From the NCBI GenBank assembly GCA_902612065.1, contig CACMBY010000007.1, positions 5,951 to 69,950 on the forward strand: DNA of 64,000 nt. The letters are read 5' to 3'. Shown piece after piece: positions 1 through 64,000 of the stretch; the first letter of the stretch is position 1; every line of letters starts with the position of its first letter. Source of the DNA: an uncultured Pelagibacteraceae bacterium (lineage in GTDB: Bacteria > Pseudomonadota > Alphaproteobacteria > Pelagibacterales > Pelagibacteraceae). The translations under genes and the position numbers were made by a program. The notes beneath the pieces were generated by a model. It was not told the origin of the DNA, made no database searches, and worked only from the letters and a program-made list of their open reading frames with translations.

Positions 1-287
1 ACAATTTTTGAGCCAAACACTTGACCTATTATTTGATGACCCAAACAAACTCCGAGTATAGGTATTTTTTTATATAAAGATTTTACAATTTTTAGACAAT
101 TACCTGATTGATTTGGATTGCCGGGTCCAGGTGAAATTACGATTTTATGATATCTTTTTTTTAAAATTTCATGAGATGTAATTTGATCATTTCTAATCAC
201 CTCAACATTCACTTTTAATGAAGACAAATAATGATAGAGATTAAAAGTAAAACTATCATAATTATCAATTAAAATAATCTTTTTCAT
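1..287 (-). CDS. trpG: Anthranilate synthase component II / glutamine amidotransferase, 5' part (runs off the window start)
   Basis: Manual translation MKKIILIDNYDSFTFNL...SPGPG...GVCLGHQ; ATG overlaps the trpE stop (ATGA). Confidence 0.9.
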   Translation of the reverse strand, partial: MKKIILIDNYDSFTFNLYHYLSSLKVNVEVIRNDQITSHEILKKRYHKIVISPGPGNPNQSGNCLKIVKSLYKKIPILGVCLGHQIIGQVFGSKI

Positions 288-1744
288 TTCAACGCATTAA
301 TCAAAGCTTTTGCTTTATTTATTGTTTCTTCATATTCGTTTAATGGTTTGCTATCTGCAACAATCCCAGCTCCAGCTTGGACATAAAATCTGTTATTTTT
401 TGCAACAGCTGTTCTTAAAGCAATACATGTATCAAATTCTCCATTAGCTGCGAAATACCCAATGCCACCGGCATAAACTTTCCTTTTTGTAGACTCTAGT
501 TCATCAATAATTTCCATAGCTCTTATTTTGGGAGCTCCAGACACAGTTCCGGCTGGAAAACCCGCTAATAGAGACTTAAATTTAGAAAATCTTTTATCAT
601 GTTTACCTATCACGTTCGAAACTATATGCATTACATGTGAATACCTTTCTATTATAAAACTCTCAGTTACTTTGATGGAATTGGTTTTAGATACCTTTCC
701 AGCATCATTTCTTCCAAGATCTAATAACATAAGATGTTCAGAAAGCTCTTTTTTATCTCTAAGTAAATCTTTCTCATAAAAACGATCTTCTTTAATTGTT
801 TTTCCTCGAGGTCTTGTTCCAGCTATGGGTCTTACAGTTATTTCACCTTCTCTTAACCTTACTAATATTTCAGGACTTGCACCTATTATTTGAAAATCAG
901 TAAAATTAAAAAAAAACATAAATGGAGATGGATTAGTTATTCTCAATTTTTTATAAATATCGATTGGTTTTTTTGTCAATTTAGTCTCAAAACGTTGGCT
1001 TAAAACAACTTGAAATATATCTCCTAATTTAATGTATTTTTTTGCCTTATTAACTATAGATAAAAATTTATTTTTAGAAGTATTTGAATTAATTATAATT
1101 TTTTTTGATTTATCATTTATTTCATTATCTATTTTTTTAATTGATGATTGTAAAGAGAGCGAGAAAAGTTCAGATTGGATATCTTTATATTTATCTTTAT
1201 AATTCATAATTTTTTCATCTTTAAAAATATTATTGATAAAGAATATTTCCTTTTTTAAATTGTCATGAATAATAAGTGTTCTTGGACGTAATAATCTAAC
1301 ATCAGGTAATTTTAGGTCATCTTTACAATTGTTTGGGATTTTTTCGATGTACCTAATTGCATCGTATGAAAAATATCCTGAAATCAAAGAACAGATTTTT
1401 GGTAATTTATTAGGAGTTTTAAACTTAAAATCTTCAATTATTTTTTCAATCAAATATTTAGGTTTATCCTTTAACTTAATTTTCTTATTTTTCTTTATTA
1501 AATAAGAATTATTATTATTAAATTCCCAAATTTTATCAGGATTTTTACCAAATATAGTGTATCTGCCTCTAATCTTACCTTTTTCTACTGACTCAAATAT
1601 AAAGCTATTTTTTTCAGTTAAAAAGTTATCAATTAAATTAATTATTTCTTCATCAGTCTTTACTTTTTTTTTTGTATAGATTATTTGATTTTCCTTGTTT
1701 CTGTGTCGAAACTTGAATTCTTTGAAGCTTCGATTAATTTTCAT
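284..1744 (-). CDS. trpE: Anthranilate synthase component I
   Basis: GDIFQVVLSQ, NPSPFMFF, ASPE, PIAGTRPRG, EHLMLLDLGRND, GAPKIRAM motifs. Confidence 0.95.
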   Translation of the reverse strand: MKINRSFKEFKFRHRNKENQIIYTKKKVKTDEEIINLIDNFLTEKNSFIFESVEKGKIRGRYTIFGKNPDKIWEFNNNNSYLIKKNKKIKLKDKPKYLIEKIIEDFKFKTPNKLPKICSLISGYFSYDAIRYIEKIPNNCKDDLKLPDVRLLRPRTLIIHDNLKKEIFFINNIFKDEKIMNYKDKYKDIQSELFSLSLQSSIKKIDNEINDKSKKIIINSNTSKNKFLSIVNKAKKYIKLGDIFQVVLSQRFETKLTKKPIDIYKKLRITNPSPFMFFFNFTDFQIIGASPEILVRLREGEITVRPIAGTRPRGKTIKEDRFYEKDLLRDKKELSEHLMLLDLGRNDAGKVSKTNSIKVTESFIIERYSHVMHIVSNVIGKHDKRFSKFKSLLAGFPAGTVSGAPKIRAMEIIDELESTKRKVYAGGIGYFAANGEFDTCIALRTAVAKNNRFYVQAGAGIVADSKPLNEYEETINKAKALINALK

Positions 1745-3159
1745 TTAAAATAGTTCTTAACTCGTTCAATAGTTTGTTGATTTAAAGAAACATCATATTT
1801 GTCATTTAAAAATGCATCATAAGATTTTAATAATGAATTTTTGTTGTTAGAATTTTGTTTTGCAATAAATTGTTTAAATTCCTCTTTATTTATATCAATG
1901 ATTTGTTTTTCAAATTTTTTGACTTTTGCTAAGTAAATATTGTTATTTTCGTCATTTATTAAAGTAAATGATTTCTCAGGTAAACTATATAAGACCTCAA
2001 CAGCATTAATATCAAATTTTTTATTATCTCGTACAGAATTCAATTTTATCATTTGAATTTTTTCTTTTCCCAACTCTAAAAAATTATTGTTATTAAATTT
2101 TTTATTAGTTATTTCATTTAACAATTTTTGGTTATAGTCAAATTTATTTTTTTGATAAACTAATTCAAGTATTTCCTGTTTAATTTGGTTATCATTTAAA
2201 TCTGGTTCTCTTTGTGAAATACTTTTGACATGAAAAAGAATATAATCATTGCTAATTTCAAAAATATCAAACTTATTATTTCTTAGTTCAAAAATTTTTT
2301 TTTCAATTTCGTTACTGTCTGATGAAAGTTTAAAGTCTTTGATGTCAATTGATGTTAAATCAAAATTAGATATTATTGTTTCAAAATCAAATTCATTTGA
2401 AATATCAATTTCTATTTGATCAATTTTATCAAAGAATGATTGATTAAACTCATCAATTCCAATTAGATTTTTAGGATTTATTACGGAGTAACTGAAATCA
2501 AGATATTCTACTTTTAATTGATCTTTATTTTCACTAATAAATTTATTTAATTCTTTTTCAGTAATATTTTCTTTTTTTACGTAGAAATCCTTTAAATCAA
2601 TAAATTCTATCTCAAGTTTCTGACTTTCTTCTTCATAAAGTTTATTTATCAAAAATTGTGGAGATGTCGTACCGGCACCGATATAATCAAAAAGATTTTT
2701 TTGTAGTTCTCTCGTTTTTAACCTTTGTTCAAAACTTGGTGCAGACAAATTATTTTCTAATAAAAATTTTTCATATTTAATTCTTTGAAAAACACCATTT
2801 TCATCTCGAAAATTTTTATTTTCTTTTATTTTCTTCAATAAGGTAAGTTCAGAAATACTTAACTCAAAATCTTTAATTTCTAGATCAAGCAATGTTGTAG
2901 AAACTAAACCAGAGAGAAGTTCCTCGATTATATTTTGGTCTAAGTTATCTCTAATTGTTTTTTCAGGAATTCCAGAACTATTTAGGTAATCAATGAATTC
3001 CTCAGTAGAGATACTTTTGTCATTAATCTTCACAACATTGTTTGTATTTCCGCTGCTAAACATCCCCCCCATTCCCCAAAAAACAAATGGCAAGATAATT
3101 ATACCAACAAAAACACCAGCAAGTTTTGTTTTTGCAAAATTTCTTAAACTACTAATCAT
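1741..3159 (-). CDS. ppiD: PpiD-like periplasmic chaperone (SurA N-terminal domain)
   Basis: N-terminal TM (FVFWG), SurA_N-like region; conserved tpiA/ppiD/trpE neighbourhood. Confidence 0.8.
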   Translation of the reverse strand: MISSLRNFAKTKLAGVFVGIIILPFVFWGMGGMFSSGNTNNVVKINDKSISTEEFIDYLNSSGIPEKTIRDNLDQNIIEELLSGLVSTTLLDLEIKDFELSISELTLLKKIKENKNFRDENGVFQRIKYEKFLLENNLSAPSFEQRLKTRELQKNLFDYIGAGTTSPQFLINKLYEEESQKLEIEFIDLKDFYVKKENITEKELNKFISENKDQLKVEYLDFSYSVINPKNLIGIDEFNQSFFDKIDQIEIDISNEFDFETIISNFDLTSIDIKDFKLSSDSNEIEKKIFELRNNKFDIFEISNDYILFHVKSISQREPDLNDNQIKQEILELVYQKNKFDYNQKLLNEITNKKFNNNNFLELGKEKIQMIKLNSVRDNKKFDINAVEVLYSLPEKSFTLINDENNNIYLAKVKKFEKQIIDINKEEFKQFIAKQNSNNKNSLLKSYDAFLNDKYDVSLNQQTIERVKNYFK

Positions 3160-3213
3160 TATTATAAATTTATTGATCTATAAAAAGCAAACCTATAAAT
3201 TAAAATACGTCTC

Positions 3214-3951
3214 ATGACAAATAAATATATGTATTTTATTGCAAATTGGAAAATGTTTGGTGTTTTAAATTCCTTAAATTCACTGAATAAAGTCGTTAAA
3301 TTTTTTAAGAACTTTAAAAAAAGAAAATCTTTGAAAATAATTTACTGCCCACCAAGTACCTTGATAGGAGCAATGTCAAAAAAATTGAGGGGACTTAATA
3401 TTGAAGTTGGTGCCCAAAATTGTCATGAGCAGGATGTTTATGGCCCTTTTACAGGTTCAGTCAATTCTTCAATGTTAAAGAGTGTCGGTGCTAAATATAT
3501 TATTATTGGCCACTCCGAAAATAGACAGGCGGGTGAAACAGATAAATTAATAAATCAAAAAATTAAAAGTGTATTAAAGTCTGGATTGAAGGTAATTTTT
3601 TGTATTGGTGAGACGCTTAAAGCAAAAAGAAAAAAAATTACTAAAAGTGTTTTAAATAAACAGATAAAAGTAGGTTTAAAAAATATTAAAAACAACAAAA
3701 AAATTATTATTGCGTATGAACCAGTTTGGTCAATTGGTACAGGGATTATACCAAAATCTGATGACTTATTTAAAACAATTAGTTTTATTAAAAAACAAAA
3801 AAAGAATTTCAAAGTTCTTTATGGTGGATCAGTAAATCCGAAAAATATTAATCAATTAAAATCTATAAATAATATTGATGGTTACCTGATAGGTGGAGCA
3901 TCTCAAGATCCAAAAAAATTTATTGATATAATTAAAAAAACATATAATTAA
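3214..3951 (+). CDS. tpiA: Triosephosphate isomerase
   Basis: NWKM, GHSE, AYEPVWSIGTG, LYGGSV motifs. Confidence 0.95.
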   Translation: MTNKYMYFIANWKMFGVLNSLNSLNKVVKFFKNFKKRKSLKIIYCPPSTLIGAMSKKLRGLNIEVGAQNCHEQDVYGPFTGSVNSSMLKSVGAKYIIIGHSENRQAGETDKLINQKIKSVLKSGLKVIFCIGETLKAKRKKITKSVLNKQIKVGLKNIKNNKKIIIAYEPVWSIGTGIIPKSDDLFKTISFIKKQKKNFKVLYGGSVNPKNINQLKSINNIDGYLIGGASQDPKKFIDIIKKTYN

Positions 3952-3956
3952 CCCAC

Positions 3957-4259
3957 ATGGAAAATATATTGTTAATTTTGAACATCATTTTTGGGTTAAT
4001 ATTAGTGTTACTGGTTTTGATGCAAAAGTCTGAAGGTGGTGCTTTAGGAATAGGAGTTTCTCAGGAAAGTTTTATGTTTTCCAGATCAGCAGGTAATTTT
4101 ATGACGAAAGCAACAGCTGTTGTTGCTACTTTATTTATAATTTGTAGTTTAGCACTTACAATTGTGTCTAGAGGTGAATTAACACCTACATCATCTGTTT
4201 TAGATACTATTGAGGAAAAAACAGAGGATACTCCTGCTATTCCAGAAAATAATAATTAA
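3957..4259 (+). CDS. secG: Preprotein translocase subunit SecG
   Basis: Two TM segments, LMQKSEGGALG; tpiA-secG-pyrG order. Confidence 0.9.
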   Translation: MENILLILNIIFGLILVLLVLMQKSEGGALGIGVSQESFMFSRSAGNFMTKATAVVATLFIICSLALTIVSRGELTPTSSVLDTIEEKTEDTPAIPENNN

Positions 4260-4299
4260 TACTTTAAATTTTCATTTTTATTCGCTATAAGATACTTCC

Positions 4300-5916
4300 A
4301 TGGCGCGATTTATTTTTGTCACGGGCGGCGTGGTTTCATCATTAGGAAAAGGTCTCTCTTCAGCATCTTTAGCTTATTTACTTCAATCGAGAGGTTATAA
4401 AGTGAGATTGAGAAAATTAGATCCTTATTTAAATGTAGATCCTGGCACAATGAGCCCATTTCAGCACGGAGAGGTTTTTGTAACTGATGATGGTGCTGAA
4501 ACAGATTTAGATCTTGGACATTATGAAAGATTTACTGGAGTTTCTGCAAAGAAGTCAGATAATATTACAACAGGTAAAATTTATAGTGATGTGTTAAAAA
4601 AAGAACGTGAAGGAAAATATCTTGGGAAAACAGTTCAAGTTATTCCACATATAACTGATAGAATTAAAGAATTTATAAAAAATGACTCATCAAAAGAAGA
4701 TTTCGTTATTTGTGAAATTGGAGGAATTGTTGGTGATATTGAGAGCCTTCCGTTTATTGAGGCTATAAGACAATTTGCAAACGATATAGGAAAAAAAAAT
4801 GCACTATTTGTGCATCTTACCCTAGTACCTTATTTAAAGTCCTCTGATGAAATTAAAACTAAACCTACCCAACATTCTGTAAAAGAATTAAGGAGTATAG
4901 GTGTTCAACCTGACATAATAATTTGTAGATCAGAAAGACCTATCCCGTTAGAGCATCGTAAAAAAATCTCACTTTTCTGCAACGTAGATATTAAAAATGT
5001 AATAGAAACTGTTGATGTTAGAACAATTTATGAAGCACCAATAAGTTTTTTTAAAGAAAAACTTGATGTTCAAGTATTAAATTATTTTAAGCTTAAATCA
5101 AAAAGACCTGTAAATCTTAAACCCTGGAAAAAAATTACTAAAACTATTTTACAAACTAAAAAACAGGTTAATATTGCAATAATTGGTAAATACGTTGAGT
5201 TAAAAGATGCCTATAAATCTTTAGATGAAGCTCTTACTCATGGAGGAATTCAAAATAATTTAAAGGTAAATTTAGTACGAATTGACTCTGAAAAACTAAA
5301 AGTTTCCGAGATTAAATCAAAACTTAAACACATTTCAGGCATATTAATACCTGGTGGTTTTGGTAAACGAGGAACAACTGGAAAAATAGAGTCAATAAAA
5401 TATGCTAGAAAAAATAAAGTTCCTTTTCTTGGTATATGTTATGGAATGCAAATGGCAATAATAGAATTTGCGAGAAATCAATTAAATATAAAAAAAGCAA
5501 CTTCAAGTGAATTTGATAGAAATGGTATACCTGTAATTGGATTAATTAATGAGTGGATTAAAGATGGAAAAACCATCAAAGGGACTGATAAAAATTTAGG
5601 CGGAACGATGAGATTAGGTTCTTACGATGCAAAATTAAAAGATAATTCCAAAATTAAAAAAATTTATGGAAAAAAAATTATTAAAGAAAGACACCGACAT
5701 AGATATGAAGTTAACATCAATCTAAAAGACAAATTTGAAAAAAAAGGAATGATTTTTTCTGGTTTATCGCCTGATGGTTTTTTACCTGAGATAATTGAAT
5801 TAAAAAATCATCCTTGGTTTATTGGAGTACAGTTTCATCCAGAATTTAAATCTAGACCTTTTGCTACACATCCTTTATTCTCATCTTTTATCAAAGCATC
5901 AAAAAATCATAAATGA
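4300..5916 (+). CDS. pyrG: CTP synthase
   Basis: GGVVSSLGKG, DPYLNVDPGTMSP, GICYGMQ, QFHPE. Confidence 0.97.
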   Translation: MARFIFVTGGVVSSLGKGLSSASLAYLLQSRGYKVRLRKLDPYLNVDPGTMSPFQHGEVFVTDDGAETDLDLGHYERFTGVSAKKSDNITTGKIYSDVLKKEREGKYLGKTVQVIPHITDRIKEFIKNDSSKEDFVICEIGGIVGDIESLPFIEAIRQFANDIGKKNALFVHLTLVPYLKSSDEIKTKPTQHSVKELRSIGVQPDIIICRSERPIPLEHRKKISLFCNVDIKNVIETVDVRTIYEAPISFFKEKLDVQVLNYFKLKSKRPVNLKPWKKITKTILQTKKQVNIAIIGKYVELKDAYKSLDEALTHGGIQNNLKVNLVRIDSEKLKVSEIKSKLKHISGILIPGGFGKRGTTGKIESIKYARKNKVPFLGICYGMQMAIIEFARNQLNIKKATSSEFDRNGIPVIGLINEWIKDGKTIKGTDKNLGGTMRLGSYDAKLKDNSKIKKIYGKKIIKERHRHRYEVNINLKDKFEKKGMIFSGLSPDGFLPEIIELKNHPWFIGVQFHPEFKSRPFATHPLFSSFIKASKNHK

Positions 5917-6737
5917 GTAGTATTAAAGTAAATTGTGCAAATATAGACATCTCGAACAATGATAAGATTTGTATAATTTCTGGACCTTGCCAGCTTGAAA
6001 GTGAACAACATGCAATGGATATGGCAGGAAATATTAAGGAAATTACTTCAAAATTTGGCCTTGGGTTTATTTACAAAACTTCATTTGATAAAGCGAACAG
6101 AACAAGCTTAAAAGGCAAAAGGGGAGCTGGATTAGAAGCCTCCTTACCTGTATTTGATAAGATCAAAAAAGAGTTGAATGTTCCTATTCTAACAGACATT
6201 CATAATGCTGAGCAATGTGCAATTGTTTCAAAACATGTTGATGTTTTACAAATTCCAGCTTTTTTATGCAGACAAACAGATTTGTTAATTGCTGCAGCTA
6301 AAACAAATAAAATTATTAATGTAAAAAAAGGTCAATTTCTTGCACCATGGGATATGGTTAATGTTACAAAGAAAATTTCAGACTCTGGAAATAATAAAAT
6401 ATTAGTAACTGAAAGAGGTGCAAGTTTCGGATACAACACTTTAGTTTCTGACATGAGGTCGTTACCAATAATGGCTAAGAATGGTTATCCCGTAATTTTT
6501 GATGCAACACATTCAGTACAACAACCAGGTGGTCTTGGAGAAAAAAGTGGTGGACAACGAGAGTTTGTTGAGTATTTAGCAAGAGCCGCTGTTGCAGTTG
6601 GAGTTGCAGGAGTTTTTATTGAAACCCATCAAGATCCAGACAATGCTCCATCCGATGGGCCTAATATGGTACCATTAGACAAATTAGAAGATCTCCTAAA
6701 ACAATTAAGCGATATAGATAATCTTATTAAAAATTAA
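5913..6737 (+). CDS. kdsA: KDO 8-phosphate synthase
   Basis: FDKANRTS, QIPAFLCRQT, DATHSVQ. Confidence 0.95.
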   Translation: MSSIKVNCANIDISNNDKICIISGPCQLESEQHAMDMAGNIKEITSKFGLGFIYKTSFDKANRTSLKGKRGAGLEASLPVFDKIKKELNVPILTDIHNAEQCAIVSKHVDVLQIPAFLCRQTDLLIAAAKTNKIINVKKGQFLAPWDMVNVTKKISDSGNNKILVTERGASFGYNTLVSDMRSLPIMAKNGYPVIFDATHSVQQPGGLGEKSGGQREFVEYLARAAVAVGVAGVFIETHQDPDNAPSDGPNMVPLDKLEDLLKQLSDIDNLIKN

Positions 6738-7994
6738 GTGAGTAAAATTCTAAAAGTTAAAGCAAGACAAATTTTTGATAGTAGAGGAAATCCAACTATT
6801 GAAGCAGAGGTTTATGTTAAAAACAAAAGTGCCAAAGCAATATGTCCCTCAGGAGCTTCTACAGGTACTTATGAAGCCTATGAAAAAAGAGATATGAACA
6901 ATAAAAGATATTTAGGTAAAAGTGTATTCTCAGCAATAAATTTAATTAATTCTAAAATATCTAAAGCTTTAAGAAATAAAAATATACATGATCAAGAAAG
7001 AATAGACGAAATACTTATTAATTTAGATGGGACTAAGCAAAAGACAAAACTAGGAGCTAATGCAATATTATCAGTCTCGATGGCTGCAAAAAAATTATCA
7101 GCTAAAGTAAAAAGAATTCCTCTTTATAAATCTTTTTATGCATCAAAAAATTTTCAATTACCTTATCCATTAATGAATATTATTAATGGCGGAGCACACG
7201 CTAATAATGGTCTTAGAATTCAAGAATTTATGATTAGACCAGATAAAGCAAAATCCTTTTCTGAAGCAATGAGAATATGTTATGTAGTAATAAAAAACTT
7301 AAGTAAATTAATTAAAGCAAAAGGTTTAGCCACATCAGTTGGTGATGAAGGTGGATTTGCACCAATGATTAATAGCAACAATCAGGCCTTAGATTTGATT
7401 GTTTTATCAATCAAAAAATCAGGATTTATAAATGGTAAAGATGTTTCAATTTGTTTGGATGTTGCAGCTAATGAATTATTTAAAAAAGGTAAATATTCTA
7501 TTCACTCAAAAAAATATGTTTCTGTTGATAAAACAATTTCAGAATATAAAAAAATGATCAATAAATATAAAATTAAATCGATTGAAGATCCATTTTCTGA
7601 AAATGATTGGATGTCATGGAGTAAATTAATGAGATCTACTAAAAAAGTGCAGATAGTTGGAGATGATCTTTATGTTACAAATTTGGAAAGGTTAAAAAAG
7701 GGATTTTTAAATGTTTCATCAAACTCAATTTTGATAAAACTAAATCAAATTGGTACAGTTACCGAAACACTTGATGTCATAAGATTTGCTCAAACTATTG
7801 GGTTTAATACTATTATTTCACATCGATCAGGAGATAGTGAAGATACATTTATAGCTGATTTAGCAGTAGGTACCAATTCCAACCAAATAAAAACTGGATC
7901 TTTAGCTAGATCTGAAAGAGTGGCTAAATATAATCAATTAATTCGTATAGAAGAAAAACTTGGAAAAAAAGCTAGAATGAATAAGATTCATTAA
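6738..7994 (+). CDS. eno: Enolase (GTG start)
   Basis: DSRGNPT, PSGASTG, GDEGG, SHRSG, RSERVAKYN. Confidence 0.95.
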   Translation: MSKILKVKARQIFDSRGNPTIEAEVYVKNKSAKAICPSGASTGTYEAYEKRDMNNKRYLGKSVFSAINLINSKISKALRNKNIHDQERIDEILINLDGTKQKTKLGANAILSVSMAAKKLSAKVKRIPLYKSFYASKNFQLPYPLMNIINGGAHANNGLRIQEFMIRPDKAKSFSEAMRICYVVIKNLSKLIKAKGLATSVGDEGGFAPMINSNNQALDLIVLSIKKSGFINGKDVSICLDVAANELFKKGKYSIHSKKYVSVDKTISEYKKMINKYKIKSIEDPFSENDWMSWSKLMRSTKKVQIVGDDLYVTNLERLKKGFLNVSSNSILIKLNQIGTVTETLDVIRFAQTIGFNTIISHRSGDSEDTFIADLAVGTNSNQIKTGSLARSERVAKYNQLIRIEEKLGKKARMNKIH

Positions 7995-8296
7995 TGCTTC
8001 AAAGATTAAAAAAAAATTACCTTTTATTACTTTCAACTTTTCTGATTCTTTATTTCTTTTTTAATCTTTTATCTGGTCAAAGAGGGTTAATTTCATATTT
8101 TGAAAAAAAAGAGATTTTAAAAAACTTAAAACAACAAGAATCTTTAATAATTAACCAAATAAGTGACTTGGAATTTAAGAATTCATTGTTAAGTGACAAT
8201 CTTGATCTTGATTATATAGAATCTTTGATTAGAGAAAGGTTCATATTTGGAAAAAAAAATGAAAAAATTTATATAATTAAAAAAAATGAAAATTAG
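7994..8296 (+). CDS. ftsB: Septum formation initiator FtsB/DivIC family
   Basis: TM + G..GL + coiled coil + DLDYIE..IRE; follows eno. Confidence 0.8.
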
Positions 8297-9206
8297 ACAC
8301 CCAGAAAAGCAGAATAAACCAATAAATCCAATTAAAAAAAAACCAGATTGGATAAGATCAAAATTAGTAAATAGCAAAGAATTTTTTTTAACAAAAACAA
8401 TTGTAAATAAAAATAATCTCGTAACAGTTTGTCAGGAAGCTAATTGCCCAAATATCACTGAATGTTGGAGCAAAAGACATGCTACGTTTATGATTATGGG
8501 TGACACATGTACAAGAGCGTGTGCTTTTTGCGATGTAAAAACTGGTAAACCAGGAAAACTAGATAATCTTGAACCAATAAAAATTTCTCAGGCTGTAAAA
8601 AAATTAAATTTAAAACATGTTGTAATAACATCGGTTGATCGAGATGACTTAGATGATGGTGGTTCAAATCATTTTTTTGAAGTTATTAATCAAACAAGAA
8701 AAACAAATCCAAATACTACAATTGAAGTTTTAACCCCTGATTTTTTAAGAAAGGGTGATGCTTATAAAAAAGTTTTAGAGGCAAATCCTGATGTTTTTAA
8801 TCATAATATTGAAACTGTTCCTAGTCTTTATCTTAAAGTTAGACCCGGTTCTAGATATTTCGCATCTTTAGAACTTTTGAAAAATGCTAAAATGATAAAT
8901 AAGAAAATTTTTACTAAATCAGGGATAATGGTTGGCTTAGGTGAAAAAAAAGATGAAATTTTGCAGGTAATGGATGATTTAAAAGCTGCAGATGTAGATT
9001 TTTTAACTATTGGCCAATATTTACAACCATCTGTTAGACATCATCCTCTTGATAGATACTACACACCAGAGGAATTTGATGAATTAGGAAGTATTGCGAA
9101 ATCAAAAGGTTTTTTATTAGTTTCGTCATCGCCATTAACAAGATCTTCTTATCATGCCGATGAAGATTTTGCTAAACTACAACAAAATCGGATTAACAAT
9201 CATTAA
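8286..9206 (+). CDS. lipA: Lipoyl synthase
   Basis: [26 protein letters not shown]. Confidence 0.97.
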
Positions 9207-9664
9207 TGCCAAAAGCTTCAGTTAAGCGATTAATTGAATGTGAAAAAAAAGACTTAATTGAACTTGTTTTAGATATAGAAAAATATCCTGAATTTGTTCC
9301 ATTTTGTTTTGATGCGAAAATATATGAAAACAAAAAAGATGGTGATTTACAAAAAATTATTGCTGATTTAACTATCGGTAAAGGACCATTTAAAGATACA
9401 TACAAAAGTGATGTTGCCTTTAATAAAAAAACTGATTCAATCTATGTAAAAAACATAGAGGGACCATTAAATCATCTAACAAATAATTGGACTTTTACTG
9501 ATAAAAATAATGGTATTACTGAAATCACCTTTGATATTGATTTTGAAATAAAGAATAAATTTTTAAATTCTTTAATGGTAGTCTCTTTTCAATTTGGTTT
9601 AGAAAAAATAGCTGATGCTTTTCAAAAAAGAGCTGAAGAATTATTTGGAAATTCTAAGAATTAA
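9206..9664 (+). CDS. ratA: RatA/PasT (Coq10-like START domain) protein
   Basis: DIEKYPEFVPFC, GP..HL.N.W.F; follows lipA. Confidence 0.85.
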   Translation: MPKASVKRLIECEKKDLIELVLDIEKYPEFVPFCFDAKIYENKKDGDLQKIIADLTIGKGPFKDTYKSDVAFNKKTDSIYVKNIEGPLNHLTNNWTFTDKNNGITEITFDIDFEIKNKFLNSLMVVSFQFGLEKIADAFQKRAEELFGNSKN

Positions 9665-10102
9665 ATCTAAGGTTTTTTTAACAGTTGCTTTTTGAATTGA
9701 AGATCTTTTTTTATTTTTAAATAAACACTTATTAATCTGTACTTTTTTGCCTTTTTTTATACCAATATAAACTAGACCTACTGGCTTTTGTTTGGTGCCA
9801 CCTTTGGGGCCAGCGATTCCAGTTATAGAAACGTTAATATTGGCTTTTGATATTTTAGATAAGTTATTTACCATTGCCAAACAACATTGTTGGCTAACTG
9901 CACCATAATTTTTAATAATATTTTTATTAACTTTGAGAATTCTAATTTTAGCTTGGTTAGAGTAGGTGACCAATCCTAAATTAAATACTTTTGAAGCACC
10001 ACTTATTGAAGTAATTGAACCAGCCAATAATCCTCCAGTACAAGACTCAGCAACAGAAAGTTTTAATTTTTTTTTGGTTAAAAGCCTGACTAAATTTTTC
10101 AT
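9641..10102 (-). CDS. cinA: CinA/PncC nicotinamide-nucleotide amidase
   Basis: AESCTGG, GAVS, SITGIAGP.GG motifs; probable start 10102 overlapping the pgpA stop (track start 10135 is likely too long). Confidence 0.88.
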   Translation of the reverse strand: MKNLVRLLTKKKLKLSVAESCTGGLLAGSITSISGASKVFNLGLVTYSNQAKIRILKVNKNIIKNYGAVSQQCCLAMVNNLSKISKANINVSITGIAGPKGGTKQKPVGLVYIGIKKGKKVQINKCLFKNKKRSSIQKATVKKTLDLILRISK

Positions 10103-10605
10103 TAAATTAAATAACTGCTTAATAACATAAAACAAATTAATGATAGAACAACATATAATCCTGCAAAAACATCGTCCATTATTACACCGAAACTATTTTT
10201 ATAATTTTTGTCAAAATAATTTACTGGAAATGGTTTTAGAATGTCAAAAAATCTAAAAAGTACAAAGCAAATTCCATAAAAAATTATAGCTTCATCAGAT
10301 GTTTTTTGTGTTCCATGAGATATTTCGTAGAGATAAATTGGTATAGATTGACCTATAAATTCGTCGATAATGACCTCTTTTGGATCTTTATTTTCTTTCT
10401 CTTTTATATGGGATGCTATTGCTATGAATGAATAAATAAAAATAATAAGCAAACCTATTAAGACTATATTTGGTGATAATTTTAATATATGAAAAAAAAA
10501 ATAAAGAAAAATAGTTGTAGCTAAGGATCCGAAAGTTCCAGGAATAATCTTAATTTTTCCTAGCCCAAACATTGTTGCTAATAATGAATTAAAAGTTTTA
10601 ATCAT
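10102..10605 (-). CDS. pgpA: Phosphatidylglycerophosphatase A
   Basis: PGTFGS, DP.EVIIDE, FRFFDILKP, GVIMDD. Confidence 0.92.
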   Translation of the reverse strand: MIKTFNSLLATMFGLGKIKIIPGTFGSLATTIFLYFFFHILKLSPNIVLIGLLIIFIYSFIAIASHIKEKENKDPKEVIIDEFIGQSIPIYLYEISHGTQKTSDEAIIFYGICFVLFRFFDILKPFPVNYFDKNYKNSFGVIMDDVFAGLYVVLSLICFMLLSSYLI

Positions 10606-11704
10606 ATTTTGTGATTGAAATTATGGTTTCACAAGCGATAGCCTTTTCTTTTCCAATTAAACCTAATTTTTCCACAGTTTTACCCTTTAAATTTATTTGG
10701 TTTTCATTAATACCAGTTAATTTTGAGACTGATTTAATTATTTTGTCTCTATATTTTGAAACTCTTGGTTTTTGACAAATTAAGTTTATATCTAAATTGT
10801 TTATAAAAAAATTAGATTTGTTTAAATTAATCATGATTGGTTTTAGCATTTTTGGAGATCTGATATTTTTAAATTGTTTTGTGTTTGGAAAATAAGTTCC
10901 AATATCTTTTTTTCTAATAGCTCCTAAAATAGAATCAATAATTGCATGTAAAATTACATCTCCGTCAGAATGACCCTCAAGACCTGAATGAAAAGGAATT
11001 TTTAATCCTCCAAGATAAAGTTTCTTATTTTTTACTAACTTATGGATATCGAAACCTATACCATAAAAAGTTTTGGGAGTTTTTATATCATCAATATACG
11101 TAATTTTACTATTTGCTTTTTCACCTGGTACAAATTTGATTTTAAAATCATTATTTATAAATAATGTCGCTTCATCAGTAACTTTATTTTTTTGATCTTT
11201 TGCAATTTCATATAGTTCTTTAAATCTAAATGCTTGAGGGGTCTGGGTTAATAACAAATTATTTCTGTTAAGATTAAATATTTGATTTTGAGTTTTATAT
11301 TTTATTGTATCTTTTGGATTGATAACTGGAACTACAGCTTTGTTATTTTTCAAATTTTTAGCAATATTTTTGAGTAATCTAATTGAGAAATTAGGCCTAG
11401 CAGCATCATGTATAAAAACATTTTTTGGCTTATATCTTTTAAGATATTTTAAAGCTTTAAAGGAGGAGTCTGATCTTTCTTTTCCTCCTTTAATGATACT
11501 TATTGATTTAGGATACTTCTTTTTTTTTAAATGTTTAAGATTATTTGAGACAATTAAAATTTTTTTAAAAAGCTTTGAATTGAGAGATTTTTCTATGGAA
11601 TGATCAATTATTTCTTTATTTCGGTAGTTAAAGAATTGCTTGGGTATTTTTTTATTAAATCTCTTACTTTTTCCAGCAGCTAATATTACAAAATAGTTGT
11701 TCAT
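10598..11704 (-). CDS. ispDF: Bifunctional IspD/IspF
   Basis: IHDAARP and QTPQAF (IspD) fused to GFDIH and HSDGDV (IspF). Confidence 0.93.
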   Translation of the reverse strand: MNNYFVILAAGKSKRFNKKIPKQFFNYRNKEIIDHSIEKSLNSKLFKKILIVSNNLKHLKKKKYPKSISIIKGGKERSDSSFKALKYLKRYKPKNVFIHDAARPNFSIRLLKNIAKNLKNNKAVVPVINPKDTIKYKTQNQIFNLNRNNLLLTQTPQAFRFKELYEIAKDQKNKVTDEATLFINNDFKIKFVPGEKANSKITYIDDIKTPKTFYGIGFDIHKLVKNKKLYLGGLKIPFHSGLEGHSDGDVILHAIIDSILGAIRKKDIGTYFPNTKQFKNIRSPKMLKPIMINLNKSNFFINNLDINLICQKPRVSKYRDKIIKSVSKLTGINENQINLKGKTVEKLGLIGKEKAIACETIISITKYD

Positions 11705-11713
11705 TCGTTTAAA

Positions 11714-11722
11714 TGCTATAAT
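11714..11722 (+). promoter_or_regulatory. Extended -10 element for a near-leaderless ntrY transcript
   Basis: TGCTATAAT ends 8 nt before the ntrY ATG; no SD in the 26-bp divergent gap. Confidence 0.55.
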
Positions 11723-11730
11723 TCTAATTT

Positions 11731-13527
11731 ATGTTAGAATTTTTGAAAAAAAATATAATCATTATTATTCTATCTAGTATCACACTATTTCTGGGTTTTT
11801 TAACCTTTTTGACATTTATTGATAGAAGTTTTGTTGATTTAAATGAAAAAAATTTACAATATTTACTAATTTCAAATATTTTTTTACTTATTTTATTATT
11901 CATATTTATTTTTGTAGAAGTTAAAAATTCAATTAAAATTGATATTGATAAGGACGGCTTAACATCAAATAAAAAATATATAACGTATTTTTCATTATTC
12001 ACTTTAATACCATCAATTTTAATTTCTATTTTTTCCTTATTTCTTTTTTCTTTTGCTCTAGAAAAGTACTTCGATAAGAAAGTTACAACGGTTGTAAATA
12101 ATTCCTATGAACTTGCTAAAAATTATGTTGAAGAAGTAAGAAATAAAATTCAATCAGATATAATTTTGATTGCTTTTGATACTAACAAAAGTGCAAATTT
12201 TTTAAATGAAAATGCAAAAGAGTATTTAAGGTTTTTAAGGACACAAAAACTAATAAGGGATGTTGACGAAATTCATATAATTGATGAAAATAAAAAACTA
12301 TTATACTCAACTGAAAAAAAAGAAAAATATATTCCTCCTGTTGATAAAGCGCTAAATTTAGTTCTTGAAGACGATAGACCATTAAAGATAATTGATACTA
12401 AAGCAAATATTTCAGCTGCGATAATGAGATTACAATCATCAAAAGATAGATTCATTTATGTGGTAAAATTTTTAGATAAAGATATTTCGAATTATTTAGC
12501 TGAGTCTCAAGAAGCTATAAATTTTTATTATACTGTTGAGGATAGAAGCACAGGCATAAAAATTTCCTTTTTTATAATTTATATTATAATTGTTTCATTG
12601 CTATTATTTATCTCTATTACGATAGCGATTAGATTTTCATCAAGATTTTTTAGATCTATAAACAATCTTATACTAGCATCAACAGAAATAGGTCATGGTA
12701 ATTTAAATACAAAAGTTCCAGAAATTAAAACTGATAAAGATATGGAAGTATTGAATAAAAACTTTAATTCTATGATTAGTAGACTAAAAAACCAGCAAGA
12801 AAAATTAATTATTAATGAGAGATATAAAGCATGGGGAAACCTATCAAGAAAGTTAGCCCATGAAATTAAAAATCCTCTTACACCAATACAATTAACAATA
12901 GATCGTATTAGAACTAAATACTCTGGACAAATAACTAATGAAGACCAACAATCATTTAAAGAAAATTTAAAAATTATAAACTCTCAAATAAAACAAATAG
13001 AAAATTTAGTAAATGAATTTTCTGATTTTGCGAGAATGCCAAAACCTACTTTAAAGAAAAATAATTTGGTAAAGTTATTAAATGAAAATCTCAAATTGTT
13101 ATCAGAGGTTAATAAATCCATTGAGATAAACTTAAATAAAAAAGACGAGGAGATTTTACTCGAATGTGACAAAGAGCAAATTTCAAGAGTTTTCATTAAC
13201 CTGATAAAGAACTCTATTGAGAGCATCGAACAAAAAGTTGAAAAAAACCCTGATTTTAAAAAGAAAATTTTAATTGATATTTCATCAAATAATGACCATA
13301 TTTTAATATCAATAGAAGACAATGGTGTTGGTTTTGATAAAAATAATATAAAGGAAATTTTAAATCCATATTACACAACAAAAAAAAATGGAACTGGACT
13401 AGGCCTATCTATAGTAAACAAAATTATAAATGATCACAAAGGTGAACTTGAATTCATTCCAATTCATAATGGTGCAAAAATACAGATAAGATTTTATTTA
13501 AATGACAACAGAAATACTAATAGTTGA
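11731..13527 (+). CDS. ntrY: Sensor histidine kinase NtrY
   Basis: TMs, HAMP, AHEIKNPLTPIQL H-box, GTGLGL; precedes ntrX. Confidence 0.9.
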   Translation: MLEFLKKNIIIIILSSITLFLGFLTFLTFIDRSFVDLNEKNLQYLLISNIFLLILLFIFIFVEVKNSIKIDIDKDGLTSNKKYITYFSLFTLIPSILISIFSLFLFSFALEKYFDKKVTTVVNNSYELAKNYVEEVRNKIQSDIILIAFDTNKSANFLNENAKEYLRFLRTQKLIRDVDEIHIIDENKKLLYSTEKKEKYIPPVDKALNLVLEDDRPLKIIDTKANISAAIMRLQSSKDRFIYVVKFLDKDISNYLAESQEAINFYYTVEDRSTGIKISFFIIYIIIVSLLLFISITIAIRFSSRFFRSINNLILASTEIGHGNLNTKVPEIKTDKDMEVLNKNFNSMISRLKNQQEKLIINERYKAWGNLSRKLAHEIKNPLTPIQLTIDRIRTKYSGQITNEDQQSFKENLKIINSQIKQIENLVNEFSDFARMPKPTLKKNNLVKLLNENLKLLSEVNKSIEINLNKKDEEILLECDKEQISRVFINLIKNSIESIEQKVEKNPDFKKKILIDISSNNDHILISIEDNGVGFDKNNIKEILNPYYTTKKNGTGLGLSIVNKIINDHKGELEFIPIHNGAKIQIRFYLNDNRNTNS

Positions 13528-14857
13528 TGATAATGCGGATATAAGAAATATCCTAAATGAGTTAATTGTTGATGCTGGTTACAAAACTAGAGTAGCGGCT
13601 AATTATAATCAAGCGTTAAAAGAAATTGACAAAAAAATGCCTGATGTAGCTATCCTAGATGTAAAATTAGATAAGGGTGATAATGATGGAATAGAGCTAT
13701 TATCTCATATCAAGTCTAAAAATAAAGATGTACCAGTAATTATTATTACAGGTCATGCTAATATTGAAATGGCTGTTAATTCATTAAAGCATGGTGCATT
13801 TGAATTTGTTGAAAAACCTTTTGACCAAGCTAGATTGTTAAACTTTATAACCAGAGCTGTTGAAAATCTTCAATTAAAAAAACAAAATAAGGATTATGAA
13901 AACAAGTTATTTTCTTCATATGATTTAATAGGTGATAGTAAGAATATATCTACAATACGTGAACAAATTAAAAAGATATCTTTAACTGAGAGTAGGATTC
14001 TTATAAATGGGCCATCAGGTTCAGGAAAGGAATTGATTGCAAGAAAAATTCATAAAAATTCCAAAAGAGAAAAAAATCCATTTATTATTCTAAATGGAGC
14101 ACTTCTTGACACAGAAAAATATGAACAAGAATTATTTGGGGAGGAAAAGAGTGATGGTTCCATTTCATATGGTGCTTTAGAAAAAGCTAATAAAGGTACT
14201 TTACTAATCGATCAAGTTTCTGAAATTCCCTTAGTCATTCAATCAAAAATATTAAGGGTCCTTATTGATCAAAAATTTAAAAGATTAAATGGGAATAATG
14301 ATGTTAATGTTGATGTGAGATTAATTTGTTCATCAAGTAAGGATTTAAAAGATGAAATAAAGATAGGTAATTTTAGAGAGGATCTATATCATAGATTGAA
14401 TGTTTTTGAAATTAACATTAAATCATTAAACGAACGAATTTCAGATATACCTCTGTTAATAAGATATTTTTCAAAAATGATTTCTGCAAATTATAATATT
14501 AAAGAATTAGATATTGATGAAAATGACTCATATATTTTGAATCATGATTGGAAAGGTAATGTAAGGGAACTAAGAAATTTGATTGAAAGAATTGCAATTT
14601 TACAACCTGATACAAAAGACAAAATTTCTAACATTGTTAAAGAGTCTTTAAAAAGCGACAATTATGATGATAAAATTGGTGAAAATAGCTTATCAGTGCC
14701 ATTAAAAGAGGCTAGAGAAAACTTTGAAAAAGAGTATTTAACTATTCAGCTTAAAAAATTTAATGGGAATATATCTAAAACAGCTAACTTTGTTGGTATG
14801 GAGAGAAGTGCTCTTCATAGAAAGCTTAAAGGCTTAGGAATAAAAGAATTTAACTAA
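13502..14857 (+). CDS. ntrX: Response regulator NtrX (REC-AAA+-Fis HTH)
   Basis: REC domain, GPSGSGKE, FREDLYHRL, MERSALHRKLK. Confidence 0.92.
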   Translation: MTTEILIVDDNADIRNILNELIVDAGYKTRVAANYNQALKEIDKKMPDVAILDVKLDKGDNDGIELLSHIKSKNKDVPVIIITGHANIEMAVNSLKHGAFEFVEKPFDQARLLNFITRAVENLQLKKQNKDYENKLFSSYDLIGDSKNISTIREQIKKISLTESRILINGPSGSGKELIARKIHKNSKREKNPFIILNGALLDTEKYEQELFGEEKSDGSISYGALEKANKGTLLIDQVSEIPLVIQSKILRVLIDQKFKRLNGNNDVNVDVRLICSSSKDLKDEIKIGNFREDLYHRLNVFEINIKSLNERISDIPLLIRYFSKMISANYNIKELDIDENDSYILNHDWKGNVRELRNLIERIAILQPDTKDKISNIVKESLKSDNYDDKIGENSLSVPLKEARENFEKEYLTIQLKKFNGNISKTANFVGMERSALHRKLKGLGIKEFN

Positions 14858-14858
14858 A

Positions 14859-16250
14859 ATGAATATAATCATTTGTGGTGCTGGTAGAGTAGGTTTTACT
14901 ATTGCAAAGTTGTTGAGTGAACAAGGCCATTCTATAACAGTTATTGATCAATCAAGTGAAGACATCCAAAAAATCAATGATAGTTTGGATGTTAAGGCAA
15001 TCGTTGGAAAAGCTACATATCCATCAATTCTTGAAAAAGCCAATGCTGCTGAAACAGATATGATTATAGCAGTTACAAGAAATGACGAAATTAATATGCT
15101 TATTTGTCAAATAGCATTCTCAATATTTAATATTCAAAAAAAAATAGCAAGAATTAGATCACAAGACTATCTAAACCCAAGATTTACAAGAGTTTATAAT
15201 AAAGAAAATTTACCAATAGATGTGATTATTTCTCCTGAGATAGAAATTTCCAAATCAATTCAAAGAAAATTGGAAGCACCAGGTGCGTTGGATAGCGTAC
15301 CTTTTGCTGATAATAAAATTAGATTATTGGAGATATTCATTAAAGAAGATTGTAAATCAATAGGTATTAAGTTTAATGAACTCACAAATAAATACCCAAA
15401 ATTAGAGGCAAATATAATTGGTATAAACAGAGATAATAAATTTTTCATTCCAAAAAAAACAGACGCTGTAAAAAAAGACGATAAAATTTATGTAATTATC
15501 AATTCGTCACAAATGTCAGAAACTCTTGAAGCTTTTGGTCATGAGGAAAAAATATCTAAAAAGATTTTAATTATTGGTGGCGGAAATATTGGTTTTAATT
15601 TAGCTAAGAATATTGAGGATACCTTAGAAACAGTTCGAGTTAAAATTGTTGAAAAAAATAAGGAGCGAGCAGAGTTCTTAGCAAATCAACTTAACGATGC
15701 GATTGTTATAAATGGTGATGGTTTAGATGAAGAAGTTTTAACTGAAGCAAACTTAGGAGAAGCTGAAACTGTATTAGCTCTAACAAATGATGATGAAGAT
15801 AACTTGATGGTCAGCGTGTTAGTTGAAAAATTCGCAAAAGACCAAAAAGATATTGATGATAAAAGAACAATGGCATTAATTAACAAACCAAATTATTCAC
15901 TTCTTCAATCATCATTAAAAATTGATGATTTAATTGACCCAAGAATGACGACTGTTTCAAGTATTTTAAAACATATCCACAAAGGAACAATTGAAAATGC
16001 TTATACTTTATCAGATGGTGAATACGAGGTAATTGAAGCTGAAATAATTGAGACTTCTGAACTAATTAACAAAGAAATTAAAAATTCTAATTTACCAGAT
16101 GAATTAAGAATTGGCGCTGTATTAAGAGATAAAAAAATAATTATACCTAGATCCAATTTTGTTTTTAAAAAAGATGATAGAGTTGTATTTATTGTTAAAA
16201 AAGACTCTATATCTTTTGTTGAAAATATCTTTAGATTAAGTTCAGTATAA
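14859..16250 (+). CDS. trkA: Trk K+ uptake NAD-binding subunit
   Basis: Two GxGxxG RCK domains. Confidence 0.93.
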   Translation: MNIIICGAGRVGFTIAKLLSEQGHSITVIDQSSEDIQKINDSLDVKAIVGKATYPSILEKANAAETDMIIAVTRNDEINMLICQIAFSIFNIQKKIARIRSQDYLNPRFTRVYNKENLPIDVIISPEIEISKSIQRKLEAPGALDSVPFADNKIRLLEIFIKEDCKSIGIKFNELTNKYPKLEANIIGINRDNKFFIPKKTDAVKKDDKIYVIINSSQMSETLEAFGHEEKISKKILIIGGGNIGFNLAKNIEDTLETVRVKIVEKNKERAEFLANQLNDAIVINGDGLDEEVLTEANLGEAETVLALTNDDEDNLMVSVLVEKFAKDQKDIDDKRTMALINKPNYSLLQSSLKIDDLIDPRMTTVSSILKHIHKGTIENAYTLSDGEYEVIEAEIIETSELINKEIKNSNLPDELRIGAVLRDKKIIIPRSNFVFKKDDRVVFIVKKDSISFVENIFRLSSV

Positions 16251-16254
16251 TTAG

Positions 16255-17661
16255 ATGTTTGGATTGCAAATTAGATATCTAAGTTTCTTTTTTGGATTAA
16301 TTTCTATTTTATCTTTTTTTAATATAATTTATTCTTACTATTTCAATCTTTACCTAAACTTAGATACTTATTATTTAAGTTTATTTTTATCTTCGATTCT
16401 GGCAATTCTTTTCTATAGTTTAAAAATATCGCCTAAAAAAACATCAATTTTTCAAAAAATTTTAACTGTTTTTTTGGGATATATTTTACTACCTTTAATT
16501 TTATCTATTCCTTTTTACCTAAGTATTTATAACTTAACTTTTATAAATTCTTTTTTTGAAGCAGTTTCAGGTTTTACATCTACTGGTTTTACTATCTTTG
16601 AAAATATTAAAAATATAGATCAGAGTTTGATTTTATGGAGGTCAACTACTCAATGGATTGGTGGATTATATTTCTTATTTTCTATAATTTATTTAATAGA
16701 TATTTATGATGAAAATTTTAAAAAAACTTTAACAAATTTTTTTTCATTTAATACCTCAGAAGTATTTAAACAAGCTATAAAAGTTTTTTTAATATATTCT
16801 GGTATAACTTTAGTAATTTTTGTAATATTAAATTTATTTTCTATAAGAACTTTTGATTCTTTAAACTTAGCATTTTCATTAATTTCTTCAGGCGGTTTTT
16901 TACCTACAAATGATTTATCCAGTATAATCAGAGATGACACTCAAACTATTATTTTGTCATTTTTGATGCTAACTTCTTTTTTTAGTATTTTTTTTAGTTA
17001 CAACTTATTTTTCTTTAAGAGAAAAAATATTAATTTTCTATATGAAGATCTCAATTTAATAATTTACTTTGTTATAGTCTTAATTATCTTTTTTTTATTT
17101 TTTAGTTTTAATCAAAACTTTTTGAATTATTTTTTGTCAATATCAAGTAGTATGTCGAATATTGGTTTTACACTAGAAAATTCAAATACAAATTTGACTT
17201 TTGTTTATTTGATTTTGGTTATTATTGGAGGATCTTTTTTTTCCACAAGTTCAGGATTGAGATTTATGAAGATTTATTCTTTATTTATATATTCAGTCAA
17301 TCAAATTTTGTCATTCAGTAGACCAAAAAATATATATAAGAATAAGTTATTTTTCTCTGAAGTTAATTTTGACTTCAATGAGATAAGTAAATATTTTTTA
17401 TCAGTTCTCGTATTTATTTTATCACTTTTTATTTTAACAACATTATTGACTATGAGTGAACTTAGCTTTGAAAATTCATTTAAGTTATCTATTTTAACAT
17501 TAATGAATACTGTCAATTCAAGTTCATATGGTTTAAGTGATCTAACTTTTTATAACCTTTCATATTTTACCAAATATTGTCTTATTTTTTTCATGATTGT
17601 TGGACGAATTGAGTTATTAACAATTTTGCTTCTTGTGAAAAAATTTCTTTTTAAAAATTAA
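16255..17661 (+). CDS. trkH: Trk K+ uptake membrane subunit
   Basis: FEAVSGFTSTG, LWRS..QWIGG, GRIE; follows trkA. Confidence 0.85.
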   Translation: MFGLQIRYLSFFFGLISILSFFNIIYSYYFNLYLNLDTYYLSLFLSSILAILFYSLKISPKKTSIFQKILTVFLGYILLPLILSIPFYLSIYNLTFINSFFEAVSGFTSTGFTIFENIKNIDQSLILWRSTTQWIGGLYFLFSIIYLIDIYDENFKKTLTNFFSFNTSEVFKQAIKVFLIYSGITLVIFVILNLFSIRTFDSLNLAFSLISSGGFLPTNDLSSIIRDDTQTIILSFLMLTSFFSIFFSYNLFFFKRKNINFLYEDLNLIIYFVIVLIIFFLFFSFNQNFLNYFLSISSSMSNIGFTLENSNTNLTFVYLILVIIGGSFFSTSSGLRFMKIYSLFIYSVNQILSFSRPKNIYKNKLFFSEVNFDFNEISKYFLSVLVFILSLFILTTLLTMSELSFENSFKLSILTLMNTVNSSSYGLSDLTFYNLSYFTKYCLIFFMIVGRIELLTILLLVKKFLFKN

Positions 17662-17689
17662 TTAATTATTGTATATGTAGTATGATTTT

Positions 17690-17766
17690 GCGCCCTTAGC
17701 TCAGCTGGATAGAGCATCGGTTTTCTAAACCGAGGGTCGTAGGTTCGAATCCTTCAGGGCGCGCCA
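17690..17766 (+). tRNA. tRNA-Arg(UCU)
   Basis: GCGCCCT/AGGGCGC acceptor stem, TCGGT-TTTCTAA-ACCGA anticodon arm, TTCGAAT loop, encoded CCA. Confidence 0.95.
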
Positions 17767-17931
17767 TTACTAGCACATTTTTGGTTAAAATTTATCTTGA
17801 CTAGATTTTCAATTAATTTGAAATGAGATTAAATTTCCCTTGAACACCTTTTTTTATCATGCTTAAATTAAGAATATTCAAAAGTAATTTTGAATTATTT
17901 GTTAACAAATAAATAAACAATAGGAAGAAAT

Positions 17932-18972
17932 ATGTTTAAATACTTAAAACAATTAACTTCTTTAGTTGCTATGGTTGCTGTGTTGTTCACTTTTACAACA
18001 GAGTCTATGGCTGCTAAAAAATCTAAAACACTTAAAAACACTCAGAAAAAAGGGTTTGTAAGATGTGGAGTATCTCAAGGTCTTCCAGGATTTTCTAATG
18101 CTGATGCTGCAGGAAATTGGACTGGTGTTGACGTTGACGTATGTAGAGCTGTAGCTGCTGCAGTATTGGGTGATGCAAACAAAGTTAAGTTTACACCACT
18201 AAGTGCTAAAGAAAGATTTACTGCTTTAACTTCTGGTGAGATTGATATCTTATCAAGAAACACAACTTGGACTCTTTCTAGAGATGCTGATATCGGACTT
18301 ACTTTTGTTGGAGTAAACTTCTACGATGGTCAAGGCTTCATGGTAAGAAAAAGCTCAGGTATCACTTCAACTAGCCAATTCAAAGATGGTATCTCAGCTT
18401 GTACAAATATTGGTACAACAACTGAGTTAAACATGAGAGACTTCTTTAACTCAAAAGGAATTTCTTATGAGCCAGTTGCTTTCGAAAAAGCTGACGAAGT
18501 TGTTGCTGCTTACGATGCAGGTAGATGTGATACATACACTACTGATAAATCTGGTTTAGCTGCTCAAAGAACAAAAATGAAAAACCCTGATGAACACATT
18601 GTTCTACCAGAAACTATTTCTAAAGAACCTTTAGGACCAGTTGTTAGACAAGGTGATGCAGTATGGGAAGATATCGTAAGATGGTCTTTGAACACTATGA
18701 TTGAAGCTGAGGAATATGGTATTACTTCAGCAAATGCAGACATGATGAAAACTTCAGACAACCCAGCAATCAAAAGATTAGTTGGAGCTGAAGGTGAATT
18801 AGGTGCTGCTTTTGGTCTAGATAACGACTGGAGCTTAAGAATTATCAAGCAAGTTGGTAATTATGGTGAAAGTTATAAGAGAAATATAGCTGACACTGGA
18901 ATTTTACCAGACAGAGGTCCAAACCAATTATGGACAAAAGGCGGAATACTTTACGTTCCACCTGCAAGATAA
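17932..18972 (+). CDS. aapJ: General L-amino-acid ABC transporter substrate-binding protein (AapJ/BztA/YhdW)
   Basis: Signal peptide, RCGVSQGLPGFS, SRNTTWT, ISKEPLGP, GNYGE. Confidence 0.92.
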   Translation: MFKYLKQLTSLVAMVAVLFTFTTESMAAKKSKTLKNTQKKGFVRCGVSQGLPGFSNADAAGNWTGVDVDVCRAVAAAVLGDANKVKFTPLSAKERFTALTSGEIDILSRNTTWTLSRDADIGLTFVGVNFYDGQGFMVRKSSGITSTSQFKDGISACTNIGTTTELNMRDFFNSKGISYEPVAFEKADEVVAAYDAGRCDTYTTDKSGLAAQRTKMKNPDEHIVLPETISKEPLGPVVRQGDAVWEDIVRWSLNTMIEAEEYGITSANADMMKTSDNPAIKRLVGAEGELGAAFGLDNDWSLRIIKQVGNYGESYKRNIADTGILPDRGPNQLWTKGGILYVPPAR

Positions 18973-18990
18973 TTGTAGTTTAAATAAATT

Positions 18991-19022
18991 AAAAAGGGCT
19001 AGATTTTTCTAGCCCTTTTTTT
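18991..19022 (+). terminator. Intercistronic hairpin + U-tract after aapJ
   Basis: AAAAAGGGCTAGA-TTTT-TCTAGCCCTTTTT. Confidence 0.85.
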
Positions 19023-19046
19023 ATAAACTCATATATTATCGGCGAA

Positions 19047-20198
19047 GTGAATTTTAAACTTAAAGATATAGTCCCACAATTAATTACAGTTTTAGCTGTA
19101 GTCTTAGTTTTTGGTTTTTTTACTTATAACGCCCAAATCAATATGGAAAATAGAGGTATTGATTTTGGTTATGGTTTTCTATCTCAAGAGTCCTCTTTTG
19201 ACGTTCAGTTTTCATTAATTGAATATGATGGATCACACTCATATTTCAGAGCCTATTTAGTTGGGCTTTTAAATACAATTCTTGTTTCAGTCATTGGGAT
19301 AATTATCGCAACAATCTTAGGAGTAATAGTTGGTATAGCAAGATTATCACCTAATTATCTAATTAATAAATTTGCAGCTTTTTATGTTGAGTTTTTTAGA
19401 AATATTCCACTACTACTTCAAATTTTCTTTTGGTATTTTGCTGCATTACGTGCTTTGCCACTTCCACAAGATGCTGAAGCAATGTTTGGAGTTTTTTTTC
19501 TAACTATAAAAGGGTTATACGTCCCAGCATTTATTTGGCAAAATTTTAATATTTTCTTCTATTCAATTATAGCTGCAATCATAGCAATTATTGTTATACG
19601 AGCGCATGCCAAAAAAGTTCAGGAAAATCAAGGTAAACAAATTCCAGTTTTTTTAATTTCTATAGGACTGATATTTATTCTTCCACTTTTAAGTTTTTTA
19701 ATTGGTGGTGTAAGACTTTCTTTTGAAGTTCCTGTTTTAAAACAATTGGCAACAACATCTTTTATTTATGAGGGTGGAGTTAGCTTACCCCCAGAATTAA
19801 TAGCATTAACATTATCTTTATCTTTATATACAGCAACATTTATCGCAGAATGTGTAAGAGCTGGAATTCAAGGTGTTGGTAAAGGTCAAAAAGAGGCAGC
19901 AGCATCAATTGGACTTACCCCTAATCAAGTGCTTAAATTAGTAATTATGCCTCAAGCTTTGAGAATAATAATTCCGCCAACAACGAACCAATACTTAAAT
20001 TTAACTAAAAATTCATCTTTAGCAGCTGCGATAGCTTATCCAGATTTAGTATTAGTCTTTGCTGGAACAGCATTAATGCAAACAGGTAAAGCTATTGAAA
20101 TAGTATCAATCACCATGTTTACTTATCTAACTTTGAGTATTTCAATCTCAATTTTAATGAACTGGTATAATAAGAAAATAGCTATTCAGGAGAAATAA
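19047..20198 (+). CDS. aapQ: Amino-acid ABC permease (AapQ/YhdX), GTG start
   Basis: FRNIPLLLQ, EAA loop, QYLNLTKNSSL. Confidence 0.9.
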   Translation: MNFKLKDIVPQLITVLAVVLVFGFFTYNAQINMENRGIDFGYGFLSQESSFDVQFSLIEYDGSHSYFRAYLVGLLNTILVSVIGIIIATILGVIVGIARLSPNYLINKFAAFYVEFFRNIPLLLQIFFWYFAALRALPLPQDAEAMFGVFFLTIKGLYVPAFIWQNFNIFFYSIIAAIIAIIVIRAHAKKVQENQGKQIPVFLISIGLIFILPLLSFLIGGVRLSFEVPVLKQLATTSFIYEGGVSLPPELIALTLSLSLYTATFIAECVRAGIQGVGKGQKEAAASIGLTPNQVLKLVIMPQALRIIIPPTTNQYLNLTKNSSLAAAIAYPDLVLVFAGTALMQTGKAIEIVSITMFTYLTLSISISILMNWYNKKIAIQEK

Positions 20199-21640
20199 TG
20201 TCGAGTATTAACTTTTTAAAACCTGATAGAACTAACCTTAATACCTTTTTATATCTTGGTTCTTTTTTATTTTTTATTAGTATTTTAGATGTTTTTCTAA
20301 ATTCATTTTTTAGATTAAATTTAACTGGTTTTTTACCTAATTTTTTAAGTTTCTTATTACCTCTAATACTTGGTTTTGTTGGTCTTTATTTCATTCGAAT
20401 AGAATATAGTGGAATAAAAAATTTAGACCTCTTAAATAAACATATTAATACAAATAATTTTAATGCCGTTTTATCTTTACTGATAATATTCATAATCATC
20501 AAATCTCTACCACCTATATTAAGCTGGTTTGTTATCGATGCTAGTTTTGCTGGAGACACAAAAGATGTTTGTACAGGCTCTGGTGCATGCTGGACGTATA
20601 TTAAAGTTTGGATGAGAAGATTTATGTATGGAATGTATCCAAATGCAGAACAATGGAGAATTAATTTATCATTTGTGGCTTTAGTGTTACTAGGTTCTGT
20701 TGGATACTTTGCGACTGATAAATTTAAGAAATATTTAACACTTTATTATGTAGTTATTTATCCTTTAATTGCATTCCTATTTATCTTCTTTTTTATTTCA
20801 GGTGGCCCTGTATTTTTTGACTTTTCTTATGGGATTATTGCTGCAATTTTATCTATCATCATCGGTTTTTTTATTCCAAGTAAATTTAAGTTTTATTACT
20901 TTTTAATAGTTCCTTTAGCGCTGTATATAATTTTGAAATATTTTCTTTTTTTTGAAGAATACATTGAGCTTGGAAAATTAGATGGTTTAAATTGGGTTGA
21001 AACGGGTGCATGGGGAGGCTTATCTCTAACATTTATAATTTCTTTTTTCTGTCTTATTTTCTGTTTTCCAATTGGAATGGCTTTTGCTCTCGGACGAAGA
21101 TCAGAATTTCCATTAATTAGATATATATCAGTTGGTTTTATTGAATTCTGGAGAGGTGTTCCACTGATAACAGTTTTATTCATGTCTGCCGTAATGTTTC
21201 CAATGTTTTTACCAGAAGACTTTTTCATTGATAAATTAGTAAGAGCCATAATTGCAATTTCTTTATTTGAAGCTGCGTATGTTGCCGAAGTTATAAGAGG
21301 TGGCTTACAAGCTTTACCAAGAGGTCAGTACGAGGCTGCGAAATCATTAGGTATGGGTTATTGGAAAATGCATATTTTTGTAATTTTACCACAAGCTCTG
21401 AAATTAGTAATACCAGGAATAGCAAATACTTTCTTAGCATTAGTAAAAGACACTCCATTAATATTTGTTGTCGGATTATTAGAAATAGTTGGAATGTTAA
21501 ATTTAGCTAAAACAAATCCGAAATGGTTAGGATTTGCTATGGAAGGGTATGTATTTGCTGCTATAATTTTCTGGATTATTTGTTATGCAATGAGTAAATA
21601 TAGTTATAATCTAGAACAAAAATATAAAACCGATAGATAA
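20198..21640 (+). CDS. aapM: Amino-acid ABC permease (AapM/YhdY)
   Basis: WGGL, RGVPLITVLF, GQYEAA. Confidence 0.9.
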   Translation: MSSINFLKPDRTNLNTFLYLGSFLFFISILDVFLNSFFRLNLTGFLPNFLSFLLPLILGFVGLYFIRIEYSGIKNLDLLNKHINTNNFNAVLSLLIIFIIIKSLPPILSWFVIDASFAGDTKDVCTGSGACWTYIKVWMRRFMYGMYPNAEQWRINLSFVALVLLGSVGYFATDKFKKYLTLYYVVIYPLIAFLFIFFFISGGPVFFDFSYGIIAAILSIIIGFFIPSKFKFYYFLIVPLALYIILKYFLFFEEYIELGKLDGLNWVETGAWGGLSLTFIISFFCLIFCFPIGMAFALGRRSEFPLIRYISVGFIEFWRGVPLITVLFMSAVMFPMFLPEDFFIDKLVRAIIAISLFEAAYVAEVIRGGLQALPRGQYEAAKSLGMGYWKMHIFVILPQALKLVIPGIANTFLALVKDTPLIFVVGLLEIVGMLNLAKTNPKWLGFAMEGYVFAAIIFWIICYAMSKYSYNLEQKYKTDR

Positions 21641-21646
21641 AAATTT

Positions 21647-22381
21647 ATGTCAGATAGTATTATCCAAATAAGTAATATGAATAAGTGGTTTGGTGATTTC
21701 CAAGTTTTAAAAGGAATAAATTTAGAAGTTAAACCAAAAGAAAAAATTGTTGTTTGTGGTCCATCTGGGTCAGGAAAGTCTACATTAATTCGATGTATTA
21801 ATAGATTAGAAGAGCATCAAGAAGGTAATATTGTTGTTGATGGAACTGAATTAACAGAGGATACAAAAAATATTGAACAAATTAGAGCTGAAGTTGGAAT
21901 GGTATTTCAGCAATTTAATTTGTTTCCTCACTTATCTATTTTGGATAACTGCACATTAGCTCCTATTTGGGTTAAAAAAATGCCCAAAAAAGAGGCAGAA
22001 GAATTAGCATTAAAACATCTAGAAAGAGTGCAAATTCTTGATCAAGCACAAAAATATCCAGGACAATTATCTGGAGGACAACAACAAAGAGCTGCTATTG
22101 CAAGAGCTTTATGTATGGAGCCAAAAATAATGCTTTTTGACGAACCTACATCTGCTTTAGATCCTGAAATGATTAAAGAAGTGTTAGATGTTATGGTTAA
22201 TTTAGCAAAACAAGGAATGACTATGATCGTAGTTACACATGAAATGGGTTTTGCAAAAGAAGTTGCAGATCAAATGATATTTATGGATGAAGGAATGATA
22301 GTAGAAAAAGCTGATACCAAAGAATTTTTTGCTAATCCAAAGAGTGATAGAACCAAACTTTTCCTCAGCCAGATACTATAG
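21647..22381 (+). CDS. aapP: Amino-acid ABC ATPase (AapP/YhdZ)
   Basis: [27 protein letters not shown]. Confidence 0.93.
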
Positions 22382-22544
22382 TTCAAGCTAATTTCAAGAA
22401 ATATTTCTCAAATTATAGATGAAGTAATGCTTGACACATTTCCCTTAATACGGGTTTTTAAGCAAAAAAAATAAAAATTTATTGTTGCAGTAGGTATTAA
22501 AAACTAGTTGAATTAGTTTTTATAAAAAATTAAGAGGGGTCTTA

Positions 22545-22913
22545 ATGGAAGATAATTTTAATAAGCATTTAGGCAACAAGCTTAAGCTTAGAAGACTAGC
22601 ACTAGGTTTAACTCAAACTAAAGTAGCAAAAGCAATTAACGTAACATTTCAACAAATCCAAAAATATGAAAAAGGCACTAATGGAGTAAGTTCAATAAGA
22701 TTATTACAATTATCGAATTATCTTAAAGTGCCAATAAATTATTTTTTTGAGGATTTTTCAGAATATCTAATAAATTTAGAAAAATCACAAGAAGGGCATA
22801 TGAATGTAAATTATAATTTTTTAGTGAAATTATATTCTGAGTTAAATGCTGATCAAAAGTTAAAGTTTAATAAATCATTACAGGTAGCAGGTAATATTTC
22901 GAAGGTCGTTTAA
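22545..22913 (+). CDS. XRE-family HTH transcriptional regulator
   Basis: VTFQQIQKYEKGTN helix-turn-helix; AGAGGGG SD. Confidence 0.88.
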   Translation: MEDNFNKHLGNKLKLRRLALGLTQTKVAKAINVTFQQIQKYEKGTNGVSSIRLLQLSNYLKVPINYFFEDFSEYLINLEKSQEGHMNVNYNFLVKLYSELNADQKLKFNKSLQVAGNISKVV

Positions 22914-22917
22914 TTTC

Positions 22918-22993
22918 TGGCTCCTCGGGCAGGACTCGAACCTGCGACCAATTGATTAACAGTCAACTGCTCTACCAACTGAGCTACCGAGGA
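22918..22993 (-). tRNA. tRNA-Asn(GUU)
   Basis: Reverse complement TCCTCGG...CTGTTAA...GTTCGAG...CCGAGGAGCCA. Confidence 0.95.
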
Positions 22994-23043
22994 ATATTAA
23001 AATCTCAACTTACTTTTTTTTTTCACTAAAACAAGATTTTTTT

Positions 23044-23117
23044 TGGAGGCAACGCCCGGAATCGAACCGGGATACAAGGATTTGCAATCCTCTGCGTAAC
23101 CATTCCGCCACGTTGCC
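23044..23117 (-). tRNA. tRNA-Cys(GCA)
   Basis: Reverse complement GGCAACG...TTGCAAA...GTTCGAT...CGTTGCCTCCA. Confidence 0.95.
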
Positions 23118-23238
23118 ATATGTTTTAGAAGATAGCTACACTGAGTTTTATATAAAATATTTGCAATTAGTCTATTAAATAACGTTCCAATTTGATTATT
23201 GTTAATTTAGATTATTAAATTATAAACTAATAACACCC

Positions 23239-25866
23239 ATGATAAGCGATAAATATATACATTCAAAAGTTGAAGATAAAATTTATGGTTATTGGGAAAA
23301 AAACAAATTATTTAAACCACAAAAAAATTCAAAAAAATTTTCAATTGTAATTCCACCACCTAATGTAACTGGCAGTTTACATATGGGTCATGCTTTAAAT
23401 AATTCAATTCAAGATTTATTAGTTCGTTATTATCGAATGAATAATTATGAAACTTTATGGCAACCCGGAACTGATCATGCAGGTATAGCCACCCAAGCAC
23501 TCGTAGAGAAAAAATTAGAAAAAGAAAATTTAAGTAAAATTGACCTTGGTAGAGAAAAATTTATAGAAAAAGTATGGGAATGGAAAAATGAATATGGGGA
23601 CATAATCATTAATCAACTAAAGAAATTAGGATGTTCATGCGATTGGTCAAGAAATGCATTCACTATGGATGAAAATTTATCAAAATCAGTCATTAAGGTT
23701 TTTGTAGAATTACATAAAAAAAAATTGATTTATAAAGCTGAAAAACTTGTAAATTGGGACACTGTTTTAAAAACCGCAATTTCAGATTTGGAAGTAGATC
23801 AAAGAGAGATGAATTCTAAGATCTACTATATTAGATACCCAATAGACAATTCCTCTGAATTTATCACTATTGCCACAACAAGGCCTGAGACAATGTTAGG
23901 AGATACTGCGATTGCGGTAAATCCGAAGGATAAAAGATATAAAAATCATGTTGGCAAAACTGTCACAATACCAATCGTAGGTAGAAAAATAAAAATTATT
24001 AAAGATAATTATGCTGATCCAGAGCAAGGAACTGGAGCACTTAAGATCACGCCAGCACATGATTTTAATGACTATGATGTTGGTCAAAGAAATAAATTAG
24101 AAATAATTAATGTTTTTACGGAAGAAGGAAAAATAAATGATAATGCTCCAAAAGATTATATTGGCTTGGATAGGTTTGATGCCCGTAAAAAAATATTAAA
24201 TGAATTAAAAGAAAAAGATTTTTTTGTAAAAGAAGAAAACATCAAAAATAAAGTTCCATACGGCGATAGATCAAATTCAGTAATCGAGCCTTTTTTAACA
24301 GAACAATGGTTTGTTGATGCAAAGAAATTAGCGATCAAAGCTAAAAAAATTGTGAAGACAAAAAAAACAAATTTCTTTCCATCTAACTGGTCTAAAACTT
24401 ATTTTCAGTGGATGAACAATATTGAACCATGGTGTATTTCACGACAATTATGGTGGGGACATCAAATACCAGCTTGGTATGGACCTGATCAAAAAATCTT
24501 TGTTGCGATCAATGAAAATGATGCAATTAAACAAGCAAAAAAATATTATAAAAAAGATGTAAAACTTTCTAGAGATCCTGATGTTTTGGACACTTGGTTT
24601 TCCTCAGGATTATGGCCATTCGCAACTTTAGGTTGGCCTGATAAAAAAGATTATGTAAAGAAATTTTATCCAACAACAGTTTTAGTAACAGGTTTTGATA
24701 TTATTTTTTTCTGGGTAGCTAGAATGATTATGTTTGGTATGGAATTTTTAAACAAAGAACCATTCAAAGATATTTATGTACACGCGTTAGTAAGAGATGA
24801 AAAAGGACAAAAAATGTCTAAGTCAAAAGGAAATGTAATTGATCCATTAGATCTAATTGAAAAATATAGTGCAGATGCATTACGTTTTACTTTACTTTCT
24901 ATGGCGTCTCCAGGTACTGACGTTAAACTTTCAGAAGATAGAGTTAAAGGATATAGAAACTTTTTAAATAAATTATGGAATGCTAATAATTTTTTAATTA
25001 CTAATAAATGTGATTTTAAAAAAACCAACAAAGTTCCAAAAATCTCATTAAATATCAATAAATGGATCTATTCGGAGTTAATAGAGACTAAAAATAAAAT
25101 TCAAAAAAATATTGAAGATTATCGATTTGATGAGGCAGCAAAAAATGCTTATCAATTTGCATGGCACTCATATTGCGACTGGTATATTGAGCTGTCTAAA
25201 ACAATTCTATACTCTGAGGATAAAAAGGCAAAAACAGAGGTAAAAGAAATTTCTGCTTATGTTTTTAAGCAAATATTGGTTATGCTTCATCCTTTCATAC
25301 CATTTGTAACCGAGGAAATATGGTTAAAGAACAAATTTGATGAGTCTAATAAAAATTTCCTTATGTATAAAAATTGGCCTACTGGAAAAATTAAAAAAGA
25401 CCAATCTCTTAAAGAAGTTGAAAAAATTATCAAAATTATCTCTGAATTAAGATCATTTAAAAATGAATTAAATGTCAGTCCTGGTTCATTTGTTGATGTT
25501 GCAATTAACAAAATTGCTAAAAAGAATAAATCATTAGTTAATAATAATGATGTTATTTTAAAAAAACTGGGTCGTATCAACAATTTTTTTGATAAAGAAC
25601 AGGATAAACCCTCTGCAACACTTGTTATTTCTGGGGACATTTTTAAGATTTATTTTGATGAAAATGTTGATCTAAATTTGATTAAAGAAAACTTACAAAA
25701 ACGTCAGAACAAATATCAAGACGAACTAGATAAGATTTCTCAACGATTATCTAATAAAGGCTTTACAGATAGAGCACCAAAAAATATTGTTGAACAAGAA
25801 AAAACTAACTATAGTAGTCTTAAAGATAATATCAAAAAAATATCTTTAACTATTGAGAGTTTATAA
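23239..25866 (+). CDS. valS: Valyl-tRNA synthetase
   Basis: [19 protein letters not shown]-terminal coiled coil. Confidence 0.97.
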
Positions 25867-27584
25867 TGCGGAAATTTAATAAAAAAAAATTACCTAGTAG
25901 ACATACATCCTTAGGTCCAGATAGAGCACCTCATAGATCTTTTTATTATGCAATGGGTGAAACTGAAAAAGATGTATCAAAACCATTTATAGGAGTTGTA
26001 TCAACTTGGAATGAGGCTGCTCCTTGCAATATTGCCCTTATGCGACAAGCGCAATCAGTGAAAAAGGGTGTGAGAGCATCAGGAGGGACACCAAGAGAAT
26101 TTTGCACAATTACTGTTACTGATGGTATTGCCATGGGTCATGAAGGAATGAAATCGTCTTTAATTTCAAGAGAAGTCATAGCTGATAGTGCTGAATTAAC
26201 TGTAAGAGGTCATTGTTATGATGCATTAGTAGGTATTGCAGGTTGTGATAAATCTTTACCAGGATTAATGATGTCCATGGTTAGATTAAATGTACCTAGT
26301 GTATTTATATATGGTGGCTCAATCCTTCCGGGAAAATATAAAGGTAAAGATGTAACTGTTGTTGATGTTTTTGAAGCGGTTGGAAAACATTCATCAGGTC
26401 AAATGTCTGCAAAAGAATTAAGAAAATTAGAATTAGTAGCTTGTCCTACAGCGGGTGCGTGTGGTGGTCAGTTTACAGCTAATACTATGGCATGTGTTTC
26501 AGAAGCAATCGGTTTGGCATTACCTTATTCGGCAGGAACACCAGCTCCATATGAGGAAAGAGATAAATATGCAAAAGCAAGTGGTCGAATGGTTATGGAA
26601 TTATTAGCTAAAAAAATTAAACCAAGAGATATCGTTACAAGAAAAGCATTAGAAAATGCCGCAACAATTGTTGCTGCAACTGGAGGTTCAACCAATGCAG
26701 CATTACATTTACCAGCAATTGCAAATGAAGCTGGAATAAAATTTGACCTAATGGATGTTGCAAAAATATTTAAAAGAACTCCATATCTTGCAGATTTAAA
26801 ACCAGGTGGAAAATATGTTGCTAAAGATATGTGGTTAGCGGGTGGTGTACCAATGCTTTTAAAAACTCTTTACGATGGTGGATATATTCATGGAGATTGC
26901 ATGACCGTTACAGGTAAAACTATGAAAGAAAATTTAAAAGGTATTAAATTTAATCCTAAACAAAAAGTTTTAAGAGCTTATAACAGACCTTTATCACCAG
27001 ATGGTGGTGTTGTAGGATTAAAAGGAAATTTAGCTCCAGAAGGTGCAATTGTAAAAATTGCGGGTCTAAAAAAATTACAATTTACTGGAAGAGCAAGATG
27101 TTTTGATAACGAAGAAAGTGCAATGAAAGCTGTTCAAAGCAGAAAATATAAAGATGGTGATGTGATAATTATTAGATACGAAGGCCCAGTTGGTGGACCA
27201 GGTATGAGAGAAATGCTTTCAACAACTGGTGCAATTTATGGTCAAGGTAAAGGCGAGAAAGTTGCTTTAATCACTGATGGAAGATTTTCTGGCGCAACAA
27301 GAGGATTTTGTGTTGGTCACGTAGGTCCAGAGGCAGCTTTAGGAGGACCGATTGCTCTTTTACGTAATGGTGATTTAATTGATATTGATGCTAAAAAAGG
27401 AACAATTAATGTTCGTTTAACAAGAGCACAATTAGCATCAAGAAAAAGAAAGTGGAAGGCTAAAAAATCTGATTTTGGCTCGGGAACTCTTTGGAAATAT
27501 GCACAAACAGTCGGGCCAGCAAGTTTAGGAGCCCCAACTCATCCTGGTAAGAAAAAAGAAGTTAAGGAATATTCAAAAATTTAA
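25866..27584 (+). CDS. ilvD: Dihydroxy-acid dehydratase
   Basis: PCN, GCDKS, GGSTN, TDGRFSG. Confidence 0.95.
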
Positions 27585-28774
27585 TGAAAATTCGCCCAGT
27601 TATTTTATGTGGTGGCGCTGGAACAAGACTTTGGCCAAAGGCTAAAAAACATCAAGCAAAACAATTTATTGATTTTGGTAATTGGACTTTATTGGGCAAA
27701 ACTTTAGAGAGAGTTAAAGCATCTATATATGATGCACCAATTATAAGTACTAATGCAAAATATTTAAGACAAGTAAAACAACATCTAAAGAAACACAAAA
27801 TAAGAAAATTTAAGATAGTTTTAGAGCCAGCAAAAAGAAATACAGCACCCGCTATATTAAGTACGGCTTTAATTAAAGACATTCCAAACAAACAACCATT
27901 AATGTTTTTGGCTGCTGATCATTTGATAGAAAAAGTTGGTTTATTCAATAAAGCTATCAAAAAAAATCAAAAGAAACTTACTCAAAACAATATTTTTATT
28001 TTTGGAATAAAACCTAGAATGCCCTCAAGTGAATTTGGTTATTTTTTAACCAGAAATAATAAAGTATCTAGATTTGTAGAAAAACCTAAAGAGGCTAAAG
28101 CTAAACAAATAATTAGTAAAAAAGGTTATTGGAATTCTGGAATGTTTTATTTGAGAAAAGACTCAATAATAAATAATTTTAAGAAATACCAACCAAATAT
28201 TTATCGAAATTGTAATAAAGCAGTATTAAAAGCAAAATATAAAAGTAATGTATATTATTTAAACAAACAATCTTTCACAAAAGCAAAAGCCAAGTCTTTT
28301 GACTATGCAATATTAGAAAAAACCAAAGATATAAATGCTATCAAATTAGATATTCCTTGGTCTGATTTAGGGTCTTGGAAAGAAATCTGTAAGATGTATG
28401 GGCGAAATAAAAGATATTATTTTAAAAAGAAGAATGTATTTCATAGACCTTGGGGTAGTTATGTTAATTTATTTAATGGTAAAGAGTTCTTGATTAAAGA
28501 ATTATATGTAAAACCCAAAGGTATATTAAGTCTTCAGAAACATCATCATAGAGCTGAGCACTGGGTAGTTACTCATGGTAAACCTAAAATTACTTTAAAT
28601 AAAAAATATTTTACCATGAAACCTGATGAAACTATTTTTATACCATTAGGCGCAATCCATAGAATAGAAAATCCCTACAAAAAACCAGTAAAAATAATTG
28701 AAGCTCAAGTAGGCTCGATTTTAAAAGAAACAGATATAGTGAGATATCAAGATATTTATGGCAGAGTAAAATAA
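27584..28774 (+). CDS. manC: Mannose-1-phosphate guanylyltransferase with cupin (isomerase) domain
   Basis: GGAGTRLWP, FVEKP, WSDLGSW, RPWG, SLQKHHHRAEHW. Confidence 0.9.
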   Translation: MKIRPVILCGGAGTRLWPKAKKHQAKQFIDFGNWTLLGKTLERVKASIYDAPIISTNAKYLRQVKQHLKKHKIRKFKIVLEPAKRNTAPAILSTALIKDIPNKQPLMFLAADHLIEKVGLFNKAIKKNQKKLTQNNIFIFGIKPRMPSSEFGYFLTRNNKVSRFVEKPKEAKAKQIISKKGYWNSGMFYLRKDSIINNFKKYQPNIYRNCNKAVLKAKYKSNVYYLNKQSFTKAKAKSFDYAILEKTKDINAIKLDIPWSDLGSWKEICKMYGRNKRYYFKKKNVFHRPWGSYVNLFNGKEFLIKELYVKPKGILSLQKHHHRAEHWVVTHGKPKITLNKKYFTMKPDETIFIPLGAIHRIENPYKKPVKIIEAQVGSILKETDIVRYQDIYGRVK

Positions 28775-29659
28775 TTATTTTACAAGAAAATTCACTTTTT
28801 TATTTGATAGATTTAAATGAATTTTTTTATATGAACCAAAATTATCTCCATCAATTTGAACAGGTATCAAATCATTTCCATCAATTGTAATGTTTTGTGA
28901 ATAAGTAGTAATAACATTTTTATTTTTACTTAAATCACCATTAAGAATTATTAAAAATATAGAATATAATAAATTGATCCTAGTTAAATCCTTAAATATA
29001 TATGTGACTATTTTATTTTCAAAAATATTTGTTTTATTTATTTTATGATGTCCAGCGTAATATTTGGTATTTGAAGATAATATCCAGTCTGCTTGATAAA
29101 ATTGTCCATCAAAAGTAACATTTAATTTTTTATTATTCATAAACAAGAAATATTGAAAACCTTTGATACCAAATATCACTTTTCCAAGAATTTTTTTAAT
29201 TTTTGAATTAATTGAATGAACAATTTTTGCATCCCATCCTATACCAGCCATTAAAAAGAAATAATTCTCGTTAATTTTTACAAGATTAGAGGATTTATAA
29301 TTATTAGAAATCAATACATTGACTATATCATCAATCTTTTTATTCATTGATAATTCAGCTTGCAATAAATTTGCTGTCCCAGCAGGTATATAGCCTATAG
29401 CAAAATCGTCTTTAAAATTAAAATCATTCTTTATTAATTCATTAATTGCAAAAGAAACAGACCCATCTCCACCAGCAACTATTAATCGATCATAATTTTT
29501 TTGATTAAAGTTTTTAAAAATTTTCTTAGCTTGATTTATTGTTTTGGTCTCAAAGTATTCTACTGAATTATTTTCTTTTAACTTAGATAAAACCCTATTT
29601 ATGAATTTTGATTTTCTTCCAGAGGAAGAGTTTTGATTGTAAATTAAACAATACAACAT
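28775..29659 (-). CDS. Diacylglycerol/lipid kinase family protein (DgkB/YegS-like)
   Basis: GGDGS, PAGTAN, GIGWDA, QIDGD motifs. Confidence 0.85.
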   Translation of the reverse strand: MLYCLIYNQNSSSGRKSKFINRVLSKLKENNSVEYFETKTINQAKKIFKNFNQKNYDRLIVAGGDGSVSFAINELIKNDFNFKDDFAIGYIPAGTANLLQAELSMNKKIDDIVNVLISNNYKSSNLVKINENYFFLMAGIGWDAKIVHSINSKIKKILGKVIFGIKGFQYFLFMNNKKLNVTFDGQFYQADWILSSNTKYYAGHHKINKTNIFENKIVTYIFKDLTRINLLYSIFLIILNGDLSKNKNVITTYSQNITIDGNDLIPVQIDGDNFGSYKKIHLNLSNKKVNFLVK

Positions 29660-29667
29660 AATTAATC

Positions 29668-29695
29668 CTTAAAAAATTTTTAACAAATTTGTAAC
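29668..29695 (+). promoter_or_regulatory. Pho box array upstream of plcP
   Basis: CTTAAA(29668)/TTTAAC(29679)/TGTAAC(29690) at 11-bp period. Confidence 0.7.
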
Positions 29696-29726
29696 ATTTA
29701 AATGAGATAAGAAATACATGATTCGT

Positions 29727-29743
29727 GTTACAGTTGTATTAAA
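29727..29743 (-). promoter_or_regulatory. Pho box oriented toward the lipid kinase gene
   Basis: Minus strand reads TTTAAT-ACAAC-TGTAAC (11-bp period). Confidence 0.6.
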
Positions 29744-29757
29744 ATATAGGCCTTTAA

Positions 29758-30570
29758 ATGCCTAACATACTTAAATACAAAAGCATTTTTATTTCTGATG
29801 TGCATTTGGGTACCAAGGGTTGTCAGGCGAAAAAACTTTTAGAGTTTTTTAAAAACTCAAGATCTGAAAATCTTTATCTTGTAGGAGACATTATAGATGT
29901 CTGGGAAATGCAAAAAAGTTTTTTTTGGCCTCAAGAACATAATGATGTAATCCAAAAAATTTTAAGAAAAGCAAGACATGGCACTAAAGTTTTCTATATT
30001 ATGGGCAACCATGATGAAATGTTAAGAAAATTTATTCCAATGAATTTTGGTGACATCCATATGGTTAATAGAGTTATTCATGAGACAAATGCTGGAAAAA
30101 AATATGTTGTTGTTCATGGTGATGCTTGGGATGGTGTTATGAAACATGCTAAATGGCTATCTAAACTTGGATCAATAGCTTACAATTTATTGTTACAAAT
30201 AAATGTAATAATTAATTTCTTTAGAAGGTTGAGAGGAAAAGAATATTGGTCTCTTGCAAAATATTTAAAATATAAGGTTAAGAACGCCGTCAAATATATT
30301 GGTGAATATGAAAAAACACTCTCAGATTATGCAAAAAGAAAAAAATTTGATGGAATAATTTGTGGCCATATCCATCATGCTGAGGATAGAGATTTTAATG
30401 GGGTCAATTATTTAAATTGTGGAGACTGGGTAGAATCTTGCACTGCATTAGCCGAAAATTACGATGGTAGCTTTGAAATATTATATTGGGATAAAATAAG
30501 AGAACAATATTTAGACACTCAAGAAATAATTAAACCTATTAAAAATGAAGACTTAAAAAAAGCTTCGTAA
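29758..30570 (+). CDS. plcP: PlcP-type phospholipase C (LpxH-like metallophosphoesterase) for lipid remodelling
   Basis: ISDVHLG, GDIID, GNHD, HGD, CGHIHH, NCGDWVES; paired with a glycosyltransferase behind a Pho box. Confidence 0.85.
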   Translation: MPNILKYKSIFISDVHLGTKGCQAKKLLEFFKNSRSENLYLVGDIIDVWEMQKSFFWPQEHNDVIQKILRKARHGTKVFYIMGNHDEMLRKFIPMNFGDIHMVNRVIHETNAGKKYVVVHGDAWDGVMKHAKWLSKLGSIAYNLLLQINVIINFFRRLRGKEYWSLAKYLKYKVKNAVKYIGEYEKTLSDYAKRKKFDGIICGHIHHAEDRDFNGVNYLNCGDWVESCTALAENYDGSFEILYWDKIREQYLDTQEIIKPIKNEDLKKAS

Positions 30571-30573
30571 TTA

Positions 30574-31581
30574 ATGAAAATTTTAATCGCAACAGATGCA
30601 TATTTTCCACAAGTAAATGGTGTTGTAAGAACCTTGCATGAAACAGGTAAAATTTTAAAAGAACAAGGTCATAGAATAGAATATATCACACCAGAATTAT
30701 TTTTAACTTTTCCGATGCCAAAATATAATGAAATTAGAATATCTATTAATGTTTGGCCAAGAGTTGGTAGCTTAATAAAGAAAATAAAACCTGATGCAAT
30801 TCATATAGCTACTGAAGGTCCTATAGGGACTATGGCAAGAAGATATTGTTTGAAGAATAAACTAAAGTTTACCACAAGTTTTCATACAAGATTTGATAAA
30901 TATCTTAAGCTTTACTTTCCTATTATACCCGCAAAATGGGCTGAAAAATTCTTAGCAAACTTTCATAACAAGGCTGAGAGAATCTTAGTAACAACAGAGT
31001 CTATGAGAAAAGAATTAATCGATATAGGTATAGATAATAATAAAATGATTACTTGGACAAGAGGAGGCAATCATGGAGCTTTTAAGAGTCCGAAAAAAAT
31101 TGATTTACCACATAAAAGACCGATTTGGATTTATGTTGGAAGAGTTGCAGTTGAAAAAAACATAAGAGCTTTTTTAGAATGTGATTTAGAGGGTACAAAA
31201 ATGATAATAGGAAAGGGACCTGATTTAAAAAAATTAAAAAAAGAATTTCCTAAAGATATTTTTTTAGGAGAAAAAACAAACGGTGAATTAGCGTCTCATT
31301 TTGCATCTTCCGATGTTTTTGTATTTCCAAGTAAAACAGATACATTTGGAATTGTAGTTTGTGAGTCTTTAAATTGCGGAACACCTGTAGCTGCTTATCC
31401 TGTTCCAGGTCCTAAAGATATATTTGAGGGTTCCAAAATAAATTGTTTAGATAATGATCTTAAAGTTTCAGCTCATAAAGCTTTGAAAGTTAATAGAAAT
31501 GATTGTCTTGAATTTGCAAAAAAATTCACTTGGGAAGAAACAGCAAAAATATTTTTTAACAATATTTCACCAAATCATTAG
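30574..31581 (+). CDS. agt: GT4 glycosyltransferase Agt (glycosyl/glucuronosyl-DAG synthase)
   Basis: TDAYFPQVNGVV, HIATEGP, YVGRVAVEKN, FPSKTDTFG; directly after plcP. Confidence 0.8.
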   Translation: MKILIATDAYFPQVNGVVRTLHETGKILKEQGHRIEYITPELFLTFPMPKYNEIRISINVWPRVGSLIKKIKPDAIHIATEGPIGTMARRYCLKNKLKFTTSFHTRFDKYLKLYFPIIPAKWAEKFLANFHNKAERILVTTESMRKELIDIGIDNNKMITWTRGGNHGAFKSPKKIDLPHKRPIWIYVGRVAVEKNIRAFLECDLEGTKMIIGKGPDLKKLKKEFPKDIFLGEKTNGELASHFASSDVFVFPSKTDTFGIVVCESLNCGTPVAAYPVPGPKDIFEGSKINCLDNDLKVSAHKALKVNRNDCLEFAKKFTWEETAKIFFNNISPNH

Positions 31582-31646
31582 TTAATTTTTCCTTAATTTA
31601 TTTGCATTAAAAAGTGTAATGATGCAAAATTAAGCCGTCTAAATTT

Positions 31647-32789
31647 ATGGAATATTTCATCATTCTACTTATAGTTGTTATAATTTATCTCCTCTATTTA
31701 CTTAATCAAAAAAAAAACAAATCAATAAATACTGCTACAATAATTAATAAAAGAGAGGAAAAAACCAAAAGAGTAATTATTGATGAACTTGAGGATCAGT
31801 TTTTTGCATTAAATAAATTTAACATAATTAAATATGCTAATCCAAGTGCATTAAAAAGATTTGGAAGTAATTTAATTGATAAAAACATATCCTCTGTAAT
31901 TCGAAAACCAGAATTAATAGATAATATTGAAAAAGCTATTGTTGAAAATAAAACAAAAAATATTGACATTGAAATAGACCTCCCATCATATCAATTTTAT
32001 AAAATTTATATTATTCCTGGTCCAACTCATTTATTTACTGAACCAGATTCTGTTGTGTTATTTTTAAAAGATTTTACTGAAATTACAAAAGCACAAAAAT
32101 TTAAAACTGATTTTGTCGCTAATGTAAGCCATGAATTAAGAACACCTTTAATGGCAATAAAAGGATCATTAGAAACTATCGAAGGCCCAGCATCTGATGA
32201 CGAAAAGGCTAAAAAAAAATTTATGAAAATTTTATCAGAACAATCATCAAGGATGGAAAGTTTAATTAATGATCTATTAATTCTTACACGAATTGAACTT
32301 GATGAACATATAAGACCTACTTCAATAGTAAATATTAATGAACTCTTCGAGACTATTATAAGTAATTTTGAAATTGTTTTAAAAAAGAAAAATATAACTG
32401 TTAAAAATCAATTTACAGATACATCAAATGTTGTAGGTGATGAAAAAAGATTAAATACAGTTTTTTCTAATCTTTTAGATAATTCAATAAAATATTCTCC
32501 GGAAAATAAAAATATATATATTTCTAAAAATGAAAATAGTAACAAACTATTAGAAAAGAATATAATGATTAGTATTAAAGATGAAGGTTATGGCATTCCC
32601 CATGATCACATTTCACGTGTTACAGAAAGATTTTACAGGGTTGACATAGAACAAAGTAAAAAAGTTGGTGGAACTGGTTTAGGATTAGCTATTGTTAAAC
32701 ACATAATTACCCAACACAGAGGTGATTTTGAGATTCTTTCAGAGGTTGGTAAAGGTACTGAAATTAGAATATATTTGCCCTCGAAATAA
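31647..32789 (+). CDS. phoR: Phosphate regulon sensor kinase PhoR
   Basis: TM + PAS, DFVANVSHELRTPL, ERFYRVD, GTGLGLAIVKH. Confidence 0.92.
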   Translation: MEYFIILLIVVIIYLLYLLNQKKNKSINTATIINKREEKTKRVIIDELEDQFFALNKFNIIKYANPSALKRFGSNLIDKNISSVIRKPELIDNIEKAIVENKTKNIDIEIDLPSYQFYKIYIIPGPTHLFTEPDSVVLFLKDFTEITKAQKFKTDFVANVSHELRTPLMAIKGSLETIEGPASDDEKAKKKFMKILSEQSSRMESLINDLLILTRIELDEHIRPTSIVNINELFETIISNFEIVLKKKNITVKNQFTDTSNVVGDEKRLNTVFSNLLDNSIKYSPENKNIYISKNENSNKLLEKNIMISIKDEGYGIPHDHISRVTERFYRVDIEQSKKVGGTGLGLAIVKHIITQHRGDFEILSEVGKGTEIRIYLPSK

Positions 32790-32821
32790 AAATTTAAAAA
32801 AACTTCATTTTACAACCCTTA

Positions 32822-32849
32822 TTTGAGAAAACTTTAACATTTCTTTGAT
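32822..32849 (+). promoter_or_regulatory. Degenerate Pho-box-like array upstream of the exported hypothetical
   Basis: TTTGAG(32822)/TTTAAC(32833)/TTTGAT(32844) at 11-bp period; TAGATT at 32861. Confidence 0.4.
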
Positions 32850-32883
32850 TGATTCGTGTGTAGATTTTATTTAAATTTTTACA

Positions 32884-33492
32884 ATGATTAAAATACTCAA
32901 AAATATTTCAATATTTTTTTATTTAATCTTGTTTTTCACAACTAGTGTATATTCAAAAGACCTTTCTACTCTTTTACGTACTCAGCAATTAACAGTTTTT
33001 GACATAGGTATTTTTAGATTAGAAGAGGACTTAAAGAGTTCTTATCCTGCTGTAAAGAAACATAAAGATGTGCCTTATGAAGATATATATATGGATGTTG
33101 TCAGTTCCTATTGGAGAAATACAGTAGATTTAATTGTTTCAATCCCAGTAAATGAAAATTTAAAAAAAGAGAATTATATGTCAGACTCATTTAGATGTAG
33201 AAATATATTTAATTCAGTAAGAGATCATTTGTTGAGAAACGAAAATTTAAGTAATTATAGGTTTACTATGGCAACTAGTTATTTAACATCTGTTTTTTCT
33301 ACACCAAGCACATGGCCAAGGTGGCGATACGATCAAAGCGTCTTAGAAGAATTAGTTAATTTAGTGAAACTTGAAATTATTTTGAGACCTACAACTGAAC
33401 TTGCTTTTAAAGATAAAGTTAACCCTGTTTCTTGTAAAGGTGGTTTAGAAACAGAAAATGAAGAGATTATAGTCTCAATGAAATACAACTAA
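32884..33492 (+). CDS. Hypothetical exported protein
   Basis: 202-aa ORF with basic N-terminus, hydrophobic stretch and VYS-K cleavage-like site; no family recognised. Confidence 0.75.
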   Translation: MIKILKNISIFFYLILFFTTSVYSKDLSTLLRTQQLTVFDIGIFRLEEDLKSSYPAVKKHKDVPYEDIYMDVVSSYWRNTVDLIVSIPVNENLKKENYMSDSFRCRNIFNSVRDHLLRNENLSNYRFTMATSYLTSVFSTPSTWPRWRYDQSVLEELVNLVKLEIILRPTTELAFKDKVNPVSCKGGLETENEEIIVSMKYN

Positions 33493-33503
33493 AAAGTTAT
33501 CTT

Positions 33504-33531
33504 TTTAACAAAAGTGTAACAATTCTGTAAT
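33504..33531 (+). promoter_or_regulatory. Pho box array upstream of pstS
   Basis: TTTAAC(33504)/TGTAAC(33515)/TGTAAT(33526) at 11-bp period. Confidence 0.8.
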
Positions 33532-33601
33532 ATTAAAGATTCAATTAATTTATACGAGTCTCTCATCTTTATATTAATTAATAACGAAAGGATTAAAGAT
33601 A

Positions 33602-34633
33602 ATGAAAAAACTAACTATAGTGATCGCTTCTCTAGTTGCTTTATCAATAGCAACTGTTGCTCAAGCAAGAGATCAAATTAAGATAGTTGGTTCTTCTACA
33701 GTATTCCCTTACGCAACAGTTGTTGCTGAAAGATTTGGTGGTTCAGGATTTAAAACTCCTGTAATCGAGTCTACTGGTACTGGTGGTGGAGCTAAACTAT
33801 TCTGTGCTGGTGTAGGTGAACAACATCCGGATATTACAAATGCATCAAGAGCTATGAAAGATAAAGAAAAAGCTCTATGTAAGAAAAATGGTGTTAATGA
33901 TATCGTTGAGATCGTAATTGGTAACGATGGTATTACATTAGCTTACAGCAAAGATGCAAAACCAGTAAACTTTACTAAAGAACAATTATATTTAGCACTT
34001 GCTGCTCATACAGTTGTTGATGGTAAATTAGTTCCAAATATTTATAAAACTTGGGACCAAATTGACCCTAGCTTACCAAAACAAAAAATTTCAGTGATGA
34101 TCCCACCAGGAACATCAGGAACTAGAGATGCTTGGAATTCTTTAGTAATGAAAAAAGGTATGACTAAAGAAGCTAAAGCTCTTTATAAAGCTGGTTTTGA
34201 AGCTGGAAATAAAAAATACAAAAAACCTCAAAAACTTTACAGAGAAGATGGTGCTGCTATTGAAGTTGGAGAAAACGATAGTTTAATCATCCAAAAGTTA
34301 ACTCAAGATAAAGAAATGTTTGGTTTCTTTGGTTTCAGTTATTTCTTAGCTGCAAAAGATAAATTGCAAGCAGCAAGTATTGATGGTGGACAACCGTCAT
34401 TAAAGTCTATTCAAGACTACAGTTATGCTGTTGCTAGACCTTTATTCTTCTACGTGAAAAAAGCACACGTTGGAGTAATTCCAGGCTTACATGAGTTTGT
34501 GAAAGAATTCACAACTAAGAAAGCTATTGGAAAAGGGGGTTACTTAGCAGACATTGGTTTAGTGCCATTAGACTCTAAGTTGTATAAAACAACTAGAACT
34601 AATGCTACGAAGCTAGTTGCTATGGGTAATTAA
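33602..34633 (+). CDS. pstS: Phosphate ABC substrate-binding protein
   Basis: Signal peptide, GSSTV, ESTGTGGG, SGT, ARPLF. Confidence 0.93.
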   Translation: MKKLTIVIASLVALSIATVAQARDQIKIVGSSTVFPYATVVAERFGGSGFKTPVIESTGTGGGAKLFCAGVGEQHPDITNASRAMKDKEKALCKKNGVNDIVEIVIGNDGITLAYSKDAKPVNFTKEQLYLALAAHTVVDGKLVPNIYKTWDQIDPSLPKQKISVMIPPGTSGTRDAWNSLVMKKGMTKEAKALYKAGFEAGNKKYKKPQKLYREDGAAIEVGENDSLIIQKLTQDKEMFGFFGFSYFLAAKDKLQAASIDGGQPSLKSIQDYSYAVARPLFFYVKKAHVGVIPGLHEFVKEFTTKKAIGKGGYLADIGLVPLDSKLYKTTRTNATKLVAMGN

Positions 34634-34657
34634 TTATTCCTCAGTTAACAAATGATT

Positions 34658-34690
34658 AAAAAGGGGGTCTTTTTAGACCCCTTTTTTTTT
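34658..34690 (+). terminator. Intercistronic hairpin + U-tract after pstS
   Basis: GGGGTCT-TTTT-AGACCCC followed by a T run. Confidence 0.85.
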
Positions 34691-34725
34691 AAAAAAAGAG
34701 TAAAGTCCTCACTTAAGGAGATTCT

Positions 34726-36111
34726 GTGAACTTAATATTATTTACATTTATTGTTCTTCTAGGTTTCACAAGCTATTATTTTGGACGGAGAAAAGCATAT
34801 ACAATTCAATCTACAAAAAAAAGATTAACCGCATTACCACAATTTTATGGTTATTATCTTGCAATCTGGTGTGCAATACCAGCCTTTATAATTTTTTCAT
34901 TATGGGCAATTTTTGAGCCCACAATTGTAAAACTATTAATCTTAAGTGATTATTCAAATCAAGGTTATCTTGATGATGAATTAAATTTATTATACGAAAA
35001 ATCAAAAGCATTGTCTCGAGGGCAATTCACTGGAGAAATTACACCTTTTATTGAAGCTTCAGCTGAAAAATATTTAAGTCTTCGATCAATAGCTCAAAGT
35101 TCAAAAGTTGTTATAGTATTATCTGCAATTATTGCCTCTGTTGCTTATGCGTATAAAAGAATTTCATCTAATTCTAGAACAAGAGAACCAGTTGAAAAAT
35201 TTTTGAACGCAGTTTTATTTACAGCTTCTTTAGCTGCAATATTAACCACTGTTGGAATAGTTTTCTCACTTATATTTCAAACTATAGATTTTTTTAAAGT
35301 AATTCCATTATTTGATTTTGTCTTTGGAACTCACTGGTATCCAGCAAAAGCTTTTGTTAGAGATTCTTCTGAGGCTTTAGATCCGACAATGTATTCAGAT
35401 ACTTTTGGAGCAGTCCCTATTTTTGCAGGTACTTTTTTTATTGCATTTATTGCTATGTGCGTTGCTATCCCAATTGGATTAATGAGTGGAATTTATTTAG
35501 CTGAATATGCATCAACTAAAGTTAGACAATATGCAAAACCATTAATTGAAATTTTAGCTGGTATACCAACAGTTGTTTATGGTTTTTTTGCTGCCCTAAC
35601 TGTTGGACCATTTTTGAAAGAATTAGGAACTTCAATGGGTCTTGAAGTTTCAGCTGAAAGTGCTTTAGCAGCAGGAGGGGTAATGGGTATTATGATTATA
35701 CCATTTATTTCAAGTTTAAGTGACGATGTAATTACAAGTGTGCCTCAAAGTTTAAGAGATGGAAGTTACGCTATGGGAGCAACTAAATCAGAAACAATTA
35801 AGAGAGTTATTTTTCCCGCGGCATTGCCGGGGATAGTTGGATCTATTTTACTTGGTGTTTCAAGAGCTATTGGAGAAACAATGATAGTTGTTATGGCCTC
35901 TGGTTTAGCTGCTAATTTAACTTTAAATCCTTTAGAGTCTACTTCAACGATTACAGCTCAAATTGTAGTTATTCTAATTGGTGACCAAGCTTTTGGCGAC
36001 CCAAAAACGCAAGCTGCTTTTGCTTTAGGTATGTCATTATTTTTAGTAACACTTTGTTTAAATATTGTGGCCTTGAGAGTAGTTAAAAAATATAGAGAAA
36101 AATATGAATAA
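34726..36111 (+). CDS. pstC: Phosphate ABC permease PstC (GTG start)
   Basis: EILAGIPTVVYG, SRAIGETM. Confidence 0.93.
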   Translation: MNLILFTFIVLLGFTSYYFGRRKAYTIQSTKKRLTALPQFYGYYLAIWCAIPAFIIFSLWAIFEPTIVKLLILSDYSNQGYLDDELNLLYEKSKALSRGQFTGEITPFIEASAEKYLSLRSIAQSSKVVIVLSAIIASVAYAYKRISSNSRTREPVEKFLNAVLFTASLAAILTTVGIVFSLIFQTIDFFKVIPLFDFVFGTHWYPAKAFVRDSSEALDPTMYSDTFGAVPIFAGTFFIAFIAMCVAIPIGLMSGIYLAEYASTKVRQYAKPLIEILAGIPTVVYGFFAALTVGPFLKELGTSMGLEVSAESALAAGGVMGIMIIPFISSLSDDVITSVPQSLRDGSYAMGATKSETIKRVIFPAALPGIVGSILLGVSRAIGETMIVVMASGLAANLTLNPLESTSTITAQIVVILIGDQAFGDPKTQAAFALGMSLFLVTLCLNIVALRVVKKYREKYE

Positions 36112-37372
36112 AAATAAAGAACAATTATTAAATAAAAGATATAAAGCTGAACAGCGATTTCGCTTATACGGTCTGAGTGCAATTTTTATGGCACTTTTAT
36201 TTTTAACAATCTTTATTTTTAAAATTTTTTCAACTGGCTATTCAGCTTTTCAAAAAACATGGCTTATTGTTCCAGTAACTTTCGATGCTGAATTAATGAT
36301 GTTAGACCAAAATCCTTCTAAAGAAGATTTACAGGACGCTGATTATTACGATATAGCATTAAAATCAATGGCTGATTTAGATCCAAACGCCAATGAAGAT
36401 CAAGAAAATGAATTGAAGAGAATGGTTTCTTATTTTTTTGAAAAAGAAATTAAAAATGAACTTTTAAATGACCCTAATTTAATAGGAAAAACAAAGGAAG
36501 TTTATCTAACTGCTTCAGATGATTTAGACCAAGTCTTTAAAGGAAATTATCCAAGAGATTTACCTGAAGACCAAAGAAGAGTAAGCGATTATCAATTAAA
36601 AATTTTTGATCAACTTGTTGCAAATGGTAAGGTTGAAAGTAAATTTAATATAAGTTTTTTTACAAATGCTGACTCAAGAGAAGCTGAGCTAGCTGGAATA
36701 GCAAGCTCATTTATGGGCTCAATTTTTTCTATACTTGTTTGTTTAATGATAGCTTTTCCTGTTGCGGTTCTAGCTGCAATCTATCTTGAAGAATTTGCCC
36801 CTAAAAATAGATTTACTGATTTTATTGAAGTTAATATAAACAACTTAGCAGCGGTTCCATCTATAGTTTTTGGTCTATTAGGGTTAGGAGTTTTATTGGC
36901 TATATTTCAATTACCAAGGTCTACCCCATTAGTTGGAGGTATCACTTTGTCCTTAATGACCTTACCAACAATAATTATAGCTGCTAGAGCATCTTTAAAA
37001 GCAGTTCCACCAAGTATAAGAGAGGCAGCACTTGCTATGGGAGCAAGTCGAATGCAAACCACAATGCATCATACAGTTCCTCTTTCTATGCCTGGCACGT
37101 TATCAGGAACAATAATTGGTTTAGCTCAAGCTTTAGGAGAAACTGCACCCTTAATTTTAATTGGAATGGTTGCTTTTGTTAACACGATACCTGGATCACC
37201 CATGGATCCTGCTGCAAGCTTACCAGTTCAAATTTATATTTGGGCTGAAAGTGCTGAAAGGGGATTTGTAGAAAAAGTTTCGGCATGTATAATGGTCTTA
37301 CTTGGCTTTTTAATAATAATGAATTTATTTGCCCAAATAATAAGACATAAGTTTGAGAAAAAATGGAGTTAA
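36104..37372 (+). CDS. pstA: Phosphate ABC permease PstA
   Basis: [27 protein letters not shown]. Confidence 0.93.
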
Positions 37373-37373
37373 A

Positions 37374-38129
37374 ATGATAAAGATTAAAGCAAAAGATGTT
37401 GATGTTTTTTATGGAAAAAAACAAGCGCTCTTTAATATAAGTTTAGATATTGAGGAAAATCAAGTAACGGCATTAATTGGTCCATCTGGTTGTGGTAAAT
37501 CAACTTTCCTAAGATGTCTTAATAGAATGAATGATGTAATTGATATCTGTAGTGTTAAAGGAGAAATTTTAATTAATGATTTTAATATCAATGATAAAAG
37601 TTGTGATGTCGTAAGACTAAGAGAAAAAATTGGTATGGTTTTTCAAAAACCCAATCCTTTCCCAAAAACTTTATATGAAAATGTATCTTACGGTCCAACA
37701 ATTCATGGTATGGCTCAATCAAAACAAGAAATGGATGAAATTGTTGAAACTAGTTTGAAAAAGGCTGCACTATGGGAAGAGGTAAAAGATAGGTTGCATG
37801 AACCTGGAACTGGATTATCTGGAGGACAACAGCAAAGACTTTGTATTGCTAGAGCGATTTCTGTAAGACCTGAAGTCATATTAATGGATGAACCTTGTTC
37901 AGCATTAGATCCAATAGCAACAGCACAAATTGAAGAATTGATTGATGAGTTAAAAAAAGAGCACACAATAATAATTGTAACTCATTCTATGGCTCAAGCA
38001 GCACGTGTTTCTCAAAATACAGGTTTTTTTCATTTAGGACAATTGATTGAACATGGATCTACTGATAAAATATTTAAGAATCCTGATAATAAAAAAACGC
38101 AAGATTATATAACAGGGAGGTTTGGATAA
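37374..38129 (+). CDS. pstB: Phosphate ABC ATPase PstB
   Basis: [23 protein letters not shown]; ATG 37374 behind a GGAG SD is preferred over 37353. Confidence 0.95.
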
Positions 38130-38836
38130 TGTCTGAAGCACCACATACAGTCAAATCTTACGAAGAAGAACTAAAAAATCTTAATGCTAATATAATTAAA
38201 ATGGGAAGTGCATGTGAAGATGCTTTAGGTAAAGCAATTCAAGCCATTATAACAAGAAATAGCGATATTGCAGAAAATGTAATTCAAGATGATGAAAAAA
38301 TAGATAAATATGAAGCCTTGATTGAACAACAAGTTGTAAATTTAATTGCTTTAAGACAACCCATGGCAATAGATTTAAGAGAGACAGTAACGGCTTTGAA
38401 AATGTCTTCAGATTTAGAAAGAATAGGTGATTTAGCAAAAAATATATCCAAGAGAACACTTTTGCTTAACGAAAATCTTCCAAAGAACTTGGTAGACTCA
38501 TTGAATAGAGTATCTACCAATGTTCAAAAACAATTAAAATCAACATTAGATGCTTATCTAGAAAGATCTGCGCCAATGGCAGTAAATGTTTGGGAAGGTG
38601 ATGAGCAAATAGATGATCTAACAAATCTTTGTATGCAAGAAGTTATAAAATATCTTAAAGAAAATGAAAAAAATTTAGAAGATGGAACCCATTTATTGTT
38701 TGTAACTAAAAACATAGAGCGTATTGGTGATCATACTACAAATGTTGCAGAACAAGTTTATTATTTAGTTAAAGGCGAATATTTAAAAGGTGATAGACCC
38801 AAGGGAACAGAGCCAATTGTAACCGGAGAAAAATGA
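38129..38836 (+). CDS. phoU: Phosphate signalling protein PhoU
   Basis: QPMAIDLR and two ERIGD repeats. Confidence 0.95.
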   Translation: MSEAPHTVKSYEEELKNLNANIIKMGSACEDALGKAIQAIITRNSDIAENVIQDDEKIDKYEALIEQQVVNLIALRQPMAIDLRETVTALKMSSDLERIGDLAKNISKRTLLLNENLPKNLVDSLNRVSTNVQKQLKSTLDAYLERSAPMAVNVWEGDEQIDDLTNLCMQEVIKYLKENEKNLEDGTHLLFVTKNIERIGDHTTNVAEQVYYLVKGEYLKGDRPKGTEPIVTGEK

Positions 38837-38839
38837 TTT

Positions 38840-39523
38840 ATGTCAGCTCATGTTTTCATAGCTGAAGATGAAGCATCAATTGTTAGTTTGTTAAAGTACA
38901 ATCTTGAAAAAGAAGGTTATAAAGTCAGTCATTCAGAAAATGGAGAAGATGCTCTTAAACAAATAAAATTAAAACAGCCAGATTTAATATTAATGGATTG
39001 GATGTTACCAGAATTATCTGGTGTTGAAATTTGTAAAAACTTAAAAAAAGGTAATAAGTTTAATGATATTCCTGTCATTATGTTAACTGCAAAAGGGGAG
39101 GAAGAAGACAAATTAAAAGCATTTGATACAGGTGCAGATGATTATGTAACTAAACCTTTTAGTCAAAAAGAATTGAATGCTAGAATTAAATCTTTATTGA
39201 GAAGATCTAAACCTCAATCATCATCAGACATTGTAGAATTTACTGATTTAAAAATAGATCGGATTACAAAAAGAGTTTATAGAAAAGATAAAGAAATTAC
39301 TTTGGGTCCAACTGAATTTAAACTCTTAGATTTTTTTATCAAAAATCCAAAAAGAGTTTATTCAAGAGAACAACTCTTAAACAATGTTTGGGGAGAAAAT
39401 ATATATGTTGAGTCTAGAACAGTTGATGTTCATATTAGAAGATTAAGACAAGCAATTAACATACAAAATACAAAACCTTTAATTAGAACAGTAAGATCAG
39501 CTGGTTATTCTTTAGAATCTTGA
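38840..39523 (+). CDS. phoB: Phosphate regulon response regulator PhoB
   Basis: DWMLP, GADDYVTKPFS, LGPTEFKLL, RTVDVHIRRLR. Confidence 0.95.
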   Translation: MSAHVFIAEDEASIVSLLKYNLEKEGYKVSHSENGEDALKQIKLKQPDLILMDWMLPELSGVEICKNLKKGNKFNDIPVIMLTAKGEEEDKLKAFDTGADDYVTKPFSQKELNARIKSLLRRSKPQSSSDIVEFTDLKIDRITKRVYRKDKEITLGPTEFKLLDFFIKNPKRVYSREQLLNNVWGENIYVESRTVDVHIRRLRQAINIQNTKPLIRTVRSAGYSLES

Positions 39524-40029
39524 AGATCTTTGGGTCTTATAAATTTTTTTAATACTCCCTTTTTCTCAACTTCATTCCAGGATTTAATATCAAACTCAAT
39601 TTTTGCAAATGCTGCTGTTGGGAATTTATAATTCATTAGTTTAAAATTATTCGTATTATGATTTTTTGTAAGATTTCGTACTAAATTTTTCACTGATGGT
39701 TCATGGTTTATAATCAAAATTGATTTATATTCACTGGATATTTCTTTAATTTTTTTTACAATGGCATTCTCATCAACTAAATATAAATCTTTTGAAAAAT
39801 TAACTTTTTTTGGCTTATTTATTTTCTTGGATAAAATTTGAAAAGTTTTTTTTGTTCTTTTTGATGATGAAATTAATGCATAATCAAATTCAAATTTTTT
39901 TTTAACAAAAAATTCACAAATCATTTTTGCATTTTTCTTGCCTCTTTTACTAAGTGGTCTATCAAAATCATTAATACTTAAATCATCCCAACTAGATTTT
40001 GCGTGTCTCATGACGTATAATTGATACAT
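39505..40029 (-). CDS. sixA: SixA phosphohistidine phosphatase
   Basis: MRHAKSSW, DFDRPL, INHEP, FPTA; true start likely 40029 (MYQLY). Confidence 0.88.
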   Translation of the reverse strand: MYQLYVMRHAKSSWDDLSINDFDRPLSKRGKKNAKMICEFFVKKKFEFDYALISSSKRTKKTFQILSKKINKPKKVNFSKDLYLVDENAIVKKIKEISSEYKSILIINHEPSVKNLVRNLTKNHNTNNFKLMNYKFPTAAFAKIEFDIKSWNEVEKKGVLKKFIRPKDLQDSKE

Positions 40030-40042
40030 AAAATCTAAATAT

Positions 40043-42199
40043 ATGACTGCTTTAAAAAAACAACATAAAGAAGAGTTGAAATCTAAATATATAAATAGAG
40101 AGCTTTCTTGGTTAAAATTCAACGATAGAGTACTTTTAGAGGCGCAAAATATCGAAAATCCTCTTTATGAAAGAGTAAAGTTTTTATCAATTGCTGGGTC
40201 TAATCTAGATGAATTTTTTATGGTCCGTGTAGCTGGGTTATATAGTCAAATAAAACAAGAAGTTGACTCACTAAGCTCTGATGGTTTGACACCTGAAGAG
40301 CAAATGGATGAGGTAGTGCTTGAAACTAAGAATCTATTAAAAAAACAGAACAAAATTTTTATTCAACTGATTATGGAATTAAAAAAAAATAATATCAATT
40401 TAGTTAAACCAGTTAATTTAAATACTAAGGATAAAAAAAAACTTTTAGAAATATTTAAAGAAGAGATTTACCCTTTATTAACACCATCAGCAATTGATCC
40501 TGCACACCCATTTCCATTTATAATCAATCAAGGAAGAGCAATCGTAATGAAGTTAAGAAAAAAAAATAAAAAAAGGATTTTAAACTCAATAATTGTAATA
40601 CCAAAAGCATTATCTAGATTTATTGAAATTGAGTCTTCAAAAAATCATAAGAAATTTGTTATTCTAGATGACGTAATAAGTTTTTTTGCTAATGAAATTT
40701 TTCCAGATCATGATTTAGAAAAGAAAATGATTTTTAGAGTAATAAGAGACAGCGATGTAGAGATTCAAGAGGAAGCAGAAGATTTAGTTAGATCTTTTGA
40801 ATTGGCTTTAAAAAGACGTAGAACGGGTGATATTGTTCGTTTAGAGGTTCTTGAAAATAGTGATAACGAATTGGTAAGATTTATAATTAATAAATTAGAT
40901 ATAAATCCTGACTATATTTATGATGTATCTGGCCTTGTTGGAATTCAAGATATAGATCAAATATGTAAAGTAAAAAATCCAAAACTAAGATTTAAGCATT
41001 TTACGCCTAGAGAAGTTGAAAGATTAAAAGAATATAATGATAATTTTTTTGAAACTATTAAAAAGAAAGATTTAGTTGTTCATCATCCTTTTGAAACATT
41101 TGACTCAGTAATTGAATTTTTAAATCAAGCAGCAAATGATAAAAAAGTTATAGCTATAAAACAAACTCTATATAGAACAACTCTAGACTCACCTATTGTT
41201 AAAGCTTTAATAACAGCTGCAGAGAATGGAAAAACAGTTACCGCTCTAATTGAAATTAAAGCTAGATTTGATGAGGAAGCTAATATTCAACTATCAAGAA
41301 GTTTAGAAAAAGTAGGTGTTCAAATTGTTTATGGTTTTGCTAAATATAAAACTCATGCAAAATCATCATTAGTTTTAAGAAGAGAACAGGGTAAAATACA
41401 AACTTATTTTCATTTAGGAACTGGCAATTATCATCCAGTAAATGCTAAAATTTATACTGATTTGTCTTTATTTAGTTGTGATAAGATAATGGCATCAGAT
41501 GTTGAAAAGTTTTTCAATTATGTAACAGGATACGCAAAACCAAAAAATTTAAATAAAATTTCTATTTCGCCAGTAAATATGAGGCAAACCTTAAATGAAA
41601 ATATTGATGCTGAAATTAAAAATTCTAAAAATGGAAAATTTGCAGCTATTTGGGCAAAAATGAACTCTTTAGTAGATCCAGAAATTATTGATAAATTTTA
41701 TGAAGCTTCGAATGCTGGTGTAAAAATTCATTTATTTGTAAGGGGTGTTTGTTGTTTAAGACCAGGAGTTAAAAATAGATCAGAAAACATAGTTGTAAAA
41801 AGTATCATAGGAAGATTTTTAGAGCATTCTAGAATTTATTGTTTTAGTAATGGTACTAAAAAAATGCCTAGTAGAAATGCAAAAGTATATATTTCGTCAG
41901 CTGATTTAATGCCGAGAAATTTAAATCGAAGGGTAGAACTTCTAGTCCCAATTGAAAATGAGACTGTTCATGAACAGATCTTAGATCAAATAATGTTGGC
42001 AAATTATCTTGATACTAATCAGAGCTGGGAACTTGAAGCTGATGGTAATTATAAAAAAATTAAATATAGTAAGAGCGATTCCTTTTCAGCTCATGAATAT
42101 TTTATGAATAATCCGAGCTTATCTGGAAGGGGTAAAGCTAAATTAAAAATGCAGCCTAAACAACTGCACTTAAGATTGATAAAAAGTGGAAGTAATTAA
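40043..42199 (+). CDS. ppk1: Polyphosphate kinase 1
   Basis: NRELSWL.FN.RVL, KTHAK, GTGNY, GRFLEHSR, SADLMPRN. Confidence 0.96.
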   Translation: MTALKKQHKEELKSKYINRELSWLKFNDRVLLEAQNIENPLYERVKFLSIAGSNLDEFFMVRVAGLYSQIKQEVDSLSSDGLTPEEQMDEVVLETKNLLKKQNKIFIQLIMELKKNNINLVKPVNLNTKDKKKLLEIFKEEIYPLLTPSAIDPAHPFPFIINQGRAIVMKLRKKNKKRILNSIIVIPKALSRFIEIESSKNHKKFVILDDVISFFANEIFPDHDLEKKMIFRVIRDSDVEIQEEAEDLVRSFELALKRRRTGDIVRLEVLENSDNELVRFIINKLDINPDYIYDVSGLVGIQDIDQICKVKNPKLRFKHFTPREVERLKEYNDNFFETIKKKDLVVHHPFETFDSVIEFLNQAANDKKVIAIKQTLYRTTLDSPIVKALITAAENGKTVTALIEIKARFDEEANIQLSRSLEKVGVQIVYGFAKYKTHAKSSLVLRREQGKIQTYFHLGTGNYHPVNAKIYTDLSLFSCDKIMASDVEKFFNYVTGYAKPKNLNKISISPVNMRQTLNENIDAEIKNSKNGKFAAIWAKMNSLVDPEIIDKFYEASNAGVKIHLFVRGVCCLRPGVKNRSENIVVKSIIGRFLEHSRIYCFSNGTKKMPSRNAKVYISSADLMPRNLNRRVELLVPIENETVHEQILDQIMLANYLDTNQSWELEADGNYKKIKYSKSDSFSAHEYFMNNPSLSGRGKAKLKMQPKQLHLRLIKSGSN

Positions 42200-43697
42200 A
42201 AGTAAAAATAGTTTAAAATTAAAACAGGCAAAATTAGCTATAATAGACATTGGATCAAACTCTATAAGAATGCTAATTTATGAAGATTTCAGTTCTTCTC
42301 GTGTGCCTTTTTTTAATGAAAAAGCAGTTTGTGAACTTGGAAAAAATTTAGATAAATCGAAAAAACTTCACAGATCTGGTACTGAATATGCTTTAAAAGT
42401 TTTAAAAAGATTTTCTGAAATTTTAAATGTTTCAAAAATCACAAATCTAAAGATTATTGGAACAGCAGTTATAAGAGAAGCAACTGATACAAAACCTTTT
42501 ATTGATGAAGTTGAAAAACTTTTTAAAACTAAGATTAATATATTATCAGGCGAAGAAGAAGCTAAATGCACAGCTGAGGGAGTAAAAATAGGTTTTGAAA
42601 ATGTTGATGGATTAGTTGCTGACCTTGGCGGTGGTAGTTTGGAGTTAGCCCGAGTTGAAAACAATATAGTAACCAATAAAACCTCATTACCTGTTGGTGT
42701 TTTAAGATTAATGAATAATCCTATAGTTAAAAAAAGAAATTTAGCAAAATATATTAAAAAATTATTAAGAGATGAAAAATGGCTCTCAAAAAAGAAATTT
42801 AATAATTTATATTTAGTCGGAGGTACTTGGCGTGCATTATTTAAATTACATCTTTTTCAAAATAATCATCCAGTACACATAATTCATCAATATAGTATTG
42901 ATAATAATGTTTTATCTAAGTTTGTTGAAAAAATTTCATCTTTTAATAAATCTAAACTTAAAACAGTTGAGTATATTTCAAAATCTAGAACAGCGTATTT
43001 ACCTTATAGTTGCATTATACTTGATGAAATTATGAGAGTTACAAATCCAAGAAATATAATTTGTTCTATAAGCGGTTTGCGTGAAGGTTCTTTATCAATT
43101 GACTATTTTAAAGATGTAAAAGAATCAGAAATTTTTCATAAAGCACTTGAGAATATTGCAAAAAAAAGAGGTGATCTAGGATCGAACTATAAAAAATATT
43201 ATGATTTTATTCAGCCAGTTTTTGAAGGCAATGAACATTTTAATAAGAAATTATTATATCTGGCATGTGTATTAAGTCATATGGATTGGGGATTAGGAGC
43301 ATTTCAAAAAGCTGAATTGGTATTTCAAGAAACAATAAATACTCCTTTACTTAGATTGACTCATAAAGAAAGAATACAATTAGCTTTGTCATGCTATTGG
43401 CGGTACTGTAGTATCAAGTATAATCCAAAGATCGAGTATTTAACTTTTTTAAATAATAATGAAATTTTTTCAAGCAAACAAGTTGGTGCAGCATTGAGAT
43501 TTTCACAATCATTGACCTCGATATCTACGATATTTCTTGAAGAATTTAAATTGTATAAAAGAGGAAATGCTGTATTTTTAAAAATTCCATCACAACATCA
43601 AGAAATAATCTCAAAACAAGTTACTAAAAGATTTAAAGCTCTTGCTAGAGAATTATTTTTAGAACCAAGAGTAATTTACTCAAATAATTCAAGATAA
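42186..43697 (+). CDS. ppx: Ppx/GppA exopolyphosphatase
   Basis: DIGSNSIR, EEEA, DLGGGSLE, GLREG. Confidence 0.92.
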   Translation: MEVIKSKNSLKLKQAKLAIIDIGSNSIRMLIYEDFSSSRVPFFNEKAVCELGKNLDKSKKLHRSGTEYALKVLKRFSEILNVSKITNLKIIGTAVIREATDTKPFIDEVEKLFKTKINILSGEEEAKCTAEGVKIGFENVDGLVADLGGGSLELARVENNIVTNKTSLPVGVLRLMNNPIVKKRNLAKYIKKLLRDEKWLSKKKFNNLYLVGGTWRALFKLHLFQNNHPVHIIHQYSIDNNVLSKFVEKISSFNKSKLKTVEYISKSRTAYLPYSCIILDEIMRVTNPRNIICSISGLREGSLSIDYFKDVKESEIFHKALENIAKKRGDLGSNYKKYYDFIQPVFEGNEHFNKKLLYLACVLSHMDWGLGAFQKAELVFQETINTPLLRLTHKERIQLALSCYWRYCSIKYNPKIEYLTFLNNNEIFSSKQVGAALRFSQSLTSISTIFLEEFKLYKRGNAVFLKIPSQHQEIISKQVTKRFKALARELFLEPRVIYSNNSR

Positions 43698-43736
43698 ATT
43701 AAATTTAATTCTATTTTTAATTGAGTGATATTTTTT

Positions 43737-43812
43737 TGTAACATTATTTTAATTTAAATTCATTTAACTTTAACAATAAGTAAATAATTTTGTAATTTAG
43801 TTTATGTATAAA
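43737..43812 (+). promoter_or_regulatory. Pho box array plus -10 element with no downstream plus-strand gene
   Basis: TGTAAC(43737)/TTTAAT(43748); ATTCAT(43758)/TTTAAC(43769)/GTAAAT(43780)/TGTAAT(43791); 10-nt spacer; TATAAA(43807-43812). Confidence 0.6.
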
Positions 43813-43817
43813 GCACC

Positions 43818-43910
43818 ATCAAAGTTTAAATATTCATTATTTCTTCCCCTGTTTAAATTTTGTTAATTAACTACTTTCTTCCTTCTCATTTAAGAGAAGG
43901 AAGAAAGACA
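43818..43910 (+). ncRNA. Candidate PhoB-dependent small regulatory RNA
   Basis: Pho-box promoter upstream; stem 43821-31/43851-61 with a CU-rich loop; 14-bp perfect terminal hairpin; complementarity to the aapJ RBS region. Confidence 0.5.
43874..43907. terminator. Perfect 14-bp hairpin between convergent units
   Basis: CTTTCTTCCTTCTC-ATTTAA-GAGAAGGAAGAAAG; no strong U-tract on either strand. Confidence 0.65.
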
Positions 43911-43918
43911 ATTTGGAA

Positions 43919-44128
43919 TTAATTATTTATAGATGCAGGAGACTGCTCTGCATTTTTCTTAGCAAGCTTTTTTGCTTTTTTTTCAGCAACCTTTTTTTCT
44001 AGACCAGCAATTTTAATATTAAGGCTTGATAATTTTTTTTCTTTAGCTGTAATTTTATTTTTAAGTTTATCAATTGATTTTAATATTTTTGTTTTTTTCT
44101 TTTCATTTTTTTTTAGTTTTTTTCTCAT
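43919..44128 (-). CDS. Small lysine-rich coiled-coil protein
   Basis: 69 aa with 24 Lys and heptad-like Leu/Ile spacing; strong GGAGG SD 5 nt before ATG. Confidence 0.75.
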   Translation of the reverse strand: MRKKLKKNEKKKTKILKSIDKLKNKITAKEKKLSSLNIKIAGLEKKVAEKKAKKLAKKNAEQSPASINN

Positions 44129-44207
44129 TACTGCCTCCGAATTATTTGATACTTAATTTAATCATATAATCCTAAAATAAAAAGGATATTTTTTTACAAC
44201 CTATAGT

Positions 44208-44699
44208 TTATAGTTTTTTAAGAACTGTTATTAAATAAAAAAACATTGCTATATGAGAACTATTATTGAATTTTTGATTTAATATTAATTTAAATATCTC
44301 TCTTTGATTAAAAAGATGAATTCTAATACCTTGTTCTGGTTTCGAAATTTTAATTAAGTCTTCTGTGTAATAACCAGTAATTTTAGTAGTTAGTCTTCCA
44401 GGTTCATTATAAAAAGTTATTATTTTACTCAATTTTGATCTTGATCTATATCCTGTTTCTTCTCTTAATTCCTTATATGCTGATTGCAGAGTTGTTTCCT
44501 TTTTTTCCACTATGCCAGAAGGAAACTCGTAGTTAATTTTATTAATTGGAACTCTTTTTTGGGAAACTACTACATATTTGTCTTTAATCTTAGGTATTAC
44601 TAATGAAAGATTAGAAGTTTTAAGATAATGATAAAACTCTTTTTTTTTAAATTTTTTGTTAATTAAACTTATTCGATTGGTAAGTTTTATATTTTTCAA
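44208..44699 (-). CDS. NUDIX hydrolase (ADP-ribose pyrophosphatase-like), TTG start
   Basis: Nudix box GIVEKKETTLQSAYKELREETGY. Confidence 0.85.
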   Translation of the reverse strand: MKNIKLTNRISLINKKFKKKEFYHYLKTSNLSLVIPKIKDKYVVVSQKRVPINKINYEFPSGIVEKKETTLQSAYKELREETGYRSRSKLSKIITFYNEPGRLTTKITGYYTEDLIKISKPEQGIRIHLFNQREIFKLILNQKFNNSSHIAMFFYLITVLKKL

Positions 44700-45355
44700 T
44701 TTTTTTCTAAAAATAACTTTTTAACAATAAGTACAGCAATTAACATTCCAATAAGCTCAGCTAAAATATAATAAGGAGTATTTAAATAACTAATACCAGT
44801 AAAAGACTCTGTAAATGTTCTAGCAATAGCAACAGCTGGATTTGCAAAAGAGGTTGAAGAAGTAAACCAATAACCAGCAGTAATATAAAGACCAACACTA
44901 GCAGCAACAGCAATTTTGCCTGACTTCATAGACCCAAAAATTATAATTATAAGCCCTAATGTTGCTATTACCTCAGATGTGAATATGTAAATCCCATCTC
45001 TTGACTTAGTAGATAATTCATAAATCTCATGTTCAAAAAAGAAATTAGCTAAACCAACACCAATTAAGCAACCAACCAATTGAGCAATGATATAGTAGGG
45101 TAATAGTTTTTTTTTTAATTTACCCGTTATTGCCATTGCTATACTTACAAATGGATTAAAGTGAGCTCCTGATACATCAGCAAATACTGTAATAAGCACA
45201 AATAAACCTGCACCTGTTGCTATTGTGTTTGCAATTAACATTACCGCAACATCATTAGTTAAGTTTTCAGCCATTAAACCTGAACCAACAATAATCATTA
45301 CTAAAAAACAACTGCCTAATAATTCAGCAAGAAAATAGCGGCTTTTATTTTTCAT
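44696..45355 (-). CDS. MIP-family channel, AqpS-like (arsenite-conducting type)
   Basis: SGAHFNPF and YWFTSSTSFANPA motifs; follows arsC. Confidence 0.85.
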   Translation of the reverse strand: MKNKSRYFLAELLGSCFLVMIIVGSGLMAENLTNDVAVMLIANTIATGAGLFVLITVFADVSGAHFNPFVSIAMAITGKLKKKLLPYYIIAQLVGCLIGVGLANFFFEHEIYELSTKSRDGIYIFTSEVIATLGLIIIIFGSMKSGKIAVAASVGLYITAGYWFTSSTSFANPAVAIARTFTESFTGISYLNTPYYILAELIGMLIAVLIVKKLFLEKN

Positions 45356-45776
45356 AAAGCAGTTCCTTTATTCTTTTATGAATATTATTGTAAACTTTTT
45401 CTATTATTTCATCTTTTTTATTTAAGTCGTTTGTTTCATTAAGTAATTTAACAGGATCCTCTATATCCCAATGAATTATCTGATCTTTATTTGGCCAAAT
45501 AGGACAGACTTCGTTATTGGCACTATTACAAACTGTAATCACATAATCCATTTTAATTTGACCATTAATAAACTCATTAAAATTTTTAGATCTATAATTT
45601 GAAAGATCATAATGTTTTGATAATAAATAATTCTTCACATCTTCATTTACTTTTCCTGTTGGATTACTCCCGGCACTAAAACCTTTATACAAATCGTCAT
45701 ACTCATTATTTATAATACTTTCAGCAATAATACTTCTTGCTGAATTACCTGTGCATACAAACAATATATTCTTCAT
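45345..45776 (-). CDS. arsC: Arsenate reductase, LMW-PTP/thioredoxin type
   Basis: CTGNSARS P-loop, second and third Cys (TVCNSA, EVCP), HWDIEDP. Confidence 0.88.
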   Translation of the reverse strand: MKNILFVCTGNSARSIIAESIINNEYDDLYKGFSAGSNPTGKVNEDVKNYLLSKHYDLSNYRSKNFNEFINGQIKMDYVITVCNSANNEVCPIWPNKDQIIHWDIEDPVKLLNETNDLNKKDEIIEKVYNNIHKRIKELLYEK

Positions 45777-46004
45777 TTAAAAAATAATCTTATAAATCCC
45801 AATAACAAATAATGGAATTTGTAATCCGAAGTTTGTTAGTATCGCTTTATCTTTGCTGATAAATCCAGCGATAGTCCATCCAACAACACCTAATCCGTGA
45901 AAGTATATATTTAAAGGATATATATTTAGGTTTGTTAATAGAATGCCAACTAAAACTAGAAATGTGCTTATCCATTTTATATAATTTTTATTAATCATGA
46001 TCAT
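45777..46004 (-). CDS. Small membrane protein of unknown function (about 3 TM; possibly DUF6552-like)
   Basis: 75 aa, three hydrophobic segments; abuts arsC. Confidence 0.7.
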   Translation of the reverse strand: MIMINKNYIKWISTFLVLVGILLTNLNIYPLNIYFHGLGVVGWTIAGFISKDKAILTNFGLQIPLFVIGIYKIIF

Positions 46005-46011
46005 CTCTCTT

Positions 46012-46045
46012 TCTATATTTAGGTTTTGTTAAGAATTTATTACAG
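46012..46045 (-). promoter_or_regulatory. Pho box plus -10 for the ars operon
   Basis: Minus strand reads CTGTAAT-AAAT-TCTTAAC-N10-TATAGA-N7-ATG. Confidence 0.7.
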
Positions 46046-46063
46046 ATTAAAGAAAAAAAATTC

Positions 46064-46795
46064 TTATTTATTGTCTTCCCAGTCGAATCTAGGGAAAGAG
46101 TCAAAAATTTTAAAGATACTATTAGACCATTGATCACAAACTTTGGTGTATTCAGTGTCAGTAATATTCAGGCATTTTTGCGAAGCAATCTTGTACTCGT
46201 CCTTTTTATAAACTGCAAAATCAATTGGAGGGCCTACGGTTAAATCACTTTTAAGTGTTGAGTCCATTGAAATTAAAGCACATCTAGATGCATCGCCAAT
46301 AGATACACTTGGTTTGATAACTCTATCTAAAATAGGTTTGCCATATTTTACCTCTCCAATGACCAAATAAGGTTTGCTGTCGGCAGGTTTAATATAATTA
46401 CCTTGTGAGTATATTAGGTATAGTTCAAGAGGCTGACCTTTAATCTGTCCTCCAACTAAAAATGAAGATCCCAATAAAACCGTGTCAGTATTAATTCCTT
46501 TAGGAGCTGAATGTTCTATATTTAAAGATCCTATATATGATGCAATCTGATCAAAATCTTTACAAGTATTTAAATTCATTATTCCGCTGTCACTTTTGAG
46601 ATCTTTTTCAATAGACTTGTATACTGCCTGAGATGTTCCTAAATTTCCTGAGGTGACAATGATGATACTTCTATCGCCAACATCATGTACAAACATTTTA
46701 GAATAAATATTAACATTGTCTAATCCAGCATTTGTTCTAGAGTCTGAGGCAAAAACAATTCCATCTTGAGCTTTAATGCCGACACAATAAGTCAT
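46064..46795 (-). CDS. Anbu proteasome-type (Ntn-hydrolase) protease
   Basis: MTYCVG N-terminal Thr, DSRTNAGLDN, IGEVKYGKPILDR, SMDST. Confidence 0.9.
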   Translation of the reverse strand: MTYCVGIKAQDGIVFASDSRTNAGLDNVNIYSKMFVHDVGDRSIIIVTSGNLGTSQAVYKSIEKDLKSDSGIMNLNTCKDFDQIASYIGSLNIEHSAPKGINTDTVLLGSSFLVGGQIKGQPLELYLIYSQGNYIKPADSKPYLVIGEVKYGKPILDRVIKPSVSIGDASRCALISMDSTLKSDLTVGPPIDFAVYKKDEYKIASQKCLNITDTEYTKVCDQWSNSIFKIFDSFPRFDWEDNK

Positions 46796-46901
46796 AATTC
46801 ATTAATAATTTATTATTAATTAACATATAATTTAATTCCAGCATAGCTGATATAACTATATCGCAATTGATTGTTTAATCTAATTATTAAACAATCTTTT
46901 A

Positions 46902-48344
46902 ATGAGCGGTAAACTATGGGATAATTATAATGCAACAAAAGCATACGACGGTTATTTTACTAATGAGAACAAATTAAGAAAACATGCCGTTATAATTTCA
47001 AGCATATTAGAAAGATATGGAAAAGAAAAACTTCAAGAAATTGAAAAAAATTGTCAAAGTACTATCAGCGCTAGAGGAATAAATTTTAGAGTTTATGCTG
47101 CTAATAACAGAGCAGAGGAAAAGAAATGGCCGTTAGATATTATTCCAAGAATAATTCCTAAATCACAATGGAATAAGGTGACCAAAGGTTTAAAGCAAAG
47201 AGTAAAGGCTTTAAATTTATTTATTGATGACGTGTATAATCAAAAGAAAATTTTCAAAGATAATGTTATTCCTCGAGAAATTATTTTTAATTCACCTTAC
47301 TATGTAAAAGAATGTGAAGGGTTTTCACCTAAATATAAATCTTGGGCAAATATATCTGGAGTAGATTTAATCAGGAATAAAAATGGAGATTATTTAGTTT
47401 TAGAGGATAATTTAAGAGTGCCATCTGGTGTTTCTTATATGCTTGAGAACAGAATGGTAATGAGAGATGTTTTTCCTGAACTATTTACGAGATATAAAGT
47501 TGCATCAATACATCAATACACTAACAAACTTTTTAATTGTATGAATGAATGTATTCCTAAAAAAACTGCTCATCCACATATGGTAGTTTTGACACCAGGA
47601 ATTTATAATTCTGCTTACTTCGAACATTCTTTTTTAGCAGAGCAAATGGGAATTGCATTGGTAGAGGGAAAAGATTTATTTGTTGAAAATGATAATGTTT
47701 ATATGAAAACTGTAAAAGGTCCTTTGAAAGTTGATTGCATATACAGAAGATTAGACGATAATTTCTTAGATCCCAAAGCTTTTAATAAAGACTCTCTCAT
47801 TGGTGTTCCTGGATTATTCAAATGCTGGTTAAAAAAGAATGTAGGTATAATTAATGCTATTGGTACAGGTGTTGCTGACGATAAGGTAGTTTATTCATAT
47901 GTAAATAAGATGATAGTTTATTATTTAGGCGAACAACCTATTTTAAATCAAGTTGAGACATATTTGTGTCATGACGAAAGTCAAAAAAAGTATGTTTTAG
48001 AAAATTTATCTAAACTAGTAGTTAAACCTGCAAATGCTTCAGGTGGTTATGGAATTATGATAGGTCCTAAAGCCTCAACTAAAGAAAGAGAGGAAGTCGC
48101 AGAAAAAATTAAAAAGTGTCCTCGAGAATATATTGCGCAACCTCTAGAAACTTTGTCTACTGCTCCAACAATTACTGATAAAGATATAGAACCAAGGCAT
48201 TTAGACTTAAGACCATTTGTTTTAAGTGGTAAAACTAATTATGTTACCACTGGTGGACTGACTAGAGTTGCACTCAGAAAAGGAAGTACTATTGTCAATA
48301 GTTCCCAAGGTGGTGGTTCAAAAGACACTTTGATTGTTGAATAG
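46902..48344 (+). CDS. Circularly permuted type 2 ATP-grasp protein
   Basis: PLDIIPR, EDNLRVPSGVSY, NSAYFEH, DLRPF, NSSQGGGSKDT. Confidence 0.9.
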   Translation: MSGKLWDNYNATKAYDGYFTNENKLRKHAVIISSILERYGKEKLQEIEKNCQSTISARGINFRVYAANNRAEEKKWPLDIIPRIIPKSQWNKVTKGLKQRVKALNLFIDDVYNQKKIFKDNVIPREIIFNSPYYVKECEGFSPKYKSWANISGVDLIRNKNGDYLVLEDNLRVPSGVSYMLENRMVMRDVFPELFTRYKVASIHQYTNKLFNCMNECIPKKTAHPHMVVLTPGIYNSAYFEHSFLAEQMGIALVEGKDLFVENDNVYMKTVKGPLKVDCIYRRLDDNFLDPKAFNKDSLIGVPGLFKCWLKKNVGIINAIGTGVADDKVVYSYVNKMIVYYLGEQPILNQVETYLCHDESQKKYVLENLSKLVVKPANASGGYGIMIGPKASTKEREEVAEKIKKCPREYIAQPLETLSTAPTITDKDIEPRHLDLRPFVLSGKTNYVTTGGLTRVALRKGSTIVNSSQGGGSKDTLIVE

Positions 48345-48351
48345 AAGTATT

Positions 48352-48750
48352 TTATTTAACTTTACATTTTTTACATAATCCAAAAAATTCAAGATTATAT
48401 TTAATGTACTTCATGCCATCTTTATCCTTAAAATTAGCTAAATATTTTGAGAGACTATCATTACTTATTTCTGTTACTTTTTCACAAATTTCACAAATTG
48501 AAAATGCAGTTGCTTTAGCTACCTGACAACTTGAATTATGACATGCGATAAAGGCATTGCGACTTTCAATTTTGTGGATTTTTCCTATTTCAACCAACTT
48601 ATCTAACGCTCGATAAACTTGTAGAGGAGCTTTAATACCTTTTTTTTGAACATTATAAAGTATCGTGTAAGCTTTAAGTGGCTCAGGTGATTTGTTAATC
48701 AAATCAAAAATAATTTGCTGATTTTTTGAAAGGGTTTGCATTTTTCCCAT
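48352..48750 (-). CDS. zur: Zinc uptake regulator (Fur family)
   Basis: VYRAL, HKIES, CxxC pairs; next to znuBC. Confidence 0.88.
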   Translation of the reverse strand: MGKMQTLSKNQQIIFDLINKSPEPLKAYTILYNVQKKGIKAPLQVYRALDKLVEIGKIHKIESRNAFIACHNSSCQVAKATAFSICEICEKVTEISNDSLSKYLANFKDKDGMKYIKYNLEFFGLCKKCKVK

Positions 48751-48765
48751 TTTACCAATTCCTCA

Positions 48766-49569
48766 CTAATTTTTCAATTTAATTGATTGTTTAATTTTGA
48801 ATAATGAAAGTATAAATAATAATAAGGCTGCAGTTATAATTGATGGACCTGAGGATGTATTAAATTCTAAAGATGTGAACAAACCTATAATGACAGATAA
48901 TAATCCTCCTATAATTGAGTAGATAACCATTTTCTGCGGACTAGTTGAGATATTTCTAGCCATTGCAGCTGGTATAATTAACATCCCTGTTATTAATAAC
49001 AATCCTACCATTTTTATTGAAATCGCAATGATTGCTGCCATTAGGATTGTAAATATTGCTTTAGCTCTATCAGGGTTTAGACCTTCGGCTTCTGCTAGTT
49101 CATAATTTACCGTTGAGGCAAATAAAGATTTCCAAATGAATTTTAAAGTTATTAAAATCAATGCACCTCCTATCCAGATAATTAACAAGTCGTCTACTGA
49201 CACTGCTAAAATATCTCCAAATAATAATCCCATAATATCAAATCTGATAAATGTTAAAAAACCTATAACAACAAGTCCAACGGCTAGAGATGAATGAGCC
49301 AGAAGGCCCAACAAAGCATCACCTGGTAGATTGGTTTTTTTTTGTAGTTGAATTAAAATAATTGCTATCAGTGAAGAAATAATAAATACTGATAATGCAA
49401 TATTAAATTCCATTGTAAAAGCTAATGTGACACCTAATAATGCGGAGTGAGCCAATGTATCACCAAAATAAGATAATCTTCTCCAAATAACAAAACAACC
49501 AAGAGGTCCCGTTACTAAAGCAACTCCAATTCCAGCTACCAAAGCTCTTATAAAAAAATCATCAAACAT
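48766..49569 (-). CDS. znuB: Zinc ABC permease
   Basis: WRRLSYFGDTLAH, LFGDIL. Confidence 0.92.
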   Translation of the reverse strand: MFDDFFIRALVAGIGVALVTGPLGCFVIWRRLSYFGDTLAHSALLGVTLAFTMEFNIALSVFIISSLIAIILIQLQKKTNLPGDALLGLLAHSSLAVGLVVIGFLTFIRFDIMGLLFGDILAVSVDDLLIIWIGGALILITLKFIWKSLFASTVNYELAEAEGLNPDRAKAIFTILMAAIIAISIKMVGLLLITGMLIIPAAMARNISTSPQKMVIYSIIGGLLSVIIGLFTSLEFNTSSGPSIITAALLLFILSLFKIKQSIKLKN

Positions 49570-50316
49570 TTAATTTTTTTTAATTTCACCCTCATCTGTA
49601 TGAATATGGTCGTGGTTATGTTCATATCTTGACAATATTTGCGAAGCTTGTTCACCGAATAAAGCTTTATACTCATTGTTTTTCGCAACATCTAATGGAG
49701 ATCCTGAGCAACAGACATGGCCGTTTAAACAAACAACATGGTCTGTTGCACTCATCACAGTATGTAAATCATGAGAAATTAATAGAATGCCACAATCCAA
49801 TTCATCAGAAATTTTCTTAATTAGTTCATATAAAGCAATTTCACCAGTAAAATCTACTCCTTGCACTGGTTCATCAAGCACTAATAGATCAGGTTTTTTT
49901 GATATAGCTCTAGCGAGCAGCACTCTTTGAAATTCACCACCAGATAAATCTCCTAAATTTTTATCTTTTAAATGAATTACACCGGTTAAAGACAAAGCTT
50001 CATCTATTATTTCATTATTTAGATTTTCAGTTAATACCATGAAATCACTTACCCTTAGCGGTAAAGTCCAATCAATGGAGATTTTCTGTGGAACATATCC
50101 AACTTTATTGGTGTATTTTTCAACTGAACCATCAATCTTTTTGTAAATACCTAAAGCAATTTTAGCTGTTGTGCTTTTTCCTGATCCATTTGGACCTATA
50201 AGAGTAACTATTTTACCTTTTTCAACTTGTAGTGAGACTCCTTTGACTAACCATTTGTTGTTCAACTGTAAACCAGCATCGTTTAATTTTACCAATATAT
50301 TTTGATCAGTACTCAT
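49570..50316 (-). CDS. znuC: Zinc ABC ATPase
   Basis: GPNGSGKST, LSGGEFQR, HVCCSG, His-rich tail. Confidence 0.92.
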   Translation of the reverse strand: MSTDQNILVKLNDAGLQLNNKWLVKGVSLQVEKGKIVTLIGPNGSGKSTTAKIALGIYKKIDGSVEKYTNKVGYVPQKISIDWTLPLRVSDFMVLTENLNNEIIDEALSLTGVIHLKDKNLGDLSGGEFQRVLLARAISKKPDLLVLDEPVQGVDFTGEIALYELIKKISDELDCGILLISHDLHTVMSATDHVVCLNGHVCCSGSPLDVAKNNEYKALFGEQASQILSRYEHNHDHIHTDEGEIKKN

Positions 50317-50336
50317 TTTATTTCTTGACTAATAAG

Positions 50337-50369
50337 TGTTATATTATTACATAGTGTTATATTATAACA
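50337..50369. promoter_or_regulatory. Two tandem Zur boxes
   Basis: TGTTATATTATTACA (50337-51) and the palindrome TGTTATATTATAACA (50355-69) in the znuC/znuA gap. Confidence 0.85.
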
Positions 50370-50387
50370 ATCTTAATAAATAAAACT

Positions 50388-51440
50388 ATGAAAACAATAA
50401 AAAAACTACCCTTAATATTATCATTATTATCATTACTAACAATTTTTACGCCTGCTAATGCTGAAATAAAAGTAGTAGCAACAATTAAACCAATTCATTC
50501 TCTTGCAAGTTATCTAATGGATGGTGTTGGTAAACCAGATTTAATCGTTGATGGTTATGCTTCACCACATGGATTTGCTCTTAAACCATCACATGCAAAA
50601 ATGATTCAAAATGCAGATATTATATTTTGGGTAGGAGAGGACATAGAAAGTTTCTTAGAAAAACCATTAAAAACTATTGCAAAAAAAGCTGAAAAAATTG
50701 AATTAATGGAAATTAAAGGTTTAACTAAACTTAAATTTAGAGAAAGAAATATTTTTGAAGAGCATGATCATGGTCATAAAGAAGACGATCATGATGATCA
50801 TGCAAAAAAAGAGGATGATCATGACGATCACGATCATGATAAAAAGGAAAAAGAACATGGTCATGATGAACACGGACATGACGATGAGCATAAAAAAGAT
50901 GGTCACGATGAGCATGGTCATGAAGGACATGCACATGGCGAATTTGATCCACATATCTGGTTAGATCCTATGAATGCAAAAGTAATTTTAAGCGAGATGG
51001 CTGAGCACTTAATCGAAAATGATCAAAAAAATGAGGCTAAATATAAAGCAAATTTAAAAAAAGCTCATAATGATTTAGATAAACTTACAAAAAAAGTTAA
51101 GTCTGAATTAAATAAAGATTTTAAATCAGTAGTCTTCCATGACGCCTATCAATACTTTGAAAAAAGATTTGGGATAAATATTCTTGGAGCATTTACAGTA
51201 AATACAGACGTTATGCCGGGTGCTGAGCAATTAGCTGAAATCAGAGAGGTAATTGAGCATGATAAAGTTAGTTGTATATTTTCAGAGCCTCAATTTAATC
51301 CTGATATTATTAAAGCTGTAGCAAAAGATACTAATGTTGCAACAGGTGTAATTGATCCATTAGGAGCTACACTTGATCCAGGTAAGGATTTGTATTTTGA
51401 TTTAATAGGTAATATGTCAAAATCTTTCAAAGGTTGTTAA
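50388..51440 (+). CDS. znuA: Zinc ABC substrate-binding protein with a His/Asp-rich loop
   Basis: SPH, DPHIWL, FHDAY; low-complexity H/D/E loop. Confidence 0.93.
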   Translation: MKTIKKLPLILSLLSLLTIFTPANAEIKVVATIKPIHSLASYLMDGVGKPDLIVDGYASPHGFALKPSHAKMIQNADIIFWVGEDIESFLEKPLKTIAKKAEKIELMEIKGLTKLKFRERNIFEEHDHGHKEDDHDDHAKKEDDHDDHDHDKKEKEHGHDEHGHDDEHKKDGHDEHGHEGHAHGEFDPHIWLDPMNAKVILSEMAEHLIENDQKNEAKYKANLKKAHNDLDKLTKKVKSELNKDFKSVVFHDAYQYFEKRFGINILGAFTVNTDVMPGAEQLAEIREVIEHDKVSCIFSEPQFNPDIIKAVAKDTNVATGVIDPLGATLDPGKDLYFDLIGNMSKSFKGC

Positions 51441-51482
51441 TTAGAAATTGATCTTTAGTTATAAATAATATCTAATAATGGG

Positions 51483-52481
51483 ATGAGTACAGTTTCCCTG
51501 ACATTAGATGAAATTTTTGATTTAGCTAAAAAAACTTTACTAGCTAATGGTTGTGATGATGAAACAGCTTCTATTCTGTCTGACCTGATTAGAAATGCCG
51601 AAAGGGATGGATCTTTATCACATGGTTTGTTTAGATTACCTGCATATGTGAGTGGTTTAAAAAGCGGAAAAATTAATGGTAAAGGAAAGCCTGAAATTAA
51701 AAAAATTTCTTCATCAGTTATAAAAGTTCAAGGGAATAATTGTTTAGCGCCAGTAGTTTTAAATAAAGGGTTGCCTGAATTAGCTAAAGCTGCAAAAGAA
51801 AATGGTGTAGCAGTGCTTGCAATAAATAATTCTCATCACATGGCAGCGATGTGGCCCGAAACAGAAAAGTTAGCAGAAGAAGGTTTAGTTGCTTTTGCAT
51901 GCACATCATACAAACCTGCTGTAGCACCTGCTGGTGCAATCAAACCATTGTTTGGAACAAATCCGATTTCATTTGCTTGGCCGCGACCTGGTAAAACTCC
52001 AGTCGTTTATGATATGGCCACAGCATCAATGGCAATGGGAGAAGTCCAAGTCGCTAAAAGAGAAGGGCACAAAGTTCCACTTGGAACTGGTTTAACTAAA
52101 GATGGTAAAGAGACTACTGATCCAGGCGCAATTGCAGATGGTGGTGTATTACTTCCTTTTGGTGGTTACAAAGGTTCAGCAATAGCAATGATGGTTGAGT
52201 TAATGGCTGGTGCTTTGGTTGGTGATAATTTTAGTTTTGAAACAGCAGCCAAAGATAATAACGATGGTGGACCACCAAGTGGGGGAGAATTTATCATTGC
52301 AATTTCACCTGACAAAACTTCAGGAACAAATTGGCAAAAACATGCAGATGAGTTTTTTGATAAAATGAAATCTTTTGATGGGGTTAGACTTCCAGGTGAA
52401 AGAAGACACAAAAATAGATTAGATAAAGGCCCTCGAAATATTAATGAAGACTTGGTTAATAAAATAAAATCTCTAAGCTAA
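51483..52481 (+). CDS. Ldh_2-family NAD(P)H oxidoreductase (DpkA/ComC-like; substrate unknown)
   Basis: SHGL.RL, SHHMAAMWP, FGTNPI, GGYKG, RLPG. Confidence 0.85.
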   Translation: MSTVSLTLDEIFDLAKKTLLANGCDDETASILSDLIRNAERDGSLSHGLFRLPAYVSGLKSGKINGKGKPEIKKISSSVIKVQGNNCLAPVVLNKGLPELAKAAKENGVAVLAINNSHHMAAMWPETEKLAEEGLVAFACTSYKPAVAPAGAIKPLFGTNPISFAWPRPGKTPVVYDMATASMAMGEVQVAKREGHKVPLGTGLTKDGKETTDPGAIADGGVLLPFGGYKGSAIAMMVELMAGALVGDNFSFETAAKDNNDGGPPSGGEFIIAISPDKTSGTNWQKHADEFFDKMKSFDGVRLPGERRHKNRLDKGPRNINEDLVNKIKSLS

Positions 52482-53249
52482 AGTTATTTCAATCGGTGTA
52501 TGATCTGAAGGTTTTTCACGACCTCTTGGATCTTTATTAATATTTATACCTTTAATTTGATCAATTAAAGAATTTGAAACTAAGAAGTGATCAATTCGCA
52601 TCCCATTATTTTTTTGCCAAGCACCTCTCATGTAGTCCCAAAAGGTATAACCTTCCTTAGTTTCATTAAAATGTCTATAGACATCACTAAAACCAAGGTT
52701 GATCATTTCTCTTAATTTTTTTCTTATTTCCAATCTAAACAGAGCATCATCCTCAAAACTTTTTGGATTATAAACATCTTCAGGTGCTGGAATAACGTTA
52801 AAATCTCCAGCAAGAATAATATTTGAATTTTTTTTACTTAAACTCTTTAATTGTTTAATTAAATCATCCAACCATTGTTTCTTATATTTATATTTATCCG
52901 TATCTACAGGATTTCCATTAGGTGTATAAATATTTATTAATTGAATATTTTTCTTCTTATACTCCAGTTCAGCTGAAATTATTCTTGATTGCTTTAGTTT
53001 ATCTTTGATTAAGTCAGTTTTAATATTTTTTAATTTACCTTTAGATATAATCGCAACCCCATTATAACTTTTTTGGCCAAATACGTGACTTTCATAATCC
53101 ATTGCTGAAAAATCATCATAGGGAAAATTTACATCCTCTGTTTTGATTTCCTGCATCATTAGGATATCTGGTTTATATTTTAAGAGATAACTTTTGATAT
53201 TATCTATACGAGCTCTCACAGAATTTACATTCCATGAAGAAATAATCAT
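52473..53249 (-). CDS. xth: Exodeoxyribonuclease III
   Basis: SWNVNS, QEIK, YNGVAI, GDFN, SDHTP; likely start 53249. Confidence 0.93.
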   Translation of the reverse strand: MIISSWNVNSVRARIDNIKSYLLKYKPDILMMQEIKTEDVNFPYDDFSAMDYESHVFGQKSYNGVAIISKGKLKNIKTDLIKDKLKQSRIISAELEYKKKNIQLINIYTPNGNPVDTDKYKYKKQWLDDLIKQLKSLSKKNSNIILAGDFNVIPAPEDVYNPKSFEDDALFRLEIRKKLREMINLGFSDVYRHFNETKEGYTFWDYMRGAWQKNNGMRIDHFLVSNSLIDQIKGININKDPRGREKPSDHTPIEITLA

Positions 53250-53566
53250 TAAAGAGAAAAAGAAACACCACAACCACAAGATGACTTAGTTTGTGGATTT
53301 GTTATCTTAAATTGTTCACCAATTAATTCTGAAACATAATCAACTTCAGAGCCTTTTAATAAATCTGCTGAAGTTTTATCAATTAAAATATTTTCAAAGT
53401 TTAAATCATCTTTTGATTTTTCTTTATCAAAAGTGAATTCGTATTGAAATCCTGAGCAACCACCACCTTTAATAGCGATTCTAAAAAAAGACCCTTTATC
53501 TTTTTTAGACAGCAAAACATTGATCTGTTTTAGTGCTTTATCAGTAAATTTAATTTCTTTAATCAT
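53249..53566 (-). CDS. HesB/IscA/ErpA-family Fe-S carrier
   Basis: GGGCSGFQY, CGCGVSF. Confidence 0.92.
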   Translation of the reverse strand: MIKEIKFTDKALKQINVLLSKKDKGSFFRIAIKGGGCSGFQYEFTFDKEKSKDDLNFENILIDKTSADLLKGSEVDYVSELIGEQFKITNPQTKSSCGCGVSFSL

Positions 53567-53616
53567 AATTGATCACTGGTATTAGTAATATAATACTTAA
53601 TATTTTATTTTAAAGG

Positions 53617-54735
53617 ATGAAAAAATACTCAAAGATAGGTCAATTCAAAAGTAAAGGTAGGATATTTAAGGAATCTTTGTCAAAATATAGATCACCTTAT
53701 CAAAGAGATAGAGATCGTATTATTCACAGCGCTTCATTTAGAAGATTGAAACATAAAACACAGGTATTTGTTAATACTGAAGGGGATCATTATAGAACTC
53801 GAATTACTCATTCTATGGAGGTTGCTCAAATTGCAAGATCCATCGCTAGATATTTCAGTTTGAACGAGGACTTAGCAGAAACACTCAGTTTAGCGCACGA
53901 TTTGGGCCACACTCCTTTCGGTCATGCAGGTGAAGATGCTTTAAATGAATGTATGAGCACTCATGGAGGATTTGATCACAATTTACAAACATTAAGAATT
54001 GTTATGTTTTTAGAAAATAAGTATTTGAAATTTAGTGGCTTAAATCTCTCTATTGAAACATTAGAAGGACTTTTAAAACACAATGGTCCAGTTGAAGATT
54101 TTCATTTAGTTGATGAATTAATAGGTGTTAAAAAATTTAAAAACATGATTAATTTTAATACCTTTCCATCACTAGAGGCTCAAATTTCATCTATATCTGA
54201 TGATATTGCTTATAATAACCATGACATACAAGATGGTATTAAAGCAAACTTATTCAGATTAGAAGAGTTAGTAGAAATAGATTTTTTTAAAAATATTTAT
54301 AGAAAATATAAAAAAAAGATTAACAAAAAAAATTACAAGATTGCAACTTATCAGATTATAAGAGATTCAATTGACTTAATGATCAAAGATTTAATAAGTA
54401 ATACCATCAAAAATCTTAATCAAAATAAAATTAAAAGTAGAAATGATTTGAATAAAACTGATTTTCTTATGGTTGATTTCTCTGATAAAATTAAAAATTC
54501 TGATAATGAAATTAGGTATTTTTTAAGGTCCAAAATGTACAATAACAAGAATGTGCTAAATAAAAACAACAAAGGTAAATTAATAATTAAAAGATTGTTT
54601 GCCAAAATAAGTAAAAATCCGGCAAAATTTATTTCAAAAGAACATTTATCTAAAAACAAATATCGATCAGTTTCTGATTTTATTTCTGGTATGACTGACA
54701 GATATGCTATCAACCTTTATAACGATATCAAATGA
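53617..54735 (+). CDS. dgt: dGTP triphosphohydrolase
   Basis: FRRLKHKTQVF, HDLGHTPFGH.GE, GMTD. Confidence 0.93.
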   Translation: MKKYSKIGQFKSKGRIFKESLSKYRSPYQRDRDRIIHSASFRRLKHKTQVFVNTEGDHYRTRITHSMEVAQIARSIARYFSLNEDLAETLSLAHDLGHTPFGHAGEDALNECMSTHGGFDHNLQTLRIVMFLENKYLKFSGLNLSIETLEGLLKHNGPVEDFHLVDELIGVKKFKNMINFNTFPSLEAQISSISDDIAYNNHDIQDGIKANLFRLEELVEIDFFKNIYRKYKKKINKKNYKIATYQIIRDSIDLMIKDLISNTIKNLNQNKIKSRNDLNKTDFLMVDFSDKIKNSDNEIRYFLRSKMYNNKNVLNKNNKGKLIIKRLFAKISKNPAKFISKEHLSKNKYRSVSDFISGMTDRYAINLYNDIK

Positions 54736-56465
54736 ACATTTTTGATCAATACTTAGATAGAATAAAAAAGATTATTTTAGATTTATCGAAAAAGGGTAAA
54801 ATAATTTTGCCAGATAATTTAGATGGAATAAACACAGAAATTCCACCTGAGAAATTTAATTGTGACATTTCTACAAATGTTGCGATGGTTTTGTCAAAAA
54901 TAAATAAAAAACCTCCTTTAGAATTAGCTGAAATATTAGCAAAGAGTCTTGAAAATGAAGACAAGTCAATAAAAGAGGTATCAATCGTAAAACCCGGATT
55001 TATAAATATCAAATTTCAACCTGAGTTTTGGACAAATTTTTCAAAAGAAATCATTAAGAACGCTAAAACATTTGGAATAAATACAAACGAGCAAAAGAAA
55101 AATTATTTAATTGAATTTGTTTCTGCCAATCCAACAGGACCTTTACATGTGGGTCATTGCCGAGGTGCTATCTTAGGAGATGTAATTTCAAATGTTTTAT
55201 CATTTAATAATCATAAAGTTACTAAAGAATATTATGTAAATGACTATGGCAATCAGATAATTAATTTCACAAAATCAGTATATTTTAGAATAAGAGAAAT
55301 CAAATTTAATGAAACTTTTCCAACAGATAATGAGGATCTTTATCCTGGTGAATATTTGATTGAGTTTGCAAATAATATCATTTCTTCAAATCCAAAAATA
55401 GATTTTACTAATTACGATGCAATATCTGAACAACTAACGAATCTGTCTATAGACGAGGCAATAAAATTAATAAAAAAAAATCTTAGTAGCCTTGGTATAA
55501 TTCACGATAATTTCGTCAGTGAAAAAAAATTAGTGCTTAATCAAGAAGTTGAAAAAGTAGTAGAAAATCTTCAAAAAAATAAATTTGTTTATAAAGGTAA
55601 AATTAAAGCTCCAGCTGGTGAGGATGATAATAATTGGGTTGAAAGAGAACAATTACTTTTCAAATCAACTGACTTTGGTGATGACAAAGATAGAGCATTA
55701 CAAAAATCTGATGGTGCTTGGACTTATTTTGCTAGTGATGTTGCCTACCACAAAAATAAATTGGATAGAAAGTTTGATTACTTAATAAATATTTTAGGCG
55801 CGGATCATGCGGGTTATATTAAAAGAATTACATCCTCTGTCGATGCTTTGTCGAACTCTAAAGGAAAACTTATTTGTAAAGTTAGTCAACTTGTAAAACT
55901 TATAAAGGATAAAAAACCATTCAAAATGTCAAAACGTAAAGGAGATTATATAACTGTCGATGATTTAATTAATGAAGTTGGAAAAGATGCTACACGATTC
56001 ATTATGTTAAATAGAAGTAATGATGTCGAACTTGATTTTGATTTTGATAATGTAATTGAAAAATCAAAAGACAATCCTTTGTATTATGTACAATATTGTT
56101 ATGCTCGAATTTCATCTGTTTTTAGACATTTGGAAATAGATTTAAAAAAAGATTTAAAGATCGACGAATACAATTTTGAATATTCTGACCATGAAATAAT
56201 CATCTTAAAAAAAATATCCGAGTGGCCAAAGTGCATCGAAATATCAAGCAAGAAGCTAGAGCCACATAGAATTCCAGTTTATCTTTATGAACTAGCCTCT
56301 CTCTTTCATTCTTACTGGAACTTGGGAAAAGATAATCCTGAAAAAAGATTTATAAATGAGAATAAGAAGATATCGAATGACAAGTTAGTTTTATTAAAAC
56401 TTATTTCAAATGTTGTTAAATCTGGGATGAATATTGTAGGTGTGTCTGCTCCTGAGAAAATGTAA
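54732..56465 (+). CDS. argS: Arginyl-tRNA synthetase
   Basis: SANPTGPLHVGH, GADH, KMSKR. Confidence 0.96.
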   Translation: MNIFDQYLDRIKKIILDLSKKGKIILPDNLDGINTEIPPEKFNCDISTNVAMVLSKINKKPPLELAEILAKSLENEDKSIKEVSIVKPGFINIKFQPEFWTNFSKEIIKNAKTFGINTNEQKKNYLIEFVSANPTGPLHVGHCRGAILGDVISNVLSFNNHKVTKEYYVNDYGNQIINFTKSVYFRIREIKFNETFPTDNEDLYPGEYLIEFANNIISSNPKIDFTNYDAISEQLTNLSIDEAIKLIKKNLSSLGIIHDNFVSEKKLVLNQEVEKVVENLQKNKFVYKGKIKAPAGEDDNNWVEREQLLFKSTDFGDDKDRALQKSDGAWTYFASDVAYHKNKLDRKFDYLINILGADHAGYIKRITSSVDALSNSKGKLICKVSQLVKLIKDKKPFKMSKRKGDYITVDDLINEVGKDATRFIMLNRSNDVELDFDFDNVIEKSKDNPLYYVQYCYARISSVFRHLEIDLKKDLKIDEYNFEYSDHEIIILKKISEWPKCIEISSKKLEPHRIPVYLYELASLFHSYWNLGKDNPEKRFINENKKISNDKLVLLKLISNVVKSGMNIVGVSAPEKM

Positions 56466-56728
56466 TGTTTAAAGAAATCAAATATATTATTTTTGTTTTT
56501 ATTATAGGTCTTTTTATTTTTTTTACAGCAAAATATTATTTTTCTGATGCTTATAAAAAAAAATCTTATAGATCACTCAACAATATCGAGAACAAGATAA
56601 ATACTTACTCAGAAAAATTACCAATTTTAGAAGATGATACGAAAGATATTATTGAATACGTTGAGCAAACAACCAATAAAAAAAAGAAAAAATTTAATTT
56701 TTGGAAATTATTAGAAAATAATGAATAA
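56465..56728 (+). CDS. Small single-pass membrane protein (possible reduced FtsN-like)
   Basis: 87 aa with N-terminal TM; coupled to argS and nagZ. Confidence 0.7.
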   Translation: MFKEIKYIIFVFIIGLFIFFTAKYYFSDAYKKKSYRSLNNIENKINTYSEKLPILEDDTKDIIEYVEQTTNKKKKKFNFWKLLENNE

Positions 56729-57668
56729 ACGTCGATCTTTTATTGTTGGTATCAAATCAACAAAACTTTCAGCAAAAGAAAAATCTTTTTTTAAAAAATA
56801 TAAACCTTGGGGAGTTATCTTATTTACAAGAAACATTAAAAATATAGATCAAACAATAAAACTCACCACGTCAATAAGAAAATTATTCAAAGATAAAAAA
56901 TATCCCATTTTAATTGATCAAGAAGGGGGTAAAGTTAATCGGTTAAAAAATATTATATCATTCGATAATTTGACTTCAGAATTTTTTGGAAAAAAATACG
57001 TTAAAAATGTAGATGAATTTAAATTTTATTATAAATTATTTATTGATAAAACTTCATATTTATTAAAATCTCTTGGTATTAACATTAATACTTCCCCGGT
57101 CTTAGATTTAAGAATTAAAGGTGCATCGAATGTCATAGGGAATAGATCTTTTTCCAAAAATCCCAAAATTGTATCTAAAATAGGAGATTATTGTATCAAT
57201 TATTTCCATCAAAATGGTATCGGAACAGTCATAAAGCATATTCCAGGACATGGTCTCGCAAAAGTAGATAGTCACCATTTTACTCCGATGGTAAATAAAA
57301 AATTGAGTTATTTAATCAAGAAAGATTTTCTTCCATTTAAAAATAAAAAAACTTTTTTTGCTATGACCGCTCACATAATTTTTACTCAAATTGATAAAGA
57401 AAATTGTGTTACTCACTCAAAAAAATTTATTAAATTAATTCGCAATAAAATTGGTTTTAAAGATATTTTGATTTCTGATGATTTATCCATGAAAAGTCTT
57501 AAGGGTAATTTAAAAGAAAATACAATCAAAACGTTTAGTGCAGGTTGTAATTTAGCCTTACATTGTAATGGAAATTTGAATGAAATGAAAATTGTAGGAA
57601 ATAATTCACCATTGATAAATCCTTTTCTCATAAAAAAAACATCACAATTTTACAAAATTTTAAGTTAA
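56721..57668 (+). CDS. nagZ: Beta-N-acetylhexosaminidase (GH3)
   Basis: DQEGG, KHIPGHG...DSH, SDDLSM. Confidence 0.92.
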   Translation: MNKRRSFIVGIKSTKLSAKEKSFFKKYKPWGVILFTRNIKNIDQTIKLTTSIRKLFKDKKYPILIDQEGGKVNRLKNIISFDNLTSEFFGKKYVKNVDEFKFYYKLFIDKTSYLLKSLGININTSPVLDLRIKGASNVIGNRSFSKNPKIVSKIGDYCINYFHQNGIGTVIKHIPGHGLAKVDSHHFTPMVNKKLSYLIKKDFLPFKNKKTFFAMTAHIIFTQIDKENCVTHSKKFIKLIRNKIGFKDILISDDLSMKSLKGNLKENTIKTFSAGCNLALHCNGNLNEMKIVGNNSPLINPFLIKKTSQFYKILS

Positions 57669-57677
57669 TATTGATTA

Positions 57678-58418
57678 ATGATTGAAAATGATTCTGAACT
57701 TTTTAAAGTAGATGTTGAAAATTATAATGGCCCATTAGATGTCCTTTTAGATCTCGCAAAAGCTCAAAAAGTTAATCTTGAGGATATATCCATTACAAAA
57801 TTAGCAGATCAGTTTCATGATTTTATTACTCAAGAAAAAAAATTAAATTTAGAAATTGCTTCAGAATACTTATTAATGGCAACATGGTTAGCATATTTAA
57901 AATCAAAATTACTATTACCAGGCACCCCTGAAGAAGAGTTTAAAGTTCAAGAAGTAGCTGAAAAATTAAAACTTCAACTTAAGAAACTTGAATTAATAAG
58001 GTTATTATCTGAACAGATGCTTAAAAGAAAAAGATTAGGAAGAGAAATAAGAACTAGGGGTATGAGAGCAGGCATAAGGCCCATCTACAATAGTGAATAT
58101 AAATTAAATTTATTTGACCTCATGAAAACCTATTCTACTATAATTATGACTAAAGATTTTCAGAGAATTAATATTCCAAAGTTACCAGTTTTTACAACAG
58201 AAGAAGGTATAAAAACTATAAAAGATTTTTTTGGAAAATTAATGGATTGGAAAAAATTAGATGATTTAATACCGAAAAATTTTAAAAGTGACTCAAAGTA
58301 CAAACGAACAGGTAAAGCAGGAATATTTGCTGGCTCTCTTGAGTTGGTCAAGGAGGGCAACCTAAGCATAAAGCAAGAAAACCTTTTTGATGATATTTAT
58401 ATAAAAGAAAACAAATGA
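57678..58418 (+). CDS. scpA: Segregation/condensation protein A
   Basis: GPLDVLL, EYLLMA.WLAYLKS.LLLP, LELVKEG. Confidence 0.92.
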   Translation: MIENDSELFKVDVENYNGPLDVLLDLAKAQKVNLEDISITKLADQFHDFITQEKKLNLEIASEYLLMATWLAYLKSKLLLPGTPEEEFKVQEVAEKLKLQLKKLELIRLLSEQMLKRKRLGREIRTRGMRAGIRPIYNSEYKLNLFDLMKTYSTIIMTKDFQRINIPKLPVFTTEEGIKTIKDFFGKLMDWKKLDDLIPKNFKSDSKYKRTGKAGIFAGSLELVKEGNLSIKQENLFDDIYIKENK

Positions 58419-59116
58419 TAAAAAAAAAGATTAAAAAAAAAGATAATATTATTAATTTTCCAACTAAATTATCTTCAATTGAAAAGGAAATTGAAGGGAT
58501 TGTTTTTGCTGCTGCTGAACCATTAGATATTGAAACTATTGAAAATAAGATATCTAAAAAAACAGATGTCGAAAAAATTTTGTTAAAATTACAAGCTGAA
58601 TATTCAAATCGAGGTATTAACTTAGTTTGTATTTCTAAAAAATGGTCCTTTAGAACCTCACCTAATCTTTCAAATTTAATGACCCAAGAAAAAACTGTTG
58701 AAAAAAAATTATCAAAAGCTGCAATAGAAACTCTTGCTATAATTGTTTATCATCAACCAGTTACTCGTGCAGAGATAGAAGAAATAAGAGGTGTAGCTTT
58801 TGGAACTAACACATTAGAAATTTTGATGGAATTAAATTGGGTTAAACCTGGTGGACGAAAAAATGTCCCTGGTCGACCTATTCAATATGTCACGACGGAT
58901 GATTTTTTAAGCCATTTTAACTTGCAAAAATTATCTGATTTACCAACAGTAGATGAACTTGGAGCTGCAGGTTTAATTGATAGTACTAATATTGATAACG
59001 CTATTTTTGGCACTGGAAAATTCTATAAAGAAAAACAAGATGATAAAAAAGAGGACATTTATTCAAATATTGATGAAATGTTAAGTAGCACTCTTGACTC
59101 GGATGAGAAGAGCTAG
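58415..59116 (+). CDS. scpB: Segregation/condensation protein B
   Basis: LSKAAIETLAII.YHQPVTRAEIE.IRGV, PGRP. Confidence 0.93.
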   Translation: MIKKKIKKKDNIINFPTKLSSIEKEIEGIVFAAAEPLDIETIENKISKKTDVEKILLKLQAEYSNRGINLVCISKKWSFRTSPNLSNLMTQEKTVEKKLSKAAIETLAIIVYHQPVTRAEIEEIRGVAFGTNTLEILMELNWVKPGGRKNVPGRPIQYVTTDDFLSHFNLQKLSDLPTVDELGAAGLIDSTNIDNAIFGTGKFYKEKQDDKKEDIYSNIDEMLSSTLDSDEKS

Positions 59117-59166
59117 GCCTACAAATTAGACTTTTCAATTATTGATAAAAAGGTTATAACTTTTCT

Positions 59167-59367
59167 ATGAGCATTGGAATTTGGCAAATAGCAATCGTTG
59201 TAATACTTGTGGTATTATTATTTGGTAGAGGAAAAATTTCTAGCCTTATGGGCGATGTAGCAAAAGGAATAAAAAGTTTTAAAAAGGGTATGGCATCAGA
59301 TGTGACTGATGACAATGAACCTAAAAATATTTCTGACGATAATCAAGATTCGAACAAAAAAGAATAA
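59167..59367 (+). CDS. tatA: Twin-arginine translocase TatA
   Basis: TM-FG hinge, amphipathic helix GIKSFKKG. Confidence 0.92.
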
Positions 59368-59372
59368 ATCAC

Positions 59373-59585
59373 ATGCCTACTATTGGTTGGTTTGAGATTT
59401 TAATTATAGTTGCAATAGCTATTGTGGTTTTGGGACCTAAAGACTTTCCAATAATGCTCAAAAAAGTTGGTTCATGGATTGGCTCTGCAAAAAAATATGT
59501 CAATAATATTCAAAACGAAGTCTCAAATATTGATCTTGAAGATAATAAAATAGAAAAAAAAGAAGAAAAAAAAGATGAGTCATGA
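59373..59585 (+). CDS. tatB: Twin-arginine translocase TatB (short)
   Basis: IGWFE..I...IVVLGPKDFP. Confidence 0.88.
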   Translation: MPTIGWFEILIIVAIAIVVLGPKDFPIMLKKVGSWIGSAKKYVNNIQNEVSNIDLEDNKIEKKEEKKDES

Positions 59586-60345
59586 CGAAAATGAAGGTGG
59601 CTTTGTAAGTCATTTAGCAGAGTTAAGAAAAAGACTAATTCATAGTTTTATTTTTCTAATAATCTTTTTTATTGGATGTTATTTTTTTGCTGAACATCTT
59701 TATGGTTTTTTAGTAGAGCCATATGCACAAGCAGTTAAAGATGATGGAACTGATAGAAGATTAATTTTCACAGCTTTACAAGAAACTTTCCTTACTTATT
59801 TGAAAGTATCTTTTTTCACAGCTTTTTTTATTACTTGTCCATTTATTTTGATGCAGATTTGGAAATTTATTGCTCCTGGTCTTTATAAACATGAAAAAAT
59901 TGCAATTTTACCTTATTTAGTTTTAACCCCAATCTTATTCTTACTAGGAGGTATGTTGGTTTATTATTTAATAATGCCTCTAGCGATAAAATTCTTTTTA
60001 TCTTTTGAAAGTTCTGGTCTTTCAACAAATTTACCAATTCAATTAGAAGCAAAAGTAAACGAATATCTTTCATTGGTAATGAAACTTATATTTGCGTTTG
60101 GCATAAGTTTTCAATTACCTGTTGTGTTGAGTTTATTAGCGAGGGTAGGGTTAGTTGATTCTGATTTTTTAAAGAAACGAAGAAAATATGTTGTGGTTAT
60201 TATATTTGCAGCTGCAGCTTTACTCACACCCCCAGATCCCATCACACAAATTGGTTTAGCGATACCATTATTAATTCTATATGAATTATCAATATTTTCA
60301 GTAAAACTTATTGAGAATAAAAATTTAAAAAATTCTGATGCATAA
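59575..60345 (+). CDS. tatC: Twin-arginine translocase TatC
   Basis: HLAELRKRL, FIAPGLY, TPPD. Confidence 0.95.
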   Translation: MSHDENEGGFVSHLAELRKRLIHSFIFLIIFFIGCYFFAEHLYGFLVEPYAQAVKDDGTDRRLIFTALQETFLTYLKVSFFTAFFITCPFILMQIWKFIAPGLYKHEKIAILPYLVLTPILFLLGGMLVYYLIMPLAIKFFLSFESSGLSTNLPIQLEAKVNEYLSLVMKLIFAFGISFQLPVVLSLLARVGLVDSDFLKKRRKYVVVIIFAAAALLTPPDPITQIGLAIPLLILYELSIFSVKLIENKNLKNSDA

Positions 60346-61597
60346 CATTAAAGAAATTAGAAAAGATTTTGATGCATTTTCAAAAGCATTAAAAAAAAGA
60401 TCAATTGATATAGATCTCAATAAACTCAAAAAATTAGATATAGATAATAGAGATTTAATTCAAAAAAAAGAAACATTAGAAAAAGAAAAGAAAGATATTT
60501 CAAAAACAAAAGATAAGGCTTTATTTTCCAGATCAAAAGAAATTACACAATCTATTGATAAAATTACTGATCAACAATCAAAAATTAAATCAGACTTGGA
60601 TGAAATTTTATCAAGTATTCCTAATATACCTCACGATGATGTGCCTGTAGGATCTAATGAAAATGAAAATGTTGAATTAACTAAATCAGGTCAGATTCCT
60701 AATTTTGAATTTACTCCAAAATCACACTACGAATTAGGTGAAAAACTTGGCATGTTAGATTTTGATCTTGCCACAAAAACCACCGGTTCAAGATTTGTTT
60801 TTGTTAAGAATAAATTAGCGTTACTTGAAAGAGCTATTTCAAATTTTATGCTTGATATACATACTTCAAAAAATGGATATGAAGAAATTTCACCGCCTTT
60901 ATTAGCATCAGAAAATACGATGTTTGGAACTGGTCAATTACCTAAATTTGAAAATGATCAATTCGAAGTAAAATTAGAAGAGGGAAGTGGAAGAAAATTT
61001 TTAATTCCTACAGCAGAAGTTATTTTAACCAATATTGTAAAAGATAAAATTTTAGATCTTAAAACATTACCAATGAGATTTGTTGCATCTACCCCGTGCT
61101 TTAGAAAAGAGGCTGGTAGTTATGGTAAAGATACAAAAGGGATGATTAGACAACATCAATTTTATAAAGTTGAATTAGTTAGTATTGTAGAACAAAATAA
61201 TTGTCTTGAAGAATTAGAGAGAATGACAAATTGTGCTACAGGAATTTTAGATTTGTTAGAATTACCCTATAGAAAAATGATTTTGTGTAGTGGAGATATG
61301 GGATTTAGTGCAGAAAAAACTTACGATATAGAAGTATGGCTACCTTCAGAAAACAAATATAGAGAAATATCCTCATGTTCATCATGTTCAACTTTTCAAG
61401 CAACAAGGATGAAAGCTAGATATAAAAATTCAAATAAAGAGACAGTATTTGTTGGCACACTTAATGGAAGTGGTTTAGCAGTGGGTAGAACTCTTATTGC
61501 TATATTAGAAAATTTCCAGCAAAAGGATGGGTCTATAAGTATTCCAAAAGTGCTTAGACCTTATATGAATAATCTAGAAAAAATTAGTCTGAATTAA
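60338..61597 (+). CDS. serS: Seryl-tRNA synthetase
   Basis: PTAEV, FRKEAG, RQHQF, EISSCS, LNGSGLAVGR. Confidence 0.97.
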   Translation: MHNIKEIRKDFDAFSKALKKRSIDIDLNKLKKLDIDNRDLIQKKETLEKEKKDISKTKDKALFSRSKEITQSIDKITDQQSKIKSDLDEILSSIPNIPHDDVPVGSNENENVELTKSGQIPNFEFTPKSHYELGEKLGMLDFDLATKTTGSRFVFVKNKLALLERAISNFMLDIHTSKNGYEEISPPLLASENTMFGTGQLPKFENDQFEVKLEEGSGRKFLIPTAEVILTNIVKDKILDLKTLPMRFVASTPCFRKEAGSYGKDTKGMIRQHQFYKVELVSIVEQNNCLEELERMTNCATGILDLLELPYRKMILCSGDMGFSAEKTYDIEVWLPSENKYREISSCSSCSTFQATRMKARYKNSNKETVFVGTLNGSGLAVGRTLIAILENFQQKDGSISIPKVLRPYMNNLEKISLN

Positions 61598-61651
61598 AGT
61601 TGTTTTAATTAAAGAGATAGTATAAAAATTCATTTTTAGTTAAGGAGTTTT

Positions 61652-61939
61652 ATGGAAAGTTCAGGAATAGGTCAATTTATACCACTAATATTAATTTTTG
61701 TTATTTTTTATTTTTTCTTGATAAGACCACAGCAAAAAAAAGTCAAAGAGCATAAAGCTATGGTCGAGGGTTTAAAAAAAGGTGATAAGATTGTAACTTC
61801 AGGCGGTATCACAGGAACCATAACTAGAGTCGTAGACAACGATAAAATTGAAGTTGAGGTTGCTGAAAATGTGACTGTTGAAGTTATCAGAGGTACAGGT
61901 GTACAAAGTCTGATGAACTCTCAAGAAGTTAAAAAGTAA
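61652..61939 (+). CDS. yajC: Preprotein translocase YajC
   Basis: FYFFLIRPQQKK, GDKIVTSGG. Confidence 0.93.
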   Translation: MESSGIGQFIPLILIFVIFYFFLIRPQQKKVKEHKAMVEGLKKGDKIVTSGGITGTITRVVDNDKIEVEVAENVTVEVIRGTGVQSLMNSQEVKK

Positions 61940-61954
61940 TTTTGTTAAAGTAAA

Positions 61955-63511
61955 GTGTTATATTTTTCAAAATTCAGAATAATTTCAGTAATATTAATTT
62001 CTCTATTTTTTATTTTAATCGCTTCATCAAATTTATTTAAGTTTGAAAACAACTTACTAAATAAGAAAATTAATCTTGGATTAGATCTTCAGGGAGGTTC
62101 TTACCTCTTACTCGAAATTGATAATAATCCAGTTATTGAGCAAAAAATACAAAATCTTTCAATTACCATTAGAAATTATTTCAAAGACAAAAATATAAGA
62201 ATTAAAAATTTAAAAATTTTAGGACAAAAATTATCTTTTTCTGTAGATGAAAACTTTAAACAAACTATTCTAGATACGTTTAACGATGAGGAAAGTGAAT
62301 TAAATCCTTATTATCCAAGATTTAAATCTCATCAATTAGATATCACTGAGGAAAATAATATTTTTTTTGTCAATTATTCAACCCAAGGTATTGTTAAATT
62401 AAAAACATCTTCCCAAGATCAAGCATTAGAAATTGTAAGAAGAAGAATTGATGAGATAGGAACTAATGAGCCAAATATTTTAAAAAGAGGAAACGATAGA
62501 ATTCTTGTTGAATTACCTGGATTAGATGATCCAATGAGAATTAAATCATTGCTTGGTAAAACTGCAAATCTTACATTTAGATTTGTAACTAATAACGATC
62601 AAGACTCTTTTGGAGCGGAAAAACTTAGTTATGAAGATAAGTCTGAAGAAGATGTTCTGGTAAGTAAAAGAATTATTTTAAGTGGAGACAATCTGCTAGA
62701 TGCTCAACCAAGAATGGATAGTGAGACGAATGAAACAGTGGTTACATTTACACTTGATAGAGTTGGAGCTAAAAGATTTGGTAAAGCTACATCGACTGGT
62801 ATTGGTAAACAATTAGCAATAGTATTGGATGGTAAAATTATAAGTGCACCGGTTATAAGAGATACAATTGCAAGTGGATCAGGTCAAATCAGTGGAGGAT
62901 TTACTTTTCAATCAGCAACAGATTTAGCTCTTTTATTAAGATCTGGTGCATTACCTGCACCTTTAAATATTATTGAGGAACGAACAGTTGGTCCTGACTT
63001 AGGACAAGACTCAATTAATGCAGGGATGATTGCATTAGCAATTGGTTTTGTTTTAGTAATAGTATTTATCTTTGTAAAATATAAGATATTTGGTTTAATT
63101 ACCAATATAACATTAATACTTAACCTTTTCTTACTCATTGGAATATTGACTATATTCGAGGCGACCTTAACTCTTCCGGGGATCGCTGGAATAATTTTGA
63201 CAGTTGGTATGGCAGTCGATGCAAATGTTTTAATCTTTGAGAGAATTAAAGAAGAACTAAAAAATGAAAAAAATAATTTAATAGCTTTTGATAGTGGTTA
63301 CACAAAATCTAGAACCGCTATACTTGATGCAAATATAACAACACTATTAGCAGCTATTATCTTATTTTTTATGGGCTCAGGTCCGATCAAAGGTTTTTCA
63401 CTTACACTTGGGATTGGAATATTTACAACATTATTTTCAGTTTATTTCATAGCAAGGTTATTGACTGTTTTGTATGTGTACAGAAATAAAGAAAAAGAAG
63501 GTTTAATTTAA
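61955..63511 (+). CDS. secD: Protein translocase SecD (GTG start)
   Basis: LGLDLQGG, LRSGALP, GMAVDANVLIFERIKEE. Confidence 0.95.
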   Translation: MLYFSKFRIISVILISLFFILIASSNLFKFENNLLNKKINLGLDLQGGSYLLLEIDNNPVIEQKIQNLSITIRNYFKDKNIRIKNLKILGQKLSFSVDENFKQTILDTFNDEESELNPYYPRFKSHQLDITEENNIFFVNYSTQGIVKLKTSSQDQALEIVRRRIDEIGTNEPNILKRGNDRILVELPGLDDPMRIKSLLGKTANLTFRFVTNNDQDSFGAEKLSYEDKSEEDVLVSKRIILSGDNLLDAQPRMDSETNETVVTFTLDRVGAKRFGKATSTGIGKQLAIVLDGKIISAPVIRDTIASGSGQISGGFTFQSATDLALLLRSGALPAPLNIIEERTVGPDLGQDSINAGMIALAIGFVLVIVFIFVKYKIFGLITNITLILNLFLLIGILTIFEATLTLPGIAGIILTVGMAVDANVLIFERIKEELKNEKNNLIAFDSGYTKSRTAILDANITTLLAAIILFFMGSGPIKGFSLTLGIGIFTTLFSVYFIARLLTVLYVYRNKEKEGLI

Positions 63512-64000
63512 ATGATTGCTTTTAACAAATATTATAATCAATTTAACATACTCTCTATATCCTTGGTCGTTATTTCTTTATTTTTACTGACTTTCAAAGG
63601 TCTTAACTTTGGAATAGATTTTAAGGGCGGAACGTTAATTGAATTAAGGTCAACTGACAGCAAAATTAATGTGTCATCTCTAAGAGATAATTTAAATTCT
63701 ATGAATTTGGGTGATGTTTCAGTAAAAAATTTTGGCAATGAGACAGACTTTCTTATTAAATTTGAAATTAATAATAACAAAAATATTATTGAGGAAATAA
63801 AATCAAATTTAGATAAATCATTTGGCAATACTTTTGATTTTAGAAGAGTTGAAAACGTAGGACCGAAAGTAAGTGCTGAGTTACTTAAATCTGGAGTAAT
63901 AGCTATCGCAGTGGCATTAACTTTAATGTTAATTTACATTTGGATCAGATTTGAATGGCAATTTAGTTTAGGAGCTATATTAGCTTTGTTTCATGACGTG
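63512..64000 (+). CDS. secF: Protein translocase SecF, 5' part (runs off the window end)
   Basis: Manual translation MIAFNKYY...GLNFGIDFKGG...VGPKVS...IRFEWQF...HDV. Confidence 0.92.
   Translation, partial: MIAFNKYYNQFNILSISLVVISLFLLTFKGLNFGIDFKGGTLIELRSTDSKINVSSLRDNLNSMNLGDVSVKNFGNETDFLIKFEINNNKNIIEEIKSNLDKSFGNTFDFRRVENVGPKVSAELLKSGVIAIAVALTLMLIYIWIRFEWQFSLGAILALFHDV

Follow-up and report, generated by a model that had tools for sequence, protein, structure and literature searches.

The 221-bp gap that separates ppx from a convergent gene in a SAR11 genome very probably contains a structured RNA gene that is read from the plus strand. Judged from comparative sequence analysis, this putative sRNA represents a new family in SAR11 that occurs in some ocean members of the group. 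We place slightly better than even confidence in our core claim, that it is an independently transcribed regulatory sRNA linked to the Pho island, and somewhat less than even confidence in the narrower proposal that it would act by pairing with ribosome-binding sites (RBS). The DNA analyzed, here called the window, is a stretch of 64,000 nucleotides from an uncultured Pelagibacteraceae bacterium, and all coordinates are positions within it. A sequence-only reading of the window had proposed an undescribed plus-strand sRNA of ~90 nt at this site; conservation, compensatory changes, a strand bias of G-U pairs and the lack of a match in Rfam or the literature now speak in its favor.

Results

The Pho island and the gap downstream of ppx

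The plus strand of the window carries the genes pstSCAB-phoU-phoB-ppk-ppx, with the end of ppx at 43697, in a Pho island of 17 kb within a genome of 1.17 Mb. Beyond ppx lies the gap, bounded on its far side by a convergent Lys-rich gene of 69 amino acids that we refer to as K69. The hexamers, the TATAAA sequence, both stems and the 221-bp gap had been picked out from the letters alone, and each is present where it had been placed. The features are as follows.

43698-43918, 221 bp: gap from the ppx stop to that of the convergent 69-aa ORF
43698..43752, no strand assigned: spacer 3' of the ppx stop, shared only with the homologue L072; contains TGTAAC (43737) and TTTAAT (43748)
43753..43796, plus strand: conserved upstream block, a candidate PhoB-like activator site, with four hexamers in 11-bp phase (1, ATTCAT, 43758; 2, TTTAAC, 43769; 3, GTAAAT, 43780; 4, TGTAAT, 43791)
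43807..43812, plus strand: -10-like hexamer TATAAA, 10 nt past TGTAAT (43791-96), with no -35
43819..43918, plus strand: predicted sRNA transcript of ~100 nt, its start and end inferred; match to covariance model R1 at 43810-43928(+), 107.5 bits
43820..43862, plus strand: hairpin 1, stem 43820-32 with 43850-62 (13 bp), apical loop 43833-49 = UUCAUUAUUUCUUCCCC (17 nt)
43863..43873, plus strand: single-stranded linker UAAUUAACUAC (11 nt), identical in all homologues save one A/C position
43874..43907, plus strand: hairpin 2, a perfect 14-bp stem, 43874-87 with 43894-907
43908..43918, plus strand: 3' tail ACAAUUUGGAA, with a weak U-tract
43919..44128, minus strand: K69, the convergent 69-aa Lys-rich gene (translation), constant neighbor of the sRNA

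The sRNA is single copy in the genome of the window. Together with K69 it occurs in two arrangements, both of them within the Pho island: in one the pair lies 3' of ppx, and in the other between housekeeping genes and a DAG-kinase/plcP-agt-phoR-pstS cluster, where an EamA-type or other gene is found upstream. Local alignment revealed that the lineages have unrelated DNA from ppx to 43753. The conserved block begins within ~5 nt of the ppx stop in most relatives, and in a second genus (g2) ~220 nt of unrelated DNA stand between the two. A generic scan for sigma-70 promoters and terminators made no call in the gap, including at the TATAAA site and at hairpin 2 with its tail.

Conservation and covariation of the RNA

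Across the family, 151 genomes were searched; 43753-43914 turned up in 11 of the 21 that belong to genus g2 (77% identity) and, within the window's own genus, g1, in one more (69%), the remaining matches being A/T-rich noise. The adjoining 3' end of ppx is just 70% identical and the neighboring spacers are unalignable; the upstream block, of ~45 bp, is conserved to the same degree as the RNA. A covariance model (R1) built from three lineages recovers the same 13 genomes. For a wider set of homologues, species-representative genomes were scanned with a pattern and the hits passed to R1, which yielded 68 Pelagibacteraceae genome matches (66 on contigs found by the scan, together with the window itself and L015), 39 of them distinct. 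A scan of metagenomes adds 13 marine contigs, the Sargasso Sea included. The RNA is present in single-cell genomes and also in a complete genome (G126), and two of the homologues, L072 and L088, are truncated. Two natural deletion variants are without the promoter and the 5' arm of hairpin 1. The linker varies so little in part because of how the homologues were gathered, the search pattern behind most of them containing this stretch.

Base pairing is maintained across this set. Among the 39 distinct sequences, standard pairs fill 91.7% of pair cells, a share that drops to 47-63% on sliding the partner by 1-3 columns, and hairpin 2 reaches 95.5%. Both sides have changed in eight pairs, five of them in helix 1 and three in helix 2, and the covariation observed was reached by none of 500 shuffles. 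The four inner hexamers, the -10 and the two hairpins are conserved across lineages, and the hairpins covary, to an extent far beyond chance.

The same alignment indicates the strand. When read as plus-strand RNA, helix 2 has 68 G-U cells against 22 A-C cells and helix 1 has 34 against 15, and the ten core pairs of helix 2 hold 18 G-U and no A-C cells. An RNA from the minus strand would carry C-A mismatches at the places of these G-U pairs, which places the RNA on the plus strand. Folding agrees with this direction: 43815-43925(+) adopts the two hairpins at -29.4 kcal/mol (z = -5.5; 0 of 200 shuffles as good), and the fold of the minus strand is weaker (z = -2.7).

Coding on either strand was considered and rejected, given start codons that are not conserved and indels that are not multiples of three. 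Among the homologues, neither the 20-codon ORF of the plus strand nor the 3-codon ORF of the minus strand is conserved. Together with the loop indels this indicates that the region is not coding and is not the decayed start of a gene. The comparison with homologues and with Rfam that had been suggested for this region therefore shows it to be conserved, covarying and outside the known families: scanning Rfam 15 at E <= 10 gave best overlapping matches of 13.7-18.9 bits (E 2.4-5.4) against gathering thresholds of 55-208, and a literature search found no description of this RNA.

Anatomy of the loop and the 3' end

Hairpin 1 had been described as an 11-bp stem that exposes its loop; folding lengthens the stem to 13 bp and keeps the loop exposed. 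Loop length varies from 17 to 31 nt across variants, by indels that are not multiples of three. What stays constant is (C/A)AUUAU(U) and, after it, a C/U-rich run, which reads UCUUCCCC, UCCCC, CCUCC, CUCUCC or CCCUC. In nearly all of the 39 variants this combination of AUUAUU and C/U-rich motif is predicted to be unpaired, in the apical or an internal loop of stem 1. In sequence the motif complements a purine-rich ribosome-binding site together with the A/U spacer ahead of a start codon. Of the two loop elements that had been singled out at the outset, the run that resembles an anti-Shine-Dalgarno (anti-SD) sequence is thus conserved, but the anti-start CAU appears in some lineages only. The further suggestion that the best target may begin with Met-Asn is not supported, the CAU not being conserved in the loop.

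Folding also returned the perfect 14-bp hairpin at 43874-907 that had been read from the sequence. Hairpin 2 is probably the terminator of the sRNA, working in two directions to serve K69 also and, in this window, read-through from ppk-ppx. The remark that a clear U-tract is wanting holds for this window but not for the family, as in most homologues an ACAA or ACGA spacer leads into 6-7 consecutive U or into a U-rich tail with an interruption (UUUAUUU).

The upstream block and a -10-like hexamer

The layout of the block was determined from 47 distinct extended sequences as ATTMAY-N5-T[GT]TAAY-N5-[GAT]TAAA[TA]-N5-TGTAAY, the last hexamer being TGTTAC in genus g2. The array of hexamers first described was longer than this. 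Its inner four members are conserved, but TGTAAC at 43737 and TTTAAT at 43748 lie in the spacer that is seen elsewhere only in L072 and are hence not conserved.

In intact homologues of every lineage, a TA- hexamer stands exactly 10 nt past the last TGTAAY, the truncated L072 and L088 being the exceptions. Its sequence is TATAAA, TAAGAT, TAAAAG, TAAGAG, TAAAGT or TAGTTT, and stem 1 begins 5-8 nt beyond it in every lineage. Block and RNA together were found behind at least three unrelated upstream sequences, namely ppx directly, a terminator hairpin of ppx (g2) and an EamA-type or other gene. The retention of block, -10 and RNA behind such different sequences argues for an independent transcription unit that would start near 43819. 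We consider it probable, from this arrangement, that the sRNA has a promoter of its own.

Comparison with the Pho boxes of the island

The pstS promoter of the window (33504-31) reads TTTAAC-N5-TGTAAC-N5-TGTAAT and is conserved in relatives; the 1.17-Mb genome has no other strict TGTAAY-N5-TGTAAY site. Of its ten looser dimer sites, four fall within the 17-kb island, at pstS and in the gap between plcP and DAG-kinase. Hexamers 2 and 4 of the sRNA block are identical to half-sites of pstS and plcP and are read in the same direction. The observation that the TATAAA spacing equals that of the ars promoter was upheld and extended, in that the hexamer-N10-TA geometry is common to the sRNA, DAG-kinase and ars promoters.

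The block is at the same time an atypical Pho box. Its two good hexamers (2 and 4) are 22 bp apart and no two good half-sites are adjacent. Scored on a dimer matrix derived from five other island sites, the sRNA promoter reaches 2.3-7.6 bits, against 17-21.6 for the five sites from which the matrix was made; on this matrix, 580 positions in the genome exceed 8 bits. The alternation of good half-sites with poor ones accounts for the low score of the sRNA site. The 22-bp pattern, T[GT]TAAY-N16-TGTAAY, occurs 9 times in the genome where ~10 would be expected, which is the chance rate, and by number alone the hexamers do not exceed chance. The genome also encodes two further regulators of the OmpR/PhoB type. 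On balance, motif and position would leave phosphate control through PhoB evenly poised or favored by a little.

Two other places in the genome match the full pattern; one of them, upstream of UDP-glucose dehydrogenase, likewise alternates strong with weak hexamers, a suggestive observation.

The neighboring gene K69

Wherever the fetched DNA extends far enough, in both arrangements, K69 or its stop-codon region lies 3' of the RNA in tail-to-tail orientation, and in the window 11 nt separate hairpin 2 from the K69 stop codon. The gene is the more widespread of the two, occurring in 35 of the 151 sampled genomes where the RNA occurs in 13, so that 22 of the 35 carriers are without the sRNA. Four other genera have K69 with a plain terminator hairpin alone; a search beside K69 in other genera for divergent copies of the sRNA, with filters off, found plain terminators only. 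The protein is hydrophilic and Lys-rich and is not a membrane toxin. The loop and the K69 RBS show no co-evolution, as duplexes of each loop with its own K69 average -9.84 and cross pairs -9.94.

The locus does not fit a type I toxin-antitoxin pair, K69 not being a small hydrophobic membrane toxin and often occurring without the RNA. Indeed, an RNA that is always accompanied by K69, a K69 that is not always accompanied by the RNA and a hydrophilic, Lys-rich product together argue against such a pair.

Candidate targets and Hfq

Targets were predicted from duplex energies between the loop and all candidate start regions in the window's own genome. The top partners are rplR (-22.5 kcal/mol) and rplV (-22.2), and 19 shuffled loops gave a best energy of -22.4 +/- 1.8, equal to the best of the real loop. 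The genome-wide prediction that had been put forward as a route to a target thus yielded best energies no different from those of shuffled loops. Near-exact complements (at most 2 mismatches over 14-17 nt) at start sites were sought and none was found.

The rplR gene was tried as a conserved target and rejected. In this genome 14 contiguous complementary bases extend across its AUG, and in three other carrier genomes, each from another lineage, the complementarity shrinks to ~7-11 nt, so that rplR is not a conserved target.

The complementarity to the aapJ leader that had been noticed does exist (-13.9 kcal/mol), but it is unremarkable, as 44 of 1209 ORFs are as good or better. Among the genes of the island none is prominent as a target, the best being phoU (-16.1) and K69 (-14.5). 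Since no target beats the controls, the proposed anti-RBS pairing is argued solely from the conserved anatomy of the loop. The hfq gene (PF17209) was not found in G000 (88% complete) or in five relatives (92-100% complete) by a search that matched the control genomes.

Discussion

Taken together, our findings suggest the following model. The promoter at 43753-43812 would be activator-dependent, and the RNA would begin at the foot of hairpin 1. On phosphate starvation, PhoB would bind the phased T[GT]TAAY hexamers, which stand in for a -35, and the RNA would be switched on. Its loop may then pair with the RBS of at least one mRNA, lowering translation, and the sRNA would do so without Hfq.

The step in this model that faces the most serious competition is the activator. 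A genuine sRNA could be made without PhoB, the block binding another regulator (of the OmpR type, for example) or serving a constitutive promoter as an A/T-rich, UP-like element. The low score on the Pho-box matrix would be expected in that case; hexamers 1 and 3 are indistinguishable from A/T-rich background, the 22-bp pattern is no commoner than chance predicts, and two other PhoB-like regulators are available in the genome. Set against this are the location of the gene in the Pho island in both arrangements, the identity and common direction of hexamers 2 and 4 with the pstS and plcP half-sites, and the hexamer-N10-TA geometry common to the DAG-kinase and ars promoters; we regard a real sRNA without PhoB control as unlikely, though it keeps an appreciable share of our confidence. 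A further possibility does away with the gene altogether, treating the RNA as the 3' end of ppk-ppx or another upstream transcript, processed or not, in which hairpin 2 is a two-way terminator and hairpin 1 an accessory structure of the 3'-UTR. In most genomes at most ~5 nt and no terminator separate the block from the ppx stop, and the RNA could consequently also come from ppx read-through; the 11 nt from hairpin 2 to the convergent stop and the missing sigma-70 call also suit a 3' end. However, an accessory 3' structure would not lead one to expect the same block, -10 and RNA behind at least three unrelated upstream sequences, nor a fixed spacing from the TA- hexamer to the stem, and K69 in other genera has a plain terminator hairpin and nothing more. 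Such an origin appears improbable to us, and we retain the independent transcription unit.

An RNA with its own promoter might nevertheless act in cis on K69. The 3' ends of the two transcripts would overlap across hairpin 2 and might affect one another's stability or termination, as in convergent antisense pairs and type I toxin-antitoxin loci. The RNA does adjoin K69 wherever the fetched DNA reaches, in both arrangements, and just 11 nt lie between hairpin 2 and the stop codon. Conversely, K69 encodes a hydrophilic, Lys-rich protein rather than a membrane toxin and lacks the sRNA in 22 of its 35 sampled carriers, the loop does not co-evolve with the K69 RBS, and cis action would leave a conserved, exposed C/U-rich loop unaccounted for; we give it little credence. 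Less credible still is a feature of the minus strand, whether a 3'-UTR element of K69 or the decayed SD and ATG start of a lost gene or mini-ORF. The SD-like run and ATGAAT that had been pointed out on this strand are indeed present, with a 7-nt spacer and the reading ATG AAT ATT TAA, and genus g2 has a similar 3-codon ORF; but the ORF is just 3 codons long here and is not conserved, ranging from 0 to 26 codons among homologues, with the ATG missing in many lineages. The scenario of a decayed gene start, which had been named as one that would undo the sRNA, is not supported in view of this loss and of the G-U pairs, which favor the plus strand (18 against 0 in the helix 2 core). A minus-strand origin would also leave unexplained a conserved block past a terminator, and its fold is the weaker one (z = -2.7). 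We therefore hold the minus-strand explanation to be very improbable and the plus-strand sRNA to be the better account.

It is tempting to speculate that in these streamlined bacteria the sRNA is not gene-specific at all, and is instead a phosphate-starvation-induced mimic of the anti-Shine-Dalgarno end of 16S rRNA. At high copy it would compete for strong ribosome-binding sites, for example those of the ribosomal-protein operon in which the top hits rplR and rplV are found. This idea draws on a loop that keeps the generic complement of an RBS (C/U run and AUUAUU) and tolerates large changes elsewhere, and we offer it as a long shot. Were it true, the synthesis of ribosomes, the cell's largest phosphorus sink, would be lowered.

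SAR11 bacteria have very few transcription factors, and their RNA-based regulation consists mostly of riboswitches; the literature searched describes no characterized trans-acting small RNA from the group. An sRNA in the Pho island would give the response to phosphorus scarcity a further, post-transcriptional layer. It would furthermore serve as a test case of sRNA action in cells in which no hfq could be found.

The features of the locus find parallels in several known systems. In the E. coli Pho box, direct repeats of CTGTCAT-N4 in 11-bp phase replace the -35 and end ~10 nt before the -10. The SAR11 block likewise consists of direct T[GT]TAAY hexamers in 11-bp phase, the last of them 10 nt before a TA- hexamer, with no -35; it differs in that good half-sites alternate with poor ones, the strong ones being 22 bp apart. 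Small RNAs tied to phosphate uptake genes are not without precedent, as Haloferax sRNA132 and cyanobacterial PsiR1 are reportedly phosphate-starvation sRNAs of this kind whose induction was shown by experiment. The SAR11 RNA shares their genetic tie to phosphate uptake genes, but has no sequence relationship to them, and its induction is suggested by position and promoter motifs.

For the proposed mode of action, the RsaE/RoxS-type RNAs of Firmicutes are instructive. These regulators of redox and NO responses use unpaired C runs to pair with the G-rich ribosome-binding sites of many mRNAs and can act without Hfq. A C-rich unpaired loop is common to both, although phylum and sequence are unrelated and the SAR11 RNA lies in a Pho island. 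The other instructive pair is AbcR1/AbcR2, RNAs of ~100 nt with C/U-rich anti-SD loops and an intrinsic terminator that repress the mRNAs of transporters and binding proteins according to nutrient status; they occur as a tandem pair and need Hfq. The SAR11 sRNA differs in being single copy, in belonging to a group in which a search of six genomes found no hfq and in having no Rfam match. In anatomy the two are nevertheless alike, each being ~100 nt long with a C/U-rich, anti-SD-like loop and a terminator.

The predicted RNA and its convergent neighbor

The predicted RNA of about 100 nt lies tail-to-tail with K69, a gene for a lysine-rich product of 69 aa that carries an invariant GGAGG ribosome-binding site and occurs in 35 of 151 genomes of the family, spread over six genera. 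Where K69 is found without the RNA, it is trailed by a plain GC-rich terminator hairpin.

Window 43919-44128, minus strand: K69 (also at loci L151-L167)
L088:3100-3271: deletion variant of the RNA locus
L072:6450-6615: deletion variant of the RNA locus

Comparison of the window (25866-46004) with related loci, including L060, L069, L076 and L015, revealed two alternative sites for the RNA-K69 pair within one phosphate island. One is downstream of ppx; the other is flanked on one side by the 396-aa/EamA genes and on the opposite side by the DAG-kinase gene that adjoins plcP-agt-phoR-pstS. Occupation of alternative sites thus points to one of two events: the pair has relocated as a single unit, or the island itself has undergone rearrangement. 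In the second genus (L004-L013), ppx has a GC-rich terminator hairpin of its own, with a T-run, some 90-120 nt ahead of the conserved block, and an unrelated spacer of about 220 nt separates ppx from the promoter block of the RNA. Both natural deletion variants lack the 5' arm of hairpin 1 as well as the promoter block of the RNA, and retain a loop remnant and hairpin 2; the deletion in L088 appears to be bounded by two copies of ATGTTTAAA.

Predicted partners and Hfq

Two start regions in the ribosomal-protein operon were considered as partners of the RNA.

Contig C8 of the source genome, 63312, minus strand: rplR start region
Contig C8 of the source genome, 67629, minus strand: rplV start region

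The rplR region offers a perfect 14-nt complement to the loop that spans the AUG, and rplV ranked as the second predicted partner. Neither could be told apart statistically from shuffled controls, and the rplR complementarity lacks conservation. A search for the Hfq domain (PF17209) gave no match in six SAR11 genomes, namely the source genome and five relatives, five of the six being 92-100% complete; control genomes were matched.

Promoters of related geometry

A hexamer followed by N10 and a TA- hexamer is common to two other promoters of the island.

Window 29660-29757, minus strand: DAG-kinase promoter, TTTAAT-N5-TGTAAC-N10-TATTTC
Window 46005-46063, minus strand: ars/DUF6552 promoter, TGTAAT-N5-CTTAAC-N10-TATAGA

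Beyond the window, on contig C2 of the source genome, the gap that precedes a gene for UDP-glucose dehydrogenase (L168:1245-1305) holds the hexamers TTTAAT, TGTAAT and TGTAAT, alternately strong and weak, the last being followed by N10 and TATATA, as in the layout of the RNA promoter. A sugar-nucleotide epimerase gene at this gap is oriented oppositely. The dehydrogenase produces UDP-glucuronate, a likely precursor of the glucuronic-acid glycolipid formed during phosphate starvation, and for this reason the gap may represent a further Pho promoter.
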